Part shown: positions 1 to 64,000 of the stretch, one piece after another
Layout of the letters: each line of letters starts with the position of its first letter
Position numbering within the stretch: the first letter of the stretch is position 1
From: Candidatus Spechtbacteria bacterium
Lineage (GTDB): Bacteria > Patescibacteriota > Minisyncoccia > Spechtbacterales > JACPHP01
DNA: 64,000 nt
Direction: 5' to 3'
Assembly (NCBI GenBank): GCA_016188605.1
Contig: JACPHP010000015.1
Coordinates: forward strand, 18,833 to 82,832
Notes under the pieces: model-generated
Seen by the model: the letters and a program-made list of their open reading frames with translations, nothing else
What the model was told of the DNA's origin: nothing
Database searches by the model: none
Translations under genes and position numbers: made by a program

Positions 1-627
1 GGGCGTGTAAGGAAAACCGCCATCGTTATTTTGCGCGCTCTTAAGATAAGTTAAGGCGCTTTGTATACGAGAATCAGAGTTTGGCGTGCCTGCTGAAAGA
101 AGCGCGAGTATTGCCGCGCTTGTCATATTCGTATCCGAATCAGATACTGTCGCAAACCCCCACCCGCCATCTGTATTCTGACGCGAGATTATGAAGTCTT
201 TGGAATCTGCGATTGCGGAATCACTTACTGAAACGCCTGCGGAAATTAACGCGAGAATACCAAAATAGTCATCATTCAACATCGCGACGTCGCCGATCTG
301 GCCGTTAATGTGATAGCTTTTCAGCCCAGCGACATAATCCGAGGAACCGAACGTGCGAGGATCTTTGCCCATTGCGGTAATAGCAAGAATAGGCGCCTCA
401 TAGCTAACAGCGCTTCCGCCGCTTACAGTGGTAAGCGATGGCGCGGAAGATGATGATGGCATTGAATCAAGGGCGACAAGCCCCATCACGCTCCACGGGC
501 TATCGCCATGCGCGGCTAGATATGTTTGCGCGCCGCTAGTGCTGTAAGATGCGCTAACGTAATTAAAAGGAATTACTATAGAAATAACCAGTAAAACTGC
601 GATGAACTTTGAAAAATTATTTTTCAT
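1..627 (-). CDS. Secreted prenyltransferase/squalene-oxidase repeat protein (runs off left edge)
   Basis: My translation from ATG 627: MKNNFSKFIAVLLVISIVIPFNYVSA (signal peptide), then QW-type repeats 'ISRQNTDGGWGF...DTNMTSAAILAL' and 'YLKSAQNNDGGF'. Confidence 0.8.
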   Translation of the reverse strand, partial: MKNNFSKFIAVLLVISIVIPFNYVSASYSTSGAQTYLAAHGDSPWSVMGLVALDSMPSSSSAPSLTTVSGGSAVSYEAPILAITAMGKDPRTFGSSDYVAGLKSYHINGQIGDVAMLNDDYFGILALISAGVSVSDSAIADSKDFIISRQNTDGGWGFATVSDSDTNMTSAAILALLSAGTPNSDSRIQSALTYLKSAQNNDGGFPYTP

Positions 628-650
628 ATATTACGTTTAATTATCAAACG

Positions 651-681
651 AAAACCACGCTCCGAGTGGAAGCGTGGTTTT
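651..681 (-). terminator. Intrinsic terminator / riboswitch expression platform
   Basis: Hairpin AAAACCACGCT-TCCACTCGG-AGCGTGGTTTT followed by U-rich tract, ~25 nt before the ATG at 627. Confidence 0.65.
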
Positions 682-739
682 ATAAATAAAGTAAAAACGC
701 GGCTTCCCTTTGGCTCGAAGAGAATGCAAATATTCTTAA

Positions 740-891
740 GATAGCTAGTTAGCATTCTGACTACTTTGTCCGAGCGCTCGGACAAAGATTACAGTTGCGG
801 CACAGCGCCGGAATTTTCCATTCGCGTAATTGCGAAGTGGAAGCACCGGACTTCCCTAACCGACTCTCGTGCATGGCACAAGAGAACTATC
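740..891 (-). promoter_or_regulatory. Cobalamin riboswitch
   Basis: Minus strand has AGGGAAGTCCGGTG...AATTCCGGCGCTGTGCCGCAACTGTAA...AGTCAG (conserved core) closed by P1 GATAG/CTATC. Confidence 0.85.
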
Positions 892-1006
892 AAACATGTT
901 GGTAAAGTAATTATAAGTTTATAACCTCATAATTTTTCTGTCAAATAGATGTATGCGTCCACAATAGAAAAGCCCCACGTTTGTGGGGCGATTAACAAAG
1001 AATACG

Positions 1007-1306
1007 CTATGCCTGTTTCTGTAGAGTAGCTTCATAGGCCGCTTTTCGGTCGGCGTGGATCTCGGCGCGCTGCTTCTTAATAGTCTCAACGATATCGGCG
1101 GTTTGGGCTGCATCTTTTCCGGCGCTAGCATACGCTTGCCTAATTGTCTTAGCCGCACCACCAAAAGTGGCATGGCTAGATATCATAATCTCCGGATCGT
1201 CTTCATACTTAACGACGACCCAAAAGAACAAATGCTTAGAAACTATATAAATCCCGTATCTATCGGATATATAGCGCAAAAAACGATCGTGACCCATTCC
1301 TCCCAC
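1007..1306 (-). CDS. Small hypothetical protein
   Basis: 99-aa ORF with plausible composition, followed by hairpin GCCCCAC/GTGGGGC at ~972-990. Confidence 0.45.
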   Translation of the reverse strand: MGGMGHDRFLRYISDRYGIYIVSKHLFFWVVVKYEDDPEIMISSHATFGGAAKTIRQAYASAGKDAAQTADIVETIKKQRAEIHADRKAAYEATLQKQA

Positions 1307-1467
1307 CTTTTCTTTACAATCGTCCTACGCGGCAAAAGCACTATTAAATTGATTCCTGAATTCTACGCCTACCCATACTTTTGTCAAGGGCAATGCCAGT
1401 AACCGCTATGATAGATGTCACTCGCCCGTCTAACTATGCTACAATGAAATTAATTAACAAATGAAAA

Positions 1468-2100
1468 ATGAAAAATACTATTGCTTTTATAGTTGTTGGC
1501 TTAGCTCTAATTGGCGCGCTGTTTGTTTTCTATTCCAAAGATGCAAGCGCGCCTACTGAAACTCCAAATAGCACTCCGCCACCAGCTCAAGAAGGTCTGC
1601 CTGGTATGCAAACGTCAGATGCACCATGGAAGGTAGAACTGGAACACTTGAGAGAACGTCTTGACGCAATTGGCCTGCCTGCTCTAGCCCAAGAAGGCAT
1701 GGCGCTTCACACTCATCAGCACCTTGATATATATATTAACGGTAATACTTCGATGATAATCCCCGCCGGAATTGGCATGCATCAACTGGAGAACTTCATA
1801 TCTCCTATTCACGCGCATGCACCAGACAATATTATTCATATTGAATCTCCCGAAATAAAAGATTTCACCTTGGGCCAATTCTTTGATATTTGGGGAGTGC
1901 GCTTTACTACTGATTGTATTGGCGGATATTGCGCGAGTGATGACAAGATTTTGCGAGTATTTGTAAATGGTTCTCAAATACAAGGAGATCCGAGGCAAAT
2001 AAAGCTCGAGGAGCTACAAGAAATCGTTATAACTTACGGCACCGAACAAGAAATGCCAAACCCGATACCGCAAAACTATCCATCTATTCCTGGCGAATAA
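1468..2100 (+). CDS. Membrane-anchored conserved hypothetical protein, His-rich possible metal site
   Basis: N-terminal TM helix; motifs HTHQHLDIYING, IHAH...IHIES, FTLGQFFDIWG. Confidence 0.75.
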   Translation: MKNTIAFIVVGLALIGALFVFYSKDASAPTETPNSTPPPAQEGLPGMQTSDAPWKVELEHLRERLDAIGLPALAQEGMALHTHQHLDIYINGNTSMIIPAGIGMHQLENFISPIHAHAPDNIIHIESPEIKDFTLGQFFDIWGVRFTTDCIGGYCASDDKILRVFVNGSQIQGDPRQIKLEELQEIVITYGTEQEMPNPIPQNYPSIPGE

Positions 2101-2122
2101 TTCTAACTAAAAAAGCCCCGTG

Positions 2123-2332
2123 TGAACTGTACCCTCTACAGTAGACACTGAAAAAAAAGCTACTAGGCAGTTTCTAAAAGATGATTCCTGTATTCTACGG
2201 GGGTCATCTTTTTTCTTTGAAGCTTTGTTGAAGCCAGGCTTCAACGCGCGCGTGGAAGCCTGGCTTCAACAAACTGGTATAGAACAGAAAAAAGTGGACA
2301 CTTTTAGTGTCCACTTTTGGGGGTACAGTTCA
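2123..2332. mobile_element. Non-autonomous IS3-like miniature element (MITE)
   Basis: Terminal inverted repeats TGAACTGTACCC...AGTAGACACT / AGTGTCCACT...GGGTACAGTTCA with TG...CA ends; no ORF. Confidence 0.65.
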
Positions 2333-2357
2333 TCGCGGGGCGTTTTTAGTTAGAATC

Positions 2358-3620
2358 TTACAAAAATGCAAAGAAACCAACGGCTACCGCTGTCATTAAT
2401 GTAATAATAAAAATACCTAATACATTTGAAGTAGCGGAATTGGTAAACCGCCCCATTATATTTTTATTATTGGAAATAAGTAAAATGAGGACTAATATAG
2501 GGGGAGCAATAATAGCATTTAACGCCGCGGAATAAATAAGCATGCGAAAGGGGCTAATTGGCAAGAAGTTTACAAGCAACCCTATAAGCATAGCGGCTAT
2601 TATAACTCCGTAGAATCCATGCGCCTGTTTAAAATTTCTATAAAGCCCTTCCTTCCAGCCCAAGCTTTCAGACAGCGCGTATGAAGCAGAGCCTGCAAGT
2701 ACAGGCACGGCAAGCAGGCCAGAACCAATAATGCCTATTGCAAATAGCAAGGATGCAAAATTTCCCGCAATCGGCTTAAGCGCCAAAGCTGCCTGCGCGG
2801 GTGTTTCAATGCTCGCGATACTAGATTGCCCCAAGGTGGAAGCTGCCGCTATCATAATAAAGAATACAATAATATTGGAAAAAATCATGCCGATCTTAGT
2901 ATCAGTATTCATAGCGTTAACATCTCCCATATTGATTTTAGGCGTTCCCCTGCCCATCATGCGCAATTTATTACTCGCGACCTCTTCTTCAACTTCCTCA
3001 TTTGCCTGCCAAAAAAATAAATAGGGCGACATATTTGTTCCCAAAATAGCAAGTAGTCCCAGTAGAAAAGATTTATTTAATTCGATGTTAGGAATAATCG
3101 TTGCGAAAAAAATTTGCGTCCAGTCTTGTTTAACAGCAAATGCCACGCCCGCGTAAGACAATAACAAGATCGCTGAATATTTTAAGAATTGCGCATAAAT
3201 TCGATAAGAAATAACAACTTCAAGAAATAGTATAAATGATGCTATGCCAAAGAGCAGAAAGGCAAAAGGGATTGGCACGAGCAACTGCATGGATGCCGCC
3301 ATCACTCCTAAATCAGCTCCGATATTAATGGTATTGGAAACTAAAAGTAGCACTACGATAACGTACAATAAACTCTTAGAGTAGGTTTGCTTGATAACAC
3401 CAGCTAGCCCCTTGCCAGTGACCAAACCGATACGGCCGCACATCTCCTGAATCGCCACCATAAATGGTAAGGTAAACAGCGCCGTCCACAACATACCATA
3501 GCCAAACTGCGCGCCGGACTGCATGTGCGCGGCTACGCCTGTAGGGTCGTCATCCGCGGCGCCGCTAATAAAGCCAGGACCCAATATATTAAATATGTTT
3601 TTCTTTTGTTTTTCCGGCAT
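2358..3620 (-). CDS. NRAMP-family divalent metal transporter
   Basis: LGPGFISGAADDDPTG...GAQFGY and GTNMSPYLFFWQ motifs, many TM helices. Confidence 0.9.
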   Translation of the reverse strand: MPEKQKKNIFNILGPGFISGAADDDPTGVAAHMQSGAQFGYGMLWTALFTLPFMVAIQEMCGRIGLVTGKGLAGVIKQTYSKSLLYVIVVLLLVSNTINIGADLGVMAASMQLLVPIPFAFLLFGIASFILFLEVVISYRIYAQFLKYSAILLLSYAGVAFAVKQDWTQIFFATIIPNIELNKSFLLGLLAILGTNMSPYLFFWQANEEVEEEVASNKLRMMGRGTPKINMGDVNAMNTDTKIGMIFSNIIVFFIMIAAASTLGQSSIASIETPAQAALALKPIAGNFASLLFAIGIIGSGLLAVPVLAGSASYALSESLGWKEGLYRNFKQAHGFYGVIIAAMLIGLLVNFLPISPFRMLIYSAALNAIIAPPILVLILLISNNKNIMGRFTNSATSNVLGIFIITLMTAVAVGFFAFL

Positions 3621-3628
3621 ATGGCATT

Positions 3629-4465
3629 TTATGAAGTCTTTTTAACCACAATCATAACTTTTTCTACTGAAAAAATGATTTCGTGGTTGCCGGTGGGATA
3701 ATCTTGAAGCGCGTTATATAACACATCTTCTGCGTAACGATATTTTTCGCCGCGTCTTGTTCCCGAGTCATTAGTGATAAATTCTTTAGTTGCCGAGTCG
3801 TACCCGCGAATAAGAATATTGTGCTGTATCGGACCGGGAGGCACATAAAAAGGATTGCGCAATTTCCTACCATTAACAGGCACAATTACCATGTTTCCCC
3901 TTTCAAGCTCCGCCTTAATATCCGTAGTAGTAATATTCTCCTTAAGTTCCACATTACTATAACCAAAATATCCTTTGAATATTCTATCAATAGTATCTTG
4001 CGCCTTCGTGTCGCGGTACTCACCGTACATTTTTTGCTCCCAATCAGAAATGGTGATAATCTGGCTCTCCGCGTCTAAAGGAGCAATTGATTTCTTGCCC
4101 CGTACCCACAACATCGCCATAAGGACAGAAGCTTCTTCGCATCCCGCTTCTTGCCGCTGGTCTGCCCAATTGCCTAACGGAGCTTGCGATATAAATGGCA
4201 CGCTAAGAGAGGTTGCGCTACTTGATATGGCCGTTGGCGTAGATGCTGTTGGTGTTGGAGTTACTGGCGCAGCTACGGGAAGTTTGACCGGAGTATTAAT
4301 TGGACGCAACGATTGTTTTATGGATGTTGTAGTAGTTGTTATCTGTTTATCAGTGTACATCCCAATAACTACGCCACCTAAAACCAAGGCAAGACAAATC
4401 AAAAATCCCCAAAGTATTATTGGGGCGTAACTGGATGATGATTGCGTTTTTTGCACTCCTTTCAT
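3629..4465 (-). CDS. C39-like peptidase with N-terminal membrane anchor
   Basis: VPFISQAP...CEEAS (Cys), QHNILIRGYD (His), ITNDSG (Asp). Confidence 0.8.
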   Translation of the reverse strand: MKGVQKTQSSSSYAPIILWGFLICLALVLGGVVIGMYTDKQITTTTTSIKQSLRPINTPVKLPVAAPVTPTPTASTPTAISSSATSLSVPFISQAPLGNWADQRQEAGCEEASVLMAMLWVRGKKSIAPLDAESQIITISDWEQKMYGEYRDTKAQDTIDRIFKGYFGYSNVELKENITTTDIKAELERGNMVIVPVNGRKLRNPFYVPPGPIQHNILIRGYDSATKEFITNDSGTRRGEKYRYAEDVLYNALQDYPTGNHEIIFSVEKVMIVVKKTS

Positions 4466-4586
4466 TATAAAATTATATTACAACAAAATAACCCTTAGGT
4501 CTAAAAATGGCGGGGCAGCAAGCCAGTATTCTGTATTCCGTATTCTTGATTCTATGTTCGTTCTATGCTACTCTGAAAGGAGTTCT

Positions 4587-4937
4587 ATGGGTCTTATACT
4601 CAAAATCATTATCACAATTGCAGCCAACAGTCTTGCGGTTTACATCGCCTCGCTTTACATTCCCGGCTTTACATTCACCGGAAATTGGCTTATGCTGGCC
4701 ACAACAGGATTCTTTCTTGCTGTGGGGCATTCTATCGTCCGGCCGATACTGAAAATTCTCACTTTCCCACTCATAATTATTACATTTGGCCTCTTTAACT
4801 TCGTAATCAATATCATTATTATCTGGGGTGTGCATATGCTCGTCCCGGAGCTTGGCATTCAAGGCATATTGCCTCTTATCGAAGCTACGCTACTATTTAG
4901 CGTTACTAATGCCATGCTACATTTATTTAGACTATGA
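4587..4937 (+). CDS. 4-TM phage-holin-like membrane protein (YvlD/DUF360 type)
   Basis: RPILKILTFPLIIITFGLFNFVIN signature; start moved to ATG 4587 after AAAGGAG. Confidence 0.8.
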   Translation: MGLILKIIITIAANSLAVYIASLYIPGFTFTGNWLMLATTGFFLAVGHSIVRPILKILTFPLIIITFGLFNFVINIIIIWGVHMLVPELGIQGILPLIEATLLFSVTNAMLHLFRL

Positions 4938-5209
4938 CTCTTCCCAACATACCAGTTCCATCATTTACTCATTTGCCGTCGTTGCTTCCCTCTAGCGCGG
5001 GGTGGATCTCTATTGCGCAGATTGCCATTGCGATTCTTTTGGTTATCGCGATCCTTCTCCAACAGCGCGGCTCAGGCCTTTCAAGCGCTTTCGGCGGACA
5101 GGGTGGCGTATATTATCAAAAACGCGGTTTTGAAAAAGTTCTCTATTGGAGCACTATTGTTCTTGGCGCCCTATTTGCCGGAGCGGCGTTCCTGATGCTG
5201 CTAGTGTAA
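4934..5209 (+). CDS. secG: Preprotein translocase subunit SecG
   Basis: ILLQQRGSGLSSAFGG...RGFEKVL...T motif between two TM helices. Confidence 0.9.
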   Translation: MTLPNIPVPSFTHLPSLLPSSAGWISIAQIAIAILLVIAILLQQRGSGLSSAFGGQGGVYYQKRGFEKVLYWSTIVLGALFAGAAFLMLLV

Positions 5210-5294
5210 TCAACGAATAACGAATCCGACACGAATATACGAATACTCTTGGGCAGTAATTCGTTTATTCGTAAAAATTCGTTATTCATTGATT
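5207..5294. repeat. ACGAAT-type tandem-repeat palindrome (copy 1)
   Basis: ATCAACGAATAACGAAT...ATTCGTTATTCATTGAT; near-identical copy at 34497-34582. Confidence 0.75.
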
Positions 5295-5310
5295 AACTTA
5301 CCGTTATTCG

Positions 5311-7035
5311 TTGATAATTTCCATGTTTCGCTTACGACAATTACTGACAAAATTTTCTATTTTATTAAATAACCTTTCATCAACCGAACGATACATAGTC
5401 GGCTTTTTATCTGTAGTAGTTCTAGCATCTCTTATTGCATTTGCGGTACAATACTATCTTAGCAATACAAAACTCGCGCCCTCCACGGGAGGAAATTATC
5501 GCGAAGCAATGATTGGCCTGCCGCGTTTTATCAATCCGGTGCTTGCGCCCGGCAGTGATATTGATCGTGACATCGCGCGGCTTATTTATCCTTCACTTCT
5601 TAAATATGATGCGGAGGGAACCCTTGTGCCCGACCTTGCGGAATCTTATCAAGTCCTCAATAATGGCAAACAATACCGCTTTATAATTAAGGATCGCGCG
5701 CAATGGGAAGATAATACGCCAATTACTGCTGCCGATGTTGTTTTTACCATTAGCCTAATTCAAGATCAAAAATACAGCAGCCCCCTACGACAAAATTGGA
5801 TAGGTGTCGCCGCGAGCCAAGAGGGAGATCGCGTAGTAATTTTCAACCTTGATTCTCCTTACCCGCCTTTTACGGAAAATACAACGGTCGGCATTCTCCC
5901 TAAGCATATCTGGGAGAACGTGGCGCCGAATAGTTTTTTGCTTGCAGACGCCAATCTAAAACCAATTGGCGGTGGCCCGTTTAAATTTAATAAATTTCAA
6001 AAAGATTCTACGGGATATATTTTTTCATATGATCTTGCGCGCAATGATAAATACTATGCGCAGAAGCCATACTTAGATGGTATTTCGTTTAGATTCTTTG
6101 ATAGTGAAGATGAAGCGATTAGAGCGTATAATAGAAGGGCAGTGGACGCCGTAAGCACAATTTCCGCTACAGCTCTCGACCAACTCCACTTAACTTCACA
6201 AACTACCGTATATTCATTTACCCTACCGCGCTATTTTGCTATTTTCTTTAATCAAAACCAAAACCCAGCCCTGCAAGACAGCTCGGTGCGCCAGGCGTTG
6301 CAATTTGCAACTGACAAGGACTCGCTCGTCTCCTCCGCGTTAAACGGAAGGGGAGAAAAAGTTTCCACTCCCATCCTGCCGTTCATGCCGGAATTTAACC
6401 AAGCGGCGGGAGCAATATATTCGTTTGATGCTGATAGGGCCCGCGCATTGTTGGATAAAGCCGGCTGGCAAATTAGTGAAAACGATGGCACGCGCGCTAA
6501 AAAAAGCGGCGCTATATCTATGGCGCTGGACATTACGCTTGCCACGGTAGCATGGCCAGAGCTTCAAGATATCGCCACGGAATTACAAAAGCAGTGGGCA
6601 GCGGTTGGAGTTCGCCTTAAAGTAGAAACATATCAACTGGGAGAACTTCAGCAAAATATAATGGCGCCACGGAATTACAGCATGCTTCTATTTGGGCAGG
6701 TGCTTAGCCTTGAGCCCGATCCATTTTCTTTTTGGCATTCATCGCAAAAGAAGGATCCGGGATTAAACTTATCGTTATACGGCAATAATAACGTGGACAA
6801 ACTTCTTGAAAATGCGCGGCAAGAACAAAATCCAGCAACGCGAAATTCCGACCTTCAGCAATTCCAACAAATCCTGATGAACGACAATCCCGCAATTTTT
6901 CTTTACAACCCTTCATATCTTTACCCCGCCAATAACACGATAAAAGGTATTGAAAACGGCACGGTCGCGGATCCGTCATGGCGATTTGCGAATATTACGA
7001 ATTGGTACGTTAATACGAGGAGAGAAAATAAATAA
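5311..7035 (+). CDS. ABC transporter substrate-binding protein, family 5 (OppA/DppA-like)
   Basis: PDLAESY...ITAADVVFT, PIGGGPFKF and VRQAL motifs. Confidence 0.9.
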   Translation: MIISMFRLRQLLTKFSILLNNLSSTERYIVGFLSVVVLASLIAFAVQYYLSNTKLAPSTGGNYREAMIGLPRFINPVLAPGSDIDRDIARLIYPSLLKYDAEGTLVPDLAESYQVLNNGKQYRFIIKDRAQWEDNTPITAADVVFTISLIQDQKYSSPLRQNWIGVAASQEGDRVVIFNLDSPYPPFTENTTVGILPKHIWENVAPNSFLLADANLKPIGGGPFKFNKFQKDSTGYIFSYDLARNDKYYAQKPYLDGISFRFFDSEDEAIRAYNRRAVDAVSTISATALDQLHLTSQTTVYSFTLPRYFAIFFNQNQNPALQDSSVRQALQFATDKDSLVSSALNGRGEKVSTPILPFMPEFNQAAGAIYSFDADRARALLDKAGWQISENDGTRAKKSGAISMALDITLATVAWPELQDIATELQKQWAAVGVRLKVETYQLGELQQNIMAPRNYSMLLFGQVLSLEPDPFSFWHSSQKKDPGLNLSLYGNNNVDKLLENARQEQNPATRNSDLQQFQQILMNDNPAIFLYNPSYLYPANNTIKGIENGTVADPSWRFANITNWYVNTRRENK

Positions 7036-7171
7036 CAAACTAATTTTCAATTTTCAAATCCCAGTTTTCAATGAATTTACAATGAAACAATTTTCAATAC
7101 GCCGTGTTTTTGACATTGAAAATTAAGATATTCATTGTAAATTGAAAATTGATCATTGAAAATTTACTCTT

Positions 7172-8182
7172 ATGGTCTCACAAGTAGACAAATCAAACAT
7201 GCGCCAAGTAATATTGGATTTTCCTACCCAGCTTGAGACGGGATTAAAATGCGCGCAGCGCGCTATTCCCATAATTAAAAACCCTGTAACTAAAATTGTC
7301 ATTGCTGGCATGGGCGGCTCGGCATTGCCGGGTGAGCTGTTGAAGCTTGTTGCGGGCAATGGCTCTATTCTTTCGCGTCCTGCTGAAATACACATCCATC
7401 GTAATTACGGACTGCCCTACTACGCGGATGATCAAACGCTTGTCATCTGTATTTCATATTCCGGAGGCACTGAAGAAGCAATCAGCGCATATGATGAAGC
7501 TCGCGTAAGAAAATTGCCCGTAGCTGTTATCGCCATGGGTGGAGCCCTGCTTGAAAAAGCTCTTCGCGACGGCGTGGCGGTGGCGCAAATTCCAACAACA
7601 CATATTCAGCCAAGATCGGCGATTGGATACCAATTTGCTGCTTTGATAAAAATTTTAAGCAACGCCGGAATTATTTCTTTACAAGACGATGCGCTTATCG
7701 CCGCCGCCAAATCACTATCGCCCGCTTCGTCAGAAAGACATGGGAAAACTATTGCTGTAAAGCTAGCAAGGCGCACACCGCTTTTCTACGCCTCACAGGC
7801 TAACAAGGCGCTTGCGTATATATTGAAAATAAAAATAAATGAAAACGCCAAAACAATGGCTTTCTACAATTATTTTCCTGAGCTTAACCATAATGAAATG
7901 GTCGGGTTTACCCAGCCGCAAAACAAATTTTCTATCCTTATGTTGACTGATAGGAGTGATAATCCTCATATTCAGCGCCGCATGGACCTCACCGCTGACA
8001 TCGCCAAAAAATACCACATTCCCGTACTTCCTATTGACATTACAAATGAGAGGATATATAATAAAGTATTCAATGCCCTATTGCTGGGCGACTGGATCTC
8101 TTATTATCTTGCAATTCTCTACAAAACCGACCCAACGCCGGTAAAAATTGTGGAGGAGTTAAAAAAACGATTGGCGAAATAG
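7172..8182 (+). CDS. Bifunctional phosphoglucose/phosphomannose isomerase
   Basis: GMGGSA, SYSGGTEE, ENAK and PELNHNE motifs. Confidence 0.92.
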   Translation: MVSQVDKSNMRQVILDFPTQLETGLKCAQRAIPIIKNPVTKIVIAGMGGSALPGELLKLVAGNGSILSRPAEIHIHRNYGLPYYADDQTLVICISYSGGTEEAISAYDEARVRKLPVAVIAMGGALLEKALRDGVAVAQIPTTHIQPRSAIGYQFAALIKILSNAGIISLQDDALIAAAKSLSPASSERHGKTIAVKLARRTPLFYASQANKALAYILKIKINENAKTMAFYNYFPELNHNEMVGFTQPQNKFSILMLTDRSDNPHIQRRMDLTADIAKKYHIPVLPIDITNERIYNKVFNALLLGDWISYYLAILYKTDPTPVKIVEELKKRLAK

Positions 8183-8328
8183 ATTTACGATTTAAGAGAT
8201 AAGATTTAAGAATTATTGTTTTTAGTTTTGTAATTCTTGTTTTAATTTTCAATCAATTGACAATAACTAAATTTTCTCCGCCTGAGACGCCTGCCCGCCT
8301 CTGGCGGGGATCAGCCTTAGCGTAAAAT

Positions 8329-8413
8329 TACATTTTGTTGTAATTTTTGTTAAACGTAGAAATACATTTTGTTGTATTTTTTGTTAAACGTAGAAATACA
8401 TTTTGTTGTATTT
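8329..8413. repeat. 34-bp direct tandem repeat (~2.5 units)
   Basis: Unit TACATTTTGTTGTA(A/T)TTTTTGTTAAACGTAGAAA starts at 8329, 8363 and 8397. Confidence 0.8.
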
Positions 8414-8633
8414 CTTGCTCTGGCTGAAAACATAGTCATTGAGAATTGTGACATTGTAAATTCATTGCGTAGAGCAACGTGGTTGCCACGCAACTCTACG
8501 TTGTAAATTGTAAATTGAAAATTCTTTAATCGCGGACGTGGTATCCTGCGCTAAAGCTTCGGAATACCCGATCCCTGTAAGAAAATTATTTTTAGATAAA
8601 CTGCTTGCAGTTCCGAAGTTTTAACGAAGGACT

Positions 8634-8717
8634 GCGGACGTGGCGAAACTGGCATACGCGCTAGCTTCAGGTGCTAGTAGCCGCAAGGCTGTGGAGGTTC
8701 AACTCCTCTCGTCCGCA
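8634..8717 (+). tRNA. tRNA-Leu(CAG)
   Basis: Acceptor GCGGACG/CGTCCGC, anticodon arm CTAGC-TTCAGGT-GCTAG, long variable arm, GTTCAACTC T-loop. Confidence 0.95.
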
Positions 8718-8723
8718 CCTAGT

Positions 8724-8836
8724 AATCTCAAAACTCAAAACTAAAATCGCAAATCTGAATTTCAAATTTAAAATCTTCGCTCGTAGTTTTTAGATTTGAG
8801 CTGTAGTTTTGAGATTTGCCATTTGAGATTTGAGAT
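8724..8836. repeat. AAATCTC/GAGATTT heptamer palindrome
   Basis: Tandem 6-7-mers in inverted arrangement; related copies at 10851-10961, 14383-14505, 18959-19070, 63569-63681 and in the 23S H25 IVS. Confidence 0.8.
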
Positions 8837-8905
8837 ATTATGCCTATTTTTACAAATCCAATAACATTTAACATTCTTATCAAATAACTAAAATTAAAAT
8901 AATTT

Positions 8906-10840
8906 ATGTCCCCAGTAGAACCAAAACAACCAACATCACCGCGGGTTCCTCATAGACCGCGACATCGAGGCCTTGATATATCGAGGCACAATCCTTCAGG
9001 GCGTGGCACATCGGGCCAAAAAAGGTCTAGATTCGGCAGCCATGACCGCCAGCGACGCATTCGTGTCGCCCAATCACCGCTCACCGGCGCGCAGCCGGCG
9101 GGTTTTAACGTAGCTCCACAGCTTTCAGCAACCCCAGATGACCATGTAAAGATTATTCCAATGGGCGGGCTTGAGGAAGTAGGCCGAAATATGACAATTA
9201 TTGAGTATCGCGATAAGGTGCTCATAATAGACATGGGCTTACAGTTTCCAGAAGAAGATATGCCGGGCATCGATTACATCATCCCGAATATCTCATATCT
9301 TACCGAACCAACGCCTAATGGCCCTGGCCTGAATAAGATTGAAGGCAAAAAGAAAGAAGTGGTGGGCGTGGTAATCACCCACGGCCACATGGATCATGTC
9401 GGAGCAATTCCTCTTATTATTCCCAAAATAGATAATCCAACAATTTATGCTTCCGCTCTTTCGCGCGGCATCATCTTGAAGCGCCAGCAAGATTACCCAA
9501 ATGCGGCTCCGCTAGATATCCGAGAAGTAACCAAAGACACCGTGCTTGAGCTTGGCGCATTCCATATAGAATTTTTCCATGTAAACCACAACATTCCGGG
9601 AAGCTTGGGCGTGGTTGTAAAAACACCTATGGGCACAATAATGCACACGGGCGATTTTAAATTTGACCATTCGCCCGTTGGCGACGAGCCAGCTGACTTT
9701 GCGCGCATCGTAGCGCTCGGTTCACAAGGGATTGATGTGCTAATGTCCGATTCAACAAATTCAGAAACTCCAGGCTATACAATTTCTGAAACACAAGTAC
9801 AAAAAAATCTTGAAGATATTGTAAAATCCGCGCCTGGCCGCATTGTGGCGGCAACATTCGGCTCGCTTGTAAGCCGCATCCAACAGCTCGTTATTATCGC
9901 GGAAAAATATAACCGCAAAGTAGCGCTTGATGGATATAGCATGAAGGCCGCGTTTGAAATTTCGCGCGAGCTTGGCTTTATCAAAGTTCAACGCGACACT
10001 ATGATTGATGTAAAAAATATCAACGACTACCCCGCTAACCGCGTTATGCTAATTTGCACGGGCGCGCAAGGCGAGGGCGAGGCGGTGCTGATGCGCATCG
10101 CAAACAAAGAGCACCGCTATTTTACTATTCAAAAAAATGACACGGTTATCTTTTCTTCGTCAGTCGTTCCCGGCAACGAGCGCACTGTTCAATCGTTGAA
10201 AGATATCTTAATGTATCAAGGCGCGCGAATGTACCATTCGCGATTGATGGATATTCACGCCTCCGGCCACGCCCAAGTGGAAGACCTGAAGCTGATGATT
10301 AACTTAGTTAAACCGCGCTATATTATCCCTATTCATGGAAACCACTATATGTTGCGCTTGCACGGTGATATTGCCGAAAGCATTGGCATGATCCCAAACC
10401 ATGTTCTTGTAGTAGGCAACGGCCATGTTGTTACGATGCGCAACCACGAGCTAACCGTCACCAAAGATCGAGTACAGACAAGCTATGTGATGGTTGACGG
10501 ACTTGGCATAGGAGACGTCGGCAATGTTGTGTTGCGCGACCGCCAGGCAATGGCGCAAGATGGCATGCTTGTGGTAATCGCAACAGTAGATAGCCAAACC
10601 GGTAAAGTTAAGGGTAATCCTGATATTATTTCCCGCGGGTTTATTTACCTGCGCGAATCAAAACCATTGCTCGCTGAAGTGCGCAAACGCACCAAAGAGA
10701 TCGTGGAGCACGCTTCAGCCCCCGACCGCGACAGCAACTGGGCGTATATAAAAACAGTTCTGCGCGACAAGCTTGGCGATTTCCTATTCCAGCAAACCAA
10801 ACGCCGCCCGATGGTGCTGCCAGTGGTGATTGAAGTATAA
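8906..10840 (+). CDS. rnj: Ribonuclease J
   Basis: GGLEEVGRNM, THGHMDHVG, HTGDFK, HASGH and RRPMVLPVVIEV motifs. Confidence 0.95.
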   Translation: MSPVEPKQPTSPRVPHRPRHRGLDISRHNPSGRGTSGQKRSRFGSHDRQRRIRVAQSPLTGAQPAGFNVAPQLSATPDDHVKIIPMGGLEEVGRNMTIIEYRDKVLIIDMGLQFPEEDMPGIDYIIPNISYLTEPTPNGPGLNKIEGKKKEVVGVVITHGHMDHVGAIPLIIPKIDNPTIYASALSRGIILKRQQDYPNAAPLDIREVTKDTVLELGAFHIEFFHVNHNIPGSLGVVVKTPMGTIMHTGDFKFDHSPVGDEPADFARIVALGSQGIDVLMSDSTNSETPGYTISETQVQKNLEDIVKSAPGRIVAATFGSLVSRIQQLVIIAEKYNRKVALDGYSMKAAFEISRELGFIKVQRDTMIDVKNINDYPANRVMLICTGAQGEGEAVLMRIANKEHRYFTIQKNDTVIFSSSVVPGNERTVQSLKDILMYQGARMYHSRLMDIHASGHAQVEDLKLMINLVKPRYIIPIHGNHYMLRLHGDIAESIGMIPNHVLVVGNGHVVTMRNHELTVTKDRVQTSYVMVDGLGIGDVGNVVLRDRQAMAQDGMLVVIATVDSQTGKVKGNPDIISRGFIYLRESKPLLAEVRKRTKEIVEHASAPDRDSNWAYIKTVLRDKLGDFLFQQTKRRPMVLPVVIEV

Positions 10841-11032
10841 TAATAAAATTATCTCAAATCTCAAATGGCAAATCTTAAATCTAAATCGCAAATCTAAAAT
10901 CTTATCCGTAGTTTTAAGATTTGAGTTATAGTTTTGCGATTTAAGATTTGAGTTTTGAGATATAATATTATTAGCACTTAAAAATTACAACATATTTTCT
11001 TAAATCGTAAATTTTATCTCTTAAATCTACTT

Positions 11033-12001
11033 ATGCGTATCTTAAGCGGCATCCAACCTACCGGCCAGCTCCATTTGGGAAACTATCTTGGAGCTTTGCA
11101 AAACTTTGTGGCATTGCAGGAAACTAACGACTGCTATTTCATGATAGCGGACTTGCACGCGCTAACAGTGGCGCACGAGCCAAAACAGCTCGCGCAAAAC
11201 ACGCGCGAGCTTATGCGCGCTTTTCTTGCCATTGGTCTTGATCCGAAACGTTCCGTGCTTTTTGTGCAATCGCATATTCCCGCGCACACCGAGCTTGCGT
11301 GGATCTTTAACACCATCACTCCGCTTGGCGAGCTTGAGCGCATGACACAATTTAAAGAAAAAACGGAACAGTCGTCATCTATAAATCTAGGGCTTCTTAG
11401 CTATCCCGTACTGATGGCGGCGGATATTTTACTGTATAAACCCCACGCAATACCCGTTGGCGAAGATCAGGTGCAACATCTTGAGATGACGCGCAGCATC
11501 GCTCGCAAATTCACCAATTTTTACGGAAAACTTTTTGTTGAGCCGGAAGCGATTTTAACAAAAAGCACCTCTCGTGTGATGTCGCTGCAAGACCCGACAA
11601 AAAAAATGTCCAAATCTCTTGGGCCGCAAAATTATGTTGGAATTTTTGAAGACGAAGAAATAATAAAGGATAAAATAAAAAAAGCCGTAACTGATTCAGG
11701 AAGCGAAGTAAAATATAATCCGAAAGCAAAGCCCGCCATTTCAAATCTTCTTGCAATTTACAGCATGATAAGCGGCATGACTATCCCGCAACTTGAAAAA
11801 AGATATGAGGGCCGAGGATACGCTGATTTTAAAAACGAACTTGCAGACGCCGTTATTAAACACCTTAAACCAATCAGAGAAAAATTCCAAAATATTTCAG
11901 ATGACGAAGCGGCTGAAATATTTGAAAAAGGCGGCCGCAAAGCAAGAACGGAAGCAGATGCGGTAATGAAGGTGGTGCGAAAACGAGTTGGACTGGTTTA
12001 G
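11033..12001 (+). CDS. trpS: Tryptophan--tRNA ligase
   Basis: SGIQPTG.LHLGNY, VGEDQ and KMSKS motifs. Confidence 0.97.
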   Translation: MRILSGIQPTGQLHLGNYLGALQNFVALQETNDCYFMIADLHALTVAHEPKQLAQNTRELMRAFLAIGLDPKRSVLFVQSHIPAHTELAWIFNTITPLGELERMTQFKEKTEQSSSINLGLLSYPVLMAADILLYKPHAIPVGEDQVQHLEMTRSIARKFTNFYGKLFVEPEAILTKSTSRVMSLQDPTKKMSKSLGPQNYVGIFEDEEIIKDKIKKAVTDSGSEVKYNPKAKPAISNLLAIYSMISGMTIPQLEKRYEGRGYADFKNELADAVIKHLKPIREKFQNISDDEAAEIFEKGGRKARTEADAVMKVVRKRVGLV

Positions 12002-12167
12002 TGAGTCGACTAAGATGTTGAATAGGAAAACGAAATAACGAATCATCCTCATAATCCTCGGCAGACAGGTGAATACAGAATCATGAATAGTGAATAGTGA
12101 ATACTAGAATACCGTATATCTAAATACAGTATTCATGATTCGTGATTCACTATTCACGATTCTAAGG

Positions 12168-13661
12168 TCACACGTACCCCAACTTTCCTGTCAATGACGC
12201 CACATGCTCGCGATCAAGCTTGTCTTGAATTTCCGGAAATGTCTCTAAAATATCCGCGAAGATATTTTTCATCTCCAGCACCCTCTCATCCGTCAACGCT
12301 TCAAAGCGCGCGGTGAGATACGGCGAGGTGTTGGATGCGCGGATCAACCCCCATGACTGCGCGTCAAACATCACGCGCGCGCCGTCAATTGTAATGACGT
12401 TGTATTTTTGCGACAACTCCGCGGACACGCGGCTTACTACATCGTGCTTTACGCTATCCTCGCACGGCAATTTAATTTCCGGCGTGCGCACGCGATGCGG
12501 AATAATAGAGAACATAGATGAAAATGGCCCGTCGTGCTCCGATAGTAAGCGCAGCATTAACGCCGCGGCATAAAAAGCATCATCAATCTTGTAGTAATCC
12601 TCGCAAATATAGATATGGCCGGATTTTTCTCCACCGAGAATAATATCCGGATCATGGCGCAGTGTGTCCTTAATATTAGCGTGCCCCGTGCGGTGCATCA
12701 AAGGAATGCCACCCAACTGCGGAATCATTTCTACCAGCACCTGGCTGCACTTAACGTCAAAAAGAATCTTTTTGCCAGGATTTCGCGACAGCGCGTCTTT
12801 GGCAAGAAACAGAATAAAATCATCGGCGTTTACGAATGTGCCGTTTTCATCCACAAAACCCACACGATCGCCGTCCGCGTCAAAGCCAATGCCGATATCG
12901 GCGCCAAGCTCCTTTACTCTTTTTGAAAGCATCTGCATATTTTGCGGAGCTTCAGGGTCGGGAATATGATTTGGAAAATACGCGTTCGGCTCAAGATACA
13001 AACCTTCCATTACATTACAGCCAAGCTTTGTAAAATAATCCATCACATACAATCCGGGCGTACCGTTGCCGCAATCAATTACAATGTTTAATTTCTTTTT
13101 TAATTTAATTCGCTCCAGGGCGTAGTCGCGATATTGCTCGTATGCGTTATTAAGCATTTCAATATTGCCCCTACTTTCCGCAACGTCGTAATCGTCATCA
13201 AGAACCATCTGGCGCATTCTTTGAAGTTCCTCGCCGTATATCGGAGCAGTGCCTTTTTTCGTCGGCTTAAAACCATTAAAAAAATACACATTGTGGCTAC
13301 CGGTAATGTTCACCCCCCCGTCCAAACCCAAATAAGACACCAGAAAATAAATCATCGGCGTCATGGTTTTGCCCGCGTCAACAACGTCAATGCCAACGCT
13401 AAGAATGCCGCCTACAAAAGCTCCTTTCAATTCCTCGGCATACGGGCGAATCTCGTAGCCGATAATTACTTTCTTTCCGCCGCCACGCTTTATTATGGCG
13501 CCATAAGCCATGCCGATTGCTTTTGCGGTTTCTAAATTAATAGTGACGCCCGGAAACTTTCCGTACCATTTTTCATACTCAGCAATTGCTTCGGATGTAA
13601 ATTCCACCCCAGCGACACCACGTATGTCATACTCACGGAATATATAGGGATCGATGTTCAT
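12168..13661 (-). CDS. Phosphomannomutase/phosphoglucomutase
   Basis: FREYDIRG, TGSHN, FDADGDR, GEKSGH and RASNT motifs; start placed at MNIDPYIF. Confidence 0.92.
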   Translation of the reverse strand: MNIDPYIFREYDIRGVAGVEFTSEAIAEYEKWYGKFPGVTINLETAKAIGMAYGAIIKRGGGKKVIIGYEIRPYAEELKGAFVGGILSVGIDVVDAGKTMTPMIYFLVSYLGLDGGVNITGSHNVYFFNGFKPTKKGTAPIYGEELQRMRQMVLDDDYDVAESRGNIEMLNNAYEQYRDYALERIKLKKKLNIVIDCGNGTPGLYVMDYFTKLGCNVMEGLYLEPNAYFPNHIPDPEAPQNMQMLSKRVKELGADIGIGFDADGDRVGFVDENGTFVNADDFILFLAKDALSRNPGKKILFDVKCSQVLVEMIPQLGGIPLMHRTGHANIKDTLRHDPDIILGGEKSGHIYICEDYYKIDDAFYAAALMLRLLSEHDGPFSSMFSIIPHRVRTPEIKLPCEDSVKHDVVSRVSAELSQKYNVITIDGARVMFDAQSWGLIRASNTSPYLTARFEALTDERVLEMKNIFADILETFPEIQDKLDREHVASLTGKLGYV

Positions 13662-13767
13662 AAAAATATGAATTTTTAATTTTGAATTTATCACTATTTA
13701 CTCAATCCCAGTATACTCGCCTACGGGCATCTTCACAAGCTCTAAATACTATGCTAGACTGCCAGAC

Positions 13768-14379
13768 ATGGAAACTAAAACTACACCACAATCAAAAGAG
13801 GTGCGGACGTACCAGCTGACTTACATTCTTCCTCCCACAATCACCGAGGAAGCTGTGGCGCAGCGAAGAAATGAAATAACACAACAACTCACTGAAAAAG
13901 GAGCAAACGTCACTGAGGGTCGCGATGCATCGAAAAAGAAGCTCGCTTATCCTATTGCCGGGCAAACATACGGCTTTATGGGGGAAATACAATTCTGGGC
14001 ATCTTCGGAGGCTCTCCCCGCAATACAACAAGCCATCAAGCATATTGACGATTTGACGCGTTTTATGATTACTTACGAAAAACCGCGCAAGACGCAACAG
14101 CGCGTACGCCCAAGCATCAATAAAACAGCGGGGGCAATAGCAGAAAACCAGGCGAAAACAACTTCGCATGAAATAAAAGAAGCGCCTGCCTTCGCTAAAA
14201 GCTACGACGAGGCTAGGGAAGCGCCAAAGCAACCAACCGAAATTACGGCGGAAAAAACGGAAGGATTTGCGCGGGTATTTGACCAGCAAGAACAGCCGAA
14301 GAAAGAAACACACTTCAAAGAAAAAATCAGCATTGAAGATATTGATAAGCGATTGGATGAGATAATGAAGAACATATAA
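13768..14379 (+). CDS. rpsF: 30S ribosomal protein S6 with long C-terminal extension
   Basis: YQLTYIL...KKLAYPI...RFMI core; rpsF-ssb-rpsR synteny. Confidence 0.85.
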   Translation: METKTTPQSKEVRTYQLTYILPPTITEEAVAQRRNEITQQLTEKGANVTEGRDASKKKLAYPIAGQTYGFMGEIQFWASSEALPAIQQAIKHIDDLTRFMITYEKPRKTQQRVRPSINKTAGAIAENQAKTTSHEIKEAPAFAKSYDEAREAPKQPTEITAEKTEGFARVFDQQEQPKKETHFKEKISIEDIDKRLDEIMKNI

Positions 14380-14516
14380 TTTAATCTCAAAATTCAAATG
14401 TCAAATGTCAAAACTACGGTGTGAGTTTTCTTAAAGAAAACTCACTTATATAATCGCCATAGGCGATACCATAGTTTTGCGATTTGCGTTTTGAGATTTA
14501 AGATTAATTAAATACT

Positions 14517-15014
14517 ATGAATCTCAACAAAGCATTTGTCCTGGGACGACTAACTCGCGATCCTGAATCGCGCTCTACTCCATCAGGCCAGCAAGTGTGC
14601 AACTTCAGTATCGCTACCTCACGCATCTGGTACGATCAAGCGCGTCAAAAACAGGAAAAAACAGAATTTCACAATATAGTCGCCTGGGGACGGCTGGCGG
14701 AAATAGCGGGGCAATACCTCACGAAAGGCGCGTTGGTACTTGTTGAGGGACGTATTGAAACGCGGAGCTGGGAAGATCAGACGGGAGTAAAAAAATATCG
14801 CACGGAAATAATTGCCGAGAACATGCAAATGGGTCCACGAGCGCAAAACGCGGGTGGTGGAGCGCTGACGCAGAGCCAAGGCGCGTCGTCTTCACCAATG
14901 AATAATACCGCGCCAGTTCAATCAGCTCCATCACAAGACATTCCAACAATTGAGTCTGATACTCCCTATTCAAACGCAGATGATGAGATTGACGTAAAAG
15001 ATATACCTTTTTAG
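14517..15014 (+). CDS. ssb: Single-stranded DNA-binding protein
   Basis: LNKAFVLGRLTRDPE N-terminus and acidic DIPF C-terminus. Confidence 0.97.
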   Translation: MNLNKAFVLGRLTRDPESRSTPSGQQVCNFSIATSRIWYDQARQKQEKTEFHNIVAWGRLAEIAGQYLTKGALVLVEGRIETRSWEDQTGVKKYRTEIIAENMQMGPRAQNAGGGALTQSQGASSSPMNNTAPVQSAPSQDIPTIESDTPYSNADDEIDVKDIPF

Positions 15015-15129
15015 TCTCATTAGCGGCGTCACCGCTAATGAGACTCGCAGAATAACGCAGACTAAACGCAGAAAGACGCAGAAGACCTAAAAATAATTTT
15101 TCACTTTCAATTTTTATTTTAGTAAAAAT

Positions 15130-15339
15130 ATGATAAAACAATGCTATTATTGCACGCACGCGCAAAAGCCAGTTGACTGGAAAGATATCCAGACACTGCG
15201 CAAGTTCACCTCCACGCAAGGTAGAATCCTTGCTCCACGAGTTACAGGCGCGTGCAGCAAGCATCAAAGGAAAATCGCCCGCGCAATAAAGCGCGCTCGC
15301 GTCATGAGCTTGATGCCATTCACAATCCAGGCAGTATAA
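15130..15339 (+). CDS. rpsR: 30S ribosomal protein S18
   Basis: CYYC...DWKD...GRILAPRVTGACSKHQR...AIKRAR. Confidence 0.95.
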   Translation: MIKQCYYCTHAQKPVDWKDIQTLRKFTSTQGRILAPRVTGACSKHQRKIARAIKRARVMSLMPFTIQAV

Positions 15340-15378
15340 TCAAAAACACCACTGCAATTGCAGTGGTGTTTTTGATTT
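15339..15378. terminator. Bidirectional terminator-like perfect palindrome
   Basis: ATCAAAAACACCACTGCAATTGCAGTGGTGTTTTTGAT between convergent genes. Confidence 0.65.
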
Positions 15379-15467
15379 AGACAAAATAGAAGGCTACTTG
15401 GTGAAATGGAAAAGGACGGCATACGCTGTCCTTTTCCATTTTTTGTACTACCCATCTTACATATGTC

Positions 15468-16256
15468 TTACTTACTGTTAGAAATATTGTTCATTTTTTT
15501 ATCTATTTCCTCGTAAAGCTCTAACCCTGCTTGCTCAAAAACCTTCAATAAATCTTCATAGGTATCACTACCGCCAAGAAAATCCCAGAACTCAACACCT
15601 ACTAATACCTCATTTTGTAGATCAAAAAGCCCTTGCAGCGTCCAGCGTTCATATGGCCTTGGTTCGTAGGGATTATATGGAATAGCAACAATTGTTTTTA
15701 CTTTCGCTTTCGGATTTTCGCTTCCACGCATTGCGATCCAATCGAGCATTTGTTTCTTGATTCCGGTAAATTCATTAATATTTGGTTTTGCGCTTTTTAC
15801 TTCAAAATAATATTCTGTTTCATCTTCCATCTCCACGAAAAGATCGACGCGCTTTTTTAGTTTCTTTCCCATTTCACCTTTACCGGAGACAGACAGCACC
15901 TCTTTTGTTTCATTTTCTTTATCCGGTGATCGCGAAGTAGAGCGCAACTCGCGCATTATGCTATCAATTTTCAAAACTGCTTCACTGCTTATATATCCCT
16001 CAAACTCTTTATATTGTCCGATTGCGCGTTTGGCTCGTGGTTCGGCAATTATTTTTCCAACCTGTTCAAAAATCGATGTCCCAAGTATTGTATTTACCGA
16101 TTGAATAAAGGAAAACAGCGCCATTCTATCTTTGCCAAGCAAACGAAAATGAAATGGCATTGAATTTGTCTCGGGATTATACGTTACTAATTTTTGACGA
16201 ATTCTTCCAACCAAATACTCCTTAATTTGTTTCCTTTGTTGTATTGTAAGTGCCAT
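15468..16256 (-). CDS. Type II restriction endonuclease (TdeIII/MjaII-like)
   Basis: MPFH..LLGKD...SF..S..T.LG.SIFEQ, VDLF...FEVKSAKPN (PD-(D/E)xK), PYNPY, EFWDFLGG; adjacent to a methyltransferase. Confidence 0.8.
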   Translation of the reverse strand: MALTIQQRKQIKEYLVGRIRQKLVTYNPETNSMPFHFRLLGKDRMALFSFIQSVNTILGTSIFEQVGKIIAEPRAKRAIGQYKEFEGYISSEAVLKIDSIMRELRSTSRSPDKENETKEVLSVSGKGEMGKKLKKRVDLFVEMEDETEYYFEVKSAKPNINEFTGIKKQMLDWIAMRGSENPKAKVKTIVAIPYNPYEPRPYERWTLQGLFDLQNEVLVGVEFWDFLGGSDTYEDLLKVFEQAGLELYEEIDKKMNNISNSK

Positions 16257-16262
16257 ATTAAA

Positions 16263-17864
16263 TTAATTTCCGTTTTTAAAATGAAAAATTATTTCTGAAT
16301 ATGGATTTCTATCTCGTTCTGTACGATTCAATACGGGGCGCTTAAACTGATTCACGATCTTCATTCCTGATTTTTCAGCAATTGCAGGATAGAGATTATA
16401 TTTATCATTCGCAACAAGAAATGCATCAAAATCGTCAGTTAAAAATTTTCTACAATTAAGCAAAACTTTTGAGATTCCATCGACATACGATGCGCGTGCT
16501 TCTGCGCCCTGTCCTTTATAAAGAGGTCCTATTTCTAAACCATCATTACGCTCAAAGCCAAATAGATCGTATGCATAGGCATGCTGTTCGTGATAATCTA
16601 TCTGACCTACATACGGTGGTGAAGTAAAGATACCTTGTATTTTTTGTTTTTGTAAAACTTCATAACACTGCTTATTTCGTTTCCTAACCTCTTTAAAAAT
16701 ATCAACTGTCCGCGAATCGGCAGGAATAACCGAGTAATGAGCGCCAGTTTTCAATCCGGAAAATATTTTTAGTCGATAAACTGTATCAGTCGCATAATAA
16801 TCAAACCATGACTTGATAGAAAAAAGAGGCTTACATATTTTCTTATGCTTCCAGCAATAATAAGTAGTCAGTTGTGGTTCTTTGAGTGTCGCTAGGTCTG
16901 AATGAGTAGTGGCGCGACACGATCTAATAGTACGGCTTAAAATTACTGCTAAAGCTTTTTTGTTTTTGATATCCTTAATCTTTTTTACTTGCTCAAAGGC
17001 GAAGTCGATTTCTTTTCTAACATTTTTTATATACCACTTATCCAAGAAAGTCTTATCTTCCAATTGTTTTAATTCAATTCCATATTTTTTTACAAGATTC
17101 TTATAAATGCTTAAAAACTCCATTTCTTTTTCTGTGGCATATTTCTTTTCGTCATTGATTTGCCCACGCTGAACTTTATATTTAAAGTCTGGGCTTGGAA
17201 AATAAGAGTTATTAAACTCCGCCATAGATTCTAACAGCTCATTTTCAAATGCAATCATCTTACCATCTACCTCGTAACCCGTCATGGCTTGCTTAATTTT
17301 TTTTACCTCATTTTCAAGAGAGGTAATATCATAATCAAGTAACTTTACATCCGTCATCATGCAGTTGAAATGAGAAATATCGATGCCAATTGAATGCATG
17401 CCCATTTCAGTTGCTTGTACAAGTGTTGTGCCAGAGCCGGAAAACGGGTCCAAAATAATATCACCTGACTTGAAATACGCGCTTGTTTTAAAATCGTCGG
17501 TGTGGCTATCAATAAAATACTCTACTAATTGCGGAATAAACTTGCCCTTGTAGGGATGAAGCCTGTGGATATGTTTGGTCGTATCTTTCTCACGTAAATT
17601 GTCAAAAGATAATGCCCAATTTAAATCATTGCCAAGCTGCTTTTTCCAATTTATCTCTCTCTGCCCTTGATACGAGCCATAGTAATTTTTAAGATCACTA
17701 ACATCAACAAAAATAGAGTTACCGCCATTGTGCTTTTTCACTTTCCCGTACTGCACCAAATACGAGATATTCGATTCACTAACATCACGCTTGAGAAAAT
17801 CACTGGCCCACTGGCTAGCTTCTTTAATGGTTAGTAAATTTTTAGTTTGTTGTAAGATATTCAT
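16263..17864 (-). CDS. DNA methyltransferase (amino-MTase, probably N4-cytosine) with N-terminal HTH-like segment
   Basis: HPYKGKFIPQ, LDPFSGSGTT (motif I), FTSPPY (motif IV). Confidence 0.88.
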   Translation of the reverse strand: MNILQQTKNLLTIKEASQWASDFLKRDVSESNISYLVQYGKVKKHNGGNSIFVDVSDLKNYYGSYQGQREINWKKQLGNDLNWALSFDNLREKDTTKHIHRLHPYKGKFIPQLVEYFIDSHTDDFKTSAYFKSGDIILDPFSGSGTTLVQATEMGMHSIGIDISHFNCMMTDVKLLDYDITSLENEVKKIKQAMTGYEVDGKMIAFENELLESMAEFNNSYFPSPDFKYKVQRGQINDEKKYATEKEMEFLSIYKNLVKKYGIELKQLEDKTFLDKWYIKNVRKEIDFAFEQVKKIKDIKNKKALAVILSRTIRSCRATTHSDLATLKEPQLTTYYCWKHKKICKPLFSIKSWFDYYATDTVYRLKIFSGLKTGAHYSVIPADSRTVDIFKEVRKRNKQCYEVLQKQKIQGIFTSPPYVGQIDYHEQHAYAYDLFGFERNDGLEIGPLYKGQGAEARASYVDGISKVLLNCRKFLTDDFDAFLVANDKYNLYPAIAEKSGMKIVNQFKRPVLNRTERDRNPYSEIIFHFKNGN

Positions 17865-17865
17865 C

Positions 17866-18936
17866 TTACGCTTCGTGAATGCTCACTTTAATCTTCTTCT
17901 CAATTTCCTTGAGCACTGCTGAATTCTCTATCAAAAACTTTCGCGCGCCTTCCATGCCCTGGCCTAATTTGGTATCACCGTAGGCAAACCACGAACCCGC
18001 GCGCTCAACCACGTTATACTTTAATCCCACGTTAATTACATCAGCTATATAGGAAATACCTTCGTTGTACAAAATATCAAACTCCGCCGTACGGAAAGGC
18101 GCTGCCACTTTATTCTTTACTACTTTGGCATGTACTCTATTACCGATAATTTCTTCGCCTTGCTTAATTTGCGCGGCGCGGCGTACTTCTAGGCGCACTG
18201 ACGAGTAAAATTTCAGCGCGTTTCCGCCAGTGGTTGTTTCAGGATTCCCATATACAACGCCGATCTTCATGCGGATTTGATTGATGAAAATTACTGTAGT
18301 GTTTGTTTTGCTGGTAATTGCCGTGAGCTTGCGCAAAGCCTGCGACATTAGTCGCGCCTGAAGACCCATGTGCGAATCGCCCATCTCGCCCTCAATTTCC
18401 GCGCGTGGCGTCAGCGCCGCCACAGAGTCAACGATGATTACATCAACACTACCGGAACGCACGAGCGCTTCCACAATCTCAAGCGCCTGCTCGCCCGTAT
18501 CTGGCTGCGAAATAAGAAGAGTTTTAATATCTACCCCGATGCGCTTTGCGTATTCCGGATCAAGCGCGTGCTCCGCGTCAACAAATGCCGCGACTCCGCC
18601 GAGCTTCTGCGCCTGTGCCGCTATATGTAGCGTGAGTGTGGTTTTGCCTGAACTTTCCGGGCCGTAAATTTCAATGACACGGCCTCGTGGGATCCCTCCC
18701 ACGCCAAGCGCGATATCCAACGACAAAGAACCGGTAGGAATAATCTCTATGTTTTTGGCCGGCGCATCACCCATTTGCATAATCGCGCCCTCTCCAAAAC
18801 GCTTGCGAATATCGTTGATTGCCGCGTTCAGCTCTAGGGACTTGCCCTCCTTGCCCTGAGCATTGCCGAAGGGTTTGGCCTGGGATTTTGCTGAAGCCAA
18901 TTCATCTTTTTCTTCTTTCTGTGGTTTCTTGGACAT
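17866..18936 (-). CDS. recA: Recombinase RecA
   Basis: [33 protein letters not shown]. Confidence 0.98.
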
Positions 18937-19069
18937 AAAATTTTTATTAATTATACTTATCTCAAATCTTAAATCGCAAAACTCAAAACTGAATCTAAAA
19001 TCTCAAAACTTTTTCTGTAGATTTAAGGTTTGAATTGTAATTTTGCGATTTGCAATTTGAGTTTTGAGA

Positions 19070-19735
19070 TTACTCACTCACTCTAATTATTTTTCTCATA
19101 ACCTCCACCGATTGTCCATTATAACCAGATCCTTTAATGTATATTGTGTTTACGCCGTCGTTCAAAGATATGTCTATGCTGAAATTTCCGTCGCGACCGA
19201 TATTTGCATTTTTACCTGCGATCGTTAAACGCGCGGCGTACTGCGCGTGACCCGTAATTGTAATCTGCTGATCATGGACTATAATTTCCATCGCCTGCGG
19301 AGAAAAGATGTCAATACGAGGCTGTTTAGCCAATATAAAATACTGATAACCAAAAAAAGCTGTAATAATCAATGCGGCGACACCTCCCAAAAAATAAAAG
19401 ATGGGGCGAGATGTGATAACAAATGAACTTGCGGGCATACCAAGCCTTTTTTCACCTTGCCGCGCGCGCAAAAAGAATTCGTTTATGCGATCAAATTGAT
19501 CTAGCAACTCCGGTTTGTCCGCATTGCAAGCTTCCGCCCAATGCTTAACAAACCCCCGCACGTACACGGGCGGGGGAAGCGCGTCAAATTCTTCTGCTTC
19601 AAGACGCTCCAAATATTTTCTTTGAATTTTTGTTCTTACTGCAAGTTGTTCTACGGAAAAACCAGCGTCCTCGCGTGCTTTCTTCAGCCGCTCACCAAAA
19701 GACAATATATTTTGTGTTTTATTCGCTTGGATCAT
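19070..19735 (-). CDS. RodZ-like HTH membrane protein
   Basis: GERLKKARE...LE.EEFD.LP..VYVRGF HTH, one TM helix, Ig-like C-terminus; overlaps ftsK end. Confidence 0.8.
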   Translation of the reverse strand: MIQANKTQNILSFGERLKKAREDAGFSVEQLAVRTKIQRKYLERLEAEEFDALPPPVYVRGFVKHWAEACNADKPELLDQFDRINEFFLRARQGEKRLGMPASSFVITSRPIFYFLGGVAALIITAFFGYQYFILAKQPRIDIFSPQAMEIIVHDQQITITGHAQYAARLTIAGKNANIGRDGNFSIDISLNDGVNTIYIKGSGYNGQSVEVMRKIIRVSE

Positions 19736-21902
19736 AACTTTGAAAACTCTGGAATACCTCTCTAGGCTTAGCGCCCTCACCCGGCCCAACAACTCCTCTA
19801 TCCTCCATCATATCTATCAAGCGGGCGGCACGCGCATAGCCGACGCGCAGGCGGCGTTGAAGTAGTGACGCTGAAGCGCGCTGGGCCTCAATCACCACAC
19901 GCCGCGCTTCTTCATACATTGGGTCATCACCATCTTCCCCCATTTCATCAACTGCGTCAAAGTTTACTTCCTTTTTATGACTATCTACTATATCATCGAT
20001 ACTTTCCTGAGCCACATCCTGGCCAAGGCGCAGACTTTCTTCACGCAAAAAGTCTGCGACACGCTTTACTTCTTTGTCAGAAACAAACGCGCCTTGCACG
20101 CGACGAGGCTTGGAATTTTCCGGCGCAAGATACAGCATGTCTCCTGCACCGAGCAATTTTTCCGCGCCAGCCATATCAAGCACTGTACGCGAATCGATCT
20201 GCGATGCTACCTGAAACGCCATGCGCGCGGTAATGTTAGCTTTAATAAGTCCAGTGATAACCTCAACCGAAGGCCGCTGTGTTGCAAGCACTAAATGTAT
20301 ACCCACCGCTCGAGACATCTGCGCTAAACGCACAATAAGCGCTTCCGCTTCTTTGCCGCGCGATGTCATAATATCGGCGAGCTCATCGATGACAAGTACG
20401 ATGTACGGCAATGGCCCGTTTTCCTCCACTACTTTTTTGTTGCTGTTATAGCTTTGAATATCGCGCGCGTGTGCTTTAGACAAAACCTCAAAACGATGTT
20501 CCATTTCACCCACTGCCCAGCGCATCGCATTCACCGCTTTTTGATTGTCAACCACAACTGGCGCGAGCAGATGAGGAATGTCGGAATATACCGGAAACTC
20601 CACGCGCTTCGGATCAATTAAAATAAGACGCAAAAGTTCAGGCGGATTTTGATAAAGCAAGCTTACAATAAGAGTATTGAGGGCAATGGTTTTACCCGAC
20701 CCGGTACTGCCTGCGATAAGCAAGTGTGGCATTTTGGCAAGATTAGCATACACCGGCGCGCCTGTAACATCTCGTCCAAGTGCAAGAGTGAGATGGCCGA
20801 TATGATTACGGAAATCTTCTTGCTCTACAATATTACGCAAACGTACCGTCGTAATACCCTTATTGGGAACCTCAATGCCTATAAGGGCGCGCCCCGGAAT
20901 AGGAGCTTCAATACGCAGAGGGTGCGCGGCGAGAGCAAGAGAAAGATCGTTGTGCAGTGCCGTAATTCGCGCCAGTTTTATACCCTCTGCCGGTTTTAAT
21001 GTAAATTGTGTTACGGTTGGGCCAATGTTTACCTCACCCATTTCTACATCAATACCAAAATTCTGCAACGTGCGCTTAATGATATTCGCGCTTGAAACTA
21101 TATCGCCGCTATGCGGCTTGCCTGTATCCACTTCTAGCAACTCTGGCGGCGGCAAGCGAAAATCAGATGCCAATGCCTTTGGCGGAATTAATTCAAAATC
21201 ATCTTTTTGCTTCTTTTCCGTTTTCTTTTCTTCTTTTAGTTTTTCTACGGAAGCTAATGTTGCTTTCGCTAACGCGGGATTAAGCTGCTCTATTTTGCTT
21301 TGTTCTCCAAACGTTTTTACCTCCACAGATTCTTCTTTCTTAACCACCTCACCATCTTCGCCCAGCAACTCTTCTTTTTTACGTTTAAACCACTTGCCTA
21401 CCGGCACATTGAAACTAATAAGAATTGATGAAATAAAAGCCGTAACGAGAATAAGCGCCGCTCCCCATACACTAAAAAGCCGCGCGAGTGGCCAATCAAT
21501 AATGAAACCCCACATACCACCGCGCGCGCCGTCATCGGTTGTAAGCGACAGAGCGCCTAGAATACTAGATAAAAAAAGCACGACGCCAAGAAAAGTTGCG
21601 CCATATACAGTCCGCCTCCATGAAGTAAAAAATATGACCGCCATTGCCACGAGCACCAAAGGCAAAATGTACCTTCCTATTCCCAGTAGCCAGTCAGAGA
21701 ACTCCACAAGCATGCTTCCAGCGATACCGCCCATACCAAAAAAACTCATGGAGAGAAAAATAGAAGAGGCAATAAAAAATATACCCCAAACTCCTTTAAG
21801 CACATCGGGGTCAAGGTCAAAAAGCGGCTTTTTTTCCTTCTCGCCGTCTCGTAGTCTTTTAAAATCCTTATCGTTATTCTTACCGTTCTTTTTCTTTGCC
21901 AT
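19719..21902 (-). CDS. ftsK: DNA translocase FtsK
   Basis: N-terminal TM helices, GSTGSGKT, IDPKRVE, DELAD, ATQRPS, gamma domain LQRRLRVGYARAARL. Confidence 0.97.
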   Translation of the reverse strand: MAKKKNGKNNDKDFKRLRDGEKEKKPLFDLDPDVLKGVWGIFFIASSIFLSMSFFGMGGIAGSMLVEFSDWLLGIGRYILPLVLVAMAVIFFTSWRRTVYGATFLGVVLFLSSILGALSLTTDDGARGGMWGFIIDWPLARLFSVWGAALILVTAFISSILISFNVPVGKWFKRKKEELLGEDGEVVKKEESVEVKTFGEQSKIEQLNPALAKATLASVEKLKEEKKTEKKQKDDFELIPPKALASDFRLPPPELLEVDTGKPHSGDIVSSANIIKRTLQNFGIDVEMGEVNIGPTVTQFTLKPAEGIKLARITALHNDLSLALAAHPLRIEAPIPGRALIGIEVPNKGITTVRLRNIVEQEDFRNHIGHLTLALGRDVTGAPVYANLAKMPHLLIAGSTGSGKTIALNTLIVSLLYQNPPELLRLILIDPKRVEFPVYSDIPHLLAPVVVDNQKAVNAMRWAVGEMEHRFEVLSKAHARDIQSYNSNKKVVEENGPLPYIVLVIDELADIMTSRGKEAEALIVRLAQMSRAVGIHLVLATQRPSVEVITGLIKANITARMAFQVASQIDSRTVLDMAGAEKLLGAGDMLYLAPENSKPRRVQGAFVSDKEVKRVADFLREESLRLGQDVAQESIDDIVDSHKKEVNFDAVDEMGEDGDDPMYEEARRVVIEAQRASASLLQRRLRVGYARAARLIDMMEDRGVVGPGEGAKPREVFQSFQSYDPSE

Positions 21903-21954
21903 ACATAAACATTATATACTAATTCTTCCAAATTTCCAAAATATATCTGGCCTT

Positions 21955-22055
21955 ATGCACAGTAAACCGCTGACCCCGCTCAACGTCGCGCCCTTCGGCT
22001 TGTGCGGAGGGGTGTAGGAGAGGTTTTTGTCACCAAGGGTAATTTCTTTTTGCAT
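21955..22055 (-). pseudogene. Frameshifted N-terminal remnant of a YgjP/DUF45 (M48-like) gene
   Basis: MQKEITLGDKNLSYT/+1/LRTSRRARR*; homologous to 23158-23295. Confidence 0.55.
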
Positions 22056-22068
22056 TTCTGGGCAGATC

Positions 22069-23154
22069 TTATTTAGCTTCGTTCTGCGCCCGTTCTACCA
22101 TGAATTTCACGCCATCCTCCATATTCTCTACTTCAAGCTTAATTTGAGGATGACTATGATGAAATACTCGGAAAACTTCGTCAGCAAATGCTTGCCCAAC
22201 CGTGGGAACTTTATCAAAATCAAAAACGATTGTCTTAAATTTTTCCAGTCCAGCCAATACTCTGCGTGCCTGCGAACGAGAAATATGTACGCCACCAATC
22301 GTGTAAAGTTTTACACGTATCTCTGTTTTATCGAAACCATAGTCATTGCCACCGCCTGCCAAGTTAGTATACTTCTTGAAAACCTCATCCAAATGCCTTT
22401 CTGATGTTGCGGATATCTTGAAAGTCACTTGCGTCCCCCTCTTTATTTTATTCACGGTTTTGACAAAAATATCTGGCAAGTCGTTATTTACAATAAGCTG
22501 AAACCCGAAACTATCAAGAGTAAAATTATCTCCTACTTTTGAAGTAAAGAATATGCCTTCGCCCGAGTGCGACTTGGGCATAGTAGTTGTCTTGCCTTTC
22601 AATATATCTTGGATTGCTTCAAGCTCTGAATTAAGACCTCTCTGCTTCATTACGTTGCGAAAAACACCAATACCTGAATCTTTAACTACGAAAGAAAGCA
22701 TCTTTTTTTGTACAGATACTTCTATGCCGATACGAATAGACTTGGAATGCTCAATTGCGTTATTAAGCATCTCTGAAAAAGCATACGTAAAGATACTACG
22801 CACGTTTTCAGGAAGATTTTTTAGCGTCGGAAAAGTCTGCTCAATTTGGTCCAGTACTATATGCTCTTCAAGACCTTTGTTCTTAAATGATTTAGCATAG
22901 ATTAATGGAAATATTTCTTGGTGGGCTTTAGCGTATTCGTTGGTTACATAAAATGCCTTTTTTGTAGAACCAAGCTTAATAAGCTTGTTTTCCATAACAA
23001 GCTTGGATACTAAAAGGATTATATACTGCCGAGAAACTTTAAACTGCTCCACCAGATCCCTGGAATACAGCCTGCCTCGTTCCTCGGCCATTTGTAGTAT
23101 TTGTTCTTCTGTTATCATAGATTGTAAAGTAATTGTAAACCAATCTATATTCAA
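22069..23154 (-). CDS. HTH + GHKL-type ATPase + STAS-like (DUF4325) protein
   Basis: EMLNNAIEHS, DSGIG, HSGEGIFFTS, SRSQARR...FDFDKV..VGQAFADEVF. Confidence 0.85.
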   Translation of the reverse strand: MNIDWFTITLQSMITEEQILQMAEERGRLYSRDLVEQFKVSRQYIILLVSKLVMENKLIKLGSTKKAFYVTNEYAKAHQEIFPLIYAKSFKNKGLEEHIVLDQIEQTFPTLKNLPENVRSIFTYAFSEMLNNAIEHSKSIRIGIEVSVQKKMLSFVVKDSGIGVFRNVMKQRGLNSELEAIQDILKGKTTTMPKSHSGEGIFFTSKVGDNFTLDSFGFQLIVNNDLPDIFVKTVNKIKRGTQVTFKISATSERHLDEVFKKYTNLAGGGNDYGFDKTEIRVKLYTIGGVHISRSQARRVLAGLEKFKTIVFDFDKVPTVGQAFADEVFRVFHHSHPQIKLEVENMEDGVKFMVERAQNEAK

Positions 23155-23157
23155 TTG

Positions 23158-23295
23158 TCAAGCAATTGACAAGTAACCCCAAAACACCGCCGCAGACCTG
23201 TCCAAATGAACCGAAATTCTCATCCGTCGCGCCCTTCGGCTTGTGCGGAGGGTGTAAGTAATAGTATTATCGCTAAGAGTGATTTCCTTTCGCAT
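23158..23295 (-). pseudogene. Truncated N-terminal remnant of a YgjP/DUF45 (M48-like) gene
   Basis: MRKEITLSDNTITYTLRTSRRARRMRISVHLD...* resembles the YgjP-family N-terminus; only 45 aa. Confidence 0.55.
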
Positions 23296-23419
23296 GTCCG
23301 AACAGATTCTTATTTAGCTTCGTTCTGCGCCCGTTCTATTTATTGAAGTTAAGCTTCAATGAGCTCGTTTAAGCTTAACTTCAATAAATAAATTTATCCT
23401 CTTCTATAAAGTCTATCGG

Positions 23420-23686
23420 CTACAATTCTTTTTGAATATCCTCCCAGGTCACACCGCTAATATTTTCTATTTCTTTAAGCACATAATATAACGTGGACTT
23501 CTTTAGGTCGTACGGCAGGGTGACAGATTTTTGATTCTTTGGCCATGTAATTTTATAATGGCTGCCATTTCCACCCTTTTCGTCTAAAACAAAACCAAGG
23601 CGCGCTAAAGCCTTGGCTAGTTTGTTCCTCTTAATTTCTCCTGGAAGTTGGCTAAGCGAGGGCATAATCCTTTTGCTCTGCTCCAA
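23420..23686 (-). CDS. HicA-like toxin
   Basis: LARLGF...GNGSHYK...VTLP; real start probably MPSLSQLP, overlapping the upstream gene end. Confidence 0.75.
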   Translation of the reverse strand: MEQSKRIMPSLSQLPGEIKRNKLAKALARLGFVLDEKGGNGSHYKITWPKNQKSVTLPYDLKKSTLYYVLKEIENISGVTWEDIQKEL

Positions 23687-23987
23687 CTTTTACAATATTA
23701 GCTTCTTTAGCGTAAGAAGAAGGAATCTCAAATGCAGTCAGAATCGCATCTTTAATATTCTTATCCAGTTCTGCTAAATTTTTGCCGCTGGTAATAATGG
23801 AACCGAAACGAAAATTATTAGACACGGCGGTGATAGTTCCATCTTCATTATTATGAAAGTCGAAAGAGATTGGCCGGTAATGCATCATATACTGGCTCAA
23901 CTCAAAAAGCCCTTTTGGACGAAGATCGCTAGGGGTAAAAACTTTTTTTATAATATAATCATTTATAACTTTGAAAACTCTTGCCAT
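23652..23987 (-). CDS. HicB-like partner protein
   Basis: IITSGKNLAELDKNIKDAI resembles the HicB N-terminal motif; overlaps the HicA-like gene. Confidence 0.6.
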   Translation of the reverse strand: MARVFKVINDYIIKKVFTPSDLRPKGLFELSQYMMHYRPISFDFHNNEDGTITAVSNNFRFGSIITSGKNLAELDKNIKDAILTAFEIPSSYAKEANIVKVGAEQKDYALA

Positions 23988-24275
23988 ATGCTGTACATTT
24001 ATTCCTATGATAAATAAATAGTAACTATTGCTAATATGAATGTCTACAGTTTATACCGAATAGTAGACATTGTCAAGAAAAATGTCTACTGTTTTATTAT
24101 AGCCCAAAAGCAGTAATTTATCCTAACATGCAATATGCATTTTTTACACATTGCTTTTTGTAGATTTGTTGAAGCGATGGGACTGTTGTACTTTTTGCAA
24201 CAGTCCCATCCCGCCTAGATGGAGTGGTTATGAGGGAGTGTTATTCATGATTCACAATTCTGCATTCATGATTCA

Positions 24276-24322
24276 ACTCAACAACAAAACAGCCCTTTTT
24301 TTGGGCTGTTTTGTTGTTGAGT
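24276..24322 (-). terminator. Terminator after rpoC
   Basis: ACTCAACAACAAAACAGCCC / GGGCTGTTTTGTTGTTGAGT hairpin. Confidence 0.65.
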
Positions 24323-24326
24323 TCTC

Positions 24327-27300
24327 TTACTGCTTCCCGTATCCTGTCCCTGCTGGGATTAATTTGCCTATGATGACGTTCTCTTTTAGTCCTCTTAGGC
24401 GGTCTACTCGGCCTTCTATGGAGGCCTCTATTAGGACTCTGGCTGTTTCCTGGAAGGAGGCGGACGAGAGGAAGCTGGTGGTTGTGAGCGCTACTTTGGT
24501 AATACCTAGCAAGAGAAGCGAGACTTTGGCTTCTTTTTTGCCGGCTTGCTTTAGTATGCGGTTTGCTGATAGCGCCTCTGAACGCTCCACCACTTCGCCC
24601 GGGCTGAATGTGGAATCTCCTGAATCCTCAATCTGCACGCGAGAGAACATTTGGCGGATAATTACTTCGATGTGCTTGTCGTGAATGGAAGCGCCTTGTG
24701 AGGTGTAAATCTTCTGCACTTCATTTACGATGTAGCGCACGGTTGGCTCCATGCCGACGTGCTCAAACAATTCTTTCAAGTCCATATGACCTTCGGAAAG
24801 CTGAACGCCAGGGGCGATTAAATCGCCTTTTTCAACAAGAATACCAACGTTTGGCGGAAGCACGTATTCACGAGTATTTTCCTCAACCGTGGTTGCTGAT
24901 TTTTTCTTTCGCTTTGGCGCGGCTAAAGTTTTTGCGCTCTGCGTGCCGAGTGCAACGCGAATAATACGCTCATTCTCTTTGTAGATAACTTCTTCCACCA
25001 CACCATCAACATCAGCGACTGTCGCGCGGCCTTTCGGCGCGCGCGCTTCAAAGATTTCCTCAACACGAGGAAGACCTTGCGTGATGTCCGCGCCACCTGC
25101 TACCCCTCCCGTATGGAACGTACGCATTGTTAGCTGTGTGCCTGGCTCTCCAATTGCCTGTGCGGCAACCACACCGACTGTCGCGCCAATTTTCACTGGC
25201 TTGTTCTGGCCAAGATCCCAGCCATAGCATCTAATACAAACACCGCGCTCTGCTTTACATGTTAGCGGTGAATACACGGCGACTTCAAGAATTGATTCAT
25301 CACCATCGATGCGACGTGCGATTTGCGCGTCTATCATATCGCCTGCTTTGACAACTACATCTTTACCAATCTTGATGTCGTCTACCACATTGCGGCCGAC
25401 AATTTTTTCCTCAAGCGGAAGTCCGACTTCGGCTGCCTCACTACGGCGAATGATAAATCCTTCTTTATCTGAGCATTTAGCGTCACCTACAACTACGTCC
25501 TGCGAAACGTCTACCAAGCGGCGTGTGAGGTAACCTGCGGTTGCTGTACGAAGAGCCGTGTCCGCGGTTCCCTTTCGAGCGCCGTGCGTGGAAATAAAGT
25601 ACTCAAGTGCGGTAAAACCTTCCTTGAAACTTGATTCCACTGGCAATTCCATGGTTTGCCCAGCCGGGTTAATAACCAAGCCCTTCATGCCCATCATTTG
25701 ATTTGGCTGTGACCATGAACCACGGGCGCCGGAGCTAATAATCATCGCGACAGAGCCGTGTGGGTCCAAATATTTTGGCACAAGTGCCGTTACTTCGTTC
25801 TTTGCTCCGTGCCACACGTCAATAATCATGTTGCGGCGTTCCTGAACGCTCAACAGACCTTCGGCGAATTGCTCTTTTATTTTATCAACACTTGCGTGCG
25901 CGCGATTGATAATTTCTGCTTTTTCTTTTGGCACTTCCAAGTCGCCCATCGCCCAGCTCACGCCGGAAATAGTGGAATAATTAAATCCAATGTCTTTGAT
26001 GCGATCAAGCACCGCGGCGGCTTCGTCTCTGGTATAACGTTCAATAATGTCGGTCGTGATATTTTTTAGCATTTTGGCGCTGAACTCTTCGTTCACAAAA
26101 CCAAAATCATCTGGCAAAACGCGGTTGAATATCACGCGGCCGGCGCATGTTTCAATATATTTTTCATCGGCATTGGCGCGAGCACCAACTGGCGCTTCTT
26201 TATACCAAGTGCCTTTTGCAATTTTAATTTTTGCTTTAATACCCACAATATCGCAATCGTTTGCAAGCACTGCGTCATCCCCCGTTGCAAACACCATGCC
26301 CTCGCCTTTTGCACCTGGCAAAATCTTGCTCATCCAGAAAGCGCCGAGAACAATATCTTTTGTCGGAGTTACAATTGGGGAACCGGTCGCAGGCTTAATA
26401 AGGTTGTGCGAAGAAAGCATAAGCTCTCCTGCCTCTTCCTGTGCCTCCACTGCAAGTGGCAAGTGCACGGCCATTTGGTCACCATCAAAATCCGCGTTAA
26501 ACGCAGTACAAACGAGAGGATGTACTTTAATAGCTTCACCTTCAACAAGAATCGGCTGGAACGCCTGAATACCGAGTCGGTGAAGAGTTGGCGCGCGGTT
26601 AAGCAGAACATACTTGCCCTTAATCACCTCTTCCAAAATATCCCATACCTCTGGCGGCGCGGCCTCTATTATTTTACCCGCGGCGCGCACGTTATACGCA
26701 AGTTCGCGCTCAATAATTTTTTGTATAACAAATGGGCGAAACAGCTCAAGCGCCATTTTCTTTGGCAAACCGCACTGGTGGAGCTTTAAACTCGGACCAA
26801 CCACGATAACAGAGCGGCCTGAATAGTCCACGCGCTTACCAAGCAAGTTCTGGCGGAAACGCCCTTGCTTTCCTTTCAACATGTCAGCGAGGGATTTGAG
26901 CAAACGCTTGCCGCCGGTTGTGGCGGTAACGGTCTGGCCCTTGCGCGCGGAATTGTCGATAAGCGCGTCGACTGCTTCCTGCAGCATACGCTTTTCGTTG
27001 CGGCAGATAATTTCCGGCGCGTTAATTTCCTGTAATTTCTTTAAACGATTGTTCCTATTTATAACGCGGCGATAAAGATCGTTAAGATCTGATGTCGCGT
27101 AACGGCCGCCGTCCAACTGCACCATTGGGCGCAAGTCTGGCGGAAGAATCGGCAACATTGTCACAAACATCCACTCTGGACGGATTTTTGCTTCCGACAT
27201 GCGGCGAATCAGGCTCAGGCGGCGCTGCGCTTTCTTCTGCGCGAGTCCGATGGTGGTTGAGATTTCTTCTATCAATTCTTTGCGGATTTCTTCCAAGTCC

Positions 27301-27968
27301 ATTTTTTCCATTATTTTACGCACGGCTTCAGAACCGGTTGCCGCGGCAAATACCTCGCCATATTTCAAGCTTGTGGTGTGGTACTCGATTTCCGAAAGTA
27401 TGACTGACGGGCGCAATGCGCACAGACGATCTACTTCTTGATCGCGAGATGCTTTCAAGTTTGCCTGATCTTCTTTGTCTTTGAATTCTTTTATCTTCCG
27501 CTTATACTCATCATCAATTTGCTTTAATGCCGTGTCGCGCTTTACTTCATCAACCCAATGCACAATATATGAAGCGTAGTAAACAACCTTTTCAAGCTGC
27601 TGGACTGGCACGTCAAGCGCCATTCCCATTCGGGAAGGAATACCGCGCAAAAACCAAATGTGCGCTACAGGCACTGCCAGTTTTATATGCCCCATACGCT
27701 CACGGCGCACAGCGGCGCGGGTTACTTCAACTCCGCACTTATCGCAGATAATCCCTTTGTAACGAATGCGGCGATATTTACCGCAGTAACATTCGTAATC
27801 TTTTTCCGGACCGAAAATGCGCTCGCAAAACAGACCGTCTTTTTCCGGTTTTTGCGTGCGGTAGTTAATGGTCTCTGGCTTTGTAACCTCACCGTGAGAT
27901 TCCGCGAGGATTACTTCCGGGCTTGCGAGACGCAGGCGAATGGCGGAAAAATCAGATATTTTTGGCAT
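24327..27968 (-). CDS. rpoC: RNA polymerase beta' subunit
   Basis: NADFDGDQM catalytic motif, KPETINYRT, EPGTQLTMRTFH; start at MPKISDF. Confidence 0.98.
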   Translation of the reverse strand: MPKISDFSAIRLRLASPEVILAESHGEVTKPETINYRTQKPEKDGLFCERIFGPEKDYECYCGKYRRIRYKGIICDKCGVEVTRAAVRRERMGHIKLAVPVAHIWFLRGIPSRMGMALDVPVQQLEKVVYYASYIVHWVDEVKRDTALKQIDDEYKRKIKEFKDKEDQANLKASRDQEVDRLCALRPSVILSEIEYHTTSLKYGEVFAAATGSEAVRKIMEKMDLEEIRKELIEEISTTIGLAQKKAQRRLSLIRRMSEAKIRPEWMFVTMLPILPPDLRPMVQLDGGRYATSDLNDLYRRVINRNNRLKKLQEINAPEIICRNEKRMLQEAVDALIDNSARKGQTVTATTGGKRLLKSLADMLKGKQGRFRQNLLGKRVDYSGRSVIVVGPSLKLHQCGLPKKMALELFRPFVIQKIIERELAYNVRAAGKIIEAAPPEVWDILEEVIKGKYVLLNRAPTLHRLGIQAFQPILVEGEAIKVHPLVCTAFNADFDGDQMAVHLPLAVEAQEEAGELMLSSHNLIKPATGSPIVTPTKDIVLGAFWMSKILPGAKGEGMVFATGDDAVLANDCDIVGIKAKIKIAKGTWYKEAPVGARANADEKYIETCAGRVIFNRVLPDDFGFVNEEFSAKMLKNITTDIIERYTRDEAAAVLDRIKDIGFNYSTISGVSWAMGDLEVPKEKAEIINRAHASVDKIKEQFAEGLLSVQERRNMIIDVWHGAKNEVTALVPKYLDPHGSVAMIISSGARGSWSQPNQMMGMKGLVINPAGQTMELPVESSFKEGFTALEYFISTHGARKGTADTALRTATAGYLTRRLVDVSQDVVVGDAKCSDKEGFIIRRSEAAEVGLPLEEKIVGRNVVDDIKIGKDVVVKAGDMIDAQIARRIDGDESILEVAVYSPLTCKAERGVCIRCYGWDLGQNKPVKIGATVGVVAAQAIGEPGTQLTMRTFHTGGVAGGADITQGLPRVEEIFEARAPKGRATVADVDGVVEEVIYKENERIIRVALGTQSAKTLAAPKRKKKSATTVEENTREYVLPPNVGILVEKGDLIAPGVQLSEGHMDLKELFEHVGMEPTVRYIVNEVQKIYTSQGASIHDKHIEVIIRQMFSRVQIEDSGDSTFSPGEVVERSEALSANRILKQAGKKEAKVSLLLLGITKVALTTTSFLSSASFQETARVLIEASIEGRVDRLRGLKENVIIGKLIPAGTGYGKQ

Positions 27969-28120
27969 AGGATGCAATGATAATGTCAAAGCTCAAATTA
28001 CAAATGTCAAATCAAATCCAAATGACTAAATGTCAAAAGTTTTGGATTTTAGATTTTGACATTGATTTGTAATTTGACATTTGGATTTTGACATTAAGTA
28101 ATAAATTAAATACTTTATAT

Positions 28121-31100
28121 TTATTTCTCCTCCAGTCCCTGATCTGATTTTTTCGTCTCGACTTCGACCTGCAAGCCAAGAGATTTAAGCTCTGACACAA
28201 GAACGTTGAATGATTCCAAAAAATTCGGTCTCTTTAATGCCTCATTTTTGATGATAGATTCGTATGCCGCGGCGCGTCCCATCACGTCATCAGATTTAAT
28301 AGTGAGCATTTCCTGAAGGGTGTATGCGGATCCATATCCTTCAAGAGCCCACACCTCCATTTCTCCGAAGCGCTGACCGCCAAATTGCGCCTTTCCACCA
28401 AGCGGCTGTTGCGTAATTAGCGAGTACGGGCCGATTGATCGCATGTGAATCTTGTCCTCCACCATATGGATAAGCTTCAATATATACATATAGCCGACAG
28501 TAACTTTTTGTTCAAAAGGAAGACCCGTGCGACCATCGTAAAGCGTGATGCGTCCATCTTTCGGCAAACCGGCTTTTTCAAGCTCGTTACTGATGTCCTC
28601 TTCAATTGCACCAGAAAATACCGGCGTTATTGCTCGGTAATCAAGTTCGTGTGCCGCCCAGCCAAGGTGTGTTTCCAAAATTTGCCCAATATTCATACGT
28701 GAAGGCACGCCAAGCGGGTTTAAGATAATATCAACCGGAGTACCGTCTGGAAGGAATGGCATATCCTCTACCGGCAAAACGCGGGAGATAACACCTTTGT
28801 TGCCGTGGCGTCCCGCAACTTTGTCGCCCGCGCCAATGTTGCGAAGTTCCGCAATTTCAATTTGAATTGATTTAATAACACCGGCTGAAAGACGATCGCC
28901 GTTATCACGCGAGAATATCTTTACGCCGACAACGCGACCGCGCTTGCCGTGCGGCATAGTGAGGGATGTATCTTTTACGTCGCGTGCCTTTTCTCCGAAG
29001 ATTGCGCGCAACAGCCGTTCCTCTGCCGTGAGATCTGCCTCACCTTTAGGAGAAATTTTTCCTACCAAAATATCGCCGGGCCCAACTTCCGCGCCGATAC
29101 GCACAATGCCCTCTTCGTCCAGGTCTTTGAGTTTATCTTCGCCGACATTAGGAATGTCGCATGTTGTAACCTCGGGACCAAGTTTTGTTTCACGCACATC
29201 AATCATAAAGTCTTCAATATGGATTGAAGAAAAAGTATCGTTACGAACTAGCCGTTCACTGATAAGCACCGCGTCTTCAAAGTTTCCGCCGCGCCAAGGA
29301 ATGAACGCGACCAGAATATTTTTGCCGAGCGAAAGAACGCCGTCTTTCACGGATGAGGCATCTGCCAAAACCTGACCACTTTTTACTTTATCACCTGGTT
29401 TTACAAGCGCTCTCTGATGGATAACCGTGTACTGATTAGAGCGCATGAAAGTATTTAATATATAGGTAAATGTTTTGCCTTTGGACAGGCTGGATGCTGA
29501 AGTTTTAAGAACAATCCTTCTGCCATCTGCTTCTTCAATTTCGCCATCGTCATCGGCAAGCACAACAAGACCAGAATCTTGCGCGACACGATCCTCCATA
29601 CCAGTACCGACTAGCGGCGCTTCTGGCCGAACACACGGCACCGCTTGGCGCTGCATATTCGAACCCATGAGCGCGCGGTTTGCATCATCGTGTTCCAAAA
29701 ATGGAATAAGTGACGTGGCAACGGAAATTGACTGTGTCGGCGAAACGTCGATGTACTGCACGCTCTTTTTATCAATAGCTACAGGCGTGCCTTTCACGCG
29801 CGCGGAAACTTGCGCATCAAAAATTTTGCCATCTTCGCCTACGCGGGTTGCGGAAGACGCGATTGCCGCGCGCTCCTCCTGCAAAGCATTAAGATATTCC
29901 ATTTCATTTGTAACTCGCCCGTTTTCTACTTTGTAGTACGGCGTTTCAATAAATCCATATTCGTTAAGCCGCGCGTATGAGGCAAGATGGCCTACCAAAC
30001 CGATATTCGGACCTTCCGGTGTTTGAATAGGACAAATGCGGCCGTAGTGTGACGGCTGAACGTCACGTACATCAAATCCCGCTCGTTCTCTCGTAAGTCC
30101 GCCGGGGCCTGTGGCTGACAAACGGCGCTTGTGCTCAAGCTCCGCAAGAGGATTTGGATTATCCATAAACTGCGACAGCTGACCGGTAGTGAAAAATTCT
30201 TTTACGATCGCCATGAACGGACGAGGGTTAATAAGCTGCGCTGGGGTCAATGTGTACACATCGAGTGTGGACATGCGGTCGCGGATAATACGCTCCATGC
30301 GTGTTAAACCAATGCGCAAACGATTTTGCAAAAGCTCACCTGCCGCGCGAACACGGCGGTTGCCCAGGTGGTCAATGTCGTCTGGATGCGCCTCTGGATC
30401 GTTGTTCATGCGAATAATTTCCGCGATAACGCCAATAACATCTTCCATTAACAAAACGCGCTGTTCTTTTGTATATTCTTGTGTTTTTGGCGGTGTAATG
30501 CCAAGCATTTCATACGCTCCGGCCAAACGCTGGTCTAGCTTCCAGCGGCCAACGCGTGAAAGGTCGTAGCGATCAAAGTTGAAGAACATGTTTTCAAACA
30601 AATTCTTGGCATTATCAATCGTTGCTAGATCCCCGGGGCGCACTCGCTTATAAATTTCAATGATTGCTTCGTCCGCAGTTTTGGCGGTGTCGTGCGCCAA
30701 CGTCTCTTCTATATATTTTGCAGATGGATTGATATCTACTTTGGCAAACGCGGCGCGAATTTGGTCATCCGTTTCCATTGGCAAAAACGCCTGCTTTTTA
30801 GCGCCGTTTTCCTTTCCTTTTTCCTTCTTGCCCGTTTCTCGCGATAAGACTCCGCTCATTGCGCGCAAAAGCATACTGACAGGAACTTTTCGACGCCGAT
30901 CAATTTTTACCGCCAAGAATCCCGCGGGATCAGTTTCAAACTCAAGCCACGCGCCACGATTTGGAATAATTTTAGAACCAAATAGTTGTATCCCGTGCCA
31001 ATTTTGCGACGTGAAAAAGGCGCCCGGCGAACGAATAAGCTGAGAAACTATAACACGCTCAACACCATTAACCATGAATGTTCCGCGTGTTGTCATTAGG

Positions 31101-31429
31101 GGAAATTCACCCAAATACACCTCCTGCTCTTTTATTTCACCTGTTCGCTTGTTGTGAAGTTTCAAACGAACTCGTAGTGGCGCCTCGTATGAAGCATTGT
31201 GCTCACGAGCAGTCAGCTCCGTATATTTAAAATCATCTAAATGGTACTCACCAAACCACAATTCCAAATCTTTTTCGCCATAATCACGGATAGGAGAAAT
31301 CTCATCAAATAGCTCCTGCAAACCCTCTTTCCAAAACCAATCGTATGACTGGCGCTGAATCTCCAGCAAGTTTGGCAGAGGCATTTCGCGATAAGTATGG
31401 TGAGAGAAACTTTTCACACGTGTTGCCAT
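28121..31429 (-). CDS. rpoB: RNA polymerase beta subunit
   Basis: GDKVAGRHGNKG, GGQRFGEMEVWALE, QLSQFMD. Confidence 0.98.
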   Translation of the reverse strand: MATRVKSFSHHTYREMPLPNLLEIQRQSYDWFWKEGLQELFDEISPIRDYGEKDLELWFGEYHLDDFKYTELTAREHNASYEAPLRVRLKLHNKRTGEIKEQEVYLGEFPLMTTRGTFMVNGVERVIVSQLIRSPGAFFTSQNWHGIQLFGSKIIPNRGAWLEFETDPAGFLAVKIDRRRKVPVSMLLRAMSGVLSRETGKKEKGKENGAKKQAFLPMETDDQIRAAFAKVDINPSAKYIEETLAHDTAKTADEAIIEIYKRVRPGDLATIDNAKNLFENMFFNFDRYDLSRVGRWKLDQRLAGAYEMLGITPPKTQEYTKEQRVLLMEDVIGVIAEIIRMNNDPEAHPDDIDHLGNRRVRAAGELLQNRLRIGLTRMERIIRDRMSTLDVYTLTPAQLINPRPFMAIVKEFFTTGQLSQFMDNPNPLAELEHKRRLSATGPGGLTRERAGFDVRDVQPSHYGRICPIQTPEGPNIGLVGHLASYARLNEYGFIETPYYKVENGRVTNEMEYLNALQEERAAIASSATRVGEDGKIFDAQVSARVKGTPVAIDKKSVQYIDVSPTQSISVATSLIPFLEHDDANRALMGSNMQRQAVPCVRPEAPLVGTGMEDRVAQDSGLVVLADDDGEIEEADGRRIVLKTSASSLSKGKTFTYILNTFMRSNQYTVIHQRALVKPGDKVKSGQVLADASSVKDGVLSLGKNILVAFIPWRGGNFEDAVLISERLVRNDTFSSIHIEDFMIDVRETKLGPEVTTCDIPNVGEDKLKDLDEEGIVRIGAEVGPGDILVGKISPKGEADLTAEERLLRAIFGEKARDVKDTSLTMPHGKRGRVVGVKIFSRDNGDRLSAGVIKSIQIEIAELRNIGAGDKVAGRHGNKGVISRVLPVEDMPFLPDGTPVDIILNPLGVPSRMNIGQILETHLGWAAHELDYRAITPVFSGAIEEDISNELEKAGLPKDGRITLYDGRTGLPFEQKVTVGYMYILKLIHMVEDKIHMRSIGPYSLITQQPLGGKAQFGGQRFGEMEVWALEGYGSAYTLQEMLTIKSDDVMGRAAAYESIIKNEALKRPNFLESFNVLVSELKSLGLQVEVETKKSDQGLEEK

Positions 31430-31996
31430 AGAAATAATTTAATAATTATTTACAGATATAGAACAATGAAATATCGTGGCTTCATTGTCTCATTGCTTCA
31501 TTGTTTCATTGTTGGCTTCATTGATAGAAAATAGAAATACAAAAAAGACACCAAAACCCGGCCCTCGTTGGTCGGGTTATTAAATATTCAATTTAAGACT
31601 GATACTGGTTCACGTGTAGATAAAAATGTGAACGTTTATTATTCTCGTATCTTACATGAGCTAGAAAAATATGTCAAGACTTCTGATTGTTACTGCGCAC
31701 ACCCTCTCATAACTGGCTTTACGTTGAGGTTAAACCTTACCAGATTACATTGTTCCATTGCTCTATCGTTACATTGTTACATTGTTGCATGGTTTCATGG
31801 TTACATAAACAATGAAACAATGGAGCAATGAAGGGGAAATGTAACGGTCGGCAATAACTGCTCATGCGTCTTCAAAAATGGTTTATGTAAGCCAAATCAT
31901 TATCCGGGGGTGTGAGCAGTTGCTTCGGGCTATGCTTACCGCCTATGTGCTATCGCCGCGCGGGCAGTTGTCGGTAGTCGGCTAGCAAGCAACACA

Positions 31997-34489
31997 TTAA
32001 AGCCCCGAAGGGGACTTGCTATCCTCCTGCGAAACAGGCTCTTCGATGCGCTGATCAAGTGGCGGTGTTATCCCGTCTAGGGCTCCTCTGCCCTGTTGCA
32101 AGTTATCTACAATTTTTTTGACCTCGCTATTATCCGGGTTAAGTTCTGCCACTTTTTGAAATTGTTCCAGCGCCTTTTGCCCCATGTCCTGTTTATCATA
32201 TATAACACCAAGAAAATAACGCGCGTTGGAATAGTTGGGTGATAATGTTATCGCCTTTTTAAACTGCTGTTGTGCTTTCGCGATCTGATCGTCAAAATAG
32301 TACAGCACGCCTAATTGATATATTACACCAATATCTTGAGGATTTATTTCCTGCGCCTTAATTGTCTTTTCAATAGCAAGCGAACGATTGCCCTGCCTGT
32401 CATATATTTGCGCGGCGAGAAAATGCGCGGGCGCGTAATCACTCTTCTTTTCAATGGCTTTATTCACGTAATCAATCGCATTGTTAAGATAGTCTGATTT
32501 TTGCTGACGCGCCTTAGCAACATCATCTTGCGAACCCTGTTGCGCTGAAAGCCGTTTTATCACCATTTCAATCTTATCCGCGCTGTTTACATAGGTTTGC
32601 GCGACCAATAAATCAGCGGCAGGATTTTTGGGATCAAGCTGTTCTGCCTTTATATAGTTATCAATTGCCAATGATTCCGCGCCTCCAACCGCAAAAAGAA
32701 CACTGTCGTAGATGGCGCCAAGCTGTTGTAAATTAAGCGAATCGATCGGATTTGCCTGAATAGCAAGCTGCGCGAATTGCGTTGCGGGAGTAAACTTCTG
32801 CTCAAAACTCTTCTGAAGATTATTAGAATCGCCGCCAGAATTTTTCTTGAGAACATCAATTGCCTGCAGAGCATATAGCTGAGCCAATGTTCGTAAAAAA
32901 TTATCGTTAGACGAGTCCAAATTAACTGCCAGTTGAACGCGAGATGTGGCTTTGTTCAAATCCTGATTGCTGTTATATATCTTTACACCAGAAGTATGAA
33001 TGGCGGCGGCCACATATTTTTGAACATGCCAATATGCAGTCATGATAATGAAAGTTAGGAGCACGATGGTAACAAGCGAAACTCCAAAAATACGCTGCGG
33101 CAAGCGCGCAAAATAGAAACTGTACTCGGTAATCGCGTTACCCGCCCGAAGGCTTGCGATAACAAGTCCGGCAAACAAAAAAGTAAATAATAGTGTTGTA
33201 AGGTCTGCCGTATAAAAGAATAGTGAGAATGTCAGGAAAACAAATCCCGCGAACGCAACAATAGCCGACTTTTCAAAGGGAGAAGCTTCCTTGTTAAGTG
33301 TCGTAATTCCACGCATGCTGACTGCAAGAATATAAGCCAATGTGCCGATAAATAACACTGTTCCGACCACACCTAACGAAACCAAAATTGTTGTAATGTA
33401 AGAAAACCCTTGCATAAATCGCAAGCCGAAAAATGCGGTCTGGTTAATTGTGAGTGGACGATATGCCAGATATTGGTACGTGAATGTAGCTGGTCCTGAA
33501 CCAAGTATTGCTTTTTTCCAACTTGAAGCGAAAGATTCTTTGGCAATTTGTATAGAGGAATTTAAGCTTGGGCTCACCCTTGCCGGCAAGGGTTGTATAA
33601 GATTTGCCATCGGAGGCCTCACGAAAAAAAGAACCGCGGAAATAATCATCAAGACAAGAAATACGCTATAACTCGGAAGCGCGTGCTCTTTTTGCTGCGC
33701 GGAAACAGGTTGCTTTAAGCTCTGCATAATCTGCCATGAGGCAACTATGGCAAACGCAACCATAAGACCCAGCCAAACAAATGGCGTGTTTATAAGCAGA
33801 AGCGTAGCCATTAAAACAAGCGCGAAACATCCAAATAAAATACGCAAATTCAACGAAAGGCGCAAGCTTGCCAAGATTCCAGAGACAACGACTAATCCTA
33901 ATCCAAGAAAAACTCCAAGATTTGGTATGGAGCCGATAAGATTGAAGGCGTTGCTTCGTGCAAAATCAAGAGGAATAATATATATGCCAAAAAATTGCAA
34001 CAAAGAATAAACCGCCACAACAACCGCGGACCCGCTGAACGCAAACAGCAAAGTTATTATATTTGCCAAATCCCTCACCCAAATAGGCACAAAGAATAAA
34101 GCGCCTAATATAAGGAGTGTGCCTAATAACGTGTCGGGCTGGCTATTATTACCCCAGATACTTACCACGGACGAAGTCGAAAAAATAGTTGAAATGCCAA
34201 CGAACGCGAAAAATCCCAACGCCGCAAACCAAAGCGATGTCTTGGGAACATCAATACGGCCGACAGCCAGTACCTTAGCCAGCCAAGCCCCTGCCATACA
34301 TAATATTGCCAAACCCACAAACAATTCTTTTGCGTCTTCAATTGGCTGAGCGGTGAATGGCAGAAACCAAATAGGTATCAGCCCGAAAAGAATATAGGCG
34401 CACGCAAGGCCCACCCTATCCCAAATCATACCTTTTATAACTGTGTTCTCAACGACATCCACTTTTGGTTCTATTGTAGTGTTTTTCAT
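31997..34489 (-). CDS. Polytopic membrane protein with C-terminal TPR repeats (O-antigen-ligase-like + TPR)
   Basis: ~12 TM helices, LGSGPATF loop, TPRs such as PNYSNARYFLGVIY. Confidence 0.8.
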   Translation of the reverse strand: MKNTTIEPKVDVVENTVIKGMIWDRVGLACAYILFGLIPIWFLPFTAQPIEDAKELFVGLAILCMAGAWLAKVLAVGRIDVPKTSLWFAALGFFAFVGISTIFSTSSVVSIWGNNSQPDTLLGTLLILGALFFVPIWVRDLANIITLLFAFSGSAVVVAVYSLLQFFGIYIIPLDFARSNAFNLIGSIPNLGVFLGLGLVVVSGILASLRLSLNLRILFGCFALVLMATLLLINTPFVWLGLMVAFAIVASWQIMQSLKQPVSAQQKEHALPSYSVFLVLMIISAVLFFVRPPMANLIQPLPARVSPSLNSSIQIAKESFASSWKKAILGSGPATFTYQYLAYRPLTINQTAFFGLRFMQGFSYITTILVSLGVVGTVLFIGTLAYILAVSMRGITTLNKEASPFEKSAIVAFAGFVFLTFSLFFYTADLTTLLFTFLFAGLVIASLRAGNAITEYSFYFARLPQRIFGVSLVTIVLLTFIIMTAYWHVQKYVAAAIHTSGVKIYNSNQDLNKATSRVQLAVNLDSSNDNFLRTLAQLYALQAIDVLKKNSGGDSNNLQKSFEQKFTPATQFAQLAIQANPIDSLNLQQLGAIYDSVLFAVGGAESLAIDNYIKAEQLDPKNPAADLLVAQTYVNSADKIEMVIKRLSAQQGSQDDVAKARQQKSDYLNNAIDYVNKAIEKKSDYAPAHFLAAQIYDRQGNRSLAIEKTIKAQEINPQDIGVIYQLGVLYYFDDQIAKAQQQFKKAITLSPNYSNARYFLGVIYDKQDMGQKALEQFQKVAELNPDNSEVKKIVDNLQQGRGALDGITPPLDQRIEEPVSQEDSKSPSGL

Positions 34490-34656
34490 ATAAATATAAT
34501 CAACGAATAACGAATCCTACACGAATATACGAATACTGCTTAGCCGATTCGTTTATTCGTAACAAATTCGTTATTCGTTGATGATCTGCTTGATGATATT
34601 AATAATAATCATAAAATCTTTAAGTCACTATTCTACAGTATAGCACAAACCCTCCC

Positions 34657-35772
34657 CTACTCTGCAATAGTCGCGTAAGAGAAAAAACTGTGCGATCTCA
34701 TAAAAATGCTTTGTAAGAAACCTAACGCTATAAAAGAGCTGACGATACTGCTTCCCCCGTAGCTTACAAATGGCAAGGGAATTCCAGTTATTGGCATAAC
34801 GCCTACATTCATTCCAATATTTACAAAAGATTGAGAAAACAGCATCATGGCAAAACCCATAGAGGTGAGGCGCGCAAAATTATTCGGAGAATTTTTGGCA
34901 AGCTGTATAATCCGCCATATTAGCAAGGCGAAAAGGAAAAGCACAAGGCCGGCACCGATTACGCCAAACTCCTCCGAGATGGCAGCGAAAATAAAATCCG
35001 TGTGCATTTCTGGCAAGAATCCGAATTGAGTTTGCGTACCGTGGCCTGCGCCCTGGCCTAGCCACCCGCCGGAGCCAACAGCCGTGATTGACTGGATTGC
35101 GTTGTAACCATTACCATGCGGATCTTTAGTTGGGTCGAGGAATGTCAATACGCGCGCCCTCTGATAGTCGTGCAAGCCAAAGCTCCACGCTAAAGAAATA
35201 AGCACTATCGCGCTAATAATAAGAATTACGATCTGCTTATAATTTATGCCAGCCACAAGCATGACGCCAATCCAAATGCTAACAATAATAATAAATGAGC
35301 CGAGCTCTGGCTGTAATATCACAAGGAAAGATGGGACTGCCGCATACAATCCGGAAACAATAATATGGCGAAAGCGATATATCTCTATATGGCGCATGGC
35401 AAAATATTTCGCCAGCAAAAGAACCAATGTAAGCTTTACAAACTCTATCGGAGTAATAACAAGGGGACCAATAACAAGCCAACTTTGCGCGCCTCTGATT
35501 GCAGACCCCACAATTAAAACAGTAGTAAGAAGAATGGCTCCAAGGATGTAAATGACTAAAACAGGCAATGAGTAATGACGAAAAATACGATAATCAATCG
35601 CGCTTATCGCGACAAATAGCACGATACCAAGCATTATCCATAAAAATTGATGTTCAAAAAAATTATAATCCCCGCGCGCGATATTAAACTGCGAAATTAA
35701 ACCGAGCGCCGCGAGTGAGATTGCGGCACCGACCATATACCAGTCGTAGCGCTTGAGTAATGATAGAATCAT
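34657..35772 (-). CDS. rodA: Rod shape-determining protein RodA (SEDS family)
   Basis: GAQSW, QPELG, LPEMHTDFIF, P.TGIPLPFVSYGGSS. Confidence 0.9.
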   Translation of the reverse strand: MILSLLKRYDWYMVGAAISLAALGLISQFNIARGDYNFFEHQFLWIMLGIVLFVAISAIDYRIFRHYSLPVLVIYILGAILLTTVLIVGSAIRGAQSWLVIGPLVITPIEFVKLTLVLLLAKYFAMRHIEIYRFRHIIVSGLYAAVPSFLVILQPELGSFIIIVSIWIGVMLVAGINYKQIVILIISAIVLISLAWSFGLHDYQRARVLTFLDPTKDPHGNGYNAIQSITAVGSGGWLGQGAGHGTQTQFGFLPEMHTDFIFAAISEEFGVIGAGLVLFLFALLIWRIIQLAKNSPNNFARLTSMGFAMMLFSQSFVNIGMNVGVMPITGIPLPFVSYGGSSIVSSFIALGFLQSIFMRSHSFFSYATIAE

Positions 35773-35854
35773 GAATGGTGAATCATGAATTGTGAATCAT
35801 GAATGGTGGGCCTAGTATTCATTATTCACTATTCATGATTCGCTATTCTAATTG

Positions 35855-36673
35855 TCAGCCTTTAATTAAATTATCCGCCAAAAAAAGATTAGAATTGACA
35901 TATATATCATATCGCTGAGCTTGCGCGGAAAATGGCGCCGACCAAAAAACCGTAAACGCTCTTTTCTGGCCGCTTGGAAGTGTCTGCATGTCAGAATGGT
36001 TTACGGCTATAGGATTATTTAAAGCATCAAAAACAACCATATCAACATCGATAAAGCGCAGACCATATGGTGAATTATTTGATACCACGCCAGATATTTT
36101 TGCAAATATATTAGAATCGCCTAGGGGCATTTCCAGCTTCTTTTGTTCAACAGAAAAACCGGGGTCAGTATATCCATCAATTTTCTTCCAGTCTACGTTA
36201 GTAATTTCGAAAGAAACACTGGCTGGATCTTGTGGAATCGCAATAGCCTGCCGCACGACGTATCTTGCGCCGTGAGGGAGTATATATGTTGTTCCTGTTA
36301 TGGCGCTAATCTCTTTGCCAGAATTATCAAGAATATGAAAAGCATAATCTATCTCCTGCCCGCCGTAAGTGTAGTTGAGATTTTCAATTGAGCTTGCAAG
36401 ATCATAAATTCCTTGCTTTTGACGAAAGATTTTTGCCCATTTAACATCAATTTTCTGCAAAAGCGTTTCTTCGGGTGTAAGGCAAGCAGAGCAAGCGCCG
36501 CCGCAATCCACGCCCGTTTCGTTTTGGTTTTGGATTTTGTCAAAACATGTACCTACATAAACTTGTTTTGGCCAAAAGACAAAAGCTAGCGCGCCCACGG
36601 CGAGGAAAAAAATTATATACGTGGCGCCTATAACAATTCTTTTTTCTATGCGGTTTAACATTTGTAATTTCAA
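35855..36673 (-). CDS. Membrane-anchored hypothetical protein with Cys-rich motif
   Basis: TM helix followed by CFDKIQNQNETGVDCGGACSAC. Confidence 0.75.
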   Translation of the reverse strand: MKLQMLNRIEKRIVIGATYIIFFLAVGALAFVFWPKQVYVGTCFDKIQNQNETGVDCGGACSACLTPEETLLQKIDVKWAKIFRQKQGIYDLASSIENLNYTYGGQEIDYAFHILDNSGKEISAITGTTYILPHGARYVVRQAIAIPQDPASVSFEITNVDWKKIDGYTDPGFSVEQKKLEMPLGDSNIFAKISGVVSNNSPYGLRFIDVDMVVFDALNNPIAVNHSDMQTLPSGQKRAFTVFWSAPFSAQAQRYDIYVNSNLFLADNLIKG

Positions 36674-36979
36674 AATTATTGAAGTTCAAAATTATTGAAG
36701 TTAAACTTCAACTAGCTAGTTGAAGTAGTTGAAGTTTAACTTCAATAATTCTTCCTTGCGCATTGTAATTGTATTTTACATTTACTATAGGAATTTGGAT
36801 AGATTGACCGTGTTAGAAATTAATGACAAATTTCTAAAATTAAAAATAGGGGGCTCGCTTTGTGCGAGCCCCCTATAAAGTATTGCGATTAAAAAACAAA
36901 AGGCGAGAGTAGAAACTCTCGCCTTTTAGTCTCCCGATCGGGAGACCTTGATCACCTCCTTTCTCTAGGCAGAGACGGA

Positions 36980-37905
36980 CTACCACGTCCCTGCCAAATC
37001 CCTATCCTCCCACGTCGCCGCCTCAACCCCAGAGGCGTCGGTGGCGACGTGATAGTAGTGGGACTTTGGCCCACCGTACAGCCGCCCGCTGTACGTGGTG
37101 CGGAACACCGCGCCGGCGGACATGAGCACGGCGAACTGTTCGCCGCTACCCATATTGCCGGCATCGCCCTGGGCGATCCGGCCGCGGGCCAATATCTGGC
37201 CCGGGAACGGCAGGAACGTGGGATTCGCCGGGGTGCTGGGCAACACTCCGGCGTCGGGGTGGGCATACGTCGAGGGCCCACCCCATATAGCCCCCTTAGT
37301 GGAGGTCACCAAAGTGACATCCACACCGCAGGCCGCGCAGTCCGCGGCCTCGTCCTCCGTGTAATACCCGTCGGCATCCTTGTGCCGCCGGGTGCCGTAG
37401 TTATTGGCAACCTGCCCTCGGCTAGGGCAGGAAACCTCACCGCGATCGCCTGTGTGGCTATTGCCGCCCCGGTACCCAATCGGGGTCGGCAGAACCACGA
37501 TGACCGCGTCCTCGCTCAGCGAGGCGCGGTCATCGACCGCGATCAGCTTCGGCGCGCCATTGCGCGTCGTGCCGATCCTCGCGGCCATGAGCCGCGAGGC
37601 CAGCACAGTCCCGCGATCGGCGGAGTGCGCCACGCGCGTGCCACCATCCGCCCGAGCGGAGGTGACAAACGCTTCCCCACACCGCGGGCACGTGCCCAAC
37701 GGCGTGGGGATTGCGGTGATACTGCCCCGGTCTGGGCAGGGCCGCATCGGGACGTTCTCCACGGCCAGAAGGCCGAGAGTGCGCCCCCGACCCGCTTCGC
37801 CAACGGCCACGACTGGGGGATAGTCGTGCCATTGGCAAGCCGGTGCGCCGTGATGGCGCCGCCGGCCACGACCTTACCGCCCGCGGCGGTAAAAATACGA
37901 TACAT
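36980..37905 (-). pseudogene. High-GC foreign gene split by a frameshift
   Basis: SD GGAAAGGGG then ATG 37905 (MYRIFTAAGG...TTIP); continues in another frame (VAVGEAGRGR...) across a C5 run at 37815-37819. Confidence 0.55.
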
Positions 37906-38345
37906 GACTTGCCCCTTTCCTGCGAAGCCCAGCGCTTCTGCCGGCTCCGCCTCCCCCTCGCGTCCCATGACGCTAGTGAAATTTAAATTTAAAAATATAT
38001 GAATCTAAAAGCCCGACACACCAAGTGTCGGGCTTTGTCTGCATTATCCCGCAAGACAGGGGCTAGGCGTTTATTCAACCCACCGATGACTAAGCCCGTC
38101 TGTGGAAAAATACAGTTCTTTACAATCTCGTGAAGCCCACGAGCTATTGTAGCTACTCTGGTAATAGCCAATTTATGCCACAGTCCAGAATGAACCGTTG
38201 TCGAGGGGAAATCTATGATCATCCTAGTGGCCATAGAGTTTAACCACTACCACCCTATGGGCATAGTGAGAGAACCCGACTGTTCGTTCTAGATCACACC
38301 AACTGTCTGCCTGCGCTGTATGGGTGAGGCCTTAATCCGACTGAA

Positions 38346-38398
38346 AAAGTCAATAGCAAAAATCCTGCCAGTTAACTGGCAGGATTTTTGCTATTGAC
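38346..38398. terminator. Terminator-like perfect palindrome downstream of 5S
   Basis: GTCAATAGCAAAAATCCTGCCAGTTAACTGGCAGGATTTTTGCTATTGAC. Confidence 0.65.
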
Positions 38399-38412
38399 CC
38401 TATTCTAATCAT

Positions 38413-38527
38413 TCAACGGCGGCTACCTACTTTCCCGGGACGAACCAAGTATCATCGGCCTTGGAGCATTTCACTTCTGTGTTCGGAATGGGAACAGGTG
38501 GGACAACTCCAGTATCGCCGCCATTGA
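38413..38527 (-). rRNA. rrf: 5S rRNA
   Basis: CACCTGTTCCCATTCCGAACACAGAAGTGAA...GCCGATGATACT...GGAAAGTAGGT with paired ends. Confidence 0.95.
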
Positions 38528-38841
38528 ATGACTACAATAAAATATTCTTTGACGAAATAAACAATTAAGATTCTTTTATTGAAAAGAGCCTTGTAATTCT
38601 GCGGTTGCGCATCATACAAATAAAGTCGGATATACTTAGTACTGCTCGGCTTAATCCCTCTCGGGGCTTACACCTGCAGCCTATCAACCTGATAATCTTT
38701 CAGGAATCCTGAGTTCTAATCTTGGGGCGAGTTTCACGCTTATATGCTTTCAGCGTTTATCTCTTACGAACGTAGCTACCCAGCAATGCTCTTGGCAGAA
38801 CAACTGGTAGACCAGAGGTTCGCTCTCTCCGGTCCTCTCGT

Positions 38842-39700
38842 CACTTTTCCCCCTATTTCTAGGAGCGCAGACTATATCTTCATCCTCTCTAATTTTAATT
38901 AGAGTAGGAGTTGGCGTATTACCCATATGTCAGCGTATTCTTCCTTGTCAGCCTCTGCATGAATTACAAATAAATGTAATTCAACGCTTAGGCTGAGTGG
39001 AATACTTGCAGAACATATAAGTCGTTATGTTCGATTAATCTCAAACATAATCAGTCGTTACGGGGTTAAATCTAGAATTTTATACAATTCGCTTTTTGTT
39101 TTCTTCCTCTTAGTAACGTAATTTTCTCTTTGGATTACTAAGATAAAGTCAACAAGTTCTGCTAATTGCTTTTTTGTTAGCTGATTAAATTTTGTAGAGG
39201 CTAGAATTTCGCATGCTTTAAGTAATGCGGAAGCTTGAAGTTCCTTGAAACGAATATAAGGCAATAAATTTTTAAGAATATCTCTTATTTGCTTATAACC
39301 ATTTATCCGAAGCTCGGTCATCCCATCATTTCTTTTGGAAATATAACCGATTCTTAGAATTTCTTGTATCCAATACAAAGTTTTTTCATGTCTGGTGTCT
39401 TGATAAAAACAAATGACTGGCATAAATCGAATTCCGATTGCGCCATCCTTACGCTTTTTTATTTGAAGCATAAGACTTCCGTCTCCATCAAGGAAACCAG
39501 ATATGTACGCTAACTCAATTTTAGATCGACTTCCCACGGTATTATCTTATCACATTCTGGTCCTCAAGCAAATTCCGACATATCTAAGGACCGTGTGATA
39601 TGTTTTCTCATTCGAACCAAAATAATAATTAAGATTTCACCGTTATTAGCCAAATTGTCATCGCAAATTACTTCGCGAAGTAGCAGGGCCTTAAAGGCCT
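38842..39700 (-). mobile_element. Group I intron in 23S after U2656 (sarcin-ricin loop)
   Basis: Exons CCTAGT | ACGAGAGGACC; U-ending 5' exon, terminal G, IGS GCTA, P7 strand GAAGATATAGTCTG. Confidence 0.88.
39058..39537 (-). CDS. Single-motif LAGLIDADG homing endonuclease
   Basis: LAYISGFLDGDGS motif; inside the SRL intron. Confidence 0.92.
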   Translation of the reverse strand: MGSRSKIELAYISGFLDGDGSLMLQIKKRKDGAIGIRFMPVICFYQDTRHEKTLYWIQEILRIGYISKRNDGMTELRINGYKQIRDILKNLLPYIRFKELQASALLKACEILASTKFNQLTKKQLAELVDFILVIQRENYVTKRKKTKSELYKILDLTP

Positions 39701-39855
39701 ACTAGGAGAGACCCCCCTCAAAACTCGACGCCTGCAACAGATAGAGACCAACCTGTCTCACGACGGTTTGAACCCAGCTCGCGTACCGCTTTAATTGGCG
39801 AACAGCCAAACCCTTGGGAGCTTCTCCACCCCCAGGATGCGACGAGCCGACATCG

Positions 39856-40301
39856 CTGTCGAATTTTTTTGTGATCCATACTTTCATATGGCTTAGACTA
39901 TATCTTCATCTCGTCTCGGATACCAGTGTTAAATAACACATCATATCTCAATTTTTTTGACGAGAGTCGGCGTGTTGCCTTGCACTAAATGGCAAAGCCT
40001 CCCCTTTCGGGTCAGTCGTTACGGGGTTACAACCGGTGCCAATGCACCGGAAATCCCAAATCCCAATTTTCAATTTCCAATCAAATCCCAATTACTTAAA
40101 TCCCAAAACGTTTTGGTCATTAAATCATTTAGTCATTGATTGGTCATTGGAGTTTGGTCATTGGTCATTCCAGCACTTTGTGCTGGTCGAACTTCCCACG
40201 GTGTTGCCGGGCGACATGTCTCTATCATGTCACTGACGGGTTCTCCGTTATAAGCCGAATTTGTTGGTAGAGCATTGCTGCTCTAGCACCCCGATGTTTC
40301 A
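39856..40301 (-). mobile_element. Group I intron L2500, no ORF
   Basis: Exons GGCACCT | CGATGTCGG; IGS GGGGTGC, P10 ACATCG, GAAGATATAGTCTAA. Confidence 0.88.
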
Positions 40302-40434
40302 AGGTGCCAAACCGGGCCGTCGATATGGACTCGCGGGCCCGATTAGCCTGTTATCCCCAGGGTAACTTTTGTCTGATGATCTTCTCCTTTTCTATGAAAA
40401 AGAGTCGGTTCACTAAGTTCTGCTTTCGCAACTT

Positions 40435-40597
40435 GCCAATGCTCCGCATTGGCACACTGATATACACAGATACGAACACGGATATACACCGATTTTATCT
40501 GTGTTAATCCGTTTTCTTATCCACGTTAATCCGTGTGTCAGTGCGAAGCACTGACATCTTATACTCCCGCTTGATTTTACTCTCGAGGTTTCTAAGA
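40435..40597 (-). repeat. 23S insertion between H86 and H87 containing the 124-bp palindromic element
   Basis: Interrupts AAGCCGCGC | AGTTGCGAAAGCAG; 40435-40558 is identical to 44204-44327. Confidence 0.8.
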
Positions 40598-40693
40598 GCG
40601 CGGCTTACTTGCCTTGCAGTAAAGCCAGTTTGTGCCTTTACGCGACCACTCCGATTTCCATCCGGAGTTAACTGACCTTAATAAACGCCTCCG

Positions 40694-41344
40694 CTACAAT
40701 TTAGGCAATGTGTTCCCTAGCATTCCTAGCTTATACCGCATTGATGGCAAAATATATGGATCTATCAATTCTACAAATTTTTCAACCGTAGAACTGTTTA
40801 TATACAATTGCCAAAGGTTTCTCTGCGGCCGCAAATGTGTTTGAACACCAAATTTATTTTCCAATATCTTAATTAGTATAAGATTTTCTGCTTTGGAAAA
40901 ACTTTGCGTATTCAATATCAGCGCGCGATGATGCTTTGATTTTATTGAGCCATCATCCATAAACCAAACTGCTAATACTAATGGCGTGAGCCAACGTTCG
41001 ATCTGTCTCGGTAAAACTTTATGCTTATCTTTATAAAATTGTTGGGCATAAAATCTAAACGCTCCATGACTGATCGTTGAAAACCAATGTTCACGATATA
41101 TCCTATCAAATACAACATGTTGTTTTTCTTGAGGCGGGGTTAATACCCATTCTTTGAATTTTTCATATAACCAAAGAGTGTATTTTTCCTGCCAATATGC
41201 ATGTTCAATCTTCAAACGATAGGTACGTTCGTGATTTTGGGTTTCAAGATGTCCATCACCAAGTAGTACACCAATGAGAATCTCTTTCTGCCCCTCCGAT
41301 AACCGAAGCGTTTGTTTATACGCCTCAATCTTCTTTGATCTCAT
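40694..41344 (-). CDS. LAGLIDADG_2 (I-SceI-like) homing endonuclease
   Basis: LIGVLLGDGHL and LAVWFMDDGS motifs. Confidence 0.92.
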   Translation of the reverse strand: MRSKKIEAYKQTLRLSEGQKEILIGVLLGDGHLETQNHERTYRLKIEHAYWQEKYTLWLYEKFKEWVLTPPQEKQHVVFDRIYREHWFSTISHGAFRFYAQQFYKDKHKVLPRQIERWLTPLVLAVWFMDDGSIKSKHHRALILNTQSFSKAENLILIKILENKFGVQTHLRPQRNLWQLYINSSTVEKFVELIDPYILPSMRYKLGMLGNTLPKL

Positions 41345-41635
41345 AAATGTAGGTGATCCTTACGGATCCTTATGGTCGCCCATAAGTTCAGACTATATCA
41401 CCCTCATTACTCCATAAAGTAATGAGTTTCAGCGTGTAGTCGTTGAGGGGAATGCAATCTTCAAAAATTATGCATTCTTCCCTGCTGATAAGCCGCATTA
41501 CGTGATTTTCACCCTTTCGACTAGGTACACGTACATACTGCATCCATTTAAGGAACGGTTTTCCCAGCATATAGCTGATTTTGCAATGCAATCTTACGAC
41601 TGCATGGCCCCTGTGGCTGTAGCAAGCCACTCTTG
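40706..41635 (-). mobile_element. Group I intron after U2262 (next to the P-loop)
   Basis: Exons GGGGCGCTAGCCT | CCTAAATTGTAGCGGAGG; core GGTGATATAGTCTGAAC; terminal G. Confidence 0.85.
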
Positions 41636-41948
41636 AGGCTAGCGCCCCACTAAAACTGCCTACCATCCACTGTTCCCTGTGTTTCGCGCAAGGTTAGTTT
41701 TTACATTTTAAAAGATGGGTGTTGCATTGACGGCTCCATCTCGCCCGAAAGCGAAACTTCAAAGCCTACCCACTACGCTACGCAGTCAAAATATAAAAAC
41801 AATGGAAAGCTGCAGTAAAGCTCCTGGGGTCTTTTCGTCTTGTTGCAGGACAACGGCATCTTTACCGTTACTGCATTTTCACCTAGCTCTTCGTTGAGAC
41901 AGTTGCCCAGTCATTACACCTTTCGTGCGGGACAGAAGTTACCTGCCA

Positions 41949-42997
41949 CAATTATGTTACTACCCCAAATACAAATTGAGGACGGAAAGAGCGCTTCGGC
42001 TCCTTCTCTCTATGTCGCCATAGAGTTCAGACTATATCACATTCTCTGGACGAAATCGTACAGAGAGCTTTGGCATGTAGTCGTTGAGGGTTCGTTGCAA
42101 TTTATCTAATTTTTTTCTTTGCGTTATATGTCGTAAAGGATACTGATGAAGAAATATATTTGCAAAAGCTATAATCGTACTTTTTGCATTTGTTTCCCAA
42201 TGACGCAATCCATCCTTTCGCTTTCTCGTATTCCCAAAACCCGTAAAAGCTTTGAGAAGAGAGATAATCTTTTCATCTTTCATTGCGACTGCTATATAAG
42301 GCTCAAGACGATCGTTGCTTCTTTTCCAGCCGAATGATCCTTCGCCATCAATCACTCCAGCTAAAAAATATCCTACCGCATCACGAGAACTTTCCAATAA
42401 AGAAAAACTCTTTTTAATGCGTCCTTCTTCCTTTACTCTCCTTAACGCTTTTCTATATACGCCCATCACTATTGTCTTGCGGCGATGCTCTGCATGACCT
42501 TTATGTTGGTCAAGATATGAAACCGCAGCGCGCATAATTCTAATTCGTTCATTTCCCAAATCGCCACAAATTAGTGGGTACGTGGCAAGAAATGATAAAA
42601 TTATCTTTACTTTTCTTTTACCTCGAAAAGAAAGATTTAGAGCTCCTTTTACTTTAGAAATAACTCCATCATCCTCTCCAACAATTCTATTTATATCTTC
42701 AAGTAATACTCTATCAGAATTAGTTACGGTAATATCTGGCATATAGTAATGCCCAACAGGATGCTTGTTCCGAAACTTAATTACAGAACAAGACATTTCT
42801 GCAGCAAAAAATCCAGAATAATAGTGATGCGAAACTTGCAACGTTTCCTGCTGATTGTCTGACGGCCAAAAATTGACCACACCCGCAGCATTTTTACTCA
42901 TTATATATATTATACACTGAGTAGCTTAGGTTCTCCAGATGTTCCAGCATATAGCCAAATTTTCCAATAAGAGTCACCTCTTATGGTCCCCTGACAG
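41949..42997 (-). mobile_element. Group I intron L1943
   Basis: Exons GAAATTCCT | TGGCAGGTAAC; IGS GGGGA, P10 CTGTCA, GTGATATAGTCTGAAC. Confidence 0.88.
42032..42901 (-). CDS. Double-motif LAGLIDADG homing endonuclease overlapping intron core sequences
   Basis: YYSGFFAAEMS and YFLAGVIDGEGSF motifs. Confidence 0.85.
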   Translation of the reverse strand: MSKNAAGVVNFWPSDNQQETLQVSHHYYSGFFAAEMSCSVIKFRNKHPVGHYYMPDITVTNSDRVLLEDINRIVGEDDGVISKVKGALNLSFRGKRKVKIILSFLATYPLICGDLGNERIRIMRAAVSYLDQHKGHAEHRRKTIVMGVYRKALRRVKEEGRIKKSFSLLESSRDAVGYFLAGVIDGEGSFGWKRSNDRLEPYIAVAMKDEKIISLLKAFTGFGNTRKRKDGLRHWETNAKSTIIAFANIFLHQYPLRHITQRKKLDKLQRTLNDYMPKLSVRFRPENVI

Positions 42998-43023
42998 AGG
43001 AATTTCGCTACCTTAGGACCGTT

Positions 43024-43401
43024 CTTTAGTGTTAACTCATAGTCGCCTATGAGATCGGACTATATCATACCCATTGCAAGCTCTTCGGCATTCATTGAGC
43101 TTACGGGTTCTTGCGTATAGTCTCTGAGGATTCCCCACCAGAGTGGGGTCTTTCCTGCTGATTGTCCGCGTCACCGAATGGATTATTACTCAAAGAGTAC
43201 CATCGGATTCATGCGGAGTTTCCAGTCCCGCAAGCCTTCCACCATTCATAATTTACGAACGACGTGACTTACGGTTTCCCGATATTGTTTTTGATCGCCA
43301 CAGCAATACTGCGGGATCTAGATTTGTAGCTACTAGCTATTATCACAGACAAATCGGGAACATATAGCAAGATTTTTTAGCGTAACTACAACGGTCAATT
43401 T
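43024..43401 (-). mobile_element. Group I intron L1917, no ORF
   Basis: Exons CCGTAACTAT | AACGGTCCTAAGG; IGS GTAGTTACG, AATCAGCAGG and GATATAGTCCG core. Confidence 0.9.
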
Positions 43402-43440
43402 ATAGTTACGGCCGACATTCACCGGCGCTTACAGCACGAG

Positions 43441-43548
43441 CCATCCTTCGCTCCTCACTTCGTGCGGAGCTACGGAGTGGCAAGCTGCTTTTACTGAAAG
43501 CATGCATCGCTCCGAAGCTCTTTGCGGAGCAAAGAGCGAAGGACGACA
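43441..43548. repeat. IVS in 23S (H68 region), CCTTCGCT...AGCGAAGG REP-like element
   Basis: Extra ~105-nt palindrome; same family as 45414-45516, 59284-59386 and 8543-8632. Confidence 0.75.
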
Positions 43549-44203
43549 AGCGCTGTTTGACGTTCCGGCATTGGTCAGGTGTCACCCCCTATACATCCTC
43601 TTACGAGTTAGCAGGGAGCTGTGTTTTTGTTAAACAGTTGCCAGGCAAAATTTAACTGCGCCCATCTTGCGATGGGAAGGCATATTCCGAAGTTACGCCT
43701 AGCTTTTTTGCCGAGTTCCTTAACGAAGACTCGCTAGTTCACCTTGGGCTACTCGCCCTGCCTACCTGTTTCGGTTTGTGGTACGGGCCCAACTCATCTG
43801 ATCGTAGAGAATTTTCTTGGAAGACTGCTCTCTTAAATCGGTCTTGACGTGTCAAAACCTGTTTCCTACTTCATCGGTTTATACCATGCGGATTTACCTA
43901 CATGGCGACCTCAAAATAGAAACGTAAATCCAATAATACGCTTAAGATACAAATCTCCGTCATCCCATAGAAATGAGTTGAGGGGCTGGAATATTAACCA
44001 GCTGTCCATCCCCCAGAGCCTTTCGGCTGAGAGGTTAGGGCCGCCTAACCCTTGGATGATTGCCATTGCCAAGGAAACCTTAGGCTTTCGGTGGGCCGAT
44101 CTCGCATCGGCCATGCGGTTACTCATGCCAACATTCTCACTTCTCTACGCTCCACCGCCCCTCACGAGACGACTTCACAGCATAGAGAATGCTCTCCTAC
44201 CAC

Positions 44204-44327
44204 GCCAATGCTCCGCATTGGCACACTGATATACACAGATACGAACACGGATATACACCGATTTTATCTGTGTTAATCCGTTTTCTTATCCACGTTAATC
44301 CGTGTGTCAGTGCGAAGCACTGACATC
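44204..44327. repeat. IVS in 23S helix 45 (124-bp palindromic element)
   Basis: Lies between GCTCTCCTACCAC and CACGTCTTCGG (plus strand); identical to 40435-40558. Confidence 0.85.
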
Positions 44328-44940
44328 CACGTCTTCGGTAATATATTTGAGCCCCGGTACATTTTCGGCGCAAGAACTCTCGACTAGTAAGCTGTTACGC
44401 ACTTTTTAAAGGATGGCTGCTTCTAAGCCAACCTCCTAGCTGTCTGAGAATTCTCACCTCCTTTTCCACTTAATATATATTTAGGGACCTTAGACTGTGA
44501 TCTGGACTGTTTTCCTCACGAGCGCGGAGCTTAGCCCCCGCGTTCTAACTCCCTTCTTATCAATTCAGGAATTTGGAGTTTGATTGATTCGCCTAGGCGA
44601 AAGCCACGACAAATCATCCAGTGCTCTACCTCCTAAATGAAACAGAAGAGGCCAGCCCTAGAGCTGTTTCGGAGAGAACCAGCTATTACCAGGCTCGATT
44701 AGTTTTTCGCTACTCCCCACAGTTCATCACATAGTTTTGCAAGGCTAACGTGTACGGGCCTCCCTCCAGTTTTATCCGGAGTTCACCCTGACCATGGGTA
44801 GCTCGCCTGGCTTCGGGTCTTATGTGTGCCGCCAAGTACGCCCTATTAAGACTTGGTTTCCCTACGCCTTCGTTCCCATCGGAACTTAGACAAGCGACAC
44901 AGATAAACTCGTTGGCTCATTCTTCAATAGGCACAGCGTC

Positions 44941-45105
44941 ACTCCTCGCTACCGCTCGGAGCTCCGAAATCAAATCTCAAAAATCAAATCTCAAAATTGT
45001 GGTATCGCCTTGCGGCGATTATATAGTCTCGCAAAGCGAGACACCTTAGTTTTGAGATTTGAGATTTTAATTTTGAGATTAGAAGCTCGGAGCGATAGCG
45101 ATAAA
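44941..45105. repeat. IVS in 23S helix 25 (nested heptamer palindrome)
   Basis: CTCCTCGCTACCGCTCGG arms around an AAATCTC-array element homologous to 14383-14505. Confidence 0.8.
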
Positions 45106-45162
45106 GCTCCGCTTCTCTGTAGGCATATGGTTTCAGGTACTATTTCACTGCCCTCACCGGGC

Positions 45163-45201
<39 letters not shown>

Positions 45202-45413
45202 ATCATCAAAAGTATTTAGCCTTAGCTAATAGTATAGCTAGATTCGCTCGAGGCTTTCGTTCCTCGAGTTACTCAAGAATAGCAACAGGAGATGTGAATT
45301 TTTCGTCTACGGGACCATTACCCTCTTTGGTCGCCCTTTCCAGGGACATTCGACTAAATTGCACATTTTGTGACTCCTTTGGATTGCTCCAATGCTGCCA
45401 TCTTACAACCCCC

Positions 45414-45516
45414 ATCCTTCGCTCTTTACTTCGTAAAGAGCTTCGGAATGGCAAGCCACTATATAAATTTCTGGCATGCTGTTCCGTAGCTCCTTGCGGA
45501 GCAAAGAGCGAAGGAC
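45414..45516. repeat. IVS in 23S domain I (~E. coli 270 region)
   Basis: ATCCTTCGCTC...GAGCGAAGGAC palindrome between ACAACCCCC and GGGTTTGGGC. Confidence 0.75.
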
Positions 45517-46309
45517 GGGTTTGGGCTTTTCCCTGTTCGCTCGCCGCTACTGAGGGAATCATAGTTATTTTCTTTTCCTCCGCTTACTGAGATGTTTCAC
45601 TTCAGCGGGTGTGGGTTCCAGCTTGCGCTGGAAGAATGCGGTTTTGCCGCACTGAGTTTCCTCATTCGGAAATCCCCGGATCATAGGTTGCTAGGCACCT
45701 CCCCGAAGCTTATCGCAGCCATGCTACGTCCTTCATCCCCTTTTGATGTCAAGGCATCCACCATACGCCCTTAAAAATGTTTGCATGATGCAGTTAAATG
45801 CTCCTCGCTATGCTCGCTCGTCGCAGACGCGGATTAATGCTGATACTACCGATAAATGCTGATATATAAATATCTGCATAAATCAGCTAAATCCGTATAG
45901 ATCAGCGTTGTTCCGAGCGCAGTGAGGAACTATAAGAACCGCAGAATTACAAGACTCTATTCAAATCGCCAATGCGAAGCACTGACGATAAAAGACCTTA
46001 TTGTTTATTTTATGAAATTGACAATGTTCAGTCGTTTCTGAAAAATGTCATCGCTATCGGAGAAAAAATGCCTAACTCGTATTGCGCATCTTTTCTCTAA
46101 CAACGATGGATGAATGGTGTCCCGCCTTCGTCCGCCCTGGGTGGACTTCGGCGTGGCGAAGCAAAATAAAAACCGCTCTAGGCGGCTACGCAAACCAGCA
46201 AGAAAATTCGGTTTAAGCGCCGCTCTTTTTTTGGTTAACAATTGCTTCTTTTTGCATATAAAACAATGGGTGCTTAAAAGGTATAAACCTACTTTTTTTA
46301 ATTAAAGGT

Positions 46310-46339
46310 ATGATAGCAGAATGCAATAATTACTGTCAA
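46310..46339 (-). promoter_or_regulatory. sigma70-type promoter for 23S-5S
   Basis: TTGACA-18 nt-TATCAT with TGn extension. Confidence 0.6.
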
Positions 46340-46427
46340 GCGGCATCTTGTACAATACAAGATGAGCTCCAAACTACAACGAAAAACGCTCCGCAAGCCG
46401 GAGCGTTTTTTAAATTACAGTAAGAAT

Positions 46428-47111
46428 CTATCCGTTAATATCTTTTTTAATCCCTTCCAAAATTTCGCGGGCTACTCCCTGGCCACCGAGGCCGAAGGCT
46501 AATCCGCTCGCCAAGGCAAGCATGGCAACAATGCCCATAAACAACGTGTTGACCATGGCTGTTGCAACGCCAAGCTGGTTTAATGCGGCTAGAATACCAA
46601 ATGCCCACACAGCCCAACGCGTCACCAAGCCCACAAAACGAGATGAGCCACCAAGTTCAGTTGCCTGTAATGCTGTGCGTGTAGCTTTCTCTAAGAAATC
46701 ACCGAGAATTGCCGCCACCACAATTACGAGAGCCGCGACTACTATATTAGGAATATAGAGCACTATTTGCTGCAAAAATGTTGCGACAGCAGTTAACCCC
46801 ATAATCTCTACCGCGGCCATAAAGAACGCGATGACGAAAAACCATTTCACCAGCATGCCGAGTAAAGAACTTATTTCAATCGTCATGCCTGCGCGATGAA
46901 GCATTTGCGTTACAGAAAGCTGGCTCATAAATTTATCCAGCTGCGCCATTTGCAAAAGGCGCGTTACAACCATACCAAAAGCGACCGCAATAATCCAACC
47001 TACAATAAATACAATGATTGCCCCGAGAAAACTCGGAACGAATTGCATAAAACCTTGCCAAATTTGCTGCAAGGATACAACTACTACTTCACTCCATTGT
47101 TGTACTAACAT
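46428..47111 (-). CDS. Conserved TM-helix repeat protein (CmpX / small mechanosensitive channel-related)
   Basis: FVPSFLGAIIVFIVGW and YIPNIVVAALV repeats; LAFGLGG C-terminal motif. Confidence 0.8.
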   Translation of the reverse strand: MLVQQWSEVVVVSLQQIWQGFMQFVPSFLGAIIVFIVGWIIAVAFGMVVTRLLQMAQLDKFMSQLSVTQMLHRAGMTIEISSLLGMLVKWFFVIAFFMAAVEIMGLTAVATFLQQIVLYIPNIVVAALVIVVAAILGDFLEKATRTALQATELGGSSRFVGLVTRWAVWAFGILAALNQLGVATAMVNTLFMGIVAMLALASGLAFGLGGQGVAREILEGIKKDING

Positions 47112-47301
47112 AATGTATATTTTAAAGAGAATAAATCTCAGTTAATTTTATTAATTATTTGAATATCGACGTTAGGTAAAAAGTACAAGACCTTTCTAAT
47201 AACATTATAGCAGTAATTCAGCAGAATTTAATATAGCTCTGTGGATAACTATGGCAGAGGAGTTGCCGCGCTAGCGCGGCAACTCCTCTGCCATCAATTA
47301 T

Positions 47302-47778
47302 TTACGATAATCGTTTAACTGATGTATACTCGAGAACTGATTGCACTAACCACGCAAACGTAATCGCAATTACAATGCTACCGATAATATCAACCCCGTG
47401 GTGCACGCCAACGTAAATTCGTGAAAAACCTACTATAATTGTCAACGCCCATAGCGCAATGCTAACTTTTTTATTAAACGGCCAAAGGGCAGCTGCAATC
47501 GCAGCGCTAATCAGTGTGTGATCGGAGGGAAAACCATTATCCGCCACATGCGCAATAAGCGGAGTGAAGCCATCAGTTACGAACGGCCGCGGGTAATAAA
47601 AGAAAAATCCCAAGATTTTTGCCGCGAGATAGGTCAACGGCAAAGCCAGCACAGCAAAAACAATCATCCGCTTTTGCACGTCACGCTTTTGCAACATAAG
47701 ATATGCTAACGCGATACCAATAATGGCAATAAAAAGATACTTAGCAGATAAAATAAAGAATAGAGAAGCTATGTCCAT
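47302..47778 (-). CDS. PAP2 phosphatase (BcrC-like undecaprenyl-diphosphatase)
   Basis: K......PRPF, FPSDH and SRIYVGVHH..D motifs. Confidence 0.88.
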   Translation of the reverse strand: MDIASLFFILSAKYLFIAIIGIALAYLMLQKRDVQKRMIVFAVLALPLTYLAAKILGFFFYYPRPFVTDGFTPLIAHVADNGFPSDHTLISAAIAAALWPFNKKVSIALWALTIIVGFSRIYVGVHHGVDIIGSIVIAITFAWLVQSVLEYTSVKRLS

Positions 47779-48008
47779 AATATTGAAGTTCACGACCCAT
47801 ATTAGCACGCGTTGAAGAAAGAAAAAAGGCCACCTACAAATAGAAAAACTCGCCTATGGCGAGTTTTTCTATTTGTCTGGTCAAGTCTAATACTCAAAAA
47901 ATTAACTACGCGAGGGAGTATGAAAAATGGTCGTTAAAATAGACAATATTTCGAATACTGCAAGAATCGGACTCCTCTCGCGATAATAAGCGTTAGCATT
48001 TATAGCTT

Positions 48009-48048
48009 TGGTGGACCATGGGAGAATCGAACTCCCATCTCCCGGATG
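48009..48048 (-). repeat. Duplicated 3' half of tRNA-Ala (att-like)
   Basis: Identical to 48127-48166, from the anticodon loop to CCA, plus similar downstream flank. Confidence 0.8.
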
Positions 48049-48126
48049 TCCCAGAAAAACAAGGAGCTTTGCGACTATGTTTTTCGCGATACCGGCAAAA
48101 TAATGAGCGTTAAGTATTTATAGCTT

Positions 48127-48200
48127 TGGTGGACCATGGGAGAATCGAACTCCCATCTCCCGGATGCAAACCGGGTGCTCTGCCACTAAGCTAATGGCCC
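48127..48200 (-). tRNA. tRNA-Ala(TGC)
   Basis: GGGCCAT...CCCGG-TTTGCAT-CCGGG...GTTCGATTC...ATGGTCCACCA; G3:U70 pair. Confidence 0.95.
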
Positions 48201-48519
48201 AAATTTTGAATATTTTGTTAAATATCCTCACTCCGCTGCGCTGCGCTCGGTGTAATCAAAAGAGGTGCACTGGAAAGTTTTCAGCCTGAGGCTGATCCGC
48301 CTCTGGCGGAAAACCGCCTCGCTAAAGCGAGAGGCCAAACCTAAACTTTCCGACGAAAGCCAAGCAGTTGGCTTTCGTCCTCTGCCACTAAGCTAATGGC
48401 CCAATGCGCGCAAATTACAAAGCACAGAACACAAAAGCCAAACAAACCACAAAAGCACAAAATTACAAACACGAAACGTTTGGGATTTGTAATTTGTGTT
48501 TTGGAATTTACAAACCTAG

Positions 48520-48591
48520 TGGGCGCGGAAGGAGTCGAACCTTCCGCCTCTTTCTTATCAGGAAAGCGTTCTACCGCTGAACTACGCGCCC
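48520..48591 (-). tRNA. tRNA-Ile(GAT)
   Basis: GGGCGCG...CTTTC-CTGATAA-GAAAG...GTTCGACTC...CGCGCCCA; CCA not encoded. Confidence 0.95.
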
Positions 48592-48711
48592 GCAATAAAG
48601 AATACAGAATCTAGAATACCGAATACAGGGACGGAATAAACTGCGATACTATCTTTTTTACAACAATAACCAATATGGCACAAGTACCACATATTTGTCA
48701 GGGTTCTGATA

Positions 48712-48739
48712 TTGACTTATAGTTTAATCGTTTTATAAT
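48712..48739 (+). promoter_or_regulatory. Putative promoter of the nucleotidyltransferase gene
   Basis: TTGACT-16 nt-TATAAT. Confidence 0.5.
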
Positions 48740-48821
48740 CACGACACTCTCTTGAACTGCACAGAAATGCAAACGAGAAGCTGTATTTTCACAAATTATA
48801 ACAATCGAAAGGAGGTATCTG

Positions 48822-50645
48822 GTGCTAACATCATTAGTTCCAGTCGAGTCATTACTCGACCCCGTTCTTGCTGCCGCAGTATGGCCTGAAAGTATTACAA
48901 GCAATGAAGTTTTCAAACAACAGCTTGAACGGCGCAGGGAGCTGATAAAACGCCTCGAAGACGTCATTTGCTCTCTGCCCCGGCCAGATATGCCTATCGG
49001 GACAGCTATTGATCTGGGGTATATCACCGAGGAACAAGTTGCGGCACTCTATGAATCTCTAAGCGATTTGCTGCAAGACCCGTACTACAAGCGCATTGTC
49101 TTCTATCTTCCATTTGAATTCTTGCCCAACAGAACGTGGGACCATTTCGGGGAAAAACTCCGACAGGTCGCTAGACTATTTAGGCAGGTATACATGGATG
49201 CTTGGTGGCATCTGCTTCTAGTGCAAGACGTACGCGCCAATTTCGTAGATGGCGACGTGCTTGAAGTAGGGCAGAGAGTCGGCGACTTGCCGCGAGTAGT
49301 GAAGGCGGCTCATCTCATACCCAAGCTCGTTGAAAACGGCTTGCTAGAGATTGAGGACGTCATATCTCTCATGGAAAAAGCCAACGATCAGGTGCTGAAA
49401 GATAGCATTGCCGATGCGCTCCCCGTTCTAGCAGATATGGGATTTATTCCAGATACAGAAGCTGACACAGAATCAGCTGAAGCAACACCAAAGCCGATTA
49501 CGCTTACATATGTTCGCAAAAAATTGGATAAAGCGTTCTCTAGAATAGATACTGAAGATTTCGGCAGTATCACGAAGGGTCGAAAAAATTGGCTTGTACA
49601 AAAAAAGAGGCAAGAAGCCATCGATGCCGCTGGAGAAGATATATGCACAGCAATCGTTCGAGGAGAGCTCTCTAATGAAATAACGGCGAGCTTTCTCGCT
49701 TACGGAGATTCTGCTATGCAGCGAGTGCTTGTCGAAGGAATTAGAGCGGCCATTGAGTCCGTCGCGCTAACTAACGTTAGCAGGGCGCACGCACTGTACG
49801 CTCAGTATAAAGAAACTTTGCTAGCACTTTGGGAGAGCGACGATCCTGATATCGGGGAAGCGCTATCCAAAACTTTCCGCCGGCTCCATTACCTCGGTAT
49901 TGTTGATGACCAACGGCTGTCGGAGTTAGGAATAGTCATTCCACGTCTCGCAGGACCTTTCTCTAAAAATCTTAGGTCAATGGGAAAGGACTTGCGCGAT
50001 ATAGAAACGATGGCCGCGTCTATCAAATGCAACAGCGAGCTGTCGCGGCTCATATACCCGGGGGTTCTCATGTACGGCTCGCGCATCAAGGGATACGGCG
50101 CGCAAAATTCTGATATTGACCTTGCCGTATTTGTGAGGCCGGGAACGCCTTTTGCTGGCAGGTCGGAGCTACAAAAACTACTTGGACAAACTTTCGCGCA
50201 TAATGCGATTCGCGGCCAAGTTGTTGAATTCTGGCTGGAAGAAAAGGGCGAGATACTTCGAATTCGTGACTTCAATAGTTCTGATGTATATCTGGGAGAA
50301 AGCTATTGGACACATGTCCTGTTTGGCGCCGTATGGATGGGCGGCGATGATACAATACGTGAGTTGTATGAAAAACTGCTGACTCCATATATGCGCGATG
50401 ACGGTAATATAATTTTTGGCCGCGGCGCAATAAGCATCTACTTGGAGGAAACAGAACGAGACACTCTACAGTACAGGTTGATGCATAAAGGATATGAACG
50501 ATTCTTCCCGCCATGCGGCGGCATACACACACCCCATTCAGATAGAATTAATGATAGTAGCATGTTCTGGGATTCGGGATACAGGCAACTTGCAACAATG
50601 CTGTTTGTAAGCAGAGTTTTTCTGCCGAATATCCCAGTTGTATAA
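48822..50645 (+). CDS. Large protein with a Pol-beta-superfamily nucleotidyltransferase domain
   Basis: MYGSRIKGYGAQNSDIDLAVF (GS...DxD) after a long alpha-helical N-terminus; SD AAAGGAGG before GTG. Confidence 0.8.
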   Translation: MLTSLVPVESLLDPVLAAAVWPESITSNEVFKQQLERRRELIKRLEDVICSLPRPDMPIGTAIDLGYITEEQVAALYESLSDLLQDPYYKRIVFYLPFEFLPNRTWDHFGEKLRQVARLFRQVYMDAWWHLLLVQDVRANFVDGDVLEVGQRVGDLPRVVKAAHLIPKLVENGLLEIEDVISLMEKANDQVLKDSIADALPVLADMGFIPDTEADTESAEATPKPITLTYVRKKLDKAFSRIDTEDFGSITKGRKNWLVQKKRQEAIDAAGEDICTAIVRGELSNEITASFLAYGDSAMQRVLVEGIRAAIESVALTNVSRAHALYAQYKETLLALWESDDPDIGEALSKTFRRLHYLGIVDDQRLSELGIVIPRLAGPFSKNLRSMGKDLRDIETMAASIKCNSELSRLIYPGVLMYGSRIKGYGAQNSDIDLAVFVRPGTPFAGRSELQKLLGQTFAHNAIRGQVVEFWLEEKGEILRIRDFNSSDVYLGESYWTHVLFGAVWMGGDDTIRELYEKLLTPYMRDDGNIIFGRGAISIYLEETERDTLQYRLMHKGYERFFPPCGGIHTPHSDRINDSSMFWDSGYRQLATMLFVSRVFLPNIPVV

Positions 50646-50746
50646 AATAAAGCCGTTGGTTTCACCAACGGCTTTTGTAATTGAAGAAGACCACCCCGCA
50701 ACTGCAAGGTGGCCTCAATTTTATAGATTAAAGAACAAAAAACGAA

Positions 50747-51892
50747 TTAGTTACCGCTACGGCGGTGTTCAGTGCCAATACCGGTAAGCCGTTTACTTGC
50801 AGACGCGCTGGCGCTGAGCTGGTCCCAGGGAATCTGGGAGCCAAGCATGTACAGCGCGCCAAAGTACTGCAATTCTTCATTGCCGGCTGGCTGATCCTTG
50901 ACCCGCATGACCGCCAACACGAATCGAGTCAGGTTGGTCTCCAGCCGCGGATACGTGGCAGAAACCGCTACACCGAGCTGTCGAATCATCTGGTCACGGT
51001 TAGCGGCACCGATCAACGCTGGCAGACGGGTATTTTCCAGGGTTTCTTTGATCTTGGATGCGTCATAAGCGAGCGCAGCCGCGATCTGAACTCCCGTTCC
51101 CGCAAAAACCTTGTTTACAGAATCGGCCATTGCATCTGCTGCGTCACGCAGCCCGCCTGTATCCGGCGGCTGCATCATGCCCGAAGGCATAGCGCCACCA
51201 CCGCCGACCATCGCCATCATGGCATTCATCATAAGAGCAGGATTTGCTGCGCCCTGCACCCACGCATCCTGCCAGGATTTAAGCTGTCCATAGAAAGTCG
51301 TAATCGCTGGCCAAAGATGCTCATCAATGCGCTGAAAAAGCTGCTTCTTTCGCGCTTCAGTCACATACGAACCATCCAAACCGTCGATCGCCGCAAAGAT
51401 CTCAGCATAGCTGCGTCGCGTCATTTCCTTTCGAAGCTTAAAAAACTCCGGATCAACCTGCTCTTCGTTCGTATCCGCAAATCTCTCCATCAAGCCAGCG
51501 AGCACATCCGGGATACTGAAGAGGCCTGCCCGGTATGCCAGTGCCGCCCGAACTGCCGAAATAACAGTGGATTGATCAACCTTGAGGATTCCACCAGTTC
51601 GAAGCGCTTCCAGCCAAGAAGCATCGGTGGGCACTGCGGGAAGCACAGCATCAAAAGAAATGGCTCCCATTGTACTTACTGCGGGCGGCTCAGCCACTGG
51701 CTTAGCCGGTGCAAGCGCTTTGAGCAAATTCCTTGCCGGCAATACTTTCATGCCGACTCCGACGAGGTCTTGCTCTGTCAAACCAGCCAGATCTTCCACG
51801 GTCGTAGCACCAAGATCAGAAATAATCTTCTCAATCACTTCAGATGCAACGCCCATAGACTCAAGTTTGGCAGTTACTTCAGTGACTTCCAT
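50747..51892 (-). CDS. Hypothetical protein with N-terminal SAM-like helical domain
   Basis: LESMG...DLAGLTEQDLVGVGMKVLPARNLLKAL, then Pro/Ala linker; SD AAAGGGG. Confidence 0.7.
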   Translation of the reverse strand: MEVTEVTAKLESMGVASEVIEKIISDLGATTVEDLAGLTEQDLVGVGMKVLPARNLLKALAPAKPVAEPPAVSTMGAISFDAVLPAVPTDASWLEALRTGGILKVDQSTVISAVRAALAYRAGLFSIPDVLAGLMERFADTNEEQVDPEFFKLRKEMTRRSYAEIFAAIDGLDGSYVTEARKKQLFQRIDEHLWPAITTFYGQLKSWQDAWVQGAANPALMMNAMMAMVGGGGAMPSGMMQPPDTGGLRDAADAMADSVNKVFAGTGVQIAAALAYDASKIKETLENTRLPALIGAANRDQMIRQLGVAVSATYPRLETNLTRFVLAVMRVKDQPAGNEELQYFGALYMLGSQIPWDQLSASASASKRLTGIGTEHRRSGN

Positions 51893-51914
51893 TTTCTTTA
51901 CCCCTTTCGCGGTT

Positions 51915-53309
51915 CTACCTGCACATCTTATCCCGCTCGGTACTTCCCAGCGAGATCATTCTAACTTGCACTCCCAGCTTTTCTCCAATTATACTGGCAC
52001 AAAACGAGTAAAGCTCGCTTGGTGTGGCGGGCGATGGAACTTTCAGGGTCGTAATTTCCGGCTTGCAGCGCGAAAGCTGTTTGCCGAGCGATTCCTGATA
52101 TTCCAACTGATTGTTATCCGTTCCCACACGGACTTTGATTGCGCCCGTGGGCGTAAAATATGTAGGATCGTCCGCGCCGAGATAACGGTCGCATATACGC
52201 CACTCTCCGTTAGCCACAATTTGATCGAACCATGTGACGGCCAGGCCATTGAATGCATTTGGGCCGCCGCAAACTTCTATAGCGTAACGAAGTAAAACGA
52301 GATCCAGCGCCCCTACGCGCACTTCTCCCTGATAGCGGTTGCTTTCTTTGTGACTGCCTGGAAGCAATCTTTCTGCCATCTCGGGATTGGCAGTAGGCAT
52401 CGGACCCGCACCGTGGCGAATTGCGTATGCTCGGAACACTCCGAAATTCACAATCTCTCCGTCGTAGCCAGCATCTATAAGCATCGCTTGCGTAAAGCAC
52501 GGCAATGTTCGAATGGCGCTTACGTGCGGATAGAAACCGTGAAAGTGATCGGTGATAACTCCGTGCGAGCTTTCAACTACAACCACACCGTCCCGAGCAA
52601 GGACTTCTCGCTCAAGATATTCATGGCCGACAATCTTAGCTCGCCGCGATACTTCTTCAAACCGTTCGGCAATATAGTCGAGGAAGCCGTCATCATAAAG
52701 AAGAGCAACTTCCTTTTGCATCGCCTCACGGTCGCTAGGCAAGAACTCGCCGCCAATAGTCTCGTTGAGATCGCTGCGTATTTGCTCTCGCACGCAAACA
52801 AGCAAATCTTTCAGATCGGGCCGCGACAAATCGCAGGCTCGAATCGTAAGATCCGGATACTGTTGCAAATAGCGATACGCTTCACCAACGCCTGTGCCAA
52901 TCGTGCCGCGAGGATTATTACCACGTGACATTTCTTTCAGGCGCGACGCAATTCCGTGATAAGGCGTGGCGCACAATGCCATTTCATCTACCGTCAGCAG
53001 ACCAAACGGATTGTGTATGCCGTGCTGATATCGAAGTGCGTCAGACTCATTAAGTAAACCTTCTGGAGAAACGATAAACCGAGCGGAGATATGCGTGTTA
53101 ATGCCTTCGAATGTGCCGCATCCCCACTGGCTGAAAGCAAAGCTCTCGCCACGCGAAGTGCGGACACCGTGGCTTCCCTGCGCGCCTCCGACTTTCACGA
53201 CGGTGTGGGCACGCATCATTGTTGCGATTTTGTGCACCACACCGCCCTTGCCGCCGTCACCAGGACCGAGGTCGGTGACGGTGTAGACTTTCTTGGTCAT
53301 CGTCGCCAC
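51915..53309 (-). CDS. Divergent adenylosuccinate-synthetase-family protein (start may be ATG 53300)
   Basis: DLGPGDGGKG P-loop, GGAQGSH, RGTIGTGVG, RAYAIRHGAGPMPT, RVGALD, SLGST. Confidence 0.85.
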   Translation of the reverse strand: MATMTKKVYTVTDLGPGDGGKGGVVHKIATMMRAHTVVKVGGAQGSHGVRTSRGESFAFSQWGCGTFEGINTHISARFIVSPEGLLNESDALRYQHGIHNPFGLLTVDEMALCATPYHGIASRLKEMSRGNNPRGTIGTGVGEAYRYLQQYPDLTIRACDLSRPDLKDLLVCVREQIRSDLNETIGGEFLPSDREAMQKEVALLYDDGFLDYIAERFEEVSRRAKIVGHEYLEREVLARDGVVVVESSHGVITDHFHGFYPHVSAIRTLPCFTQAMLIDAGYDGEIVNFGVFRAYAIRHGAGPMPTANPEMAERLLPGSHKESNRYQGEVRVGALDLVLLRYAIEVCGGPNAFNGLAVTWFDQIVANGEWRICDRYLGADDPTYFTPTGAIKVRVGTDNNQLEYQESLGKQLSRCKPEITTLKVPSPATPSELYSFCASIIGEKLGVQVRMISLGSTERDKMCR

Positions 53310-53316
53310 CTTCCTC

Positions 53317-53356
53317 GGTACGCCGAAGTCTCGCTTGGCGAGACTTCGGCGTACCT
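53317..53356. repeat. Strong intergenic hairpin abutting the SD of the PurA-like gene
   Basis: GGTACGCCGAAGTCTCGC-TTG-GCGAGACTTCGGCGTACC. Confidence 0.7.
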
Positions 53357-53379
53357 TTCAATCTTGATTTGGTAACTGG

Positions 53380-54537
53380 CTAGAGCCAGTTGGGTCCGTC
53401 GTCGGAGTCCTCGTCTTCGGAATCTCCAGAAGTAGCCGAATCAATTTCACTAGGATCGACCGGCCAGAGGTCGGTCTTTTCCCTGAAAAGATCGCCGGCC
53501 TTCGGAAGCTTATCGAAGTTCGGAGAAAGCATCTGAGCTCCGAGAGGAATATGCGCAACTGCGTGAATAATCTGACGCGCACTGAATTCTGAAACATTAT
53601 GCTCCGTAAGAAATTCCAAAGCAGACCCCAGGCTCAGCACGCCCTCCATGAGACCGATGATTATTGCCTTTACACAGTGCAGGTTGTTCGTACCTTCAGG
53701 AAGCATAACGAAATGACCAGCTCCATACAAATCGCTCCACTGATCTGCAACATCCCGACGATTTCCAACCTGCAAAAAGAAGGCATGCGCCTTGGTCTGT
53801 AGATCCCTGACTACTTGCGCGGTGTTAGGCAGTTTTCCATTACTGAAGTCATAACCATTTTCTTTGGCATGCTCCAGTACGTCATCTCCGTAAATCTTCT
53901 TCAGCCAACGCGGATCGATAGTTTCAACGATCGGCTCGTCAGAGATCGTGAAGTGATAGTACTTCAAGCCCCATCGGTTAATCGCTGCATTAGTCAAGTA
54001 CACAGCGCCGAAAAGACCGAACTGTGGATCTTCCTTGCCGTTACCTTGACCCCTACGGCCAGGCACTAAATGAGTCATCTGGGAAGCAATTTTCTCGTCC
54101 ATCTCAAATTGAGTACGACATAGCACAGGCACGTCTTCTCCATCTTCAACGTCGTTGAATATGGCAGTTGCAATCTGAACGTCATATCGACCTAAAATAG
54201 GACGACTGCCGCTGGTCAGCATCTCGTAAGAACTAGGCAAGACATCAAATGCTGTATCTACGTTGCCCCCCATAGAACCGGTTGTATCTAGCAAATCTTC
54301 TTCAGCCATAGGAATACCGCAAGTCAGGACCCATAAGTTACCGCGCTTCTCAAAACGCGGCAGAGATCGACGAATGGGCCCGAGATGAGCAGGTCCTTTC
54401 GGATCCACCAGCGGATCTAGACCTTGTCCTTGGTGCATTCGCTCTTCAGCACCGCTGGTAGCTTTCTTGGTTCCATTAGACGTAGCGCTATAACGAACTC
54501 CGGTATAACCAGACCTTGAAAATGTATTCTTCCCCAT
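53380..54537 (-). CDS. vWA-domain protein
   Basis: MIDAS-like DTTGSMG, QFE.D..I, G.GNGKE, FTISDE. Confidence 0.75.
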   Translation of the reverse strand: MGKNTFSRSGYTGVRYSATSNGTKKATSGAEERMHQGQGLDPLVDPKGPAHLGPIRRSLPRFEKRGNLWVLTCGIPMAEEDLLDTTGSMGGNVDTAFDVLPSSYEMLTSGSRPILGRYDVQIATAIFNDVEDGEDVPVLCRTQFEMDEKIASQMTHLVPGRRGQGNGKEDPQFGLFGAVYLTNAAINRWGLKYYHFTISDEPIVETIDPRWLKKIYGDDVLEHAKENGYDFSNGKLPNTAQVVRDLQTKAHAFFLQVGNRRDVADQWSDLYGAGHFVMLPEGTNNLHCVKAIIIGLMEGVLSLGSALEFLTEHNVSEFSARQIIHAVAHIPLGAQMLSPNFDKLPKAGDLFREKTDLWPVDPSEIDSATSGDSEDEDSDDGPNWL

Positions 54538-54567
54538 ATTATTCGCCCCTTTCTTTGCTATACACGC

Positions 54568-55380
54568 CTACAATGATTCCGTAGTGAAAGGATGATACTT
54601 GCGCTCCCAGAGCAAATCGATTAGTTCATAGAACGCCAAGTGCGCTCTTTCCGCGTTGCTCTCGCTACCGCGGGCTAGACGCCAAAGATAGTCTGTGTAC
54701 CTACGAAAAGCCTCGTCGCCGTCATTTGGGATTGTACCCGTTTTTAGGTCGCCTCCCAGCGCAACAACAACCGATTGCGCCGCTTGAGAAATCTCTTGGC
54801 GCCTAACCTCTACGGGAACTGTGTCGGTATGTATCTGCGCGAATGACCATTCAAAAATCACCACATAGTGTTCCTTCGGCTCAATCACTATATTCTTCCC
54901 GCTCAACAAGTTAACCGAGATTCCTTCGTTGTGCAAGAACGCAAGCAACTTGAGAAGTTTGCCCATAATCCATGCGCTAGTGCGCAAATCAACCCGCAGG
55001 CGGTCTTTTGCCGTGATGTTAATCAGCGGCACCATATCGCCTACATTCTCTACATTCCTAAACGCAAAAACATTAACTTGACGCCCGCCCTGCTCAGTAC
55101 AGATGAAGCTATCCATAAGCTCGGGGAAACCAAGCTGGTAGTTAAGAGGTTCATCGGGACGAGCGTACTCCACTTCGAGCTCTTCAGCACGGCGCTGCAG
55201 TTCTTTAAGAATATAGGCGGCACGCTGAAGCGCGCCGTTGTCCTTAGTTTCGTTAGCAATCTGCAAAATATATTCGCGCTTTACTCCTTCCTGCGTACAT
55301 AGGTAAAGCCGATATTTGCCGGCTTCTGCTACCTTTTTGCCGACTTGATAAACGTGATGACCATTGCGTATAGTGATCAC
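54568..55380 (-). CDS. Protein-kinase-fold protein, probably catalytically inactive
   Basis: YQVGKKVAE...YRLYLC, FPELMDSF, WIMGKLLKLLAFLH..G...NIVI; HRD and DFG replaced; start moved to GTG 55380 after AAGGAGG. Confidence 0.7.
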   Translation of the reverse strand: MITIRNGHHVYQVGKKVAEAGKYRLYLCTQEGVKREYILQIANETKDNGALQRAAYILKELQRRAEELEVEYARPDEPLNYQLGFPELMDSFICTEQGGRQVNVFAFRNVENVGDMVPLINITAKDRLRVDLRTSAWIMGKLLKLLAFLHNEGISVNLLSGKNIVIEPKEHYVVIFEWSFAQIHTDTVPVEVRRQEISQAAQSVVVALGGDLKTGTIPNDGDEAFRRYTDYLWRLARGSESNAERAHLAFYELIDLLWERKYHPFTTESL

Positions 55381-55435
55381 CGAATTTCCCTCCTTTCGTA
55401 CTTGTATTGTAAAGGGACACAATAAACTAGTGCTG

Positions 55436-55464
55436 ATAGTATTGTGTATAACCTGTCTTGTCAA
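55436..55464 (-). promoter_or_regulatory. Promoter of the kinase-vWA-PurA-like operon
   Basis: TTGACA-17 nt-TACTAT. Confidence 0.65.
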
Positions 55465-55498
55465 GAGCGGCGTAAGTAACCCCTCACACCCCTCGTGA

Positions 55499-55617
55499 GT
55501 CATTGCGAGCCCCAAGGGGGCGTGGCCCGCCAGCAACGCCTTAAGCGTAGCTTTGGCGGGCTGGCAATCCCGCTCGTATGTGGTAACGAGATTGCTTCAC
55601 GCTACGCTCGCAATGAC
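55499..55617. repeat. GTCATTGCGAG...CTCGCAATGAC REP-type element with a nested second palindrome
   Basis: Terminal inverted repeats with inner GCAATC/GAGATTGC; CCCGCCA...TGGCGGG inserted inside. Confidence 0.7.
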
Positions 55618-55950
55618 GTATAATAAGATTTTGATATAGGGGGTGTGGGGGGTTACCATAGCGACGCATTATATGGCATGATTCCTAATGCTCAATATAT
55701 TTTAAAAGAACTTTATTTAAGATTAGCAAATGGTGATAATAGTGTCAATAGTACACTATTAACAGGTTAAAATTTTATGAATTATTTATGCGGTTTTGAA
55801 TTTCACTTATCATACACGGCCGTGTATGATAAGTGAAATTCAAAATGTTAACAAAATAATCCACCTATGATAAAGCAGAGGCAATAAGTATCACAAACAA
55901 AACAAACTAGTTCTTCGGGGACGGCAGAAATGCCGTCCCTTTTTCATACA

Positions 55951-55987
55951 ATGCAAAACCCTCTGCCTTAGGCAGAGGGTTTTGCAT
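55951..55987 (-). terminator. Terminator after the 16S unit
   Basis: ATGCAAAACCCTCTGCC-TTA-GGCAGAGGGTTTTGCAT just past the 16S trailer. Confidence 0.6.
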
Positions 55988-56331
55988 AACTGACAGAATC
56001 ATTGCGTAAAGAAAATTTCTTATCCGCCTCAGGCGGAACATTGAACATCTAAGAGTTGCTCCAAATTGGTAACTCTTTTCTTGCGAAAAGAGATTTTAGT
56101 CTCAGACATTTGAAGGCTTTGAGACTAACGCCTTGCCTACCTTTAGCTAATCATACAGAAGCTTTTCCGCCAAAGGCGGATCAGCCTCCGGCTGAAGCGA
56201 AGGCGGGCAGATATTAAAGCACGAATTCGATGCTTCAATATCGTCGACTCCCGATATTGTATCAAGCAAAAGCTTAATAAAAAATCAAGAAAAAATGATC
56301 CATCCACAGCTTCCGCTACGGATGCCTTGTT

Positions 56332-56778
56332 CATGTTTACCTGTACTTTTCAATACAGCACGGACTATATCTTCATCCTTTTGTTTTGTAACAATCCGCC
56401 TGAGGCGGACAAAAAGGAGCCAACGTGTAGTCTCTACGGGGTTAATGTGTGCTAAATGATGGGGGCGAGAGAACGCGCTCTCTCGCCTTGATGAAAGAAA
56501 TAAAATGCATTCGTGCTCTTTGTGCGGGCGATTTTTCGGCTTGGGTATGCATCCCCGCGCCGATATAACGTGCGCGGCCACGCTCACTAGCACTTTGCGC
56601 ACAAGTTACACAGAACTACTTCATTCTCCCATCATTCAGCACACATAACTTCCCTCGGTATTGCCTTCATTCCTTTATTATACAACGAATGTCACATAAT
56701 AAAGAGGAGGGTTTCACCGATACAGTTAGATTTTGCAATTGCCTTGCGGCAAAAGGTCGCAACGACCAGAATGGTCTG
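56332..56778 (-). mobile_element. Group I intron in 16S after U1498, no ORF
   Basis: Exons GAAGTCGT | AACAAGG; IGS GCGAC, GAGACTA / GAAGATATAGTCC P7 strands, terminal G. Confidence 0.88.
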
Positions 56779-56865
56779 ACGACTTCGTCCTTGTCACTGA
56801 TCTTACCGTGGGCCCACTTACGTGAGACTTCGGGTACTACCAGCTTCACTGACGTGACGGGCGGT

Positions 56866-57887
56866 ATCGGGATCAATGAGCATATCATCGTCCCACGCCA
56901 CCGGACGAACGGTTTTACCGTATCCTGGCGGCTTCCATCGAATGCTTCTTGCCAAGAAAACGCATCTGTTCACGCAATCGCACCATTTCGCTGAAACCCT
57001 TATCTGTAAGGTGTTCTTTATTGCGATACATAGTGACAATTCTCTTAAACAGTATGTATGTTTTTGCTTTCTTTGCTTGAAGATGATTTGCATCTAAAAA
57101 TGGAAAAAGATACGCTACCAAATCTTTTGAACTGGTAATTTTATACTTCGCGTGGGGGTACCATCCGTACCTCTCATACGAGCAATCATATATTTTCCCA
57201 CAACCAATTGTCACAAGAATTCGTTCGAGGATTTCACGATCATCTGCGCGGAGTTCGATTTCAAACTCGGCACGTATTTCGACAGAGCGAGGATGTTTAT
57301 AATCTCGTTCTTTTCGTTTTCCAACGCTTACCGCAAACGATCCTTCACCATCAATGAATCCTGCGACATATTGAGGAGGCAATTTTTTTCGATGAATTCG
57401 CTCCTTTCCAATCGGACCCTTCAAAGATAAATTTCTTTGGAAAGGTTTACGACTGGTACTACGAGCTCTGCTGACTTCTTGCATGGAATAAATAAAAATT
57501 ACTTTCTATCCTTCTATAATCCCAAGGTTATTTTACCGTGGAAATTAATACCAAACAAGATCTCCCCCGGTCATCTATAAAACAATTTGAAAACATCTCG
57601 ATCACCCTATACGTAGCAATAAATATACACAAAGTGACTTCCCCATGTACTCGAAGGGTGGTCTTATTACTACGCCTCAACAGTGATTCAAGCTATCTTC
57701 TGCTACCCTCGATTGTAGTTGTAACTATAATCGAGACCAAGTTTAACTTGATTTCGCCCTTCATCCTGGGGGTCACCCCTCGCAGGACTGCGATTTTGCT
57801 TCAAAGCGCTTTGTTCGCTTCGGTTGGACTTCTCACCAACAATAAAGTGGAAAGTCACCAACTCGTTCCATAAACTGCAGGGCACCC
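56866..57887 (-). mobile_element. Group II intron (IIC-like DV) in 16S at ~1395/1396
   Basis: Exons TTGTACTC | ACCGCCCGTC; 5' GGGTG, 3' ...CCCGAT; DV CCGCCAGGATACGG-TAAAA-CCGTTCGTCCGGTGG; EBS1 GAGTACA at 57646-57652. Confidence 0.85.
56915..57484 (-). CDS. Single-motif LAGLIDADG endonuclease inside the group II intron
   Basis: YVAGFIDGEGSF motif; no RT motifs. Confidence 0.92.
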   Translation of the reverse strand: MQEVSRARSTSRKPFQRNLSLKGPIGKERIHRKKLPPQYVAGFIDGEGSFAVSVGKRKERDYKHPRSVEIRAEFEIELRADDREILERILVTIGCGKIYDCSYERYGWYPHAKYKITSSKDLVAYLFPFLDANHLQAKKAKTYILFKRIVTMYRNKEHLTDKGFSEMVRLREQMRFLGKKHSMEAARIR

Positions 57888-58357
57888 GAGTACAAGACTC
57901 GGGAACGTATTCACCGCGCCATAGCTGATGCGCGATTACTAGCGATTCCGGCTTCATGAGGTCGAGTTGCAGACCTCAATCCGAACTGGGGCTAATTTTG
58001 ATGGGATTTGCTCCGCCTTACGGCTTGGCGTCCCTCTGTAATTAGCCATTGTATCATGCGTGTTGCCCAGGGCATCAAAGGGTCATGCTGATTTGGCGTC
58101 ATCCCCACCTTCCTCCCCGTTATGCGGGGCAGTATCGTGTGACACATATAACACACAATAGGGGTTGCGTTTGTTACCGGACTTAACCGAGCGCCTCACG
58201 GCACAAACTGACGACAACCATGCAACACCTGCCCAATTGTCCTTGTGAGACATTCTCCCTTTCGGGAGAACTTCAACTGGGTGTCAAGCCCTGGTGAGGT
58301 TCCTCGTTTGTCATCGAATTGAACCGCATGATCCACCGCTTGTGCGAGTCCCCGTCT

Positions 58358-58389
<32 letters not shown>

Positions 58390-58800
58390 ACCCAGGCGGA
58401 ATACTTAACGCGTTAGCTTCGCCACGTGTAGGGTCGACACTACACACAGCTAGTATTCATCGTTTACAGCGTGGAATACTGGGGTATCTAATCCCATTCT
58501 CTCCCCACGCTTTCGTCCCTCAGCGTCAGAGTCATGCCAGCTGATTGCCTTCGCCTTTGGTGTTCCCCATGATATCAACGGATTTCACTCCTACACCATG
58601 AGTTCCATCAGCCTCTCATGCTCTCTAGTTTTGACGTTTCCTGCGCAGATTCAAGGTTAAGCCCTGAAATTTAACACTGGACTATCAAAACCGCCTACGG
58701 ACGCTTTACGCCCAATAATTCCGGATAACGCTCGGGGCCCTCGTATTACCGCCGCTGCTGGCACGAGGTTAGCGGCCCCTTATTCCTGAAGTACAATCAA

Positions 58801-58937
58801 ACCGCTCCTCGCTACGCTCGGAGCACACCGATAAACGCAGATACGAACACGGATATACGCGGATATAATAATCCGTGTAAATCCATTTTCTTATCCGTGT
58901 GAATCCGTGTACGTTCCGAACGCAGTGAGGAACGGTC
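58801..58937. repeat. IVS in 16S V3 (h17)
   Basis: CTCCTCGCTACGCTCGG arms around an ACACGGAT/ATCCGTGT array; same architecture as 45799-45930. Confidence 0.75.
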
Positions 58938-59283
58938 TTTTTCCTTCAGAAAAGCAGTTTACAACCCGAAGGCCTTCATCCTGCACGCGGCGTCGCTCGG
59001 TCAGGCTTTCGCCCATTGCCGAAGATTCTCGACTGCAGCCTCCCGTAGGAGTAGGGCCCGTGTCTCAGTGCCCTTGTTGGGGGTCGTGCTCTCACACCCC
59101 CTACCCGTCATAGCCTTGGTGGGCCATTACCTCACCAACTAGCTGATAGGCCACAGGCCATTCCAGTACCACCTGAGTTTTACTTGCTCTTGCGAGCAAG
59201 ACCATCAAGTATTAGCTCCGATTTCTCGGAGTTATTCTTGAGTACTGGGTATGTTCCTATGTATTACTAACCCGTTCGCCACT

Positions 59284-59386
59284 ATCCTACGCTCCGCGCT
59301 ACGCGCGGAGCTACGGAATAGCAAGCTCTCCCATATTTTGAGCGCCTGCGATTCCGAAGCTCCTCACGCAGTGAGGAGCGAAGGAT
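59284..59386. repeat. IVS/expansion in 16S V1 (h6)
   Basis: ATCCTACGCTC...GAGCGAAGGAT REP-like palindrome. Confidence 0.75.
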
Positions 59387-59408
59387 CGTTCGACTTGCAT
59401 GCCTTATC

Positions 59409-59440
<32 letters not shown>

Positions 59441-59940
59441 GAACTCTTAAAATAAACGAAGTTTATTTTAAGCCCATCCGAAGTTCCGACGAAGTCGGAA
59501 CGCAGGAGGGCCATACAAAACTTCGTTAAATACCAATTTGAAACAACTCTTGAATGTTCAACGTAAAGTTGCAGAGCAACCACGTTGCAAGCAACATAAA
59601 GGGCTCTACGCCCCACGTTGCAAGCAATAATTGTTTTTGTTTCTCGCACATTTGTATATTTGAGGGTGTTGCTCCTCGCCTATACGTTGCCCCCTTCGGG
59701 GGACTTGGCTCTAAAATGTTACGTAGAAATATAAATAAATATACTTCTACGTTTAATAATAATTACAACGTAAAGTTGCGTGGCAACTCCGTAAAGAGGG
59801 CGTGGCCCTCCACGGAGGGTTTTACGCCCCACGTTGCTTTACGCAAGAAAATGTAATTATTATTAAAGCTGATTCTGTTCAGTTGTTAATGTTCATCCGA
59901 AATATTTTCTATTAAATACAATACTTTCGGATACGTAGAC

Positions 59941-59969
59941 ATATTACACATTCGCTAATATCTTGTCAA
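59941..59969 (-). promoter_or_regulatory. 16S rRNA promoter
   Basis: TTGACA-17 nt-TAATAT with TGn extension; boxA-like GAACATTAACAACT at ~59881-59894. Confidence 0.7.
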
Positions 59970-60132
59970 CAAAAGAATAAAAAAGGCGCGTGCCGAGTGG
60001 CAAGCGCCTTTGGTAATGCTTTGGAATTATTGAAGTTCGAGCGGGCTATCTGCCCAAAGATGCTTTATATCCTCTCGAAGCCCAAGATACTTTATTTGTC
60101 CAAGCGTAAGGGATGTAGCGTATATATAGTTG

Positions 60133-60360
60133 CTAGAAAAAAACACATTCGCTATAATGTCCGCTTCGGCAACGATCGCTTTCCTCGACTCGTAATTTCC
60201 TACGAGATCCCCCGACACCTCTATCATGCATGGTTAGGCCTAGTATAATCGTATTATCATTGACTTCTGGAAACTCTTCCCGCAAACAAGATTCGCATCT
60301 TCTTAACAGCCTATATGGCGTTGATCCTGACAAGCACACTTTGCATTGATAATTAGACAT
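60133..60360 (-). CDS. Small Cys-rich hypothetical protein
   Basis: CKVC...CESC; start overlaps the upstream stop and follows a GGAGG SD. Confidence 0.45.
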   Translation of the reverse strand: MSNYQCKVCLSGSTPYRLLRRCESCLREEFPEVNDNTIILGLTMHDRGVGGSRRKLRVEESDRCRSGHYSECVFF

Positions 60361-60583
60361 TCAGTACCTCCTTTAGAAAACAGTCCTCCGACAATCCAAT
60401 CTCTCTTGCTAGAATACGGCCAACTTCTTGGCGACGCTGTTCAGGCCATTTTGGCGTTGCGTCAAAGGAAAGTTGCGCGGCCATTTTTGCCAATGCCACG
60501 TGCTCCGGATTAGCGCAGACAGTAAAATTGCTTTCGACCGTAGAATCTTCACCGCAATAACGACATGCCAGATACATGCTCAT
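60353..60583 (-). CDS. Small hypothetical protein (CxxC...C....H)
   Basis: SD AAAGGAGG before ATG 60583. Confidence 0.55.
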   Translation of the reverse strand: MSMYLACRYCGEDSTVESNFTVCANPEHVALAKMAAQLSFDATPKWPEQRRQEVGRILAREIGLSEDCFLKEVLNV

Positions 60584-60627
60584 TGCACATCCTCCTTTTT
60601 CTTCCTTCTTCAACCTGTCCCTACATT

Positions 60628-61647
60628 TTAGAATAGAAGATATGGCCGCACAATATCCATATTATTCTGTGCCCACCACACTCCTCCACCGACACACAGC
60701 GCGACAAGAAGACCAATGAATGCATACCCGATTGCGCTATCAACCGGGATTTCAAATGGCTTCTCGATAAGATATAGCACGAAGAATGTACCACCAATCC
60801 CGAGCAGCTGCGGCACTCCGAATACAGAACCAACCGCTATCGCCGCAAAGCCCAATAAAATAGTCGTCACCTGCATAATGGGATACGTCCTTGCGTTACC
60901 ATACCACCTGCTTGAAGCAATCAGAAGCCCCAAGTATCCAACAAAGCTACCCATCCAAAGTGCTCCCTGTTCAAAAACTTGCATGTAAGGAATAGTCGTC
61001 CTTAGCACATGGAGCCCCACGAATACGCCTAGCACCATGAATGCGGCAGTAGTCGCCTTTGCAACAGCATCCTCATCTTCAAAGCCAAGTGCATACATGC
61101 CCGGCGCTATTAAAACAGAGAAGCCGAGCATTCCCATAAAAGCCGCGACGGCAATAAAGCCTACCACCTCGTTCTGATAATACAGCGCAACTGCGCTCCA
61201 TACAAGAAAAAGGATTCCGAAAAACCGATCTGGCTTGTTGAATTGCACCGGATGAAGAGCCGCCGTTATGGTAAGCGCCACTCCGAAAAGAAGAGAACCG
61301 CCCAAGACCGGCCAGAGCTGATTTATTGCAGAGACCCAGTGTCCAGAGACAACGAGTCCAATGCTTGCGATGTAGAGCAGAACCTCGTATACCTCTTCGG
61401 GCACGTGCAAAAATATCTCAATAAGCCATCTGAACCATCGCGAGATCAAGTATCCAAAACAAATAACGGCGAGGGCAATTGCGAAAACCTGAAGGATATT
61501 CATCCATGTAACAAATCCCGCTGCTATCTGAAGCCCCGTGAGCTCTACGCAATCAGTACTTGGACCGCCTGCCAATACAGCCGTTGCGGGATAGAATGCT
61601 GATAGCCCCACCGCGCTAAGCAAAGTAAGAAGCAAAGAACGAAGCAC
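60628..61647 (-). CDS. Polytopic membrane protein of unknown function
   Basis: ~10 hydrophobic segments, signal-like N-terminus, SD AAGGAGG. Confidence 0.75.
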   Translation of the reverse strand: MLRSLLLTLLSAVGLSAFYPATAVLAGGPSTDCVELTGLQIAAGFVTWMNILQVFAIALAVICFGYLISRWFRWLIEIFLHVPEEVYEVLLYIASIGLVVSGHWVSAINQLWPVLGGSLLFGVALTITAALHPVQFNKPDRFFGILFLVWSAVALYYQNEVVGFIAVAAFMGMLGFSVLIAPGMYALGFEDEDAVAKATTAAFMVLGVFVGLHVLRTTIPYMQVFEQGALWMGSFVGYLGLLIASSRWYGNARTYPIMQVTTILLGFAAIAVGSVFGVPQLLGIGGTFFVLYLIEKPFEIPVDSAIGYAFIGLLVALCVGGGVWWAQNNMDIVRPYLLF

Positions 61648-61786
61648 GACTGCCCTCCTTATTGTTAAATACCAACGCCTACCTTAAGGCGTCTAGTGAA
61701 CAAAATATACCGTTTACACTAGCTAGTCAAATCAACTGAAATACCTAATAATAATGCGGACGAATTATCGTCCGCATTTTGTGACT

Positions 61787-62104
61787 TTACGCAAACATCA
61801 CTCCGCCCATTCCCCAGAAAACTCCTTTTGAGATTTCTTCTTCTCGGACAAGAACCCAGTCTGCTAAAAGCATTTCGTCTGAAATATCTGGCACATCTCT
61901 ATAAGCCTCAAGGATGATTTTACGTTCATCTTCAGACATGCCCATCAAAGTGAGAGCTTCCTCTGAAAGATGACCCATAGCATTATAGGCATCGCGCTCG
62001 TCTTCAAGAAGAAAACCTCTGGCCTCTTCTTCAGAATCAGCAAAAATTATTTTGCAATCTCCTTGCCGATATTGGCCACGTGTTTCGAACAGATATATTT
62101 TCAC
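61787..62104 (-). CDS. Acidic phage-like hypothetical protein
   Basis: IIFADSEEEAR motif; SD AGGAGG. Confidence 0.6.
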   Translation of the reverse strand: MKIYLFETRGQYRQGDCKIIFADSEEEARGFLLEDERDAYNAMGHLSEEALTLMGMSEDERKIILEAYRDVPDISDEMLLADWVLVREEEISKGVFWGMGGVMFA

Positions 62105-62180
62105 AGCCCACCTCCTGAATAAACATATATCACCTTTTACAGACAGTGTAAATAAAAAGCGCTCGCCGAAACGAGCGCTT

Positions 62181-62576
62181 TTATATTCTTTCTTCCGCGA
62201 AGAATGGAGTTTTGGAAATTGTGTACACCACGCGCTTTATGCCAACGATCTTCAACAACTCCATACAATCTTCGCAGGGCTTGGCTAGGGCAGGCGTGCC
62301 GTTTTTGAATTCGCGCCACACCCAAACCGTAGCTCCCTTCATTACGCTCAAATCAGCCTGCTTTATCGCATGCACCTCCGCGTGACGATACCAAACCGAC
62401 TTACGCCTTCCAGGAACTGAAATCGTTGAGGTCCCCATGCGATTGCAAGCAATACTCAATACGCTATTACCTTTTGTAATGACAGCTCCGACGCGAATAC
62501 GCCGCGGAAATGAATCCGCATTTCGAGCTTCTGCCCGAGCTAGCTGAAGCGGATAAGCCTGAAGCGAAATCTGCAA
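62181..62576 (-). CDS. Zn-dependent cytidine/dCMP-deaminase-fold protein
   Basis: VGAVI, HAE and PCEDC motifs; SD AAGGAGG before TTG. Confidence 0.85.
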   Translation of the reverse strand: MQISLQAYPLQLARAEARNADSFPRRIRVGAVITKGNSVLSIACNRMGTSTISVPGRRKSVWYRHAEVHAIKQADLSVMKGATVWVWREFKNGTPALAKPCEDCMELLKIVGIKRVVYTISKTPFFAEERI

Positions 62577-62588
62577 AGAGCACCTCCT

Positions 62589-62813
62589 TCAGCATAGCGA
62601 GCTGGCATGTTCACGAAAACTCTTCCACTCATCTTCCAGCGTGCCTACGCGATACTCCAACCCGCCAATTCGGCCGTCCACACCATCAAGACGATTATCC
62701 ACACCATCAAAGCGCTCGTTCACTTTTTCAAAATCTTTCTGTATTGAACGCGCAAGAGGTTCCATTGCCTCCAACACGGCATCTTTTATATCTTGTTTAT
62801 TTAGCTCAGCCAT
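62589..62813 (-). CDS. Small coiled-coil protein, possibly C-terminally truncated
   Basis: Heptads FEKVNER-FDGVDNR-LDGVDGR-IGGLEYR. Confidence 0.55.
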   Translation of the reverse strand: MAELNKQDIKDAVLEAMEPLARSIQKDFEKVNERFDGVDNRLDGVDGRIGGLEYRVGTLEDEWKSFREHASSLC

Positions 62814-62853
62814 AGATGCACTATATCACATTACTGGTAAAAAACATACAAGA

Positions 62854-63561
62854 TTACGAGCTTCGCCGGCGCGCTTCGCGCCAGGCGGCAATTTTTTTAT
62901 GGTCGCCGGACAAAAGCACTTTCGGTACGCGGTATTTTTTACCTTTGTATTCTAAAATTTCCGGACGAGTATAGTGAGGATATTCAAGCAATTCTTCCTG
63001 CTTCGCGTCTTTTTCTTTTTTTAATAAATTATTCCAGTGCGATTCTTCTTCCAGCGATTCCAAACGAATAACTCCAGGGACCAAGCGTGCAACTGCCGAA
63101 ACGATTGTCATAATAGCCACGTCGCCATCAGTAAGCACATACGGACCAATTGAAACCTCCTCGGCGCGCAATACTTTTTTCACGCGCTCGTCAATCCCCT
63201 CGTAGCGGCCGCTGACAAAAACTATGCGGTCGTATTTTTTAGCCCAGCTATATGCCGTTTTCTGGTTGAATGGTTTGCCTTTGGCAGACAGCACCACTAC
63301 TTTTGTTTTTTTACTCCGCGCGTCACCTACAATACTATCAAATGCCTTTAGTATCGGGTCTGCCAACATCACCATACCAGCGCCTCCGCCGTACGGCTTG
63401 TCGTCGGCAGTGCGATGTTTATCCACCGCAAAATCGCGTACGTTATACGTCGCTATTTCTATAATTCCTTTTTCCTGAGCGCGCTTCAAAATAGAAGCGT
63501 TGAAATAGCCTCCGAAGATTTCGGGAAATAGGGTTAGGATGTCGAAATGAAGGTGGGGCAT
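62854..63561 (-). CDS. trmD: tRNA (guanine37-N1)-methyltransferase
   Basis: DDKPYGGGAGMV, GRYEGIDER, SIGPYVL, YPHYTRP, VLLSGDH. Confidence 0.96.
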   Translation of the reverse strand: MPHLHFDILTLFPEIFGGYFNASILKRAQEKGIIEIATYNVRDFAVDKHRTADDKPYGGGAGMVMLADPILKAFDSIVGDARSKKTKVVVLSAKGKPFNQKTAYSWAKKYDRIVFVSGRYEGIDERVKKVLRAEEVSIGPYVLTDGDVAIMTIVSAVARLVPGVIRLESLEEESHWNNLLKKEKDAKQEELLEYPHYTRPEILEYKGKKYRVPKVLLSGDHKKIAAWREARRRSS

Positions 63562-63773
63562 GATTACAAAATCTCAAAACTCAAATCGCAAAACTAAAAT
63601 CTAAATCGTAAATCTCAAATCTTCGCCGTAGTTTTAAGATTTGAGATTCAGTTTTGCGTTTTGCGATTTGATTTTTGAGATAATAATCTTTATAACACAA
63701 ACGGCACTACAATTGTAGCACCGTTTGTGTTGATTCCGAAAGCCTTCAATTCGATTCAGGCCGAAGAATCTGA

Positions 63774-64000
63774 TTATATATTGAGATCTCCCATCGCATC
63801 ATCAACATTCGGTGCTGATTCGCGACGGCGAGCCGCTACGTGGGTTGAGCCTTCTGGCTCTTCAATCTTCAAGTTCACACGTGCATTGTTCTTGATGCCG
63901 ACAATTCGCAAAAGATTGCGGATTGAGCGGGCCGTCGAACCCTGCTGGCCAATCACTTGACCCATATCTTGAGGATGTACGTGGAGTGTCAAAAGAACAC
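63774..64000 (-). CDS. khpA: KH-domain RNA-binding protein (5' end outside window)
   Basis: DMGQVIGQQGSTARSIRNLL; located upstream of trmD. Confidence 0.85.
   Translation of the reverse strand, partial: VLLTLHVHPQDMGQVIGQQGSTARSIRNLLRIVGIKNNARVNLKIEEPEGSTHVAARRRESAPNVDDAMGDLNI

Follow-up and report, generated by a model that had tools for sequence, protein, structure and literature searches.

A PurA paralogue can hide new nucleotide chemistry, as the precedent of PurZ demonstrates. What reaction, then, does a PurA-like ligase carry out when it is encoded beside a vWA-like protein, a pseudokinase, a SAM-domain protein and a nucleotidyltransferase, inside an rRNA operon? This question is raised by a locus of Candidatus Spechtbacteria bacterium, which has a CPR-type genome of 795 kb (98% complete). 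The module takes up five genes in genomes of about 1 Mb, which suggests that it brings a real benefit. Positions refer to the window, which is the whole stretch of 64,000 nucleotides that was analysed.

Layout of the locus

The coordinates confirm the arrangement described in an earlier note on this DNA: four minus-strand genes converge on a plus-strand nucleotidyltransferase with a GS..DxD motif, between the 16S gene and tRNA-Ile/23S. The features are as follows.

45770, start of the 23S gene
48200, tRNA-Ala
48591, tRNA-Ile
48712..48739, plus strand, promoter-like TTGACT-16-TATAAT of the transferase (sequence match)
48822..50645, plus strand, Pol-beta-type nucleotidyltransferase, 607 aa
50649..50675, no strand, hairpin terminator separating the converging genes
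50747..51892, minus strand, SAM-domain protein, 381 aa
51915..53300, minus strand, PurA-fold ligase, 461 aa
53380..54537, minus strand, vWA-like protein, 385 aa
54568..55380, minus strand, pseudokinase with a protein-kinase fold, 270 aa
55436..55464, minus strand, promoter-like TTGACA-17-TACTAT (sequence match)
55668..55695, minus strand, promoter-like TTGAGC-16-TATAAT directly downstream of the operator (consensus match only)
55740..55758, no strand, NrtR-type operator, palindrome TAGTGT-N7-ACACTA, overlapping a TTGACA hexamer (sequence match)
near 56296, end of the 16S gene, which is interrupted by two introns

The 16S end, the two tRNAs and the 23S start place the module in the rRNA spacer. 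Gaps within the minus-strand row are 30, 79 and 22 bp, and the converging stop codons of the SAM-domain and transferase genes are 101 bp apart. The pseudokinase starts at a GTG at 55380, preceded by AAAGGAGG; the ORF list instead begins at a TTG at 55536. Both promoters named in the note are present (TTGACA-17-TACTAT at 55464-55436 and TTGACT-16-TATAAT at 48712-48739), on a background of 31 promoter-like sites in 12.3 kb versus 17.4 in shuffled sequence. Strong Shine-Dalgarno motifs had been claimed for all five genes, which holds for the transferase and the kinase (8 and 7 nt matching AAGGAGGTG) and fails for the vWA-like and SAM-domain genes, with 4 nt each; among the genome's 377 long ORFs, 96 reach at least 4 nt. 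The PurA-like gene matches over 5 nt, and at least 5 nt are found in 47 of the 377.

A single 7.0-kb contig spans 48547-55551, with zero differences in three of four runs and a depth equal to that of the flanks; among the contigs listed from the four runs, all of one study, none joins the module to either rRNA. The spacer position is incidental, because none of 163 other loci holds an rRNA, and targeting of the rRNA spacer was rejected on this count. A tRNA lies within 1.5 kb of the module in 11 of 85 loci, and direct repeats of the kind expected at attachment sites were not found on either side of it. The window's own rRNA leader has a boxA match with 3 mismatches, and duplications of tRNA-Ala are located beyond tRNA-Ile.

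Conservation and distribution

Together the five genes make up a single conserved module, which recurs in many ultra-small bacteria. All five are present in 58 of the 62 PurA-seeded loci having enough flank, and a PurA-like gene accompanies the transferase in 54 of 54 transferase-seeded loci, which bears out the proposal that the five families belong together, transferase included. The transferase family closed at 564 clusters. Only 2 of 400 sampled genomes of the phylum carry the module, with the transferase and vWA genes adjoining in the same two, and the module is thus rare and patchy. The block also looks imported, in line with the note: a close orthologue occurs in 0 of 40 relatives, the GC content is higher, and the Shine-Dalgarno motifs are strong although the host 16S tail lacks CCUCC.

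The vWA-like and PurA-like genes also recur as a pair, sometimes joined by the pseudokinase, in Rhodococcus, Agrobacterium and large phages, a breadth that speaks against a simple defence system of hosts alone. The phage copies comprise 201 Mycobacterium phage records plus Vibrio and Rhizobium phages; in the mycobacteriophage records, about 200 in number, the enzyme is annotated as PurA-like or as the 2-aminoadenine enzyme. A literature search over openly available article text found no description of the module, and neither "PurA" nor "succin" is present in the text of PMC9503650 and PMC7824862 that was available. By its sequences the gene set appears to be new, fitting none of the known systems tested, and its chemistry is a prediction.

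A PurA-like ligase with a remodelled active site

The ligase matches PF00709 over its cut-off (E 8e-37), but scores only 82.6 bits with the purA model (cut-off 395.55) and 21.4 bits with the PurZ model NF038379 (cut-off 300). In E. coli numbering, D13, K16, H41, G302, R305, D333 and S414 are kept; across the family alignment the GTP loop GDxGKG and the catalytic D13 and H41 are retained, with D in 107, K in 108 and H in 108 of 108 sequences. T300, T301 and V273, which we take to be aspartate-pocket residues of PurA, are replaced: V273 by His in 108/108 (H296 in the window protein), T300 by Tyr, Trp or Phe in 108/108, and T301 by Gln in 104/108. R303, an aspartate-pocket residue in the accessible part of PMC8342488, is variable. 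T129, the 5'-phosphate residue, is kept in 1 of 108 sequences, and R131, Q224 and K331 are also altered. H273 and Q301 are newly invariant, joined by H224 in CPR, while the PurA proteins of four relatives are canonical at the aspartate pocket in the same alignment. Judged by this residue map, the enzyme keeps the phosphoryl-transfer residues and has lost the aspartate pocket.

This is the only PurA-family gene in the genome; canonical PurA is absent, no Lyase_1 match that would represent PurB was found in the 98% complete genome, and PurB is also missing from the two other sampled carriers. Ordinary AMP synthesis is unlikely on these grounds, as the note had held. Its more general premise, that CPR bacteria generally lack de novo purine synthesis, calls for caution: PurH and PurB were not found in this genome, but a PurF-like gene is present, and 9 of 15 same-order relatives give a weak PurA-family match, canonical in the four inspected.

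The partner proteins

In the vWA-like protein, the DxTGS motif (MIDAS-like DxSxS..T..D) is represented by D84, T86, S88 and D200, which do not vary across the 77 sequences, and the C-terminus is conserved as WL/YL. The protein has no PDB sequence match, one of the 77 sequences matches VWA_4 (E 0.0074), and the named Atlas clusters closest to it all belong to vWA (scores 0.80-0.82); the putative vWA fold is a lead only. Its N-terminus is predominantly Met-Gly, with Gly2 in 85 of 101 and in 73 of 77 sequences; in the other four families, glycine falls outside the top five residues at position 2. All five non-CPR proteins inspected read Met-Gly, the mycobacteriophage Met lying 12 codons inside the annotated start. 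The 16 of 101 N-termini that are not Met-Gly include an entire branch that has an intact ligase site and lacks the kinase and SAM genes.

The pseudokinase matches a PHROG kinase (E 1.5e-11) and, by profile, CK2 (E 3.6e-6). The VAIK Lys, HRD Asp and DFG Asp are all missing from the window protein (Lys to Gln at Q40, HRD Asp absent, DFG read as EWS with E177), and an active protein kinase was rejected for it. Across the family, these residues are kept in 19 of 75, 5 of 68 and 48 of 75 sequences, respectively. Pseudokinases outside CPR have DnaJ-like N-termini (weak matches) and appear to be J-domain-fused.

The SAM-domain protein is modelled (pLDDT 88.9) as an N-terminal SAM domain followed by an all-helical domain. 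Residues 1-64 align with the SAM domain of SAMD5 (Z 8.0, rmsd 2.1, 62 aligned), and the top structural rows are mostly SAM, with HhH domains tying within 1 Z. No match was found for the helical domain, and an effector-associated identity was rejected for it, as the Atlas scores of 0.75-0.78 are at chance level. Foldseek, run without splitting off the C-terminal domain of this protein or the terminal domains of the transferase, returned no match at E 0.001 for either protein.

In the transferase, the GS..DxD motif corresponds to G419, S420, D431 and D433, invariant in 30 of 30 sequences, with a third acidic residue, E469, in 26 of 30. An N-terminal helical domain carries an invariant DVRANFxDG, and the middle (214-373) is HEAT-like and dominates whole-chain structure searches. 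Pfam matches are under the cut-off, and the PDB matches are HI0073 and GLD-2. As far as sequences and models indicate, the partners are protein-binding types: a pseudokinase, DnaJ-like N-termini, a SAM domain and HEAT-like helices.

Probable regulation by NrtR and a link to NAD

Positions 55740-55758 hold the only operator copy in the genome with 0 mismatches, which lies 360 bp ahead of the first gene and about 280 bp upstream of the TTGACA-17-TACTAT promoter. The next-best copy, with 1 mismatch, precedes the NAD salvage operon, which is present in the genome together with nrtR. GT-N7-AC is described as the palindromic core of NrtR sites in the available text of PMC2330246. Of 98 kinase genes, 29 have an operator-like site with at most 2 mismatches upstream, versus 23 of 645 random windows, and the figure is 11 of 14 where nrtR is in the locus; the other 69 kinase leaders are without a good site. 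NrtR is encoded in both carrier genomes, versus a background of 20 in 400.

Recurring neighbours are NAD salvage genes. The NAD link does not extend to every locus: a NAD gene is in the flank of 38 of 163 loci, and of only 2 of 29 loci with a short transferase (mostly gut Saccharibacteria). NrtR or NrtR-like genes flank the core in Agrobacterium, where the match is over cut-off, and in Rhodococcus, where it is weak; NADAR does so in a Vibrio phage, and NUDIX and PRTase in a Rhizobium phage. Together, these sites and neighbours suggest that NrtR is the likely repressor of the module and ADP-ribose its likely inducer. Neither the operator nor a link to NAD was part of the earlier note.

Proposed function and alternatives

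Our preferred reading, to which we give a probability of roughly 0.4, is that of a conserved module, likely NrtR-repressed and ADP-ribose-induced, whose PurA-fold enzyme is predicted to join a GTP-activated 6-oxopurine nucleotide to an amine other than aspartate. That amine would most likely belong to a protein or peptide that the vWA partner presents. NAD breakdown or ADP-ribose release would lift NrtR, and the ligase, working like PurA at this step, would form a 6-phosphoryl purine intermediate. The nucleophile would be a peptide amine, and the vWA protein offers the leading candidate in its free N-terminal glycine. The pseudokinase and SAM protein may act as scaffold or sensor, and the nucleotidyltransferase, a CPR addition with its own promoter, would add an NMP to a product or to a protein belonging to this pathway. 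The module would probably serve to cope with conflict over NAD/ADP-ribose, to the benefit of cells and phages alike, rather than to kill the infected cell. NAD/ADP-ribose, to which the ligase would be tied, is a main currency in the conflict between phage and host. A sharper version is decidedly doubtful: protein N-terminal purinylation, in which the enzyme would write a purine nucleotide onto the vWA N-terminal glycine, as an ADP-ribose-triggered switch common to ultra-small bacteria, actinobacteria and large phages, and the CPR nucleotidyltransferase would extend or read the mark.

The close rival of protein or peptide ligation is small-molecule repair or salvage, a possible if tentative reading. 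Here the ligase would aminate an inosine-type nucleotide with ammonia or a small amine, either turning IMP into AMP without PurB or returning a deaminated ADP-ribose/NAD catabolite to the adenine form, the transferase would rebuild the dinucleotide and the other proteins would regulate. A pocket filled by His and Tyr/Trp accommodates ammonia no less well than it would a peptide. This reading is favoured by NrtR control and neighbouring NAD salvage genes, as well as by carriers without PurB (here also without canonical PurA), a filled aspartate pocket, the loss of T129, and phage copies adjoining NADAR or NUDIX/PRTase, like the NAD-rebuilding phage pathways described in the part of 10.1101/2024.02.11.579819 that was available. 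However, a one-step enzyme would hardly need three protein-binding partners, a glutaminase or lyase is absent from the 27 recurring neighbour proteins scanned (NAD synthetase excepted), and carriers make up only 2 of 400 genomes. NAD repair, if true, would make the chemistry a variation on something known.

Antiphage defence or alarm, given as an example in the earlier note, is doubtful, and defence specifically has so far not found support. Infection-derived ADP-ribose would induce the module, and the transferase or ligase would make a nucleotide that is toxic or acts as a signal. Immune systems often use SAM and Pol-beta domains, and this rare, patchy, imported module has both. Nudix-regulated conflict systems are also described in the accessible text of PMC9503650. 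Nevertheless, PADLOC 2.0 gave only weak matches to a generic transferase motif (PDC-S09, best E 4.5e-4), the module has no effector gene, recurring neighbours are metabolic, and the core resides in the phages themselves.

It is highly improbable that the enzyme is a GTPase switch, with a phosphoryl intermediate hydrolysed by water, read by the vWA protein and the pseudokinase, and leading to no ligation product. Retained GTP-side residues, lost amine-side and IMP-phosphate residues and adaptor-like partners would agree with this, but the invariant H273 and Q301 (and H224 in CPR) look like new specificity rather than loss. An ordinary adenylosuccinate synthetase with unrelated neighbours is scarcely credible, for the PF00709 match and the status of sole PurA-family gene stand against the low purA score, the changes at T300, T301, R303, V273, T129 and Q224, the absence of PurB and the fixed five-gene context.

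Comparison with known systems

The TerY-phosphorylation triad consists of vWA, kinase and PP2C. It likewise pairs a vWA-type protein with one of kinase fold in a stress operon, but in this locus the kinase is without catalytic residues, the phosphatase is absent and a PurA-like ligase is found instead. The MntA/Pol-beta minimal nucleotidyltransferases of type VII toxin-antitoxin systems have the GS..DxD core in common with the transferase, which is 607 aa long with extra helical domains; identity with MNT-HEPN was rejected, as the MntA model gives a weak 25.7 bits versus a cut-off of 60 and HEPN has no match on the four partner proteins.

NrtR regulons, in the available text of PMC2330246, have the same GT-N7-AC palindrome, nrtR and NAD salvage operon, whereas the five module genes are not among the targets and that text contains neither "purA" nor "adenylosuccinate". 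NARP1 and NARP2 (10.1101/2024.02.11.579819, in the part available) likewise tie a housekeeping nucleotide enzyme paralogue to ADP-ribose and are used by phages, but vWA does not occur in that text, the Adps/Prs and Namat/Nampt families are absent from the five module proteins, and identity was rejected because neither an Adps+Namat nor an Nampt+Nmnat pair is among them.

PurA itself (PF00709, TIGR00184) has the same fold family and the seven kept residues in common with this enzyme, which is about 25% identical to it and differs in the aspartate loop and V273, in T129, R131, Q224 and K331, in the absence of PurB and in the fixed operon with vWA-like and pseudokinase genes. PurZ, as described in the accessible part of PMC8342488, is likewise a PurA paralogue recruited to another reaction, with relatives in phages. 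None of DatZ, MazZ or DpoZ/polymerase is among the 27 recurring neighbour proteins scanned, and PurZ identity was rejected on Asp at D13 and the low model score. PurZ of phiVC8 has Ser in the D13 column and keeps the Thr-containing aspartate loop, whereas this enzyme keeps the Asp and has lost the loop. On alignment, it is a third branch beside PurA and PurZ, with a different and strictly conserved predicted active site.

Organization of the locus

In a 795-kb genome that is 98% complete, a five-gene module lies between the 16S gene and the tRNA-Ile, tRNA-Ala and 23S genes. Four minus-strand genes oppose a single transferase gene, just as the earlier note had described, and the two promoters it named are present in the sequence. 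Window positions are as follows.

59454 to about 56296, minus: 16S gene, interrupted by two introns
55380-54568, minus: pseudokinase gene (kinase)
54537-53380, minus: vWA-like gene
53300-51915, minus: PurA-like gene
51892-50747, minus: SAM-domain gene
48822-50645, facing these four: nucleotidyltransferase gene, 607 aa (transferase)
48591, 48200 and 45770, minus, after the 16S gene: tRNA-Ile, tRNA-Ala and 23S

The gaps within the four-gene run are 30, 79 and 22 bp, and a hairpin terminator separates the run from the converging transferase gene. Strong Shine-Dalgarno (SD) motifs had been claimed for all five genes; two are strong and three moderate (matches of 8, 7, 5, 4 and 4 nt). Contigs from four runs of a single study independently cover the module, with no differences and at the depth of the flanks; none of those listed bridges it to the rRNAs.

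The same spacer holds, between tRNA-Ala and 23S, two further protein genes (46428-47808, minus), one for a PAP2 phosphatase and the other for a protein whose transmembrane helices are of MscS type, as well as partial tRNA-Ala duplicates (47995-48048 and 48377-48404). A 34-nt repeat in inverted orientation, probably a dispersed repeat, flanks the module on both sides (48280-48313 and 56163-56196).

The 3' end of the single 16S gene (56331-56290, minus) reads ...GGATGGATCATTTTTTC, with helix 45 intact and the CCUCC anti-SD missing. SDs of 6-8 nt are kept in 33 of 377 long ORFs of the genome, the NAD operon and the transferase among them; judged by their first residues, these ORFs look mostly accessory or metabolic. 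Across loci, an SD of at least 5 nt occurs in 78/101 kinase leaders versus 19/102 control stretches. The 16S introns lie close to the 3' end (57884-56865 and 56771-56341, minus); one holds a LAGLIDADG ORF (57484-56915) and the other is group I, with an Rfam match (E 3.7e-7) below the gathering score. The 23S gene, likewise split, has a group I intron at 40311-39875.

Co-occurrence and distribution

Co-occurrence of the five families, transferase included, was borne out from two directions. The PurA-like alignment was used as a seed to fetch the best 80 of 128 genome loci plus 3 viral loci, and among those best 80 the partners were vWA (78), transferase (75), kinase (74) and SAM (73). Where the flank sufficed, all five genes were present in 58/62 loci and a convergent transferase lay within 3.2 kb in 59/62; when the transferase seeded the search (best 80 of 138 metagenome loci), the PurA-like gene was found in all 54 loci with 2 kb downstream and all five genes in 27/33 with 5.5 kb. 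Some organisms are common to the two sets, and kin are not independent.

The transferase occurs in 2 of 400 genomes sampled evenly within the phylum, with a vWA gene a few kb away in the same two, and a close orthologue in 0 of 40 relatives. Because of this scarcity and of the GC content of the module genes (48-54% versus 44% for the genome), the module is rare, patchy and probably imported, the last as the earlier note inferred. Close homologues are labelled Patescibacteria/CPR. None of 163 other loci contains rRNA, so the rRNA-spacer position is incidental.

A second CPR type has a longer kinase and a longer vWA protein (loci L098, L104, L110, L145, L164 (second PurA-like copy)), and a branch (L137, L143, L144, L158) has vWA, PurA-like and transferase genes but lacks a match to SAM or kinase. 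Another recurrent gene, of the pyruvate-kinase/aldolase-barrel type, is present in 14 loci, most of them in these two groups.

Outside CPR, mycobacteriophage LRRHood and two plasmids, one of Rhodococcus and one of Agrobacterium, have a kinase-vWA-PurA-like run that matches profiles built from module loci; no match to the SAM or transferase profile turned up among the tested proteins of these three loci. The PurA-like gene is present in 201 Mycobacterium phage records (neighbours inspected for one), and the vWA/PurA-like pair in Vibrio phage pv27 and Rhizobium phage TM30. Upstream of vWA, where other lineages have the pseudokinase, both of these phages have a Met/Gly-rich gene that is similar in the two (L183:4114-4827 and L184:4453-5244); the pv27 copy has no Pfam match. 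The transferases form a closed family (564 clusters at E 0.001, 464 at 1e-30).

The PurA-like enzyme

The PurA-like protein matches PF00709 but scores far under the purA and PurZ cut-offs. Its residues were mapped by alignment with E. coli PurA (whose numbering is used), phiVC8 PurZ and four canonical PurA proteins from relatives, and counted over 108 clade rows, with 12 more divergent rows counted apart. Since D13, K16, H41, G302, R305 and D333 are kept, the enzyme has probably retained the step of phosphoryl transfer. On the aspartate side the site is rebuilt, with His in place of V273 (108/108), an aromatic residue for T300 (108) and Gln for T301 (104). T129 is kept in one row of 108. His273 and Gln301 are common to the phage, Rhodococcus and Agrobacterium copies. 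R303, which contacts aspartate in PurA (PMC8342488), is variable.

The enzyme differs from PurZ in that the PurZ Ser is absent. PurB and PurH are missing from the source genome (98% complete), and so is any other member of the PurA family. Neither ordinary AMP synthesis nor 2-aminoadenine synthesis is likely; the rebuilt aspartate side and missing PurB support the earlier doubt about the former. The same genome has a PurF-like gene (G000:C1:15024-16574; E 1e-86, under cut-off), and of three tested relatives from the same order, two have a canonical PurA and gave no match to PurB.

Partner proteins

The kinase-fold protein lacks the catalytic Asp in 63/68 scored rows and has Gln in place of Lys in 48/75; outside CPR, the Asp is absent by eye too and the N-terminus has a weak DnaJ match. 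The vWA-like fold is tentatively assigned by motif plus weak hits, with an invariant DxTxS..E..D set. The N-terminus of this protein is unusually fixed, with Gly2 in 85/101 starts (chosen by SD); position 6 is usually aromatic or Leu, and position 11 Tyr/Phe. The five non-CPR copies start Met-Gly, and no such pattern was seen in the other four families. The fourth protein joins a SAM domain to a helical domain, for which no match was found. The transferase retains its GS..DxD..E core and is modelled confidently (pLDDT 87.4, pTM 0.87), with a HEAT-like middle (Z 9.6, rmsd 3.1, 115 aligned), a helical arrangement that is common. A short 394-aa version without this middle largely keeps the invariant N-terminal DVRANFxDG motif.

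Link to NAD metabolism

The commonest real neighbours are NrtR (25 loci), NAPRTase (17), NAD synthetase (16), nicotinamidase-like (14), ADP-ribosylglycohydrolase (9) and NadM-NUDIX (8), with at least one NAD-type neighbour in 38/163 loci. Upstream of nrtR and of kinase genes alike, the spaced palindrome that ranks first is GTGT-N7-ACAC. It agrees with the NrtR operator core GT-N7-AC, for which ADP-ribose is the releasing effector (PMC2330246).

The only perfect TAGTGT-N7-ACACTA of the source genome lies upstream of the kinase gene (55740-55758), with a perfect 26-bp hairpin just upstream (55794-55845). One of two 1-mismatch copies precedes a NAD kinase-NadD-nicotinamidase-NAPRTase operon; nrtR lies on another contig. 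Sites with at most 2 mismatches occur in 29/98 kinase leaders versus 23/645 random windows, the motif having been picked after viewing both sets, not blind. NrtR is found in both module carriers of the 400-genome sample versus 20/400 overall. The module carries the sequence hallmarks of an NrtR regulon, with an operator-like site and predicted binding. Against the link, a good site is absent from 69/98 kinase leaders, and NAD neighbours are rare in the branch with the short transferase (2/29).

Elsewhere in the genome (G000:C16:27815, L180), a 1-mismatch NrtR-like site, then a boxA-like motif and a strong SD, precede a gene for a Lon-like AAA protease, which may be a third member of the regulon. 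The boxA-like motif (consensus GYTCTTTRACAA, an antitermination element) occurs with at most 2 mismatches in 50/103 kinase leaders and 19/90 transferase leaders (L002-L164); shuffles gave 2.6 and 1.7, and the copy in the window itself differs at 3 positions.

Proposed mechanism and alternatives

ADP-ribose would induce the operon, and the ligase would activate a 6-oxopurine nucleotide and couple it to some amine that is not aspartate. The acceptor tentatively favoured (probability about 0.4) is an amine on a protein or peptide, since three of the partners are modules that bind proteins and the N-terminal glycine of vWA is kept in register across bacteria and phages. The main argument against a role for this glycine is that 16 N-termini are non-Gly, including those of a branch whose ligase site is intact. 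The alternative, in which a small nucleotide is aminated directly, fits the filled pocket and the missing PurB equally well and is somewhat less likely. Defence in the strict sense is improbable: PADLOC matched no catalogued system, no effector is present and phages carry the core. Of the earlier interpretation, co-occurrence, import and a function other than ordinary AMP synthesis are supported, antiphage defence so far not.

Comparison with known systems

By these comparisons the enzyme fits neither PurA (far under cut-off, aspartate side rebuilt) nor PurZ (under cut-off, no PurZ Ser), and the module fits none of NARP1/2 (10.1101/2024.02.11.579819), MNT-HEPN and the PADLOC systems. Full-text search of main articles, including the available parts of PMC2330246, PMC8342488, 10.1101/2025.10.22.683976, 10.1101/2024.02.11.579819, PMC9503650 and PMC7824862, found no description of it. 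Judged by sequence, it appears to be an undescribed NAD-linked five-gene module with predicted chemistry, built on a third functional branch of the PurA fold.
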